Shown piece after piece: positions 1 to 32,000 of a stretch of 32,000 nt of DNA. Below the pieces are notes generated by a model. That model had not been told where the DNA came from. It worked only from the letters and a program-made list of their open reading frames with translations, and did no database searches. The stretch's first letter is position 1. Each line of letters begins with the position of its first letter. The DNA is taken from NCBI RefSeq assembly GCF_000015225.1, contig NC_008698.1, forward strand, positions 210,001-242,000, in the 5' to 3' direction. Origin of the DNA: Thermofilum pendens Hrk 5. Its GTDB lineage: Archaea; Thermoproteota; Thermoprotei; Thermofilales; Thermofilaceae. A program made the translations under genes and the position numbers.

Positions 1-459
1 TAGCTGCACGAAGACTATGATCTGTTGTTGCTGTGTTAGGGCTCCGTAAACGCCCCCGAGTATGTAGGCTGCCGCCTCTAACGCTGCGAAGAGGAAAGCC
101 GTGAGTTTCTGTAGACCTGCGAAAGTCCTCCTGCCTTCCGGTGTCGTGAGGTCAAGGTTTACTATCCTGCTACCGACCAGTAGCTCCCAGACTATTCCGG
201 AAGTCACTATTGGACCTATACCAAGCTCAATGAGAGTCCCCCTCTTGGACGCCATGACGACTCTTAGAAACTCGAGGGCGCCTAGAGTGCCTTGGGTCTG
301 CCTCGGAATACCGTACAGCGGTGTCTGACCCATTACGAAGTAGGCGACTAGCACCAGGGCCGTCCAGAGCAACCTTTCGCTGAGAGGCGGCTTTCTCCGT
401 GGCTTTTCTATCTCCGGGAGAAATCTAAAAACGCTGTCTAAAGATTCTTTAAGCCCCAA
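1..459 (-). CDS. secY: Preprotein translocase subunit SecY, N-terminal 153 codons (gene runs off the window start)
   Basis: Not in the ORF track because it has no stop in the window. My minus-strand translation from TTG at 459 reads LGLKESLDSVFRFLPEIEKPRRKPPLSERLLWTALVLVAYFVMGQTPLYGIP...KRGTLIELGIGPIVTSGIVWELLVGSRIV...FAGLQKL. This is the typical SecY/Sec61alpha TM1-plug-TM2 signature. It sits in the canonical position right after uL15, 2 nt downstream of its stop. Confidence 0.85.
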   Translation of the reverse strand, partial: MGLKESLDSVFRFLPEIEKPRRKPPLSERLLWTALVLVAYFVMGQTPLYGIPRQTQGTLGALEFLRVVMASKRGTLIELGIGPIVTSGIVWELLVGSRIVNLDLTTPEGRRTFAGLQKLTAFLFAALEAAAYILGGVYGALTQQQQIIVFVQL

Positions 460-461
460 GC

Positions 462-932
462 TTACTCACCGGCTTCCTGCGTTTTAGCAACCTCGACGCG
501 TCCTCCCTGCGCCTCGATCTTGCTTATAGCCCTCTTGGTAGCCACAGGAACTTTAACGATTATCTTGTTTCTCACTTGCCCAGATCCGGTGAGCTTGTTA
601 AAGCCCAGCTGTGTCAAGTCGACGACATAGGCATCGCCCTCCCGGCTGGCTAAGCCCTTCCTAAAGAACTCTTCCACTTCAGCGTCTAGTTGCCCCACGT
701 TTATCGTGCGGTACTCGACCACCAGCGATGGGTGTCTCGTGAAGCCATGTTTACCATACCAGTCAGGTGCGTATTTGACAGTCCAGGACCATTTATGCTT
801 GTGGTAGCCGACGAGACCCCTCCCACCCCTACTGCCGCTCTTCCTGTGTTGCCCAACGCGCCCCCAACCGTGGGTTCTGCTTCCGCGGTACGCCCTGCTC
901 TTCTTTTCCCGTCTCACTACCAAGCCTAACAC
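462..932 (-). CDS. rpl15: 50S ribosomal protein uL15
   Basis: ORF-track protein contains YRGSRTHGWGRVGQHRKSGSRGGRGLVGYHKHKW, the uL15 signature. The true start may be the GTG at 917 (VRREKK...), preceded by GGGAGGTG. Confidence 0.95.
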   Translation of the reverse strand: MLGLVVRREKKSRAYRGSRTHGWGRVGQHRKSGSRGGRGLVGYHKHKWSWTVKYAPDWYGKHGFTRHPSLVVEYRTINVGQLDAEVEEFFRKGLASREGDAYVVDLTQLGFNKLTGSGQVRNKIIVKVPVATKRAISKIEAQGGRVEVAKTQEAGE

Positions 933-1053
933 CTCCCGCTAATGAGACCCCAAGTACTTAAAAAATTAGCGGCGAAGCGCGAGACGCGCGCTTGGAAACC
1001 CCTGAAGCTGTTAAGCGAAAGAACAGAAGTATGTGCCTGCTTGATTACGTTCC

Positions 1054-1524
1054 TTAAAGCATTCTGAGGACAAGGTTGTTTATATCAGCTCCGCGGTAGC
1101 CGAGCTCGCCCCTGGCGTTAATGTTGCGCCGAATAGTTCCCCTAAAGCCGCCGCTCGGGGGGCGCAACCTGAACACGGGCTTTACACCGGGCAGATCCTC
1201 CAAGGACACCTTACCGGAGATCAATGCCTCGGCGAGCTCTTCGAAGCTGTTAAACCCTATCTTCTTTAAGTACTCCTCTGTTAGCCTCTTGTTGCCAGTA
1301 ATACGCCCTCTTCTCTTCAACAGCTCGACGAGTGTTTCCTTATTTATCTCCCCCCACGTGACAGCAGAGGACAGCGTCCTCTCCAGCATACCCTTTATTG
1401 ATGGATCGTCCTTGACGAGAACAGCGTGGTACACTTTGTGTAGCCTTAAGAGTTCGAGCGCCTTTTCTTCTTCCGGCCTCCTATCCGGTTGACCTCTAAG
1501 CCTTATCACCAGGTACAGCGCCAT
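1054..1524 (-). CDS. rpl30: 50S ribosomal protein uL30 (L7e type)
   Basis: 156-aa protein MALYLVIRLRGQPD...VFRLRPPSGGF...GYRG..IN.L, in the operon position between uS5 and uL15. Confidence 0.93.
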   Translation of the reverse strand: MALYLVIRLRGQPDRRPEEEKALELLRLHKVYHAVLVKDDPSIKGMLERTLSSAVTWGEINKETLVELLKRRGRITGNKRLTEEYLKKIGFNSFEELAEALISGKVSLEDLPGVKPVFRLRPPSGGFRGTIRRNINARGELGYRGADINNLVLRML

Positions 1525-1530
1525 GCCGGG

Positions 1531-2157
1531 TCACCACTGATCCGGGGAGTAAAACTGGTACGTCTTCTTAAGCGCCTCGTAGACGGCTTTAGCCATGTTG
1601 TGCGTTGTCCTCGTCTCGCCGTAGGACCTTGACCACACGTCCTTTATGCCCGCAAGCCTTAGCACCGTTTTAGCTACGTCGCTCGCTACCAAGCCCACTC
1701 CTTTAGGCGCAGGTATAAGCTCGATTTTAACGCTTCCGGCCTTGCCTTCCACCTTGAACGGTATGCTGTGGGGTTCTCCGCATAGACATTCCCAGCTCCC
1801 GCAACCACGCCTCACGGGGACAATGTTCAGCTTTGCCCTTCTCGTGGCTTTCTCGATGGCTATGCCTATCTGCCTAGACTTCCCCATTCCGACTCCTACG
1901 TAGCCGTCCTCGTTTCCAACAGCGACCGTAACCTGGTACTGTGAGACTTCTCCCGAGTCTGTCTGCCTCTGCACGAAGCCCACGCTTAGAACCTCAGACT
2001 TCAATCCGGGTAGCAGTGTGTCGATGATCTCCACTTCGCGTATAGGCATGTTTCTCGCGAAGACCTCATCTATGCTCTTTATCTTGCCCTCTACCACCAG
2101 CCTTCCCAGGAGCGTTCGAGGCTGCCATTCACCAGACATGTCCCTCTCCACCTCCAC
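1531..2157 (-). CDS. rps5: 30S ribosomal protein uS5
   Basis: Contains [31 protein letters not shown] and the ...[18 protein letters not shown] uS5 motifs. Confidence 0.96.
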
Positions 2158-2178
2158 AGCGATTATCGGTTAAAAACA

Positions 2179-2769
2179 TTATTGTAATGCCTCCTCGATC
2201 TTCTGCTTCACGCTGTCGAAATGCTCCGGTAGGCTTTCTGGATCAAGGCCCGCGGACAGATACCCGGAGAAGCGCAACTTGAAGAGCTCCGGGTTCGATT
2301 CTTTCAGCATCTTAGCGTAGTTAGCTATGTGCTCTCCTCTAACCCTGTCATCTTCCGGCAGTACGCCGTCTCCTACTGGGATCTTCAACCCGGCATCGAG
2401 GGCTCCCTTTACGGCCGCGAATACTCTAGAAGCCTTTACGGGCCTGTGGAGACCGATATCGACTATCGCCTCAGTAACCCCCTGTTTGAGCGCCTTTTTA
2501 GCGGCGAGGAATCCCAGCAGATAGAGAGCCGGGGTATTCCTCCTGTAGCCTTTCCAGCCGTACTTCTTCAGCTCGTTGGAGTGAGCAGATGCTATCACGA
2601 CGTCTCCCTTAGGGGTTGCCTTCGCGATCTGCACTATAGCCGTCCTTGAAAGTACGCGGACTACGAGCCTAGGCTTTCCGGAGATTATGAGTTTTCTCCT
2701 CTTGTAGTAGTTGGTCTTACCTTCTCGGCGCCTCTTCAATGGAACTCTATACCTTGCTCCTCTCGCCAC
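2179..2769 (-). CDS. rpl18: 50S ribosomal protein uL18 (L5e type)
   Basis: The N-terminus [26 protein letters not shown] and operon position support the call. Confidence 0.94.
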
Positions 2770-3223
2770 CTTCCTCCACCCTTACCAGCTTATGCTCGGA
2801 GATGTAGAGCTTTAGGTGTGACAGACTTCTGAACATACCTCCTTTTACCAGCCTGTAGAGGTACCGGAATGTCTTCGTATCTATTTGCCCCTTCTCTTTG
2901 AGGAACTTTAGGTAGCGCCTCTGCGCGCGTACCCTGTTTATCCAGGCTCTCTTCTCGTCCACTCTGGGGCCCTTCTTGCTTCCGGGGCCTCTGCCCCTCC
3001 CCTTCTTCCTTTTAAGCCTCCTTTCGCGTACACGCCCCCTGGACGGCGTGCTCGGCGGTAGAACCCTTATGACACCATCCTTTATCAACCTACGCACGTC
3101 GCTACGGCTTATAGCCGCTGAAACTTCGTCCAGTTTATCCGGGTCTATCCATATCCTGCTCTCTCCTACACCTAGCACCTCGGATGCTAGGCGTCTAGCG
3201 AGCGACACGTCCATCCTAACCAC
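2747..3223 (-). CDS. rpl19e: 50S ribosomal protein eL19
   Basis: Contains [24 protein letters not shown]...[10 protein letters not shown]...[16 protein letters not shown], typical of eL19. It overlaps the uL18 start, suggesting translational coupling. Confidence 0.93.
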
Positions 3224-3695
3224 CCGCGTTTAGTATGCGGAATCCAAGCTCCTCTGCCTTTTTAATTATTTCTCCCCTCTTCTTCTTCCCGACTTTCGCG
3301 GAGATCCTTATGGCGTGCTTAGCGGGGTCTAGACCCAGCAAGTCTTTCACGCTGGATACCAGCACTTCTTCGAAGCCGGATGGGTGAAGCCCTCGGACCG
3401 CCCTTGGACCCCTGTAGCCGACCTTGACCATGGGCGGAAAGCCTTTCCTCTGCAACCTTATCTTATTGTCCAAGAAGTGTCGGGGGCTCCTCCACACGTC
3501 TTCGAGCCGTTTAAACTGCCAGATATTCATCCTCGTGAAGTGAGGCCTATGCCTGGAGATAAGTAGCCTAAGCTTCAGTAGCCTTAACTTTTCCTCGGGC
3601 AGAGCGGGCTTCCTCTTGGCCCTCTTCTCCGGCACGCTTTCCACAGTTTCCTTGGGAGTCTCTCCGGAAGCAATCCCCTTGTCCTCAGTAGACAT
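3216..3695 (-). CDS. rpl32e: 50S ribosomal protein eL32
   Basis: Contains [57 protein letters not shown], the eL32 core. It overlaps the uS8 3' end by 11 nt. Confidence 0.9.
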
Positions 3696-4074
3696 ACGCG
3701 AGTAACACCCCTCCTAAACCTTTTTCTTTAGCTTCCCTATGGGTCATAACTCCTTTAGGAGTTGACACGATTAGTAGGCCGACGTCCCTAGAGGGTAAGT
3801 ACTCACGCTCCCAGGCTTCGAACTCGTTTTTCTTCACGGGGTAACGCGGCTTGATAACGCCGATCTTGTTTATTCTTCCGAGCAGGTTTACGACTATCTT
3901 TCCCCCGCGTCCATCGTCTATCAGCTCGAAGTCCCCGATATAGCCAGACCTCTTCAAAGTGTCGAGCACCGCCACTATGAGCTTGGATGATGGATAGATT
4001 ACGCACTGCTTCTTCCCGCGCACCTCGTTGTTCATTATCGTCGACAAGGCGTTAGCCAGGGTATCCAGCATCAC
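3685..4074 (-). CDS. rps8: 30S ribosomal protein uS8
   Basis: The sequence [33 protein letters not shown]...GGVLLAYVY has the uS8 N- and C-terminal signatures. Confidence 0.95.
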
Positions 4075-4084
4075 GGCAGACCAC

Positions 4085-4249
4085 CTACGAGTACTTCTTG
4101 AAGCCTATCTCCTCAGCAACCTCCCTGAAGCACCGCCTGCAAAGGTTCAGCCCGTAAACCCTTATTATAGCTTCGTGGGTACCGCAGCGAATGCACCTCC
4201 TGCTACCCTTTCCGTACTTTCTCTTCTTTGGAGGATGCAACTTAGCCAT
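4085..4249 (-). CDS. rps14: 30S ribosomal protein uS14 (zinc-type, 54 aa)
   Basis: Missing from the ORF track. My translation of the minus strand reads [54 protein letters not shown] followed by a stop. It has the CxxC...CxxC zinc ribbon and sits exactly between uL5 and uS8. Confidence 0.9.
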
Positions 4250-4253
4250 CAAA

Positions 4254-4802
4254 TCACCTCTTACCCCTGATGACCTGTACTCCCAGTATTTTCTCTAAAA
4301 ACGTTATGGTCTCCTCTTTCGTCACCCTGTGGCGCGCCGGTACCTTGGACTTCTTGCGGCGCCGCCTAGCAACGCGGTAACCGGGCCTCTCCATGGCGAT
4401 TATGACATCAAAGCCGAAAATACCTACCTCTGGGTCATACTTTACTCCGGGTATCAGTATGTGCTCTTTAACGCCGAACGCTACGTTTCCGTGCCTGTCT
4501 ATGCTCTTCTCGTGTATCTTGTAGTCTACCGCCGCTAGAGCTTTCTTCAGGAAGTTTATCGCTTTCTCACCGCGTAGAGTAACCATTACTCCTATGTTTT
4601 CGCCCTTCTTAACCCCAAACTCTCTCACTGTTTTCTTCGCAGGTCTTAGAGAGGGTTTCTGCCCTGTGAGCTCTTCTAGAAGCTTCGCCGCCTTCATTAA
4701 CCTCTCTCCGCCCTCGCCTACCCCGATGTTCACCACGACCTTACCTATGAAGACCCTGCGCATCGGGTGATCTGTCTCGAGCACGGGTCCTACCTTAGCC
4801 AT
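4254..4802 (-). CDS. rpl5: 50S ribosomal protein uL5
   Basis: Contains [24 protein letters not shown] and ..[26 protein letters not shown], the uL5 motifs. Confidence 0.95.
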
Positions 4803-5557
4803 TACGCAGTCACCGTTACTAGTGGCTTCTCTTTCCCAACTGGGAGAACATACTGGAGTATAGTCCTAGACTTCGCACCGCTGGCATCCTCGAGCTCCAC
4901 GAGGGCGCGACTTCTCTTGAACACCTGCTGAATCGCGTTAATTCTACCCATGAAGCCGACGTTCCGCCCATCTACCACGATAGCCAGGGTGCCCACCTCG
5001 AACGGTACGTGACTTACTATACTCTGTCTGGGAATGGTTATCAGCAACGCGTCATATGTCTTGTAGGAAATAGCCGTCGAGTAGGCCTCGCTACCCTTCC
5101 TGATTAGTACGTTCCTCCCATCGTGTAACGTGAACTGTAGGTCTCCGTTCTTAACAGTCATCTTCCTGCGTATCTGGGCTAGCTTGTAGCCCGCCTCCTC
5201 GGGTTTGATCTCTACGAACCTTAGCTTTCTAGCAGGATCGGGTACGACCCGATAGTACTTCTCCTCCGGGATTATGTGTAGAACGTCCATTAAGCCAACA
5301 GGAAACTTGTAGTCCGTTACAACCCTACCGTCGACTTCTATGACCCTAGAGGCCAGTATTCTACGCGCCTCCTTCATCGTCTTTGCATACCCAAAGACAT
5401 CGCGCAACACTATCCCTATGGGTATGGAGCTGAGCAGGGAATGGGGACCCGGGCTAGGCTTTACTGTCCACACGTACTCTTTGCGCTTTATGGGCCAGAA
5501 CGGCGGTGCAACGCTACGCCTAAGGTGCCTCAAGGATCCTTTAACCTTCCTGCCCAC
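4802..5557 (-). CDS. rps4e: 30S ribosomal protein eS4
   Basis: The N-terminus [33 protein letters not shown] is the classic eS4 N-terminus. Confidence 0.95.
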
Positions 5558-5939
5558 TCACGACCACCTGCTTCTTCCTTTCTACTAGTTCTTTCCTCCT
5601 AGGATCGGATAGGTCGAGCTCCGTGACTACGACCTTCGAGGGATGTATCGGGAAGGGGACTTCAGTTCCATCAGCCTTGCGAAGCGTGGCGCCCTCCACG
5701 TGGATACGCCCCTTCTTCACATCCACGGAGGTCACCTTTCCCTCATGCCCTTTGAATGACCCCCTAACAATTAATACTCGGTCTCCCTTCCTTACGCGAA
5801 TCCTCTTAATCCCAAGTTTTTGCTGTAGCTCTGCAGACAGCGGTGCGACTATTTTTTTTGACCTTATATGCAGTGGTGCATCGTATACCTCCCGCTTGCG
5901 TACCTTTCCCGGCTTCGACGATGTTCCCTTGACCACCAA
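5541..5939 (-). CDS. rpl24: 50S ribosomal protein uL24
   Basis: The KOW region [37 protein letters not shown] and operon position support the call. Confidence 0.93.
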
Positions 5940-5969
5940 TGCGCACCCACAAGGCTTTTTCCACGCGCC

Positions 5970-5977
5970 TTATAAAA
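5970..5977 (-). promoter_or_regulatory. TATA-box-like element (minus-sense TTTTATAA) upstream of rpl24
   Basis: Plus-strand ttataaaa lies 31-38 nt upstream of the rpl24 ATG at 5939. This implies the operon starts here rather than at uS17/uL14. Confidence 0.4.
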
Positions 5978-6082
5978 TTTCCGTCAGTCTTACGGTCGAG
6001 CTACGCCAGCCAGGAAGGTAACAATGCGACGCCAGCGTGTGCCTACCTTGCTAGAACAGCGCCAACCGTAGAGAAGAGTTCC

Positions 6083-6490
6083 CTACTGCTGGGGCTGTTC
6101 CGCAATCAACCGATGCGCCTGGCCTTTCCTCTCTTTCTCAACCTTTACCTTGGGGGTTTGAGCTCTCAGCTCGTGCAGTATCTGTTTCTCCGGGAACACG
6201 TTCTGCCAGTCTACTTCTATTATCGGTATAACCGTGTACCGCGTATCAGACGTCCACTTGTCTGACACCGTTATCTCACCGGTGAAATTGTTGAATAGGA
6301 GAAACTTCCCGCTGAGCATCTTTTCGTTCTCGTAGAAGTATATGATGCTCGAATCTGCGCCTAGGATGAACGGTATGAAGTATATCTGTCTCGAGTCGAG
6401 CGACATGTGGTGGACTACTGGTATCTGCGCAGTGTTAAGCACGTGAACTAGGTCTTCGAGTTTCTTCAGCTTTATCATTCTAACGTCCAT
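6083..6490 (-). CDS. Hypothetical protein, 135 aa, no recognisable motif
   Basis: Long ORF on the local coding strand with balanced composition and an AT-rich upstream segment (caatattaac, minus sense). I could not assign a family. Confidence 0.5.
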   Translation of the reverse strand: MDVRMIKLKKLEDLVHVLNTAQIPVVHHMSLDSRQIYFIPFILGADSSIIYFYENEKMLSGKFLLFNNFTGEITVSDKWTSDTRYTVIPIIEVDWQNVFPEKQILHELRAQTPKVKVEKERKGQAHRLIAEQPQQ

Positions 6491-6581
6491 TTCCTGGGCC
6501 CCCTACTATGTACCGCGTCTATGTCGTTAATATTGAAAGCGGTTGTAAAAACTTCACTTGGCGTTTGCGTTGGTAAAAGGG

Positions 6582-7619
6582 CTAGCCGATTGTCCTCCTG
6601 ATGTTTTTCTCGAAGGGCGGGTAAATTATGCCCTTCTCCGTTATGATTCCCGTGACCAGTTGGGGAGGCGTTATGTCGAAAGCGTAGTAGATCGCGCTGA
6701 CGCCCTCGGGAGTTATCCTTTGACCAGCTATGTAGACAACCTCGTCCGGGCTTCTAACCTCTATCTCGATGTCTTCGGGGCCGCGCGCGTTGAGGTCGAA
6801 GGAGCTGGAGGGAGCGGCTACGTAGAACGGTATGTTGTGCACCCGTGCCACAAGCGCTAGAGGGTACGTGCCCAGCTTGTTGGCAACGTATCCTTGCGCC
6901 GTGATTCTGTCGGCGCCTGTTATCGCGAGGTCGATCTTCTCCTTCATCGCTAGTATCCCGATGCTGTTATCCGTGGCTATAACGACGTCGATCCCCGCCA
7001 TTTTGAGCTCCCAAGCCGTGAGCCGCGCACCCTGCAGGTAGGGCCGTGTCTCGAGCGCTATTACCCTGAAGTTCTTGCCCTTCTCCTTGGCAACGTACAT
7101 GGGGGCGGTAGCCGTTCCCCAGTAGCTCGTAGCCAGCGAGCCGGCGTTGCAGACCGTTATTATTGTGTCCCCGTCGCTTATCAGCTGCTCGCCTAGCTCG
7201 CCTATCCTCCTGTTAGCCTCCTCGTCTTCCCGGTGAATCTTCACGGCTTCTTCGAGTATCACTTTCCTAGCCTCCTCTACGCTTGTAGCCGTCATGGCTA
7301 CCCTTACGACCCTGTTCACTGCCCACGAGAGGTTCACCGCGGTGGGTCTCGCACTCTTCACGACCCCCGCCACCCTCTCGAGTTCCTTCATAAAGGCCTC
7401 AAGGTTCTCTCCGGGAAAGTTAACGGCGAAAAGCGCGACAGCGTAGGCTGCTGCCACGCCTATAGCCGGTGCCCCTCTAATCTCCATGTCCTTTATAGCC
7501 TTAACTACTCTCTCCCAGCTGGACGTCTCGATATACTCAAGCCTGTGCGGTAGGAGCTTTTGGTTGATAAGCCTAACCCTACCGTTAACCCATTCGATCG
7601 TTCTTGGGAGGTTCAGCAT
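6582..7619 (-). CDS. mtnA: eIF-2B alpha/beta/delta-family isomerase, methylthioribose-1-phosphate isomerase-like
   Basis: The N-terminus IEWVNGRVRLINQKLLPHRLEYIE, followed by IKDMEIRGAPAIGVAAAYA and ..GADRI.A.G.VANK.GTY..A, is the MtnA/aIF-2B family pattern. The exact substrate (MTR-1-P versus ribose-1,5-bisphosphate) cannot be decided by eye. Confidence 0.8.
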   Translation of the reverse strand: MLNLPRTIEWVNGRVRLINQKLLPHRLEYIETSSWERVVKAIKDMEIRGAPAIGVAAAYAVALFAVNFPGENLEAFMKELERVAGVVKSARPTAVNLSWAVNRVVRVAMTATSVEEARKVILEEAVKIHREDEEANRRIGELGEQLISDGDTIITVCNAGSLATSYWGTATAPMYVAKEKGKNFRVIALETRPYLQGARLTAWELKMAGIDVVIATDNSIGILAMKEKIDLAITGADRITAQGYVANKLGTYPLALVARVHNIPFYVAAPSSSFDLNARGPEDIEIEVRSPDEVVYIAGQRITPEGVSAIYYAFDITPPQLVTGIITEKGIIYPPFEKNIRRTIG

Positions 7620-7692
7620 ACGCCTTGAAGATGCCCTGCCACAAAATATTCTTAACGCGCGCCTAACCCTCTTCTCGAGAGAGTTACGGTTG

Positions 7693-8292
7693 TTAGAGCG
7701 GTATCCCCAGTAGTTGAGGGTCTTCGCGTTCGAGCAGCGAGTGTACTGCTCTAGCTACTTGCCGCGCAACCCTCAACGGCTCGGGGACCTTGCCGCTCTT
7801 CGTAGTAACGTTGAGTATACGCGATACTTCGTCCATCGCTATACCGGAGGCACGCACATAAACGTACGTCCGCGCAGGCTTCACGTATACTAGCCTTCTC
7901 GAACCCAGCGACTGGTAGGCGCGCATTCTGTGAACGTCTCCGGGGAAGTACTTCTCTATGTACTTTTCGAGGCCTTCCGATTCCTCGTAGCTTAGGCAGA
8001 TAACGGGGATTCCCGTTCTCTCGTATATTTTCTCTGGGTCGGCTATGTTAAACCACGAGATAATGCACCCATTGAGCATGATGACGTTTATGTCTCTCCT
8101 GGAGCTTCTCAGGTACATATCGACGATGGCGTCGGTAGCGTCCATCCCGCCTACACTCGCAAAGGATAGGTATACACCGTCGACAAAGCCGTCACGCCTC
8201 CAGACAACCCCTGCGATCACAGATTTCCGGGCACGCTTCCTGAAACACTCGGCAACTCCCAGTACTCGGAAGGCAGGCTTGGATACCAGCAT
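7693..8292 (-). CDS. UPF0215/DUF99-family protein (endonuclease V-like fold family)
   Basis: The pattern FRVLGVAECF...VIAGVVWRRDGFVDGV...VGGMDATDAI...INVIMLNGCIISWFNI resembles DUF99 proteins as I remember them. Not verified by search. Confidence 0.55.
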   Translation of the reverse strand: MLVSKPAFRVLGVAECFRKRARKSVIAGVVWRRDGFVDGVYLSFASVGGMDATDAIVDMYLRSSRRDINVIMLNGCIISWFNIADPEKIYERTGIPVICLSYEESEGLEKYIEKYFPGDVHRMRAYQSLGSRRLVYVKPARTYVYVRASGIAMDEVSRILNVTTKSGKVPEPLRVARQVARAVHSLLEREDPQLLGIPL

Positions 8293-8298
8293 GTCTAC

Positions 8299-9399
8299 CT
8301 AAACCACCATGTCTTTGCTGAAGAATGTCAGCAGGCGTCCTCCGCCCCTCTCCACGTACACCATGTCCTCTATGCGTACTCCGCCGTAGCCGGGCAGGTA
8401 GACTCCCGGCTCAACCGTAACTACGTCTCCTTCGAGGAGCACAGCTTCGCTCTGAAGGTTAAGGTACGGTTCCTCGTGTATATCGACGCCGACGCCGTGC
8501 CCCAGGCCGTGATTAAAGTACTGTGAAAGCCCCGCTTCCTTCAAGGCTCTGAGGGCTATTGCGTGTACTTCCCGGGCTTGTACGCCCGCCTTAATAGAGG
8601 CGAGCGCGCTTTCCTGAGCTTTAACCACCGCCTCGAATATTCTTCGCTGCTTCTCAGACGGCTCGCCGAAGACCAGGGTTCTGGTCATGTCCGAGCAGTA
8701 GCCGTCAACCTTAGCTCCCAGGTCTATCTTTACGAAGTCGCCTTTTATAAGCCTCCTCAGGCTAGGCTTCGCGTGCGGGTGAGCCGCGTGCTCCCCGAAG
8801 GCCACTATGGGTGGGAACGACGGATATGCACCGGAGGAGACTATGACCTTCAGGATCTCGGAGGCAACCTCCGACTCGGTGACCCCTGGCTCCAGCGTGT
8901 CTAGAGCCTTCCTCATAGCCAGCTCTGCGAGCCGAGCAGCTCTGTTTATTGCTTCGAGCTCCCCGGGGTCTTTCACGCGCCTTATGAGGGAGAACTCCTT
9001 GGAGTAGTCGTATAGCTGCTTCCCTGTCTTCTCCGCCAGCTTTTCCTTTGCCTCGCAGGAAGCCCCTACAACGCCGATCCTTTCGCTGCCGGACACCATT
9101 CGTGAAAGCGCCTCGTAGAAGTCACCCCGTACAACCTCCTCGTACTCGCTAACGTCTTCCCCTTCGCGTGCAAACGCCACTACGCGCAAGCCGCTTGTCT
9201 CGGATACTGCTCTGAAGTACTCGAGGCGGGAGGCGAGCGCGCTGACCTCTCCTTCTTTAGACACGACAAGCGCGGAAGGAGCGTCGCTACCCGAAAGGTA
9301 GAAGATGTTAGAAGCCGACATCACCACTAGGTAGTTAAGATCGTTGGGTACCAGGATCCTTTCAACCACTTTGGACACGTGCTGCTTAAAGTCGATCAC
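8299..9399 (-). CDS. Xaa-Pro dipeptidase / aminopeptidase P family (peptidase M24B)
   Basis: The pita-bread metal-ligand motifs are present: DLGAKVDGYCSDMTRT, HGLGHGVGVDIHEEP, VEPGVY and GGVRIED. Confidence 0.87.
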   Translation of the reverse strand: MIDFKQHVSKVVERILVPNDLNYLVVMSASNIFYLSGSDAPSALVVSKEGEVSALASRLEYFRAVSETSGLRVVAFAREGEDVSEYEEVVRGDFYEALSRMVSGSERIGVVGASCEAKEKLAEKTGKQLYDYSKEFSLIRRVKDPGELEAINRAARLAELAMRKALDTLEPGVTESEVASEILKVIVSSGAYPSFPPIVAFGEHAAHPHAKPSLRRLIKGDFVKIDLGAKVDGYCSDMTRTLVFGEPSEKQRRIFEAVVKAQESALASIKAGVQAREVHAIALRALKEAGLSQYFNHGLGHGVGVDIHEEPYLNLQSEAVLLEGDVVTVEPGVYLPGYGGVRIEDMVYVERGGGRLLTFFSKDMVV

Positions 9400-9481
9400 A
9401 AAAGCTAAAGCCTCGTTGTCGCTCTTTATTCTTATCGTCGCTAGGTTTAAGACCGCGTAGACTCCTTTCCGTGGCAGAGAT

Positions 9482-10855
9482 ATGAAGGTCTTAGCGCGTG
9501 GCTTCCTCGCGGCTCTCGGCGCCTACACGGCGACACGCCTATTCCTAGCTCTCCACGGGGAGCCTGTAAACGCCTTTGAATTCGTCCCCGCAGTTGCCTC
9601 GCTCGCCAGCCCGTCTCTTGGATCTTCACTCGCAGCCCTGGTGCCGCCGCTACTCCTATACCTGCACGGAAAATACGCTTTCGCGCTCATAGTCCTACCT
9701 CTCTCCCTGCTCTTCATCTTCAAGGTTATCCAGAGCTGGCGAAGCGCCTTGATAGTATCCATTGCATCGACGACCGCCGTTATCGACCCCCAGCTTCTCC
9801 CCGTGGTCCTAGGAATTCTCCTCGCGGAGGTTTCCAGCGAAGATTACAGAGAAGCTTTTTCGACTTCTTTAGTCTTCGCCCTGGCTCTTTTTACGCTCAA
9901 AGCCTTACATGCGAGTAGTCCCGGCTACGTTTACAGCCTCTATTTACCAGGAGGAGTCTATAGTGATGTAGTAGCGCAAAGCACGAACCCCTTAAGCGCC
10001 GCCAGCCTATTCTACTTGCGGCTCTTCGAGTTGCTCGCTAGCAACGCTTTTCTAGCGTTAACGTTCTTCACGCTTGTAGCATCTCTTGTCGTCGCGTCAG
10101 CTGCGGCAGAGAAAACCGGGTGGAGGGGAATCGCTCTAGCCGCCGTCATCCTCCTCATCCCCGCAGTCACGTTTCCGCTAGATATTCTCAGGGCCCTGGT
10201 GGGCGTTACCGAGGCGGTAGCTGTGGGCGTTACTCTGGCAAGCATTCCCGGTTTTTCCCTGTCTAGCATCAGGTATAGGTTGCGGAGAGCTAAACAGAGC
10301 AATGAGAAAAAGTACCCTCCAAGCATAGCCTTCGCGGATATACTGCGGCTTGCACGCACCGATTTCTTTGCACAAGCTCTTTCGAGCGCGAAGAATATAG
10401 TCATTTATGGACCATGCGTTGAGGATGAGAGGGTCGTTCTCCAGGCAGTGCTCAAGGGGCGCATTCAGGGCGCGAGTGTGTTCCTTTTCCACGAAAACAG
10501 GGAGGAGGAGATACTTACGCTGGACCCGGAACGCACCGTCGTTCTGTACGTACCCCCGTTCTCCTGGGAAGAACTAAGGGATGTACTCTCCAAGGCGACG
10601 GGTTTCCCTGCAGACGTCATAGACGGTATGAGCGACCTCGCGAAGCCTAAAGCTTCGCTTATCTGCAGGGTAGACGCTTTGAGAATAGCCGAGAAGATTC
10701 AGTCACTCATAGATAGGGGTTACACTGCTAGAAAAGCCTTCGAAGAGGCATTCAATGCCTGTCCCGCGAAGATAAACGAGGAGTTCTTCTTTATTCTCGA
10801 GCACCTTTACAACCGCTTCAAAATCGTAGGCTTCCTGGCACAAGAGAAGAAGTAG
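9482..10855 (+). CDS. Polytopic membrane protein with a roughly 170-aa cytosolic C-terminal domain, unknown function
   Basis: The first roughly 265 aa are a series of hydrophobic helices. After RYRLRRAKQSNEKK comes a soluble domain with NIVIYGP...VVLYVPPFSWEELRDVL, which resembles an AAA+-like core that has lost the GK[ST] P-loop. Confidence 0.7.
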   Translation: MKVLARGFLAALGAYTATRLFLALHGEPVNAFEFVPAVASLASPSLGSSLAALVPPLLLYLHGKYAFALIVLPLSLLFIFKVIQSWRSALIVSIASTTAVIDPQLLPVVLGILLAEVSSEDYREAFSTSLVFALALFTLKALHASSPGYVYSLYLPGGVYSDVVAQSTNPLSAASLFYLRLFELLASNAFLALTFFTLVASLVVASAAAEKTGWRGIALAAVILLIPAVTFPLDILRALVGVTEAVAVGVTLASIPGFSLSSIRYRLRRAKQSNEKKYPPSIAFADILRLARTDFFAQALSSAKNIVIYGPCVEDERVVLQAVLKGRIQGASVFLFHENREEEILTLDPERTVVLYVPPFSWEELRDVLSKATGFPADVIDGMSDLAKPKASLICRVDALRIAEKIQSLIDRGYTARKAFEEAFNACPAKINEEFFFILEHLYNRFKIVGFLAQEKK

Positions 10856-11021
10856 CGAGACGTAAAGCTCCTTTGCATACCGGAAAAATTCTCGTCCATA
10901 GACCGGCCCAGCCTTAAAACAACCCTGCATTAATTTTCCTTTTATGCACAACCTTTATTTTCTTTATTTTACCATGTACCACGGAGTACCCGGATAAACT
11001 CTCCCACGCGGGGTGGCGTAA

Positions 11022-12215
11022 GTGAGTATCGTGAAGAAAATGGCTATGCCGTACGAAGAAATACCGTTTATGCACTGGGGGGTAGTTTCGAAGTATAACT
11101 TCTCCAAAGAGAAAGCGAAGCTTATTCCGCGGAAACGGTGGGACCCCTTATCCGCCGCCGAGATACGCCTAGTCGACCAGAGTACCGGAAAAGCTTACCC
11201 GATCGGGAAATGGAAGGGGCACTTCAGCTATATAAGCCCTGTGAGGTCTTCAAGGCCAGGCGAGAACCAGGCTCCCGTAGTAAAGGACGTTTTCAAGGAT
11301 ATCGTAGAGGGGAAGGACTACGCGATACCGGTGACTCTCGACGAGAAGCCTCTGGACTCAGTTTTCAGCGTGGAGCCAATAATGTGCGAGTCTCTCAGGG
11401 ACTACACCTCGGTGACCATAGTGAATAGGTTCCCGGCCATGGTTAGGCACATAGACCCCGAAATCAAGGAGACCGTGTCCAGGCTCGTCGAAGACAAGTA
11501 TACGCGCATAGCGTTCGGGATCAACCTCGTGACCTTCCCCACAAGCTACTACGAGACCCTGAGCGACGTGCCGCTGGAAATCCTAGTCTCGATGCTCTCC
11601 TCCATGAAGAGTGCTATAATCAGAGCAGTCGAGGAGAGTAGAAGCAAGGGGTTCAGGCTAATCCCTGTCTACCCGTTTTTCAACATAGGAAGACTGGCCG
11701 GGGGAACCCAGCCGCGCCTACACTCGCAGGTCTACATAGACCTGAACGAAGACGGGCACGGAGCCTACATGGAGAGCATCCTACAGGCCTTCGAAGAAAT
11801 GCGGATCAACTCGGGGTGCCACCTGTGCACCTCGCGCCACGAAGACAGAATCGTCTACGAAAACGAGACCTGGATCTCGTGGGCAACCTCATCTCCTAGG
11901 AGAAACTACCACGTAAGGGCCGCTCCGAAGAGGCATGTAGCGCGGTACACGGATCTCTCGAGCAGCGAACTACTCGGATTAGCCGATGTGCTTCGAAGAG
12001 TTTCCAGGGCCATGGATAGGCTGGGGATTACGCGGGACCGCAACGTACTGTTCTACAGCAATCCTTACGGGTACGACTCGTTCTTCCACATGTTCATCGA
12101 CATAATCCCCTTCGAACACGTCGGCGGGATAGAGATGCTGGACTCCGTCCGCGTAGCCAGGGTGACACCCGAGGAGGCGGCCGAACAACTGAGAAGTATG
12201 GTGGAGAAAGATTGA
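11022..12215 (+). CDS. Galactose-1-phosphate uridylyltransferase-like (GalT branch of the HIT superfamily) nucleotidyltransferase
   Basis: It shows a two-half GalT-like layout: PRLHSQVY in half 1; GCHLCTS...RIVYENETWISWATSSPRRNYHVRAAPKRHV..YTDLSSSELLGLADVLRRV and FFHMFIDIIP in half 2. The start may be the ATG about 18 nt downstream (MAMPYEE). Substrate unknown. Confidence 0.5.
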   Translation: MSIVKKMAMPYEEIPFMHWGVVSKYNFSKEKAKLIPRKRWDPLSAAEIRLVDQSTGKAYPIGKWKGHFSYISPVRSSRPGENQAPVVKDVFKDIVEGKDYAIPVTLDEKPLDSVFSVEPIMCESLRDYTSVTIVNRFPAMVRHIDPEIKETVSRLVEDKYTRIAFGINLVTFPTSYYETLSDVPLEILVSMLSSMKSAIIRAVEESRSKGFRLIPVYPFFNIGRLAGGTQPRLHSQVYIDLNEDGHGAYMESILQAFEEMRINSGCHLCTSRHEDRIVYENETWISWATSSPRRNYHVRAAPKRHVARYTDLSSSELLGLADVLRRVSRAMDRLGITRDRNVLFYSNPYGYDSFFHMFIDIIPFEHVGGIEMLDSVRVARVTPEEAAEQLRSMVEKD

Positions 12216-12225
12216 AAACGAAAGA

Positions 12226-12237
12226 TTAATTATAAAA
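12226..12237 (+). promoter_or_regulatory. TATA-like element ttaattataaaa upstream of the coiled-coil/Roadblock/GTPase operon
   Basis: AT-rich box about 40 nt upstream of the ATG at 12273, in the 57-nt spacer after the GalT-like gene. Confidence 0.35.
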
Positions 12238-12272
12238 TCTCGCAGAAAGTTAAAAGTGTTAGTGGCTGGCTC

Positions 12273-13064
12273 ATGTACCCAACAACTCTTCATCAAAGCG
12301 GACTTTTCCAGGCAACCCTCACCGTGGATACTCTTTTAGTTGTGTTTATAGCGTTCGCGTCCATAGGTCTCAGCGCAGGCACCCTCATATCCCTCCTCTA
12401 CGTCTTAAAGGTTTTTGCCGGCAGAGTTAAGGAGCCCCGTGGAGAAAACTTCGCGAAGGAGCTGGAAAGCCTGGCTTTGACGCTTAAGGAGCTAGAAAAA
12501 AAGGTTGAGCTCCTCGAAAGCGGGGCAGGCAAACCCGGTTCCGAAGACATAAGGAAGCTTGTCGAGGGCTTGGAGACCCTGTCCGCGAAGGTTAACACGC
12601 TGGAGACTAAGCTTGTTGTCCTGGAGAAAAGGATATCACGGGAAGTACCCGCCCCCAGACCCATCGCCCAACCACAAGTCACCGCGAAGCCCGTTGCAAA
12701 GGAAGCCGTTAGAGAGGTCGAGCTGAAAAGTCTTGGCGACCTACCTCTATACTTCCCCGGGCTCAGGTTCGCGTGTATAATAACTTCCCAGGGATACCCC
12801 GTTGAAATCTATGGGCAGGGTAGCGATGAGCCGGCTCGCCTACTGGACATCCTAAGGCTTTATAATTCGCAAAACGTTTCACTGACGAGGGGCGGTAGAA
12901 AACTGGAGATATTCTATCTGGGCGAGGTAAGGGACTTATCCGTGTACGGTATTCTCGAGTTTTCAGACGCGCGCGAAGTCACAGAGGATGTTATCACCGC
13001 GGCTAAGAAATCGATAAGCAAATATTTCACCGAGGTGTTGAGCAAGAAAGGTTTCACGGGTTAA
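12273..13064 (+). CDS. Membrane-anchored coiled-coil protein with a possible Roadblock-like C-terminal domain
   Basis: It has an N-terminal TM helix (LLVVFIAFASIGLSAGTLISLLYVL) and heptad-like ELESLALTLKELEKKVELLE...LETLSAKVNTLETKLVVLEKRI. A Pro-rich linker (PAPRPIAQPQVTAKP) follows, then a roughly 100-aa alpha/beta domain (LRFACIITSQGYPVEIYG...LEIFYLG...VYGILEF). Confidence 0.65.
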   Translation: MYPTTLHQSGLFQATLTVDTLLVVFIAFASIGLSAGTLISLLYVLKVFAGRVKEPRGENFAKELESLALTLKELEKKVELLESGAGKPGSEDIRKLVEGLETLSAKVNTLETKLVVLEKRISREVPAPRPIAQPQVTAKPVAKEAVREVELKSLGDLPLYFPGLRFACIITSQGYPVEIYGQGSDEPARLLDILRLYNSQNVSLTRGGRKLEIFYLGEVRDLSVYGILEFSDAREVTEDVITAAKKSISKYFTEVLSKKGFTG

Positions 13065-13068
13065 AGCT

Positions 13069-13485
13069 ATGAGCGCGGATAAAAGCGACCAAGTAAGGGG
13101 GGTGCTCGCGAAGATAATCAAGGAAACCCACGACGCCATAGTCTCGATAGTGTTTGCCTGGCGGGACGGCATACCGGTAGCCTACGTGGCGCCAGACCAG
13201 CCACAGGCGGAGTTCCTCGCCGTAGCTTCGGCTGCCGCTCTTGGATCGCTCGACGCTCTGGGCGACATATTCAACTCGAAGGTTAAGCGGGTAGACGTAG
13301 AGTTCGAAAACGGAGAGCATATAGTCATATCCTCTCTCGACGGGTCGTTCATAGCTCTCTCGACAACTCCGAGACCTAACCTGGGGCTAATACACCTCGT
13401 GCTCAGAAAGTACGAGGAGGACGTAGTCCGCACGGCGGGTGTCGGGTATGCAGGTCCAGCGAGGCTATCTCAAGATACTGGTTAG
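13069..13485 (+). CDS. Roadblock/LC7 (MglB-like) domain protein
   Basis: Contains IVSIVFAWRDGIPVAY...FLAVASAAALGSLDALGDIF...RVDVEFENGEHIVISSLDGSFIALSTTPRPNLGLIHLVL, the typical Roadblock/LC7 pattern. It starts 4 nt after the upstream gene. Confidence 0.75.
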   Translation: MSADKSDQVRGVLAKIIKETHDAIVSIVFAWRDGIPVAYVAPDQPQAEFLAVASAAALGSLDALGDIFNSKVKRVDVEFENGEHIVISSLDGSFIALSTTPRPNLGLIHLVLRKYEEDVVRTAGVGYAGPARLSQDTG

Positions 13486-13996
13486 CGGTCCATATGCCAG
13501 CGGAAAGACAACATTCGTAAGGACAGTGGCGGAAAACGTACTCTCTACAGAGGTGCCCGTAACCACCCCCGGCGAGCAAAAAGTAAAGGAGTATACCACG
13601 GTCGCTTTCGACTACGGAAAGCTGTACTTGGACGGAATCCCGATATACCTCTTCGGGACTCCGGGTCAAACACGGCTACAGTTCATGTGGAGAGTGCTGG
13701 CCCAGGGCATGCACGGGTACCTGTTCCTCGTCGACGGAAGCTCGCTACTCGAAGTCTACAGAGCCAGAGGCATTTACACGTATATGAAGAGCCTCGGCAA
13801 CTACCCCCACATTATAGCGGTAAACAAGCAAGACGTAAAGGGCTCCGTACCCCCAAGCCGGGTAGCATCGATATTCAACGTAGACCCAGCTTACGTAGCT
13901 CCGCTGGTAGCGCGCGATAAAGCCATGGCCATAAGCGTACTTAAGAAGCTTGTCGACCTCATCCTTACGAGGAGAGAGGAAAGAGTCGTTCCATAG
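13439..13996 (+). CDS. Small P-loop GTPase (COG2229-like, MglA/CvnD-type partner of Roadblock proteins)
   Basis: G1 is GPYASGKTT, G3 is LFGTPGQ and G4 is AVNKQD. It overlaps the upstream Roadblock gene by 47 nt (38 nt if the ATG at 13448 is used). Confidence 0.82.
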   Translation: MSGMQVQRGYLKILVSGPYASGKTTFVRTVAENVLSTEVPVTTPGEQKVKEYTTVAFDYGKLYLDGIPIYLFGTPGQTRLQFMWRVLAQGMHGYLFLVDGSSLLEVYRARGIYTYMKSLGNYPHIIAVNKQDVKGSVPPSRVASIFNVDPAYVAPLVARDKAMAISVLKKLVDLILTRREERVVP

Positions 13997-14113
13997 GCAT
14001 AGCTGAAAACGTTCTTCGCCTTTGGCGTTTAAAACCTAAGTGTTTGAATGGTGACTATTTTCAACGAAGAAAAAATATAGCCGGGATTTCACGATGTAGC
14101 ATGGTGAACAGTA

Positions 14114-14491
14114 TTGAGCTTGGACCTCGAAAGTCTTCGAAAGATAATCGACCCAGTCACCCGCGTGGCGGGGGTCGAGGGCTTCGTGATCTCTAGTAGC
14201 GACGGTTTACCGCTGTTTAGTAGCCTGACGGACAAGGATCTCGAAGAAAAGGTAGCCGCGTTGACAGCGGTGCTGTCGGAGGTCGGTAACAGGGCGAGCA
14301 CCGAGCTTGGGAAGGGTGAGGCTGAGTGGATTACAGTAAACGCGCCGGACGGCTCCGGCATTATATACACTAAGCTGGGAGAAATAGGCTACATGGCTGT
14401 GCTGTTCGGCAAGGACACTAGGCTCGGCGTCCTACTCTACACTTTAAAGGATATAAAGAGGAGGATAGCCGAGGCAGCGGGCTTCTCCTAG
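14114..14491 (+). CDS. Roadblock/LC7 (MglB-like) domain protein, second copy
   Basis: Contains VAGVEGFVISSSDGLPLFSSL...AALTAVLSEVGNRASTELGKGEAEWITVNAPDGSGIIYTKLGEIGYMAVLFGKDTRLGVLLYTL. It has a TTG start, with an aaaaaatata TATA-like box about 40 nt upstream. Confidence 0.75.
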   Translation: MSLDLESLRKIIDPVTRVAGVEGFVISSSDGLPLFSSLTDKDLEEKVAALTAVLSEVGNRASTELGKGEAEWITVNAPDGSGIIYTKLGEIGYMAVLFGKDTRLGVLLYTLKDIKRRIAEAAGFS

Positions 14492-14495
14492 CTTG

Positions 14496-15731
14496 CTACA
14501 TGTAGCTCGAGACGTACGCGCTCATCCTCTTTATCCCCTCTTCGATTCTCTCTTCCGGCTCGCTTACGAAGGTCATCCTGATGTGGTTCTTGCCCATTTC
14601 TCCGAAGTACCTGCCGGGTATGACTACGACGCTCTTCCTGTACAGCAACCTGTTCGCGAATTCCTCGTCGTCGCGTCCCATGGCTTTCAGGTATTCTTCG
14701 ATGTTGACGAAGAAGTAGAAGGCTCCCTCCGGTAGCGAGGTTTTAGCCTCCGGTAGGTACTCCTGGATGCACTTATACATGAAGTCGCGCCTCTTGCGGT
14801 ATGTCGGTATGACTACTTCCTGTAGGTACCTATCCTTGATTCCGCTCTCCAGGAATTTTATCATCGCTATTTGCCCCGGCGTGTCGGGAGCCAGGGATAC
14901 GTACTGCTTGATCTTCTCCATCACCTCCACGACCTCCCGGGGGGCTGTAACGTAGCCTAGGCGGAACCCGGGTATCGAGGCTTCCTTGCTGAAGCTGTTT
15001 ATCGTTATCGTGCGTTCCCGGGCGCCCTTAAAGGAGTCTACCCACGGGGTAGGCCTGCCGTAGGATATGTGCTTATAGACGGCGTCGAATACTATCCAGA
15101 AGTCGTGCTCGACTGCTAGATCTACCAGCCCCCTTACGAACTCCTCTGTGACGACCCTCCCGGTGGGGTTGTCCGGGCTCAGCAGTATGAAAGCCTTTGT
15201 GAGCGGGGATATAACCTTCTTAACGTCCTCTATCCTTGGCTGGTAACCGTTCTCCACGGTTACAGGGACCGTTCTAACCCTGCCCCCCAGTAGTTTTACG
15301 GGTTCGTGGTAGCCTAGGTACGTGGGATCCAGCACTATTACTTCGTCTCCGGGCTCCAGTATCGCGCTTAGCGCTAGGTATATGCCTTCAGTGCCACCGT
15401 TAACTATTATTATCTCGTCTTTGGGGTCGTAGTCTACTCCCCAGTACTTCTTGAGATCCTGGGCTATCAACTCTCGAAGCTCGATCATCCCCCTAGTGCT
15501 CCCGTACGCCACGGATTTCTGGGGGTTGTTTTTGAGGAAGTCTACGAGGAAGTCTACAACCTCCTGCGGTGGGGGAAGACTCGGCGCCCCACCGCCGAAG
15601 CTTATTATGTCGCTTTTCCTCCTAGCCTCGTCTAGTAGCGCGGCGATACGCCTTATCGGGGAGGCAGTAATAGCCTGAGGTTTGGATGCAAGCCTGGGCA
15701 TGCCCACCGATGTAATATGACCGTGCCTCAT
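14496..15731 (-). CDS. Class I/II pyridoxal-phosphate-dependent aminotransferase (aspartate aminotransferase family)
   Basis: Contains NPTG, the SFSKEASIPGFRLGY motif with the PLP lysine, and IRMTF near the C-terminus. A TATA-like aaaatatatt abuts the annotated ATG, so the real start may be M11 at 15701 (MPRLASKP...). Confidence 0.9.
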   Translation of the reverse strand: MRHGHITSVGMPRLASKPQAITASPIRRIAALLDEARRKSDIISFGGGAPSLPPPQEVVDFLVDFLKNNPQKSVAYGSTRGMIELRELIAQDLKKYWGVDYDPKDEIIIVNGGTEGIYLALSAILEPGDEVIVLDPTYLGYHEPVKLLGGRVRTVPVTVENGYQPRIEDVKKVISPLTKAFILLSPDNPTGRVVTEEFVRGLVDLAVEHDFWIVFDAVYKHISYGRPTPWVDSFKGARERTITINSFSKEASIPGFRLGYVTAPREVVEVMEKIKQYVSLAPDTPGQIAMIKFLESGIKDRYLQEVVIPTYRKRRDFMYKCIQEYLPEAKTSLPEGAFYFFVNIEEYLKAMGRDDEEFANRLLYRKSVVVIPGRYFGEMGKNHIRMTFVSEPEERIEEGIKRMSAYVSSYM

Positions 15732-15779
15732 AAATATATTTTTAGCCGAAAAGCTTAAAGATATTAGTTGGCATTGGTT

Positions 15780-16607
15780 TTACTTCACTTCTACTCCTAG
15801 CTCTTTTAAAAGTTCTTCAAGATCTTTTAGGGAACGCCCGGAAAGCTTTCTGAACTCGTAGTAGTCCAGTAAAGCTTCTTTCATCTTTTCCTTCAACTCC
15901 TCTGAGATTTTACCATAGATTTCCCTGATATCCCTGTACATTTCCTCCTCGGCAAGCAGAACTGCGAGCCGGGGTATACCGATTGTTTGAATCTTGTTCT
16001 CCAGCATCACGAGAGCCATACCGCTCTCGTAGTCAACCTCGTACGAGAGACTTTTCTTTGAAGGCTTCCCGGCGAGCTCCGCCTGGGCCTCCTTCGAGAG
16101 TATTTTGTCCAAACCATACACTGCGACAGCCTTCTCAATCTTCTCCAGGTACTTTTTATCGAGCTTAGCTATGAAGAGAAGGTCATCTTTCGAAAGCGGT
16201 AGCTCGAAGACTCTCCCGGCTAGTATCAGTTGTCCCTTCAAGCCTTTAACCTTCTTCGTAGGCACCCGAATATCGAGGAAAGCGTCGAAGGTAAACACCG
16301 GTATTATCCTCGACCCTCCATCCGGGAAAACGACCTTTACCGCTTCATCCCACAGCTTCGCGGAGACCTCGCCGAGTACGAGGTGTGGGCCGCTCTCCAA
16401 GGTTGGGCACTGGAAGTTCCTGGAAAGGTCTTCGCTCAGTCCCTCGACGAAGCCTAGTACCTCGAACACCAAGAAGGGTATCCACTCGCCGTCTACCTCT
16501 ATTTCGAGCTCAAATTTTTTCAAAACTTGTACCCCGCTATCTTCTAGGTACTTCGCAACCTCTTGCTCGTTCTCCAGGCACTTCTTCCCAATACCTATCC
16601 ATGGCAC
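15780..16607 (-). CDS. Hypothetical protein, 275 aa, K/E-rich, markedly lower G+C than neighbours
   Basis: Uninterrupted ORF on the local coding strand. My hand counts of two 60-nt rows give about 40-42% G+C. No motif recognised; it is not Rpo3/RpoD-like. Confidence 0.65.
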   Translation of the reverse strand: MPWIGIGKKCLENEQEVAKYLEDSGVQVLKKFELEIEVDGEWIPFLVFEVLGFVEGLSEDLSRNFQCPTLESGPHLVLGEVSAKLWDEAVKVVFPDGGSRIIPVFTFDAFLDIRVPTKKVKGLKGQLILAGRVFELPLSKDDLLFIAKLDKKYLEKIEKAVAVYGLDKILSKEAQAELAGKPSKKSLSYEVDYESGMALVMLENKIQTIGIPRLAVLLAEEEMYRDIREIYGKISEELKEKMKEALLDYYEFRKLSGRSLKDLEELLKELGVEVK

Positions 16608-16751
16608 TATGACGCACCGTTTTAGCGACTACTAGATATGTTCGCTTACAGCAATATAAGCCCAGCGCGCGAAAAACCTTGCACGGGCGTATAAAGCGAC
16701 TCTGCTTGCTCCAGTGGCGCAAAAGCTTAAGAGCCACGCATCCATGGAGAA

Positions 16752-16810
16752 AGTAGATGATGACCCATTGCAGCACGGATACGTGACGAAAAGGTTTCCG
16801 GTCTGACAAA
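16752..16810 (+). ncRNA. Candidate C/D-box sRNA (2'-O-methylation guide)
   Basis: The layout is C box ATGATGA (16757-16763), a 12-nt spacer cccattgcagca, a degenerate D' cgga, and a 3-nt loop. Then come C' GTGACGA (one mismatch), a 13-nt spacer aaaggtttccggt and D box CTGA (16803-16806). The 50-nt C-to-D span is typical of archaeal sRNAs. It lies in a 264-nt intergenic spacer. Confidence 0.45.
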
Positions 16811-16871
16811 CATACCTTCTTCATCTAGTCATGCAAGAAAGTCTTAGTGGAAAAGTCAACGTGTAGGGTTG

Positions 16872-17351
16872 CTATACCCTTCTTCCTCTGCGTCCTCCAG
16901 GCTTCCTGATGCTGTCTGTTGGAAGTGGTGTTACGTCCTCGATTCTATCCACCATGAGCCCTGCCCGAACAAGCGCACGTATAGCAGGCCCGGCGCCGGG
17001 TCCAGGCGTCTTTGGACCATACCCTCCGGGAGCCTTTATCTTTACGTGTACAACCCTGATCCCTTTGTCTAGGGCTATTTTCGCTGCACGGGCCGCTGCC
17101 TGCATAGCCGCCCAGGGGGAGGGTTTGTCTCTATCAGCTTTGGCAACCATTCCTCCCGATGCAAACGCTATAGTCTCGGCGCCCGACAGGTCGGTAATGT
17201 GTATTATCGTGTTGTTGTAGCTGGCGTAGATCCACGCTATCCCGACGTCTCCCCTGACCTGCTTCTCCCTCGTTTCCCTGCGTTCTTCGGCTTTCCCGGA
17301 AGACTCTTTTGCTTCAACCTCCTTTTGCTCTTTCTCAGACATTCTGCGCAC
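16872..17351 (-). CDS. rps11: 30S ribosomal protein uS11
   Basis: Contains [26 protein letters not shown]...[14 protein letters not shown], with a K/E-rich N-terminal extension. Confidence 0.95.
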
Positions 17352-17853
17352 CTCCCTGAGCCATCTTAGCGAGTGGTGAGCCTTCGTAGTAACTAATGAA
17401 GTTTTCCTCGTCTCGAGACACGAGGTAGCCAGGGCTTCTCACTCGCCTGGAGTTCACCGCTATGTGTCCGTGCGTGATCAGCTGTCTTGCATGCCTAATA
17501 GTCGTGGCTAAACCCTTACGGTAGACGATCGTCTGAAGGCGTCGTTCTAGGACGTCCCGCACAGTAAGGCTTAACACGTCGTCCAAGCTGGCGTCCTCGC
17601 TGGGCAACAGCCCCATTTTATACAGCCTGGAGACGAGGGGCTTTTCCAGCTTAATCCTTTCTTCGGCGGGCAAGGCTAAAAGCTTCCTAGCTTTTGCGCG
17701 TATCTCCCTTAAAAGAGACTTTGCTATCCAGAGCTCTCTCTTATTTCTCAAGCCGTACTCTCCGACGAGCTGCATTTCCTCTAGTAGAGTCTCTTTGCGC
17801 CACGGGTGGGACGGTCCCTGCCACTTTTTACGAGGTTTTTTCGGATCTCCCAT
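17335..17853 (-). CDS. rps4: 30S ribosomal protein uS4
   Basis: Contains [17 protein letters not shown]...[11 protein letters not shown] and the ...[14 protein letters not shown]...ARQLI.HGHI S4 domain. Confidence 0.95.
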
Positions 17854-17855
17854 GC

Positions 17856-18329
17856 CTAGCCACCCTTCTGTTGCTGAGCTTTCTCCTTTCCTCTCTTAAC
17901 ACCGACAGTTAACCCGGTACGGCCGGTCGTCCTCGTCCTCTGTCCGCGGACTTTAAGTCCAAGCATGTGTCTAACTCCCTTGTAGCTCTTGATCTTCTTC
18001 ATGAACTCTATATCGTTTCTAACCGTGATTAAGAGGTCTGAAGTTATCAGGTGACGGTCAACGCCTAGAAACGGGTCCTTCCTCCTGTTGAGCATCCACG
18101 GTGGAAGCCCCAGCTTCTCTATCTCTCTGAGAGCAGCAGAGAGCTTCTCCACCTCCTCTTCGCTCAATGTGCCGAGAAGCCTGTAGGGGTCGAGTCCGAG
18201 CTTCTTGGCTACAGCCTGCGCTGTCGAGACTCCTATACCCTTAATGTCGGCTAGCGCGTAGACGAGAGCCTTATCTCCTGGTAAGTCCACCCCTGCGACT
18301 CGTACGATGTACCTGAACTCTCCGGACAT
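17856..18329 (-). CDS. rps13: 30S ribosomal protein uS13
   Basis: Contains [29 protein letters not shown]...[22 protein letters not shown]. Confidence 0.95.
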
Positions 18330-18358
18330 ACATTCCCTCTTCTCCTTCGATGCCCCCT

Positions 18359-18368
18359 AAATAAAAAT
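18359..18368 (-). promoter_or_regulatory. TATA box (minus-sense ATTTTTATTT) for the rps13-rps4-rps11 operon
   Basis: Centred about 34 nt upstream of the rps13 ATG at 18329. Confidence 0.4.
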
Positions 18369-18458
18369 CTTTTCGTCGCGCGCGGAACTTGGAACCTCTT
18401 CTCGTGCACGCGTTTCTCGAGGAGGGGGCCGGGCGCCTTTCTCTGTTGGTTTTACCCC

Positions 18459-19940
18459 TTATTCTTGTGCCCCAGCTGGTTTGATCCTTAGCAGTTCTTC
18501 GACTAGCTTCTTCGCGGCCGGCCTAGCCTCCGACTTGGCAACTGCGAAGCGGTAGAGCGCCTCCCAGAGCTCCGGATCCTCGCCTGCGTGCTCGAAAAGA
18601 GAGTCCTGAGGGATCTCGTAGTAAAGCGTCCCGCCTGACCTGACAACATTCACAGTCCACCCCTCCTTGACGGCTCTCTCGTACCAGCCTGGCGGCGCGC
18701 TATCAAAGGGCATCCTAGCGTATATGTAGGCGTACTTGTCGCCGACGGTTACCAAGGAGAGGTTCAGCATCGCGCCGGCAATGTCAACGTAAAAACCGAG
18801 CTCCTGGTAAGACACCACCTTCTGTCCGGGCCTCCTACCCCTCCTGCCTGGCGCTCCGTAGGCAACATAGAGCCAGTGCCGAATCTTCGCGCACCTAGTG
18901 ACTTTACCTACGAATGCTACGTACTCAGAGGCAAGCTCGACCGCGGCGCGGGCGTTGAAGACAGCGCTTTCCGTCGGCAAGTAGACTATCTCGTTGCCAA
19001 TACTGAAGTATAACTCTCTTATCCTCAGAAAGAGTGTGCGTAGCCCGTCTCCCAGGAAGGCTGTGTGTAGAGCGACCGGGTCCCCCTGTAGCGCCTTGCA
19101 CCTTTCGACGAGTGCACGGAACTCTACACGTTTAACTTCGCCTACAAGCCCTGAAGCCCAGCCCAGCTCCTCCTCGTAGCCGTAGATGCTCACTCCCCAC
19201 TCAATGCTTAGCCTGGTACTGCCGAGTATGCCCGCCGTGATGCCCAAGCGAATATTGTCACTAGGAAAGGCCGCGAGCGTGGCTGGCAACTGCCACGGTT
19301 GCGTTGTGCTGAAACGTACATCGCTGTGGCGCCCATGAGGGGGTGTCACATCCGTTAAGATCCACCCCCTCTGCAGGCTCCGTAGAACGCTGATCGGAGT
19401 ATTCATTAGAACCCTGGGAAACTCTGACTCAACCCAGAAGCCTTTCAACGGGATGCGCACGGACCAGCCGCTAGTGGGCTTGCTCACGACGACGTACCAG
19501 TTCTCCCGCGGAGGGTAGACGCGCCAGTGCCTTCCATGCCTCTCGGCTCTGAGGCCGTCGGCGCCGGCGTCGACGATTGCCTGCAACCTTCCTCTGAGCT
19601 CTACGGCCGCGCTTCCCTCTCTCGGCCTGTTGTCATCGCTTAGCAAGAGGTACTTCCTCGCGTCGATGTCTATGAACCTGTAAAACCTCGGGTAAGCCTC
19701 GTCCGGCACAACAGTCAGCGCGTGCGCCGCAAACCTGGTAAAGTCCCAGTTAATCCCAGTCACCGCGTCGAAGAGGCCCACGTAGTGTATCTCGCCCCTC
19801 TTCTTCTTACCCCTAGACCTCCTCTTATCCTTGATCCTGGTGGCATACAAGCTTAGAGCCGCACGCCTCCAAACCTCCTCCCTAACGCGTTCCTCGACAC
19901 CCTCCCCCGCTCCATCTCCCTTCATCACTACTTCATTCAT
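18459..19940 (-). CDS. Orphan 493-aa protein; weak resemblance to archaeo-eukaryotic primase (AEP/prim-pol) motif I
   Basis: Long uninterrupted ORF with normal, non-repetitive composition and a basic N-terminal patch (KDKRRSRGKKKRGE). RFYRFIDIDARKY (D91/D93) resembles the hhhDhD AEP motif I at the usual distance from the N-terminus. VVVSKPTSGWSVRIPL lies where motif II (SGxGxH) would be but lacks the His. There is no P-loop, no YxDD and no CxxC pairs. GGAGGGG lies 7 nt upstream of the ATG. Confidence 0.75.
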   Translation of the reverse strand: MNEVVMKGDGAGEGVEERVREEVWRRAALSLYATRIKDKRRSRGKKKRGEIHYVGLFDAVTGINWDFTRFAAHALTVVPDEAYPRFYRFIDIDARKYLLLSDDNRPREGSAAVELRGRLQAIVDAGADGLRAERHGRHWRVYPPRENWYVVVSKPTSGWSVRIPLKGFWVESEFPRVLMNTPISVLRSLQRGWILTDVTPPHGRHSDVRFSTTQPWQLPATLAAFPSDNIRLGITAGILGSTRLSIEWGVSIYGYEEELGWASGLVGEVKRVEFRALVERCKALQGDPVALHTAFLGDGLRTLFLRIRELYFSIGNEIVYLPTESAVFNARAAVELASEYVAFVGKVTRCAKIRHWLYVAYGAPGRRGRRPGQKVVSYQELGFYVDIAGAMLNLSLVTVGDKYAYIYARMPFDSAPPGWYERAVKEGWTVNVVRSGGTLYYEIPQDSLFEHAGEDPELWEALYRFAVAKSEARPAAKKLVEELLRIKPAGAQE

Positions 19941-19947
19941 ACCTTAA

Positions 19948-19970
19948 CCCCTCCTTAAATGGTGGAGGGG
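19948..19970 (-). promoter_or_regulatory. Hairpin able to sequester the Shine-Dalgarno sequence of the 493-aa gene
   Basis: Minus-sense RNA reads CCCCUCC-ACCAUUUAA-GGAGGGG-UUAAGGU-AUG. This is a perfect 7-bp stem in which the 3' arm is the SD. A second perfect 7-bp hairpin GCGCCCU-CGC-AGGGCGC (19971-19987) lies directly upstream. Confidence 0.35.
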
Positions 19971-20509
19971 GCGCCCTGCGAGGGCGCGCGCATCAGGGGT
20001 CAGCGTGGCGGGAGGGATGTGTGAGCGTTAAGCGCCGTGAGCGTCCTCGTCGTCGTCTCGGGCGGGCCCGCTGGGGCAAGGCTCAGCCCGCCTCGACCGG
20101 CCCCCCGGGGAAGCCGGCGGCGTTTACTAGGGGCGACCGTCACCCCATGCGGGGCTCATCGTGTCGGGCTTCACAGCCAGCGGCTCAGCCCCTAGGCCGG
20201 TCTCTCCCCGGTTGAGGGAGAGACGCCCCAGCCCGGGGCTGGGGCCCCAGAGCCCCGCCTCCCCCGCCGCCCCCGCTCGTCTAGGCGCGCGGCTCGGGCA
20301 CGGCCCGCCGCCGCGTGCTCCCTCGCACCCGCCGGGCGCGGCCCAGACGCGGGCGTTCACAGGGCCCCGGAGGCGCCAGCCCCGGGCAAGGCCCAGCCGG
20401 GCAGGCGCCCCCTCACGCGCCCCGGGCAAAGCCCAGCCGAGCGCGCTCATCGGACCTCTCCCTCTCCGGGAGGGCCCCCATTGACGGGAGGGATGGGTAG
20501 ACGAGCGGG
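19971..20509. other. GC-rich non-coding block L (candidate structured RNA or long structured leader; strand undetermined)
   Basis: My hand counts of 60-nt rows between 20041 and 20460 give 70-87% G+C. It holds many perfect stems (for example GTCTCTCCC/GGGAGAGAC at 20200-20224) and internal repeats. The only ORFs are overlapping P/R/G/A-rich ones in several frames. Confidence 0.5.
20381..20440. repeat. Two copies of a 20-nt motif CCCGGGCAA(G/A)GCCCAGCCG(G/A) exactly 40 nt apart
   Basis: 20381-20400 cccgggcaaggcccagccgg and 20421-20440 cccgggcaaagcccagccga are 18/20 identical. A looser third copy ggggcaaggctcagccc lies at 20073-20089. Each contains a GGGC-loop-GCCC mini-hairpin. Confidence 0.7.
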
Positions 20510-20527
20510 TAAAAAAAGATATTTTTA
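20510..20527. promoter_or_regulatory. 18-nt AT island TAAAAAAAGATATTTTTA inside the GC-rich block: candidate (possibly bidirectional) BRE/TATA promoter
   Basis: It contains a single G in 18 nt and is flanked on both sides by sequence above 75% G+C. It is quasi-palindromic (A-run GATAT T-run). On the plus strand its T5 could alternatively act as a terminator. Confidence 0.35.
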
Positions 20528-20689
20528 GCGGCGGGGAGGGGCAGGGTTTCTCCCCAAGGCCTAGTCTTCGCTTGCGCCTCGGCCCCCTCCTCCCCCGTCC
20601 TCCCGCGGCCGGGCTTCTGGGGGTCATTGTCATCTTGGGCCGCGGGGTTCACCTGTTGAGCGCCTCTCCCGGGGGCTTTGCCTGTGTCG

Positions 20690-20706
20690 CCCCCGGGGGG
20701 GGGGGG
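20690..20706. repeat. Homopolymer tract C5 G12
   Basis: Read directly: gtcgc ccccc gggggggggggg tgac. Confidence 0.9.
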
Positions 20707-20791
20707 TGACGCGGCTTCACTTTTCGGCCGCGAGCCCGATTGCTATGTTAATAGTGGATTTCTGGGATTTATTGCCTGCGCTTGTAAACGT

Positions 20792-20812
20792 GGGAGCTTT
20801 CTCCCGTTTTTT
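20792..20812 (+). terminator. Hairpin plus T6 terminator-like element
   Basis: The sequence is GGGAG cttt CTCCC g TTTTTT. Oligo-T is the archaeal termination signal. Confidence 0.4.
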
Positions 20813-20851
20813 CCGCGTTGAAAGCCCGGTGGTAAAGAGGGTTGACCGAGC

Positions 20852-21082
20852 GTGAGTGACCCGAGGGTTATCGTTAGAACGATAGGCGCGTTGTCGAGGC
20901 TTCTGGCGAGCACTCTTAGGCGTGACGGGCTGTACGAGGCGCGCCTCGTCGAAGCGCTGGACGCGATCGAGGAGTTCCTAGCCTCAGTGCGCGGCGCGAC
21001 CACGCAGGTCGAGGAGGACGAAGAGCTGGCAAGAGAGCTAGAAGAGGGCATCGAGGAGCTCAGGGAGCTAGGGCTAGCGTAA
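20852..21082 (+). CDS. Small acidic, predicted all-helical protein (76 aa), unknown function
   Basis: It has a GTG start with AGAGGG about 12 nt upstream. The composition looks coding (LVEALDAIEEFLASVRG...EEDEELARELEEGIEELRELG). It is followed 8 nt later by a T-run terminator. The antisense 102-aa ORF is Ser-rich and low complexity. Confidence 0.45.
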   Translation: MSDPRVIVRTIGALSRLLASTLRRDGLYEARLVEALDAIEEFLASVRGATTQVEEDEELARELEEGIEELRELGLA

Positions 21083-21089
21083 AACCTCC

Positions 21090-21098
21090 TTTTTTATT
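21090..21098 (+). terminator. Oligo-T terminator (TTTTTTATT) after the 76-aa ORF
   Basis: T6 run immediately downstream of the stop at 21082. Confidence 0.35.
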
Positions 21099-21133
21099 CC
21101 CGTGTTTCCGCGCGCGCATGCACGAACTGGGAG

Positions 21134-21236
21134 TGGCGCCGGGGCCGGGATTTGAACCCGGGCACCCTTAACGGGTAGTGGATCTCAACTGTGGCTTATG
21201 AGTGTCCACCGCCTTAGTCCACTCGGCCACCCCGGC
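21134..21236 (-). tRNA. tRNA-Ser (anticodon UGA) with encoded CCA and a 15-nt intron at non-canonical position 32/33
   Basis: I folded it by hand. The acceptor stem is GCCGGGG/CCCCGGC, with G73 and then CCA. The D-arm is GCCG...AGGC. The anticodon stem is GUGGA/UCCAC. The long variable arm is UACCCGUUAAGGGUGC (class II). The T-arm is CCGGG-UUCAAAU-CCCGG. Removing ACUCAUAAGCCACAG (plus-strand 21189-21203) gives the loop C-U-UGA-G-A. The intron CUCA pairs with exon UGAG as a 4-bp BHB-like central helix, and both cuts fall 1 nt 5' of it. Confidence 0.85.
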
Positions 21237-21332
21237 TCACGTAAACCGGTGCACCGATCCTTATCTATCTTGCGCTCCAGCATGCGCAGAAATAAATAAG
21301 GAGGAAACTTTAGAAGCTCACGGGGGATAGCC

Positions 21333-22445
21333 GTGGAGATCAGGAAGCTCGAGCTCTTCTACCTCGAGATGAAGCTTAAAGAAGAGTTTAGGACGAGCTT
21401 TGGAAGTGTTTCCACGAGGCCGGTTGTGCTAGTAAGGGTGGAGGAGAAGGGGGGCGAGGAGGGGTGGGGAGAACTTGTAGCAGACCGGGGCCCCTGGTAT
21501 AGCTACGAGACCTACGAGACGTCGAGCCTGGTGATCCGGAAGTTTATCGCGCCGAGCCTGGTGGGAAGAGATATTGAGGAGGTGGAAGATTTTCACAGAC
21601 TGGTGGCTTCGATACGTGGATACCCCATGGCGAAGACTGCTGTCGAGGAGGCGCTGCTGGACCTAGAGGCGAGAATGGAGGGGAGGAGCGTCTCGGAGGT
21701 TCTCGGAGGCTCCAGGCAGGAAATAGAGGCGGGGGTTAGCATAGGTATAAAGGCTAGCGTTGAGGAGCTTCTAAGAGAGGTAAGGAGGAGGCTGGAAGAG
21801 GGTTACCAGCGTATAAAGGTGAAGATTAAGCCGGGCTACGACGTCGAGGTCGTGAAGAGGATAAGGGAGGAGTTCGGGGACATCAGGCTCCAAGTAGATG
21901 CTAACGGAGCGTACTCTTTGAGAGACATCGGAGTGTTCAGGGAGCTCGATAGGTTTAACCTGCTCATGCTAGAGCAACCCCTCGCCTACGACGATCTCTA
22001 CGAGCACAGCGTTTTGAGCAGGAAGATCTCTACCCCTGTGTGCCTGGATGAGAGTATTAGGAGCTTGCACGACCTGGTGGTTGCAAGCATCCTGGGGTCA
22101 GCGGAGGTCGTGAACGTTAAGCCTGCAAGGGTTGGGGGAGTGCTCAAGGCTAAAAGCATCTTAGAAGTCGCGGCGAAGCTCGGGTGGGGGGCGTGGGTTG
22201 GCGGAATGCTGGAAACAGGCATAGGCAGGGCGTTCCTAGTCGCCCTCGCGTCCCTTCCGTTCGTTAACTACCCTAACGATATCTCCGCGAGCAACCGCTA
22301 CTGGGATGAGGACATAGTCGAGCCTCCCTGGGAGATAACCCCTCGCGGCACGATAGCTGTTCCCAGGAGGCGCGGGCTCGGAGTAGAGGTAAAGAGAGAG
22401 CTCGTAGACAGGCTTTCGCTGGAGAGGTGGACTGCCACGTACTGA
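21333..22445 (+). CDS. Enolase-superfamily enzyme, o-succinylbenzoate synthase / N-acylamino-acid racemase (MenC/NAAAR) subgroup
   Basis: It has the KxK motif (RIKVKIKPG) and metal ligands in LQVDANGAY, LEQPL and CLDES, with a capping domain at the N-terminus. GTG start; aaataaataagg TATA-like box about 35 nt upstream. Confidence 0.8.
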   Translation: MEIRKLELFYLEMKLKEEFRTSFGSVSTRPVVLVRVEEKGGEEGWGELVADRGPWYSYETYETSSLVIRKFIAPSLVGRDIEEVEDFHRLVASIRGYPMAKTAVEEALLDLEARMEGRSVSEVLGGSRQEIEAGVSIGIKASVEELLREVRRRLEEGYQRIKVKIKPGYDVEVVKRIREEFGDIRLQVDANGAYSLRDIGVFRELDRFNLLMLEQPLAYDDLYEHSVLSRKISTPVCLDESIRSLHDLVVASILGSAEVVNVKPARVGGVLKAKSILEVAAKLGWGAWVGGMLETGIGRAFLVALASLPFVNYPNDISASNRYWDEDIVEPPWEITPRGTIAVPRRRGLGVEVKRELVDRLSLERWTATY

Positions 22446-22457
22446 GGGCGTTGTACT

Positions 22458-22967
22458 ATGCGAGAGGAGAACGTCGTAGCGATAAGCGTCGATAGTGGAC
22501 ACGAAAAGCAGGTAGTCAGGGATGTGCTAGACCTCCTCTTCCCCTACGACGTCGAAGTCAGGGTGACCGGCGTTTCTAGGGGGAGGGTTTCTTTGGTCAC
22601 GCGTATTCCCGCGGAGGACCTTCGAAGGATCTTCAGGAGGTACCCTGTAAGGCACATCCTCAAGGTAAAGCTCCTTCGCAAGGTACTACCTTTAAGCTCG
22701 GAGGTTGCCCAGACTCTGAGGGAGATTGTTTCCTTTTTCCTCGAAGAGGGAGTAAAGATTCGGAGGATCTCCGTGAGGCTCGAGAAAGTCGAGGGCTGGA
22801 GCCAGTCTGCCTACTCCCTGCTTATGCGCGAGTTGAGAACGAACGGGTTGCTGGACTCTGGAGGCTTGCTATACGCGGTCGAGACGGACGGGCAAGCGGT
22901 CTTCGTGTTCGAGGTGCTTTTCACCCGTAATCCTCGAGTGCACAGCCCTACCGGCTTAACACCCTAG
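22458..22967 (+). CDS. Hypothetical protein, possibly a THUMP-like RNA-binding domain protein
   Basis: The pattern VVAISVDSGHEKQVVRDVLDLL...VRVTGVSRGRVSLVT...ILKV, then RRISVRLEKVEG...LLYAVETDGQAVFVFEV, recalls stand-alone archaeal THUMP proteins. This is a weak call from memory only. Confidence 0.45.
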   Translation: MREENVVAISVDSGHEKQVVRDVLDLLFPYDVEVRVTGVSRGRVSLVTRIPAEDLRRIFRRYPVRHILKVKLLRKVLPLSSEVAQTLREIVSFFLEEGVKIRRISVRLEKVEGWSQSAYSLLMRELRTNGLLDSGGLLYAVETDGQAVFVFEVLFTRNPRVHSPTGLTP

Positions 22968-23078
22968 CGCGCATAGAGCCTTGTGGAGCGCTTTGAGTAG
23001 CTGGAGAACCAAGACGGTTAAAGCGAAAAACCATCAGGGAAAGGCTCCCAGCCCCCCTCCTCTCAGCTCCGCGCGCAA

Positions 23079-23105
23079 GGTATATTTATCGCTCTGGGGT
23101 ATATT
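23079..23105 (+). promoter_or_regulatory. orc1/cdc6 promoter region with duplicated GGTATATT boxes
   Basis: ggtatattta lies at 23079-23088 and ggtatatt at 23098-23105. The second is centred about 34 nt upstream of the ATG at 23137, giving a short or leaderless mRNA. Confidence 0.4.
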
Positions 23106-23136
23106 CCTTAAGTAGCTTTACTCGTAGTGAGCTTCG

Positions 23137-24450
23137 ATGAGCTTCAGCTACGACGGTTACGCGCGTCCTAGGCGCATAATACTGGATGAGCGCAAGCTTA
23201 GTAGCGAGTACGTTCCGCTGAAGCTTCCTCACAGGGCGGAGCAGATAGCGGAAACTCTCAGGGTTATGCAGGACGTTATTAGGGGTCAGAAGGACGTTCT
23301 CCGCACGATTATCTACGCTGGGCAGGCGGGCACCGGGAAAACTGCGGTTGCAAGGACCATTGGTAGGGAGGTTAAGGATAAGGCCGCTAAGGGAAAGATT
23401 CCTCCCATACTCGTATCCTACGTGAACGCCCAAGAGTACCGAACGAAGTTCCAGGTTTTCAGGAAGATTGGAAGCGACTGCGGACTCGATATCCCCCGGA
23501 GGGGTTTCTCCTCTCAGGAGCTGGCAGAGTATGTGTTCGGGTTTATAAGCAGGCGCGAGAACAATGCTCTAATAATCCTAGACGAGGCAGACATTCTCGC
23601 TAAGCAGAAGGACGGCAACGAGCTCTTCTACGTTTTCTCCCGCGTCAGGGAAGTCCTACCCGAAGTCCAGCTAGGCTTAGGTTTGATCGTTATCTTCAGG
23701 CAACTGGACGAAAGCCTAGCCTACTTAGACAAAGCAGTTGTAAGCTCGCTTTCAGGGCGCGTAGTGAGGTTTAACCCTTACACTTCCCAGCAACTCCAGG
23801 ACATCCTCTGGGCGCGTATACGCGACGAAGGAGCTATCCGCGAGGAGGCGGTCTCGGAGGAGATCATAGAGATGATAGCGGACACGGTTGGCTACAACCC
23901 CGATACGAAGAGCGGGATTGGGGACGCTAGGATGGCGATCAAGGTTCTATACTACTCTGCGCTTAGAGCTGAAGGGGAGGAAAGAGAGACGATACTACCC
24001 GAAGACGTGCGTTACGTGGTGAACCAGGGCGTACTACCCTCTTACATCGACGAAGAAACCGTGACTAGGCTCCCGCTACACGAGAAGCTACTGCTACTCG
24101 CTATTACGGAGCTCTTACTACTCGAAAGGGAAAAAGCCTACGTGAACATGGGGGAGGTAGTGATACAATATGAAGACGTGTGCAATAAGTTCGGAGAGAA
24201 ACCGTTAAGGTACACTAGAATCTGGGAGAAAGTCCAGTTCCTGAAGAAAATGGGTCTCGTGGATACTAGGACGGGGCGTGGAGAGACGCGCGGCAGGACG
24301 ACGATGATCACCTTCCCGGGTCTACCCGCGAACAGCGTAGTGGGAATAAACAGAATCCCATTAGACCTCCTAGAGAAAATACTGAGAGATTCCATAGAGA
24401 AGGAGCTGAGCTCTCGGGGAGAGGAGAGGGGCGAAGAGCTTACTGAGTAG
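23137..24450 (+). CDS. cdc6: Orc1/Cdc6 replication initiator (AAA+ plus winged helix)
   Basis: The N-terminus LDERKLSSEYVP..LPHRAEQIAETL is followed by Walker A GQAGTGKT, Walker B LIILDEADIL, and a C-terminal winged helix (LPLHEKLLLLAI...KMGLVDTR). Confidence 0.92.
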   Translation: MSFSYDGYARPRRIILDERKLSSEYVPLKLPHRAEQIAETLRVMQDVIRGQKDVLRTIIYAGQAGTGKTAVARTIGREVKDKAAKGKIPPILVSYVNAQEYRTKFQVFRKIGSDCGLDIPRRGFSSQELAEYVFGFISRRENNALIILDEADILAKQKDGNELFYVFSRVREVLPEVQLGLGLIVIFRQLDESLAYLDKAVVSSLSGRVVRFNPYTSQQLQDILWARIRDEGAIREEAVSEEIIEMIADTVGYNPDTKSGIGDARMAIKVLYYSALRAEGEERETILPEDVRYVVNQGVLPSYIDEETVTRLPLHEKLLLLAITELLLLEREKAYVNMGEVVIQYEDVCNKFGEKPLRYTRIWEKVQFLKKMGLVDTRTGRGETRGRTTMITFPGLPANSVVGINRIPLDLLEKILRDSIEKELSSRGEERGEELTE

Positions 24451-25681
24451 CGAGCTCTAAGGCGTCCTCTGGGACGCCGAGATTCCGCAGTATCTCTAAT
24501 GCCCTCTTCTTGTCGTGCTCGTAGATAACCCTGAGATACGGGAGAACGTCCGTTCTGAACTTAGACGTAGAGACGTGAATCTTCGCCGCTGCACCTCTAA
24601 CGGCGCGTACGAACTTCTCCCTCTTTTCCTTCGATCGCGCAAGTATCCTTAGCTTCTCCGGAAAAGAATACTTCACGAACTTGAAGGGTGGACGCTCCCG
24701 CGCGCTTGCCACGCCGGCAGTCATAAGCTCCAACGCGTAGGAGAGCAACGCCCACTGCTGCTCCCTCTTCATCCTGGTCAACATTATGTCAGCCCATGAG
24801 AGAGCGTCGTATGCGTCGGCTATCGCCTGCAAGCTGGGTTCGTACTGGTACACGATGTTCTCGCTTAGCCACTGCATAAGCATTTCGTAGTCGAGCGACG
24901 GCAACCTGGTGACAGCTAGGGCCTGCTCGGGGTACTTAGCCGTTAAAACGCTTCTCACGATGTCGAATATGGTTTCCTGCTCAGCCCTGTCCCCTAGGAT
25001 CTGGAGGTCGGCGAGGCTTATAGTCTTCTTCCCCATGGCGAGAGACTGCAGGTCGTTTATCGCTGCCCTCAGGTCTCCCTTAGCGTTATCCGCGATAGCG
25101 GATAGAACCTCCCTTGAGCACTCGACACCCTCCTTTGAGCAGATGTTCTCCAAGACCTTCATTATGTCCCTCTTGCCTATCTTCTTGAACTCGATGAGCT
25201 CGCAGAGGTCTCTTAGAGGTCTAAGCTTTGGATCCCATGGGTCGTTGGCCGTTAGAACTATGGGCCAGTTGGATTTCTCTATAAGCTCTACAATCGCCTG
25301 GAGCCCTCCAGCGTCCTCCTTGGTCGATATCCCGTCAACCTCGTCTAGAAGTATTATCTTCCCGGAGTAGCCGAGCACGGATCGGGTGTTCAGCGCTCCT
25401 AGGAGCCTCTGTTGCAAGGCTTCGCGCGTCCTCACGTCGCTAGCGTTCAGCTCTATCAACTCCCACGAGAACTCCTTGGCCGTTGCGTGTACTATGCTTG
25501 TCTTACCGCTCCCGGGAGGCCCGTAGAGCAGAGCGGCCTTCTTGCTGGGTTTCCCCTTGACCCAGGAGTTTATCCAAGCCACGTACTTCTTTTTTGCCTC
25601 CTCGTTTCCCACTACGTCGGCAATTCTGGCGGGCCTATACTTCTCGGTCCAAGGGACTAGCTGAACTTTTACGGCGGACAT
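24440..25681 (-). CDS. rfcL: Replication factor C large subunit
   Basis: Contains WTEKYRP..I.DVVGNEE, Walker A GPPGSGKTS, ILLDEVDGI, and a long helical C-terminal region. It lies immediately downstream of rfcS. Confidence 0.9.
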   Translation of the reverse strand: MSAVKVQLVPWTEKYRPARIADVVGNEEAKKKYVAWINSWVKGKPSKKAALLYGPPGSGKTSIVHATAKEFSWELIELNASDVRTREALQQRLLGALNTRSVLGYSGKIILLDEVDGISTKEDAGGLQAIVELIEKSNWPIVLTANDPWDPKLRPLRDLCELIEFKKIGKRDIMKVLENICSKEGVECSREVLSAIADNAKGDLRAAINDLQSLAMGKKTISLADLQILGDRAEQETIFDIVRSVLTAKYPEQALAVTRLPSLDYEMLMQWLSENIVYQYEPSLQAIADAYDALSWADIMLTRMKREQQWALLSYALELMTAGVASARERPPFKFVKYSFPEKLRILARSKEKREKFVRAVRGAAAKIHVSTSKFRTDVLPYLRVIYEHDKKRALEILRNLGVPEDALELATQ

Positions 25682-25687
25682 CCCCGG

Positions 25688-26665
25688 CTAACCCTTAGCA
25701 GCTTTCTTCGAGACCAGTGCAAGCTTCGAGAGCAACGCCATTAACTGTATTTCATCGTCGGACCCTTCCACTATCCTGTAGTTTGTTTCTCCGACCAGTA
25801 CAAGTAGCTCTGCCAAGGTAGCATCGTCGAGCCTAACGCTCTTCTGTGAGAGCACCTCCCTGTGGATAAAGCGTATTATGTCGACGCCGGACAAGCCGTA
25901 GTTGTAGAGCAGAAGCCTAAGCTTGTCCCTAGCCTCCAACAGGTTACCCTTCAATGCGCTTTCAATCATCTCTCTTACTTCTTTGGGCTTCACGCGGCCG
26001 AGTGCCGCGTATACGACCTCCTCTGTTACGTTCCTGCTGATAGCGGAGGCTGCCTGCAAGGTGTTTATAGCTTTCCTAAGGTCGCCCTGACTCTCCTCCC
26101 ATATTGCTTCGAGAGCCCCGTCGTCAACCGTTATCCCCTCTTGCTGGGCTATCCACCTCAACCTCTGGAACGCGTCCCCCTTCGGTAGAGGCTGGAACCT
26201 GAACACCGCGCATCTAGACTGTATCGGCTCTATTATCTTGGAGGCATAGTTAGCTATCAGGATAAAGCGAGTGTTCCTCGAGAAAAGCTCCATGGTCCTC
26301 CTCAGAGCTTGTTGTGCGTCGCCAGTCATGTTGTCTGCCTCGTCCAGTATAACCAGCTTGAACGGCACGTCGCCTATAGGCAACGTCCTTGCGTAGTCCT
26401 TTATCCTGCTCCTGATAACGTCGATGCCTCTCTCATCGCTGGCGTTTAGCTCCAGAGTATTGTCACGCCAACTTTCGCCGTACAGGTCGTGCGCTAGAGC
26501 GAGAGCCGCAGTAGTTTTCCCAGTCCCGGGAGGTCCCGCGAAAAGGAGATGCGGCATGTTCTTGTTCTTCACGAACTCTTTAAGCCTCTTCACGATCTCT
26601 TCCTGGTCCACTATCTCGTCGAGGCTCCTAGGCCTGTACTTCTCAACCCATAACTCCTCGGACAT
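25688..26665 (-). CDS. rfcS: Replication factor C small subunit (no intein)
   Basis: Contains WVEKYRPRSLDEIVDQEEIV, GPPGTGKTT, VILDEADNMT, SRCAVFRF and the SRC motif. At 325 aa it is the uninterrupted length. Confidence 0.95.
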   Translation of the reverse strand: MSEELWVEKYRPRSLDEIVDQEEIVKRLKEFVKNKNMPHLLFAGPPGTGKTTAALALAHDLYGESWRDNTLELNASDERGIDVIRSRIKDYARTLPIGDVPFKLVILDEADNMTGDAQQALRRTMELFSRNTRFILIANYASKIIEPIQSRCAVFRFQPLPKGDAFQRLRWIAQQEGITVDDGALEAIWEESQGDLRKAINTLQAASAISRNVTEEVVYAALGRVKPKEVREMIESALKGNLLEARDKLRLLLYNYGLSGVDIIRFIHREVLSQKSVRLDDATLAELLVLVGETNYRIVEGSDDEIQLMALLSKLALVSKKAAKG

Positions 26666-26740
26666 TGCTCATCACGCAAATAACGCGTTCAAACAAACTT
26701 AAGTGTGTATTGTATATAAAAGTGGCTCGCGTGCTGCGCG

Positions 26741-27343
26741 CTATCTGGCCGCGAGGGCCACTCTTTCTACTTCTTCCTTCTTGCGCAACGCGTAACTATT
26801 CGGGTCTCCGTACGCTGCCGCCACTATTTCATCTGCAAGGCACTCCTCTATGGGCTTCGGGTTGTTAAACGCGCAAGCCCTAGCACCCTCCGTGATAAAC
26901 CTTAAGGCTAAGTCTACGCGACGCTGCGGGGATACGTCTACAGACACGTGGTAGAGGATACCTCCGTATATTACGCGTGTAGTCTCCTCCCTTGGAGATG
27001 CGTTTTCTATCGCCCAAACAAGCACCTGTATGGGGTTTTTACCCGTTTTAAGCTCTATTATCTCGAACGCCCTTTTAACTATGTTTAGTGCCAGCATCTT
27101 CTTGCCGGCGTTCCTCCCGGGACGCATCAAATTGTTAGCAAGCCTCTCGACGATCGAGACTCTAGCCTTCGCAAACCTCTTCTTCGCATGCCTCCCCTCC
27201 GAGTGAGGTACCAGGACAGGCTTCAGCGAGATGTACTTCTTAAGCCCCGGATCCCTTATTTCCACGTCCCTAGTGCTCCACCGGTCGAATACCTTGATCT
27301 CGTTGCCATCAAGAGTAGTTATGTACTGGTCGCCTTCTGCCAT
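26741..27343 (-). CDS. rps7: 30S ribosomal protein uS7
   Basis: Contains KVFDRW...[28 protein letters not shown]...IVERL.N.LM and the C-terminal ...AAYGD..SYA..KKEE.ERVA. Confidence 0.95.
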
Positions 27344-27422
27344 CTACATCCCTCAGCCTTGAGAACAAGTAAGAAATAAATCTTTTACGCCTGAGTGTGA
27401 ACTTCTCGCACTTGAGCGGCGG

Positions 27423-28928
27423 TTAGCCTTTCACCACTGCTATGGGCGTCATCCTCACTATCTTCCTAGCAATGCCGACTGCATCCGCGACCATAACTAC
27501 TCTGTCCACGTCCTTGTACGCGTCTGGAGCCTCCTCGGCGACGACAGCTAGGCTCGCAGCCCTAACCACTATACCTCTACTCTCAAGCTCGGACTTTATC
27601 TCCTGTCCCCTCACGCTTCTACGCGCTTCAGCGCGGCTCTGCATCCTTCCAGCGCCGTGCGGAGAGGAGCCGAACGTCAAATCCATGGCTTTCTGCGTTC
27701 CTACGAGTATGTAGCTCGCAGTACCCATAGAGCCGGGTATCAGGACGGGTTGACCTATGGATTTGTAGTCTGCGGGGATCTCTGGGTGCCCGGGTGGAAA
27801 GGCCCGCGTAGCCCCCTTCCTGTGAACGTAGACTTTCACTCTTTTACCGTCCACCACGTGCTCCTCGAGCTTGGCAATGTTGTGAGCTACGTCGTAGATC
27901 ACATTGAGACCGAGCTTATCCGGGTCTGTCTTGAAAACCGCTCGGAAGCTTTCCCTAACCCAGTGTGTGATAACCTGCCTATTCGTCCAGGCAAAGTTCG
28001 CCGCGGCCTTCATGGCTGCGAAGTACCTTTCGGCCTCCGGGGACGTCGCCGGCACGGATACAAGCTCCCTGTCCGGTAGCGGCATGTTGTACTTTCTTAC
28101 GACTCTCTCCATTATCTTCAGATAGTCGCTTGCAACCTGGTGTCCAAGCCCCCTGCTACCTGTGTGTATCATTACGGTTACTTGTCCCTCCCTCTCAATC
28201 CCGAAAACCTTTGCAACCTCGGGGTCGTAGATTTTGTCAACCCTCTGGACTTCCAGGAAGTGGTTCCCGCTACCCAGCGTGCCCAGCTGGTTGCTACCCC
28301 TCTGCTTGGCCTCGTTGGACACCGCGTCTGCATCTGCGCCCTCCATTCTCCCCTTCTCCTCTATATGCTCCATGTCCTCTCTCCAGCCGTAGCCTCTTTC
28401 AATAGCCCACTCGACCCCCTCCTCGAGTACGCGGTCCAGCTCCGCGTGGCTCAGCCTTAAACCACTCGTGCTTCCAAGCCCCGAGGGGATCTTCCTGAAA
28501 AGGGTCTCTGCGAGCTCCCTGAGTTTCGGCCTAACCTCCTGCTCCGTAAGGTTCGTGGACAGGACTCTTACGCCGCAGTTGATATCGTAGCCTACGCCTC
28601 CGGGGCTAAGCACGCCTTTCTCTGCATCGAACGCGGCGACGCCGCCTATTGGGAAGCCGTAACCCTGGTGGCCGTCTGGAAGAACTATAGAGTACTTGTA
28701 GATGCCCGGCAACATGGCAACGTTAGCGACCTGCTCGAGCGTTAAATCCTCCTTCATCTTCGATATTAACACTTCATCCGCTATGACGAGCCCCGGCACG
28801 TTCATGCCGGGCTTGTACTTCTCCGGTATTTCCCATAGGTACTCGGTGATCCTCCTAAGTGGCGGAGCCATAACTGTTTCACCACCGACAGCTATATAGG
28901 AACCGCGCGAAATAAGCTTTTTTATCAT
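27423..28928 (-). CDS. rtcB: RNA-splicing ligase RtcB (3'-phosphate/5'-hydroxyl tRNA ligase)
   Basis: Contains GYDINCGVR, GSGNHFLE, HTGSRGLGHQ, PGSMG and HGAGR. The likely true start is M20 at 28871 (MAPPLRRITEYLWEIP). A CTATATAG TATA box at 28892-28899 is centred about 25 nt upstream of it, implying a leaderless mRNA. Confidence 0.95.
   Translation of the reverse strand: MIKKLISRGSYIAVGGETVMAPPLRRITEYLWEIPEKYKPGMNVPGLVIADEVLISKMKEDLTLEQVANVAMLPGIYKYSIVLPDGHQGYGFPIGGVAAFDAEKGVLSPGGVGYDINCGVRVLSTNLTEQEVRPKLRELAETLFRKIPSGLGSTSGLRLSHAELDRVLEEGVEWAIERGYGWREDMEHIEEKGRMEGADADAVSNEAKQRGSNQLGTLGSGNHFLEVQRVDKIYDPEVAKVFGIEREGQVTVMIHTGSRGLGHQVASDYLKIMERVVRKYNMPLPDRELVSVPATSPEAERYFAAMKAAANFAWTNRQVITHWVRESFRAVFKTDPDKLGLNVIYDVAHNIAKLEEHVVDGKRVKVYVHRKGATRAFPPGHPEIPADYKSIGQPVLIPGSMGTASYILVGTQKAMDLTFGSSPHGAGRMQSRAEARRSVRGQEIKSELESRGIVVRAASLAVVAEEAPDAYKDVDRVVMVADAVGIARKIVRMTPIAVVKG
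28892..28899 (-). promoter_or_regulatory. TATA box (CTATATAG) for rtcB
   Basis: Centred about 25 nt upstream of the internal ATG at 28871. It lies inside the 5' extension of the ORF-track model. Confidence 0.45.
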
Positions 28929-28939
28929 AAAATGATAAA
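28921..28939. promoter_or_regulatory. Perfect 8-3-8 palindrome TTTATCAT-AAA-ATGATAAA, candidate operator in the rtcB / wHTH-regulator divergent region
   Basis: Read directly. It lies 9-27 nt upstream of the regulator GTG (28948), overlapping the expected TATA position, and 22-40 nt upstream of the rtcB TATA. Confidence 0.45.
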
Positions 28940-28947
28940 CTTAGCAT

Positions 28948-29331
28948 GTGACGATAAAGATAGTTGTCGAGAGGCTTCCAACGAGGGAAGACATGGACCC
29001 GGTAACCCTTAGAAGACACCCGGCGCTGAGGCAACTGTACTCGCTTTACGAGGAGGAAGGCGAGGTAGCCCCGAAGATCATCAGAGAGAATCTCAGCGTA
29101 GAAGCTGCCCGCAAAGTGCTCAGCAACAGGGTTATCGAGCTTCTCTCTGCGATAAAGGAAAACAAAGGCGCGTCGATCTCCGAGCTTGCTAGGATACTGC
29201 GTAGATCCCCTTCAAACGTCTATAGAGACCTAGCAGAGCTTGCACGCTGGAGGATCATCAAGCTTAGAGAGGATGGGAGGAAAAAGGTGCCCGAGATCAT
29301 AGCCAAGAAGATAGAGATAGAGATTCTTTGA
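28948..29331 (+). CDS. Winged helix-turn-helix transcriptional regulator (ArsR/TrmB-like C-terminal domain)
   Basis: Contains GASISELARILRRSPSNVYRDLAELARWRIIKLREDGRKK, an HTH plus wing. The N-terminal roughly 60 aa are not recognised. Confidence 0.7.
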   Translation: MTIKIVVERLPTREDMDPVTLRRHPALRQLYSLYEEEGEVAPKIIRENLSVEAARKVLSNRVIELLSAIKENKGASISELARILRRSPSNVYRDLAELARWRIIKLREDGRKKVPEIIAKKIEIEIL

Positions 29332-29339
29332 GAGGAGAG

Positions 29340-29837
29340 CTAAATGTCGGGGACGTACTCGACGACGTAGCAGTTGTCTTCGCGGTAAATCCTCATCTCG
29401 TGGTAGGTTATTGCCTTTACGAGAACCCTGGACTCGTGTTTATCTGGAGAGAAACGCTCTCCGGAGACCACGGCGGTAAGCCTGTAGCCTTCCTCCGTCT
29501 TGCTTATCCTCAAGCTTTTCACTCGTGACACGAGGAATCCCTCCGTGTCGAGCAATACGAGGAGATTCTCGAGGAAGTTGTAAAGCAGGTTCTCGAGGTC
29601 AAACCCTTCGGCTACCACTTCGCGGTCTTCAAGAGGCTCTATGGACGCTACGCTCGTCATAACCTCGTACATCCCTACGGCAGCATTTGAAAAGGCCTCT
29701 TCTATGGACCTTCCCTTCGCCCTAACCATTATATCGGCAGTATGGGGTAAAAGCTCGAACCCCCCGCACGTCCCGCTCATACCCTCCACGACCCCCTTCT
29801 TCACAGCAGGCGATAAACGTTTCTGCATCGCGCGCAT
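29340..29837 (-). CDS. Archease (RtcB activator / chaperone family)
   Basis: Contains FELLPHTADIMVRAKGRSIEEAFSNAAVGMYEVM...KAITYHEM, the archease signature. The start may be M20 at 29780 (MSGTCGGFELL). Confidence 0.85.
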   Translation of the reverse strand: MRAMQKRLSPAVKKGVVEGMSGTCGGFELLPHTADIMVRAKGRSIEEAFSNAAVGMYEVMTSVASIEPLEDREVVAEGFDLENLLYNFLENLLVLLDTEGFLVSRVKSLRISKTEEGYRLTAVVSGERFSPDKHESRVLVKAITYHEMRIYREDNCYVVEYVPDI

Positions 29838-29838
29838 G

Positions 29839-30948
29839 CTATACGCGTAGCCCCCTCTGAACCACCCAGTCCTTCAGCTCCCCGGTTATAACGATCGGCG
29901 CATTCTTGAGGTCTGCGAGAGTCCGCCCACCTGTGAGGAAAACCGCTATCTTAAGCTCGCGGATAACTTTCTCCAGGAACCTGTATCCCCCCTCGACGCC
30001 CCTGTAGTACACTTCCTTCAATACCGGTAGGGCTAGTCCGGCGAAATCTGCGCCAAGGCGGATCACCTTAGCCGCGTCCAAGCCGCTTCTTATGCCGCCC
30101 GTAGCGATGAGCAGTATGTCTGGTAACGCCGAGCGCACTTCGAGCACGCTGGCCGCGGTGGGGATACCCCACCCTGCAAACTCGAAGGCTATCTCTTCGT
30201 GAAGATCGAGCCCCGCGTAGCGCGCCCTTAAACCCTCTATAACCGCGAAGGATGTTCCCCCCGCGCCTCCAACGTCGACCCCCTTTACCCCCGTATCGGC
30301 GATTTTCAGCGCGGATTCCCTGGAGAAGCCCTCCCCTGTTTGCTTCAAAATCACGGGGACTTTTACGCTCTTCACGATCTCCCTGAGGTTTCCGAGGAAG
30401 TTCTTGAAGGAGGGTTCTCCTTCGGGCTGAAGCACCTCCTGCAGAGGGTTTAGGTGAACGGCAAGCGCGTCCGCGCCGACCATGTCCAGCAACTCCTGCA
30501 CCTCGCCGGCACTGAGGCCCATTGATACCTGGCTAGCCCCTATATTGGCTATCACCGGTACGTCCGGCGCCTTCTCGCGTACAACTCTAAATGTCTCAAC
30601 GGCAGCCCTGTCCTTCAGTGCCGCACGCTGGCTACCAACGCCTATGGGTACCTTCAACCTCTGGGCAACCTCGGCGAGCATGGCGTTGACTTTTCCACCC
30701 ATGGGGGTGCCTCCTGTCATCCCGCTGATGACGATAGGCGCCGCGACCTCGTATCCAAGGAACTTCGTGGACACGTCCACATCGGAGAAGTTTGCCTCGA
30801 GTACAGTCTGGTGTACAAACCTGACGCATTCAAGTAGAGTGGTTACTCCGCGCGCCTGAACGTTTTCCTTGAGCGAGTATACCAGGTGCTGGTCCTTCCT
30901 CGTGAATATGATATCCGACGACATGCCGGGCTTACAAGAGTTAAGCAA
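29839..30948 (-). CDS. fni: Type 2 (FMN-dependent) isopentenyl-diphosphate delta-isomerase
   Basis: Contains ISGMTGG, GVGSQRAAL, ANIGA, KQTGEG and GGAGGTSFA..E. The likely start is the ATG at 30924 (MSSDIIFTRK), with gactttattatt TATA-like sequence about 30 nt upstream. Confidence 0.9.
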   Translation of the reverse strand: MLNSCKPGMSSDIIFTRKDQHLVYSLKENVQARGVTTLLECVRFVHQTVLEANFSDVDVSTKFLGYEVAAPIVISGMTGGTPMGGKVNAMLAEVAQRLKVPIGVGSQRAALKDRAAVETFRVVREKAPDVPVIANIGASQVSMGLSAGEVQELLDMVGADALAVHLNPLQEVLQPEGEPSFKNFLGNLREIVKSVKVPVILKQTGEGFSRESALKIADTGVKGVDVGGAGGTSFAVIEGLRARYAGLDLHEEIAFEFAGWGIPTAASVLEVRSALPDILLIATGGIRSGLDAAKVIRLGADFAGLALPVLKEVYYRGVEGGYRFLEKVIRELKIAVFLTGGRTLADLKNAPIVITGELKDWVVQRGLRV

Positions 30949-30986
30949 TAATAAAGTCTGCGCGAGTTTTCTCCCAGCCCGTTTGT

Positions 30987-31850
30987 CTATGTGCGTGCGA
31001 ACGCGAGGGAGGCATATGCCACTACGCTACTTTTATCCCCCGTGACGTCTCCGGAGTCAGCGTACTTCAATAAGCGGACGTTGGCGTAGCCAAGCTTCTT
31101 CGCGATGTAGATTAGCGCCATGACGGGCCCTGGACCGCACATCGAGATATCCTCCTCTATGACCGCGTTGTATAACCCCTCGGCGTCCAGGAACAGTACC
31201 CTCTCTATAGCCACTTTATCCTTCTCGGCCGCTATCCTGGACTCCACGTAGTGGCTCATATCGCTACTCGCGACAACGTAGGCTCTAAGACCCTTCTCCA
31301 TTATGAGCCCCGCGATAGCCTCGCCGACTCTCCGGGCGGCCTCCGGCGTCTGAAGCATCATCGATATCGGTACTATCGTGAAGCCCTCCCCGAATACGAA
31401 CTGGAGGAAAGGCACCTGTACCTCTATGGAGTGCTCGTAGGCGTGCGCCTGGAAGTCGAAGCGGATGATCTGCTCCCTCGAGGCAAGCTCCTTCGAGACC
31501 CTGAAGTCGACCTCGACGTCTCCCAGCGGGGTCTCCCATACCTCGTTTTCGTCCAACGCTATCGGGGCTCCGAGCGCGTGATGGTTCGGGCCAAGGATGA
31601 ATACCACGTCCGGCTTACCTCCCTCTGCTAGAGCTAAGTAGGCATGGGCGGCCACGTGCCCCGAGTAAATGTAGCCGGCGTGCGGTGCTACCACGCCTAT
31701 CAGATTCCCGGTGTAGCTTCCAGGTTTCTCGGGCAACTTCCCTGGACCCAGCTCGTGTAGAAAGGCGTTTTTCAAAGCCTCGATCAACTCCCGCTTTTCT
31801 GCAGGGTAGAAGTAGCCGGCGTGCACCGCGGGTCTCTTGGAGCGCACCAC
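30987..31850 (-). CDS. Memo-like protein (AmmeMemoRadiSam system protein B family)
   Basis: Contains AVHAGYFYP, GVVAPHAGYIYSGHVAAHAY, FILGPNHH, HSIEVQVPFLQ and SSDMSHY. Confidence 0.8.
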   Translation of the reverse strand: MVRSKRPAVHAGYFYPAEKRELIEALKNAFLHELGPGKLPEKPGSYTGNLIGVVAPHAGYIYSGHVAAHAYLALAEGGKPDVVFILGPNHHALGAPIALDENEVWETPLGDVEVDFRVSKELASREQIIRFDFQAHAYEHSIEVQVPFLQFVFGEGFTIVPISMMLQTPEAARRVGEAIAGLIMEKGLRAYVVASSDMSHYVESRIAAEKDKVAIERVLFLDAEGLYNAVIEEDISMCGPGPVMALIYIAKKLGYANVRLLKYADSGDVTGDKSSVVAYASLAFART

Positions 31851-32000
31851 GACTCGACACCCTGTTAGTGATAGCCGATCCTACTAAAATTTCTAGCGTA
31901 AGCTCCCGTTTTTACACGCAGTTCGAGAACAAGGAACCCTCCCACGTAAACCCGCTACACGACTTCGCCGGTAGTAAGTATCCTCGCTTCGAAGTCGGAG

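What the first reader, a model, noticed from the sequence alone, without database searches (positions are those of the whole stretch)
19941..20812. About 0.8 kb of extremely GC-rich, hairpin- and repeat-dense non-coding DNA: candidate large structured RNA(s) of no family I can recognise
My hand counts of consecutive 60-nt rows from 20041 to 20460 give 78, 73, 70, 85, 87, 82 and 77% G+C. The comparison values are 53% for row 1-60 and about 40-42% in the gene at 15780-16607. All ORFs offered by the six-frame track here overlap one another in several frames and translate to P/R/G/A low-complexity strings, so coding is unlikely. The block is full of perfect local stems. Examples are GTCTCTCCC-cggttga-GGGAGAGAC (20200-20224), GCGCCCT-gcg-AGGGCGC (19971-19987), GCCCCAG...CTGGGGC (20225-20245) and GGGGAG...CTCCCC (20534-20555). 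In hyperthermophiles, local G+C enrichment over the genomic background is the established signature of structured RNA genes; it is the principle behind GC-content ncRNA screens in such archaea. I looked for RNase P (GAGGAAAGUCC, ACAGAA) and SRP helix-8 (GGAAG.AGCAGCC) signatures on both strands and did not see them. Together with the co-located orphan protein, this is the most plausible place in the window for an undescribed RNA or RNA-protein system.
Basis: partly seen in the sequence, partly recalled or inferred. Interest (0 to 1): 0.8.

Follow-up and report, generated by a model that had tools for sequence, protein, structure and literature searches.

The report
GC-rich structured RNA module beside endonuclease-like genes
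The very GC-rich stretch is a real, non-coding, roughly 650-base module repeated in the archaeon Thermofilum pendens, always just upstream of a gene from a species-specific family of homing-endonuclease-like proteins; one of its long-range helices co-varies between copies, so it is probably an undescribed structured RNA of unknown function.

Summary
Window 20041-20460 is 70-87% G+C against 54.5% for the window, matches no Rfam family and has no conserved reading frame.

The window is Thermofilum pendens. The block is an optional insertion of about 830 nt between two divergent genes, which both belong to multi-copy families found almost only in T. pendens:
- a 76-aa gene;
- a 493-aa gene whose predicted fold weakly but consistently resembles LAGLIDADG homing endonucleases.

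About 650 nt (20006-20652) recur, in the same orientation, upstream of two other family members: a 22%-identical paralogue (locus L003) and Tpen_0646. Four other cassettes lack the block.

A helix joining 20498-20509 to 20272-20283, 214 nt apart, keeps pairing through four double substitutions in L003 and two more in the deduced Tpen_0646 copy. Column shuffles never reached this (0 of 200). The rest of the core is nearly invariant, so it gives no test.

Best reading: a new structured RNA module, probably read in the sense of the endonuclease-like gene. Transcription, strand and function are inferred, not shown. Interest is moderate to high, and the known distribution is one species.

The parts
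20006..20652 (-). GC-rich module shared between copies (74% G+C; the core 20023-20481 is 78%).
   Evidence: Homologous to L003 5278-5935: 79% identity over 616 nt, above 93% in the centre. Also matches the region upstream of Tpen_0646, read from that protein's N-terminal extension (tblastn E = 4e-42, with frame shifts). Composition.
20498..20509 (-). Helix P1, 5' arm in gene sense (CCCGCUCGUCUA, read 20509 to 20498).
   Evidence: Pairs with 20272-20283. There are four compensatory double changes in L003 and two more in the deduced Tpen_0646 copy, with none incompatible. No column shuffle reached this (0 of 200).
20272..20283 (-). Helix P1, 3' arm in gene sense (UAGACGAGCGGG).
   Evidence: (I6). 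Single-sequence folding predicts it as the closing helix in both copies.
20284..20497 (-). Multi-hairpin domain of 214 nt enclosed by P1. It holds four slots for the mini-hairpin CUGGGC-NNN-GCCCGG (20422-20436, 20382-20396, 20332-20346, and a weaker one at 20293-20307), spaced 40/50/40 nt.
   Evidence: (three exact copies per locus, 0.31 expected). In slots 3 and 4 the loops differ between copies while the stems are kept; slot 2 is identical. Slot 1 in L003 keeps its pairing through one double and two wobble changes (columns 75-89).
20200..20245 (-). Two adjacent strong hairpins: GUCUCUCCCU-caacc-GGGGAGAGAC (20200-20224) and GCCCCAGCC-ccg-GGCUGGGGC (20225-20245).
   Evidence: The arms are identical in L003, where the only change is a 1-nt deletion in a loop. 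The Tpen_0646 codons are compatible with the arms and differ only in the loop (my own position-by-position reading of the P0005 codons against L003; alignment).
20155..20174 (-). Conserved 20-mer GUGAAGCCCGACACGAUGAG. Its first 8 bases are predicted unpaired; the rest is partly paired.
   Evidence: Identical in the window and L003, and encoded as VKPDTMS in the Tpen_0646 extension. Public collections gave chance matches only.
20510..20528 (.). AT-rich island inside the block. It reads UAAAAAUAUCUUUUUUU in gene sense (T7 run = 20511-20517) and has a T5 run at 20522-20526 in plus sense. It could be a promoter, a terminator or a linker.
   Evidence: Conserved in all three copies. Its role is inferred from the sequence only.
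20529..20652 (-). Distal conserved part of the module (71.5% G+C), with the hairpin GGGGAG...CUCCCC at 20533-20555.
   Evidence: No covariation was found here. An 79-aa ORF over 20413-20652 is annotated in strain Hrk 5 as hypothetical protein ABL77671.1.
20653..20851 (.). Part of the insertion specific to this locus (59% G+C). It holds the hairpin 20663-20702, a G12 run at 20695-20706, T-runs at 20722-20725 and 20808-20813, and AT-rich promoter-like stretches ahead of the 76-aa gene.
   Evidence: Not homologous to L003, and absent from the empty cassettes.
20006..20022 (.). 17-nt direct repeat TGGCGGGAGGGATGTGT. Its second copy lies at 20482-20498, and together they flank the 78% G+C core. Short microhomology also sits at the insertion junctions: GTGG at 20005-20008 and GGTGGT at 20828-20833, where the two closest empty cassettes (L001, L006) carry TGGTGG.
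   Evidence: (D8).
19941..20005 (.). Cassette core shared by filled and empty copies: the TATA-like CCTTAAATGG (19953-19962) and the palindrome GCGCCCT-gcg-AGGGCGC (19971-19987).
   Evidence: Present in L001, L002 and L006. In L003 the TATA-like box is lost.
18459..19940 (-). 493-aa gene of a multi-copy family confined largely to T. pendens, with a LAGLIDADG-like fold. The true start is probably the second ATG, at 19925.
   Evidence: One search found 15 paralogues, all from T. pendens. One search found remote relatives, and one search showed those looked up are metagenomic or from T. pendens, plus one Thermoproteaceae MAG. AlphaFold2 model with pLDDT 86.9. The top Foldseek hits are LAGLIDADG endonucleases in two libraries, with E about 1e-3. 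D197 and D298-G299 are nearly invariant.
20852..21082 (+). 76-aa helical protein gene, the divergent partner in the cassette. It is also a multi-copy family confined to T. pendens.
   Evidence: One search found 17 relatives. No Pfam match.

Best explanation
The block is a repeated, non-coding module of about 650 nt that most likely works as a highly structured RNA.

Anatomy in gene sense (minus strand):
- a distal segment of about 120 nt;
- an A/U-rich island;
- a 214-nt domain of small hairpins closed by the long-range helix P1;
- about 270 nt holding two strong hairpins and a conserved 20-mer.

The module sits immediately 5' of, and in the same orientation as, genes of a LAGLIDADG-like paralogue family. 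I think it is transcribed in that sense, either as a long structured leader or as a separate RNA. I think it acts as the RNA partner or regulator of this selfish-looking gene family, and that it spreads between paralogous cassettes by recombination.

Shown: it is repeated, non-coding and optional, its linkage and orientation are fixed, and one helix co-varies.
Inferred: that it is transcribed, which strand is read, and what it does.
For: 1. Extreme local G+C (78%) next to genes of 45-58% G+C in a hyperthermophile, at both loci for which DNA is held.
2. Three copies lie upstream of family members that share as little as 22% protein identity, yet the block is 79% to over 93% identical. It is therefore kept or exchanged independently of the gene.
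3. Helix P1 keeps 9-12 bp through six double substitutions at five of its pair positions across three copies, with 0 of 200 column shuffles matching this.
4. Loops vary in slots 3 and 4, or carry an indel, while stems stay fixed in the mini-hairpins and in 20200-20224. Slot 1 is maintained by one double and two wobble changes that pair only in gene sense.
5. The gene-sense strand folds 17-33 kcal/mol more stably than the antisense strand in both copies, and P1 is the predicted closing helix in both.
6. Orientation relative to the endonuclease-like gene is conserved while the other flank differs (a 76-aa gene here, an unrelated 458-aa gene in L003).
7. In L003 the gene's proximal TATA-like box is lost, so any expression would have to come through the block (inference).
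Against: - There are no transcript data.
- Only one helix can be tested. Elsewhere the core is nearly invariant, and 28-35 MFE pairs predicted from one copy are broken in the other against 15-18 kept, alike on both strands.
- The z-scores do not separate the strands cleanly: -2.3 to -3.3 in gene sense against -1.9 to -2.9 in antisense.
- The 5' arm of P1 lies directly after a T7/T8 run. An archaeal transcript coming from upstream could terminate there, and a promoter in the AT island would start the RNA downstream of that arm.
- Four cassettes work without the block.
- One of the three copies is known only from back-translated codons.
Confidence: 0.45

Rival explanations
1. It is a structured RNA read on the plus strand, antisense to the endonuclease-like gene. 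It would start from the shared TATA-like box at 19953-19962, run through the GC core, and end at the T5 run (20522-20526) just after the 3' arm of P1. In effect it would be an RNA gene inserted into the 5' leader of the 76-aa gene.
For: P1 is Watson-Crick in both senses. In the window a T5 run follows P1 by 12 nt in plus sense. In empty cassettes the same TATA-like box lies 55 nt upstream of the 76-aa gene start. The z-score of the L003 P1 domain is slightly better in antisense (-2.87 against -2.45).
Against: The plus strand is 17-33 kcal/mol less stable in every comparison. The wobble pairs in the mini-hairpins and in the L003 extension of P1 become A-C mismatches on this strand. L003 has neither the TATA-like box nor the 76-aa gene, and only a T3 run after P1.
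Confidence: 0.2
2. It is a DNA-level element with no RNA role. It could be a non-autonomous mobile insertion (MITE-like or PATE-like, with hairpins used in single-stranded DNA), or a recombination-promoting sequence that drives gene conversion among the paralogous cassettes.
For: Presence or absence varies at otherwise homologous sites, with short junction microhomology and a 17-nt internal direct repeat. The paralogues are 63-80% identical, and by my reading of alignment A1 their C-termini look mosaic. The block is far more similar between loci than the adjacent genes are.
Against: There are no terminal inverted repeats at the insertion boundaries. The block always sits at the same position and in the same orientation relative to one gene family, not scattered. 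Nothing similar was found in the phage, plasmid, viral, genome or metagenome collections. P1 lies inside a larger conserved unit and differs between copies, unlike transposon ends recognised by a single transposase.
Confidence: 0.15
3. It is a functionless by-product: a spacer driven to high G+C by GC-biased gene conversion among repeated cassettes.
For: It lies in a multi-copy context with signs of exchange between copies.
Against: The adjacent repeated genes are not GC-enriched; the gene in L003 is 45.5% G+C. Compensatory changes in P1 and conserved stems with variable loops indicate selection on pairing.
Confidence: 0.07
4. It is a decayed or mis-annotated protein-coding sequence. Strain Hrk 5 annotates a 79-aa ORF here and a 215-aa N-terminal extension on Tpen_0646.
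For: ABL77671.1 is exactly the ORF at 20413-20652. Tpen_0646 is annotated with its start inside its own copy of the block.
Against: Copies differ by frame-shifting indels and by stops (a TGA in L003 where the Tpen_0646 extension has an Arg codon, most parsimoniously CGA; and my own reading of the codons). The translations are low-complexity P/R/G/A strings with no homologues. There are 4-9 stops in every frame.
Confidence: 0.02

Closest known systems
HEARO RNA / omega-RNA with IscB ('HNH Endonuclease-Associated RNA and ORF'). This comparison is from my own knowledge and was not tested with a tool.
   Same: A large structured non-coding RNA lies directly 5' of an endonuclease-type ORF, in the same orientation, in several copies per genome, and was first noticed only as an orphan motif.
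   Different: The protein here is LAGLIDADG-like, not RuvC/HNH. The RNA is optional (three of seven cassettes have it). No guide segment or transposon ends were identified. Rfam gives no hit.
Crenarchaeal bulge-helix-bulge introns of rRNA genes that carry LAGLIDADG ORFs (for example I-DmoI and I-Tsp061I).
   Same: A G+C-rich structured RNA is joined to a LAGLIDADG-type ORF in a hyperthermophilic crenarchaeon. I-Tsp061I is among the Foldseek matches (rank 42).
   Different: The block is not inside an rRNA or tRNA gene; it lies between protein genes. The ORF is outside the block and is 470-500 aa long. No bulge-helix-bulge motif was found by inspection. Cassettes exist with the ORF but without the RNA.
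paREP repeated gene families of Pyrobaculum (paREP2b is called a putative transposon in PMC3558965).
   Same: Lineage-specific, multi-copy, fast-diverging gene families in Thermoproteales, linked to genome rearrangements.
   Different: The only link is a sub-threshold PaRep2b match on one remote relative (E = 0.0035, 16.4 bits against a cut-off of 20.4). I know of no GC-rich RNA module described for paREP families.
GC-rich ncRNAs found by base-composition screens in hyperthermophiles (the Hgc RNAs). From my own knowledge.
   Same: The same detection principle applies: local G+C well above the genomic background.
   Different: There is no sequence or structure match to any Rfam family. This block is much larger, repeated, and linked to a gene.
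MITE / PATE non-autonomous insertion elements.
   Same: A short non-coding insertion, present or absent at homologous sites, rich in hairpins.
   Different: It has no terminal inverted repeats, and its position and orientation relative to one gene family are fixed. An internal helix also co-varies between copies.

Membership tests
Any Rfam 15 family (including RNase P, SRP, group I and II introns, C/D and H/ACA sRNAs) | Covariance-model score at or above the family's gathering threshold | tested here: not met
   No family reaches its gathering score in the block. The block's best permissive hits have E of about 6 in the window and 0.49 in L003, all far below threshold.
Archaeal bulge-helix-bulge intron with a homing-endonuclease ORF | Inserted in a host RNA gene (rRNA or tRNA) or in a coding sequence | tested here: not met
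   It lies between the starts of two divergent protein genes. Empty cassettes show an intergenic promoter region at that site.
Archaeal bulge-helix-bulge intron with a homing-endonuclease ORF | A bulge-helix-bulge motif formed by the two boundaries | tested here: inconclusive
   No complementarity between the block boundaries appears in the repeat scans. No dedicated search for the motif was run.
Archaeal bulge-helix-bulge intron with a homing-endonuclease ORF | The endonuclease ORF lies inside the intron | tested here: not met
   The ORF lies outside the optional block and is present in cassettes without it.
LAGLIDADG homing endonucleases (for the neighbouring 493-aa protein) | Match to the Pfam LAGLIDADG profiles or to solved structures by sequence | tested here: not met
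   No Pfam family matches. A profile search against PDB sequences finds no endonuclease.
LAGLIDADG homing endonucleases (for the neighbouring 493-aa protein) | An alpha-beta-beta-alpha-beta-beta-alpha fold with two motif helices that end in conserved acidic residues | tested here: inconclusive
   Nearly all top Foldseek hits are LAGLIDADG enzymes in both PDB and BFVD, but they are weak: E from 1.6e-3 to 4e-3, TM-score 0.2-0.45. Helices 183-194 (motif LQRGWILTD) and 288-298 (motif AFLGDG) lie next to the nearly invariant residues D197 and D298-G299.
Endonuclease-associated guide or scaffold RNA (HEARO / omega-RNA type) | RNA adjacent to the nuclease ORF, co-oriented, multi-copy | tested here: met
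   Three copies, each about 65-70 nt upstream of a family member and in the same orientation.
Endonuclease-associated guide or scaffold RNA (HEARO / omega-RNA type) | The RNA always accompanies the nuclease, which is of the IscB/TnpB type | tested here: not met
   Four cassettes lack the block. The protein has no RuvC or HNH match.
MITE or insertion-sequence-derived element | Terminal inverted repeats and target-site duplication at the insertion boundaries | tested here: not met
   No inverted repeats lie at about 20006 and 20835. Only 4-6 nt of microhomology (GTGG / GGTGGT) is present.
Structured RNA in general | Base pairs maintained by compensatory substitutions | tested here: met
   Met for helix P1 only: six double changes across three copies, with 0 of 200 column shuffles reaching four. 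Other helices are invariant or are not supported.
Structured RNA in general | Evidence of transcription and defined RNA ends | not testable with these tools
   No T. pendens transcript data were accessible. Literature searches found nothing on these loci.

The most novel reading that the evidence does not exclude
The module is the RNA subunit of a new ribonucleoprotein built on a LAGLIDADG-like protein. In this reading the RNA would guide, scaffold or template the endonuclease-like protein's action on the paralogous cassettes, for example in RNA-directed cleavage, homing or gene conversion. That would be an archaeal counterpart of HEARO/omega-RNA with IscB, built on a nuclease fold that has so far been known to recognise DNA through protein contacts only.
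Probability: 0.07. Interest if true: 0.9.

Novelty: new variant of a known kind. Interest (0 to 1): 0.6.

Why it matters
If confirmed, this adds a large RNA family (about 0.5-0.65 kb) with no described relatives. It comes from a poorly studied hyperthermophilic archaeon and has a clear genomic partner: an expanded, fast-diverging family of homing-endonuclease-like genes.

Large orphan RNAs found next to nuclease genes have proved mechanistically important before. HEARO, for example, turned out to be the guide RNA of IscB.

Even on the modest reading (a structured leader or regulator of a selfish gene family), the locus offers three things:
- a natural set of cassettes with and without the block, in which its function can be tested;
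- a likely explanation for mis-annotated ORFs in the Hrk 5 genome (ABL77671.1 and the 708-aa form of Tpen_0646);
- a first fold-level clue to what a T. pendens 'orphan' family of at least 15 members might be.

Tried and rejected
Known RNA families. Rfam scans at gathering and at permissive thresholds on the window and on L003 found only the neighbouring tRNA.

Coding sequence. A search of the 5.8-billion-protein database with the longest ORF in the block found nothing.

More copies from public DNA:
- Protein-profile scans of genome contigs and viral contigs found nothing.
- Exact 20- and 21-mers from the block, run against genome, metagenome and viral contigs, gave chance hits only.
- T. pendens itself appears to be missing from those collections.
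- Exact-protein look-ups failed for P0001, P0002, P0003, P0005, P0017 and P0033. They worked for P0020, P0021, P0026, P0035, P0036 and P0098, which supplied one more filled copy (L003) and three empty cassettes for which DNA is held.
- BLAST against the phage and plasmid collections found nothing.

Other checks:
- A G-quadruplex motif at 20245-20274 on the minus strand is not significant, because 28% of shuffles also contain one.
- A test for G-U against A-C asymmetry at the ends of stems had too few counts to be useful.
- Global MFE conservation between copies was not supported on either strand.
- The upstream region of a remote homologue in a Thermoproteaceae MAG (L012) shows no comparable block.
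- C/D-box, H/ACA, K-turn and bulge-helix-bulge readings were considered by eye and dropped for lack of the defining boxes.
Full report
**1.

The richest 400-nt window starts at 20041 with 79.2%. The window as a whole has 54.5% (sd 4.1), and no 400-nt window outside 19600-21000 exceeds 61.3%. The four quoted stems are present at their coordinates.

The 580 nt from 19941 to 20520 fold better than dinucleotide shuffles: z = -3.26 on the minus strand and -2.01 on the plus strand.

Rfam 15 gives nothing at gathering thresholds. In a permissive scan, only the neighbouring tRNA at 21137-21236 scores meaningfully.

The overlapping ORFs translate to P/R/G/A strings. The longest has no homologue among 5.8 billion proteins, and every frame carries 4-9 stops.

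**2. Where the block sits**

The flanking 493-aa ORF (18459-19940, minus strand) matches only Thermofilum pendens proteins: 15 paralogues of 39-80% identity. The 76-aa ORF on the other side (20852-21082, plus strand) likewise has 17 relatives, almost all from T. pendens. Neither protein has a Pfam match. The two genes form a divergent cassette that is repeated around the genome.

Further out lie the genes for ribosomal proteins S13, S4 and S11, an enolase-superfamily gene and a cdc6/orc1 gene.

**3. The block is optional**

Three cassettes for which DNA could be fetched have only about 70-95 nt between the two start codons:
- L001, an ENA metagenome contig;
- L002, a Logan contig;
- L006 9931-10000, from assembly GCA_054696865.1.

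The annotated N-terminal extension of Tpen_0892 shows the same short arrangement.

All of these share CCTTAWATGGTGGAGGGGGCGCCCTGCGAGGGCGC with window 19953-19987.

Relative to these 'empty' copies, the window carries an insertion of about 830 nt, from roughly 20006 to 20835. The junctions show only short microhomology: GTGG on the left and GGTGGT on the right, where L001 and L006 have TGGTGG. There are no terminal inverted repeats.

**4. The block is repeated and linked to one gene family**

The 708-aa annotation of Tpen_0646 starts inside a homologous block. Its first 215 residues align to window 20628 down to 19948, in shifting frames (tblastn E = 4e-42).

A second DNA copy was found upstream of P0035 (L003 5278-5935). 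P0035 is a distant paralogue recovered by a profile search. It shares about 22% identity with the window protein, and its gene is only 45.5% G+C. Even so, the two blocks are 79% identical over 616 nt and more than 93% identical in the central part of the alignment, roughly 360 columns.

Homology covers window 20006-20652 and continues through the palindrome to the start codon. Window 20653-20851 is not shared.

In L003 the far flank is an unrelated 458-aa gene, not the 76-aa gene. What stays constant is the position about 65-70 nt upstream of, and in the same orientation as, a gene of the 493-aa family.

The copies differ by indels of 1, 2, 4 and 7 nt. L003 also has a TGA where the Tpen_0646 extension reads Arg, most parsimoniously CGA (my reading of the codons; alignment). 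The block is therefore not coding. Strain Hrk 5 nevertheless annotates an ORF inside it: ABL77671.1 is exactly the translation of 20413-20652.

**5. What the neighbouring protein is**

With 15 paralogues alone, AlphaFold2 gave a poor model (pLDDT 49). Adding 25 remote relatives from the profile search (with three of the paralogues dropped) raised it to pLDDT 86.9 and pTM 0.72.

Foldseek returned LAGLIDADG homing endonucleases as nearly all of its top hits, for both models and in both the PDB and BFVD libraries. Examples are I-OnuI, I-SceI, I-Tsp061I and viral LAGLIDADG proteins. The scores are weak, however: best E between 1.6e-3 and 4e-3, and TM-scores of 0.2-0.45.

Two helices, at 183-194 (motif LQRGWILTD) and 288-298 (motif AFLGDG), lie next to residues that are nearly invariant across the wider family: D197, and D298 with G299.

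No Pfam or PDB match exists at the sequence level. One remote relative has a sub-threshold PaRep2b hit. I therefore call the family 'LAGLIDADG-like' and treat that as a lead, not as proven membership.

**6. Evidence for RNA-type structure**

Most of the core is identical between copies and so says nothing either way. MFE pairs predicted from one copy are broken in the other more often than they are kept (28-35 against 15-18), on both strands alike.

One helix does vary, and it co-varies. I call it P1.
- In the window, CCCGCTCGTCTA (20509 down to 20498, gene sense) pairs with TAGACGAGCGGG (20283 down to 20272), 214 nt away.
- In L003 the arms are (TTT)GTCCGCCCA and TGGGCGGAC(GGG). That makes four double substitutions within nine Watson-Crick pairs, plus three U-G pairs that exist only in gene sense.
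- Back-translating Tpen_0646 gives SNMGNGTNWSNA and TNGAYACNMGNG. Every determined position is complementary, and two further pairs have changed on both sides (T-A to G-C, and C-G to T-A).

In 200 column shuffles of the alignment, no helix of six or more pairs had more than two compensatory pairs with Watson-Crick pairing only, or more than three when G-U was allowed. The observed number is four. One caveat applies: shuffling columns does not preserve the clustering of substitutions.

Single-sequence folding picks P1 as the closing helix of the 214-nt domain in both copies.

Inside that domain lie four slots for the mini-hairpin CUGGGC-NNN-GCCCGG, spaced 40, 50 and 40 nt apart. There are three exact copies per locus, against 0.31 expected. 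In slots 3 and 4 the loops differ between copies while the stems are kept; slot 2 is identical. Slot 1 in L003 keeps its pairing through one double change and two wobble changes.

The hairpin at 20200-20224 differs between the window and L003 only by a 1-nt loop indel. My reading of the Tpen_0646 codons places its differences in the loop as well.

**7. Strand and transcription (inference only)**

In every comparison the gene-sense strand is the more stable:
- -348 against -331 kcal/mol for the whole window block;
- -354 against -322 kcal/mol for the whole L003 block;
- -160 against -142 kcal/mol for the window P1 domain;
- -160 against -140 kcal/mol for the L003 P1 domain.

The wobble pairs described above exist only in gene sense. 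Orientation relative to the downstream gene is conserved. L003 has also lost the proximal TATA-like box, so any expression of that gene would have to pass through the block.

Against the gene-sense reading, the 5' arm of P1 follows a T7/T8 run directly. Such a run could terminate a transcript coming from upstream. A promoter within the AT island would start the RNA too late to include that arm.

A plus-strand RNA remains a live rival. It would run from the shared TATA-like box to the T5 run at 20522-20526.

**8. Comparison with known systems**

The closest analogies are:
- HEARO/omega-RNA with IscB, a large RNA lying 5' of an endonuclease ORF and present in several copies per genome;
- crenarchaeal rRNA introns that carry LAGLIDADG ORFs.

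The block fails defining features of both. It is optional, it lies outside any host RNA gene, the ORF is outside the block, and no bulge-helix-bulge motif was found.

A MITE or PATE reading fails for lack of terminal repeats, and because the position and orientation are fixed. GC-biased conversion does not explain the compensatory changes, nor the 45% G+C gene next door.

Literature searches found nothing on these loci. paREP families are described only as repeated, possibly mobile genes (PMC3558965).

**9. Verdict**

This is a real and previously undescribed non-coding module. It has one covariation-supported long-range helix and a fixed association with an endonuclease-like paralogue family.
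- Probability that it functions as a structured RNA on either strand: about 0.65.
- Probability of the specific gene-sense leader or partner model: about 0.45.

Its function is unknown, and so far it is known from a single species.

Noticed in passing
window 21137-21236 (-): A tRNA gene with a long variable arm and a 15-nt insertion in the anticodon loop. ARAGORN missed it, and so did the whole-window Rfam scan at gathering thresholds, although it scores 44.6 bits against a cut-off of 29 in a local scan. Read by eye, removing ACTCATAAGCCACAG leaves the loop CUUGAGA, which would make it tRNA-Ser(UGA) with an intron at the non-canonical position 32/33.
   Followed up: partly
window 20695-20706: A G12 homopolymer forms the 3' arm of the hairpin 20663-20702, in the locus-specific part of the insertion and about 150 nt upstream of the 76-aa gene. 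It could be a slippage-prone tract.
   Followed up: no
window 23137-24450 (+): A Cdc6/Orc1 gene lies 2.3 kb from the block. A replication origin may be nearby. The GC block itself is not origin-like, and its L003 copy is not next to a cdc6 gene.
   Followed up: no
window 15780-16607 (-) and L003 6001-7398 (+): Genes with unusually low G+C. The first is an orphan 275-aa ORF with no Pfam match, about 44-49% G+C in the 300-nt profile. The second is the distant paralogue P0035, at 45.5%. Both sit in a genome of 54-55% G+C, which may point to foreign or recently acquired DNA.
   Followed up: no
alignment A1 (proteins P0001-P0015): The 493-aa paralogues look mosaic. The P0013-P0015 subgroup is only 28-44% identical to the rest overall, yet shares the C-terminal 100 or so residues almost exactly with the P0001-P0004 subgroup. 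This suggests recombination between cassettes.
   Followed up: partly
Hrk 5 annotations ABL77671.1 (= window 20413-20652, minus strand), Tpen_0646 (708 aa) and Tpen_0892 (556 aa): These are likely annotation artefacts: an ORF called inside the non-coding block, and two N-terminal extensions that read through the block or through the antisense strand of the 76-aa gene.
   Followed up: yes
L003 5165-5200: A tandem direct repeat, TTCGTTTTATAACT twice, lies in the AT-rich region between the unrelated 458-aa gene and the distal end of the block.
   Followed up: no
L011 (CM138769.1 448137-468871): A region with many short or absent gene calls, a truncated 244-aa family member (P0036) and a PaREP1-domain gene. 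It may be a decaying island of repeated elements. It holds no copy of the GC block.
   Followed up: partly
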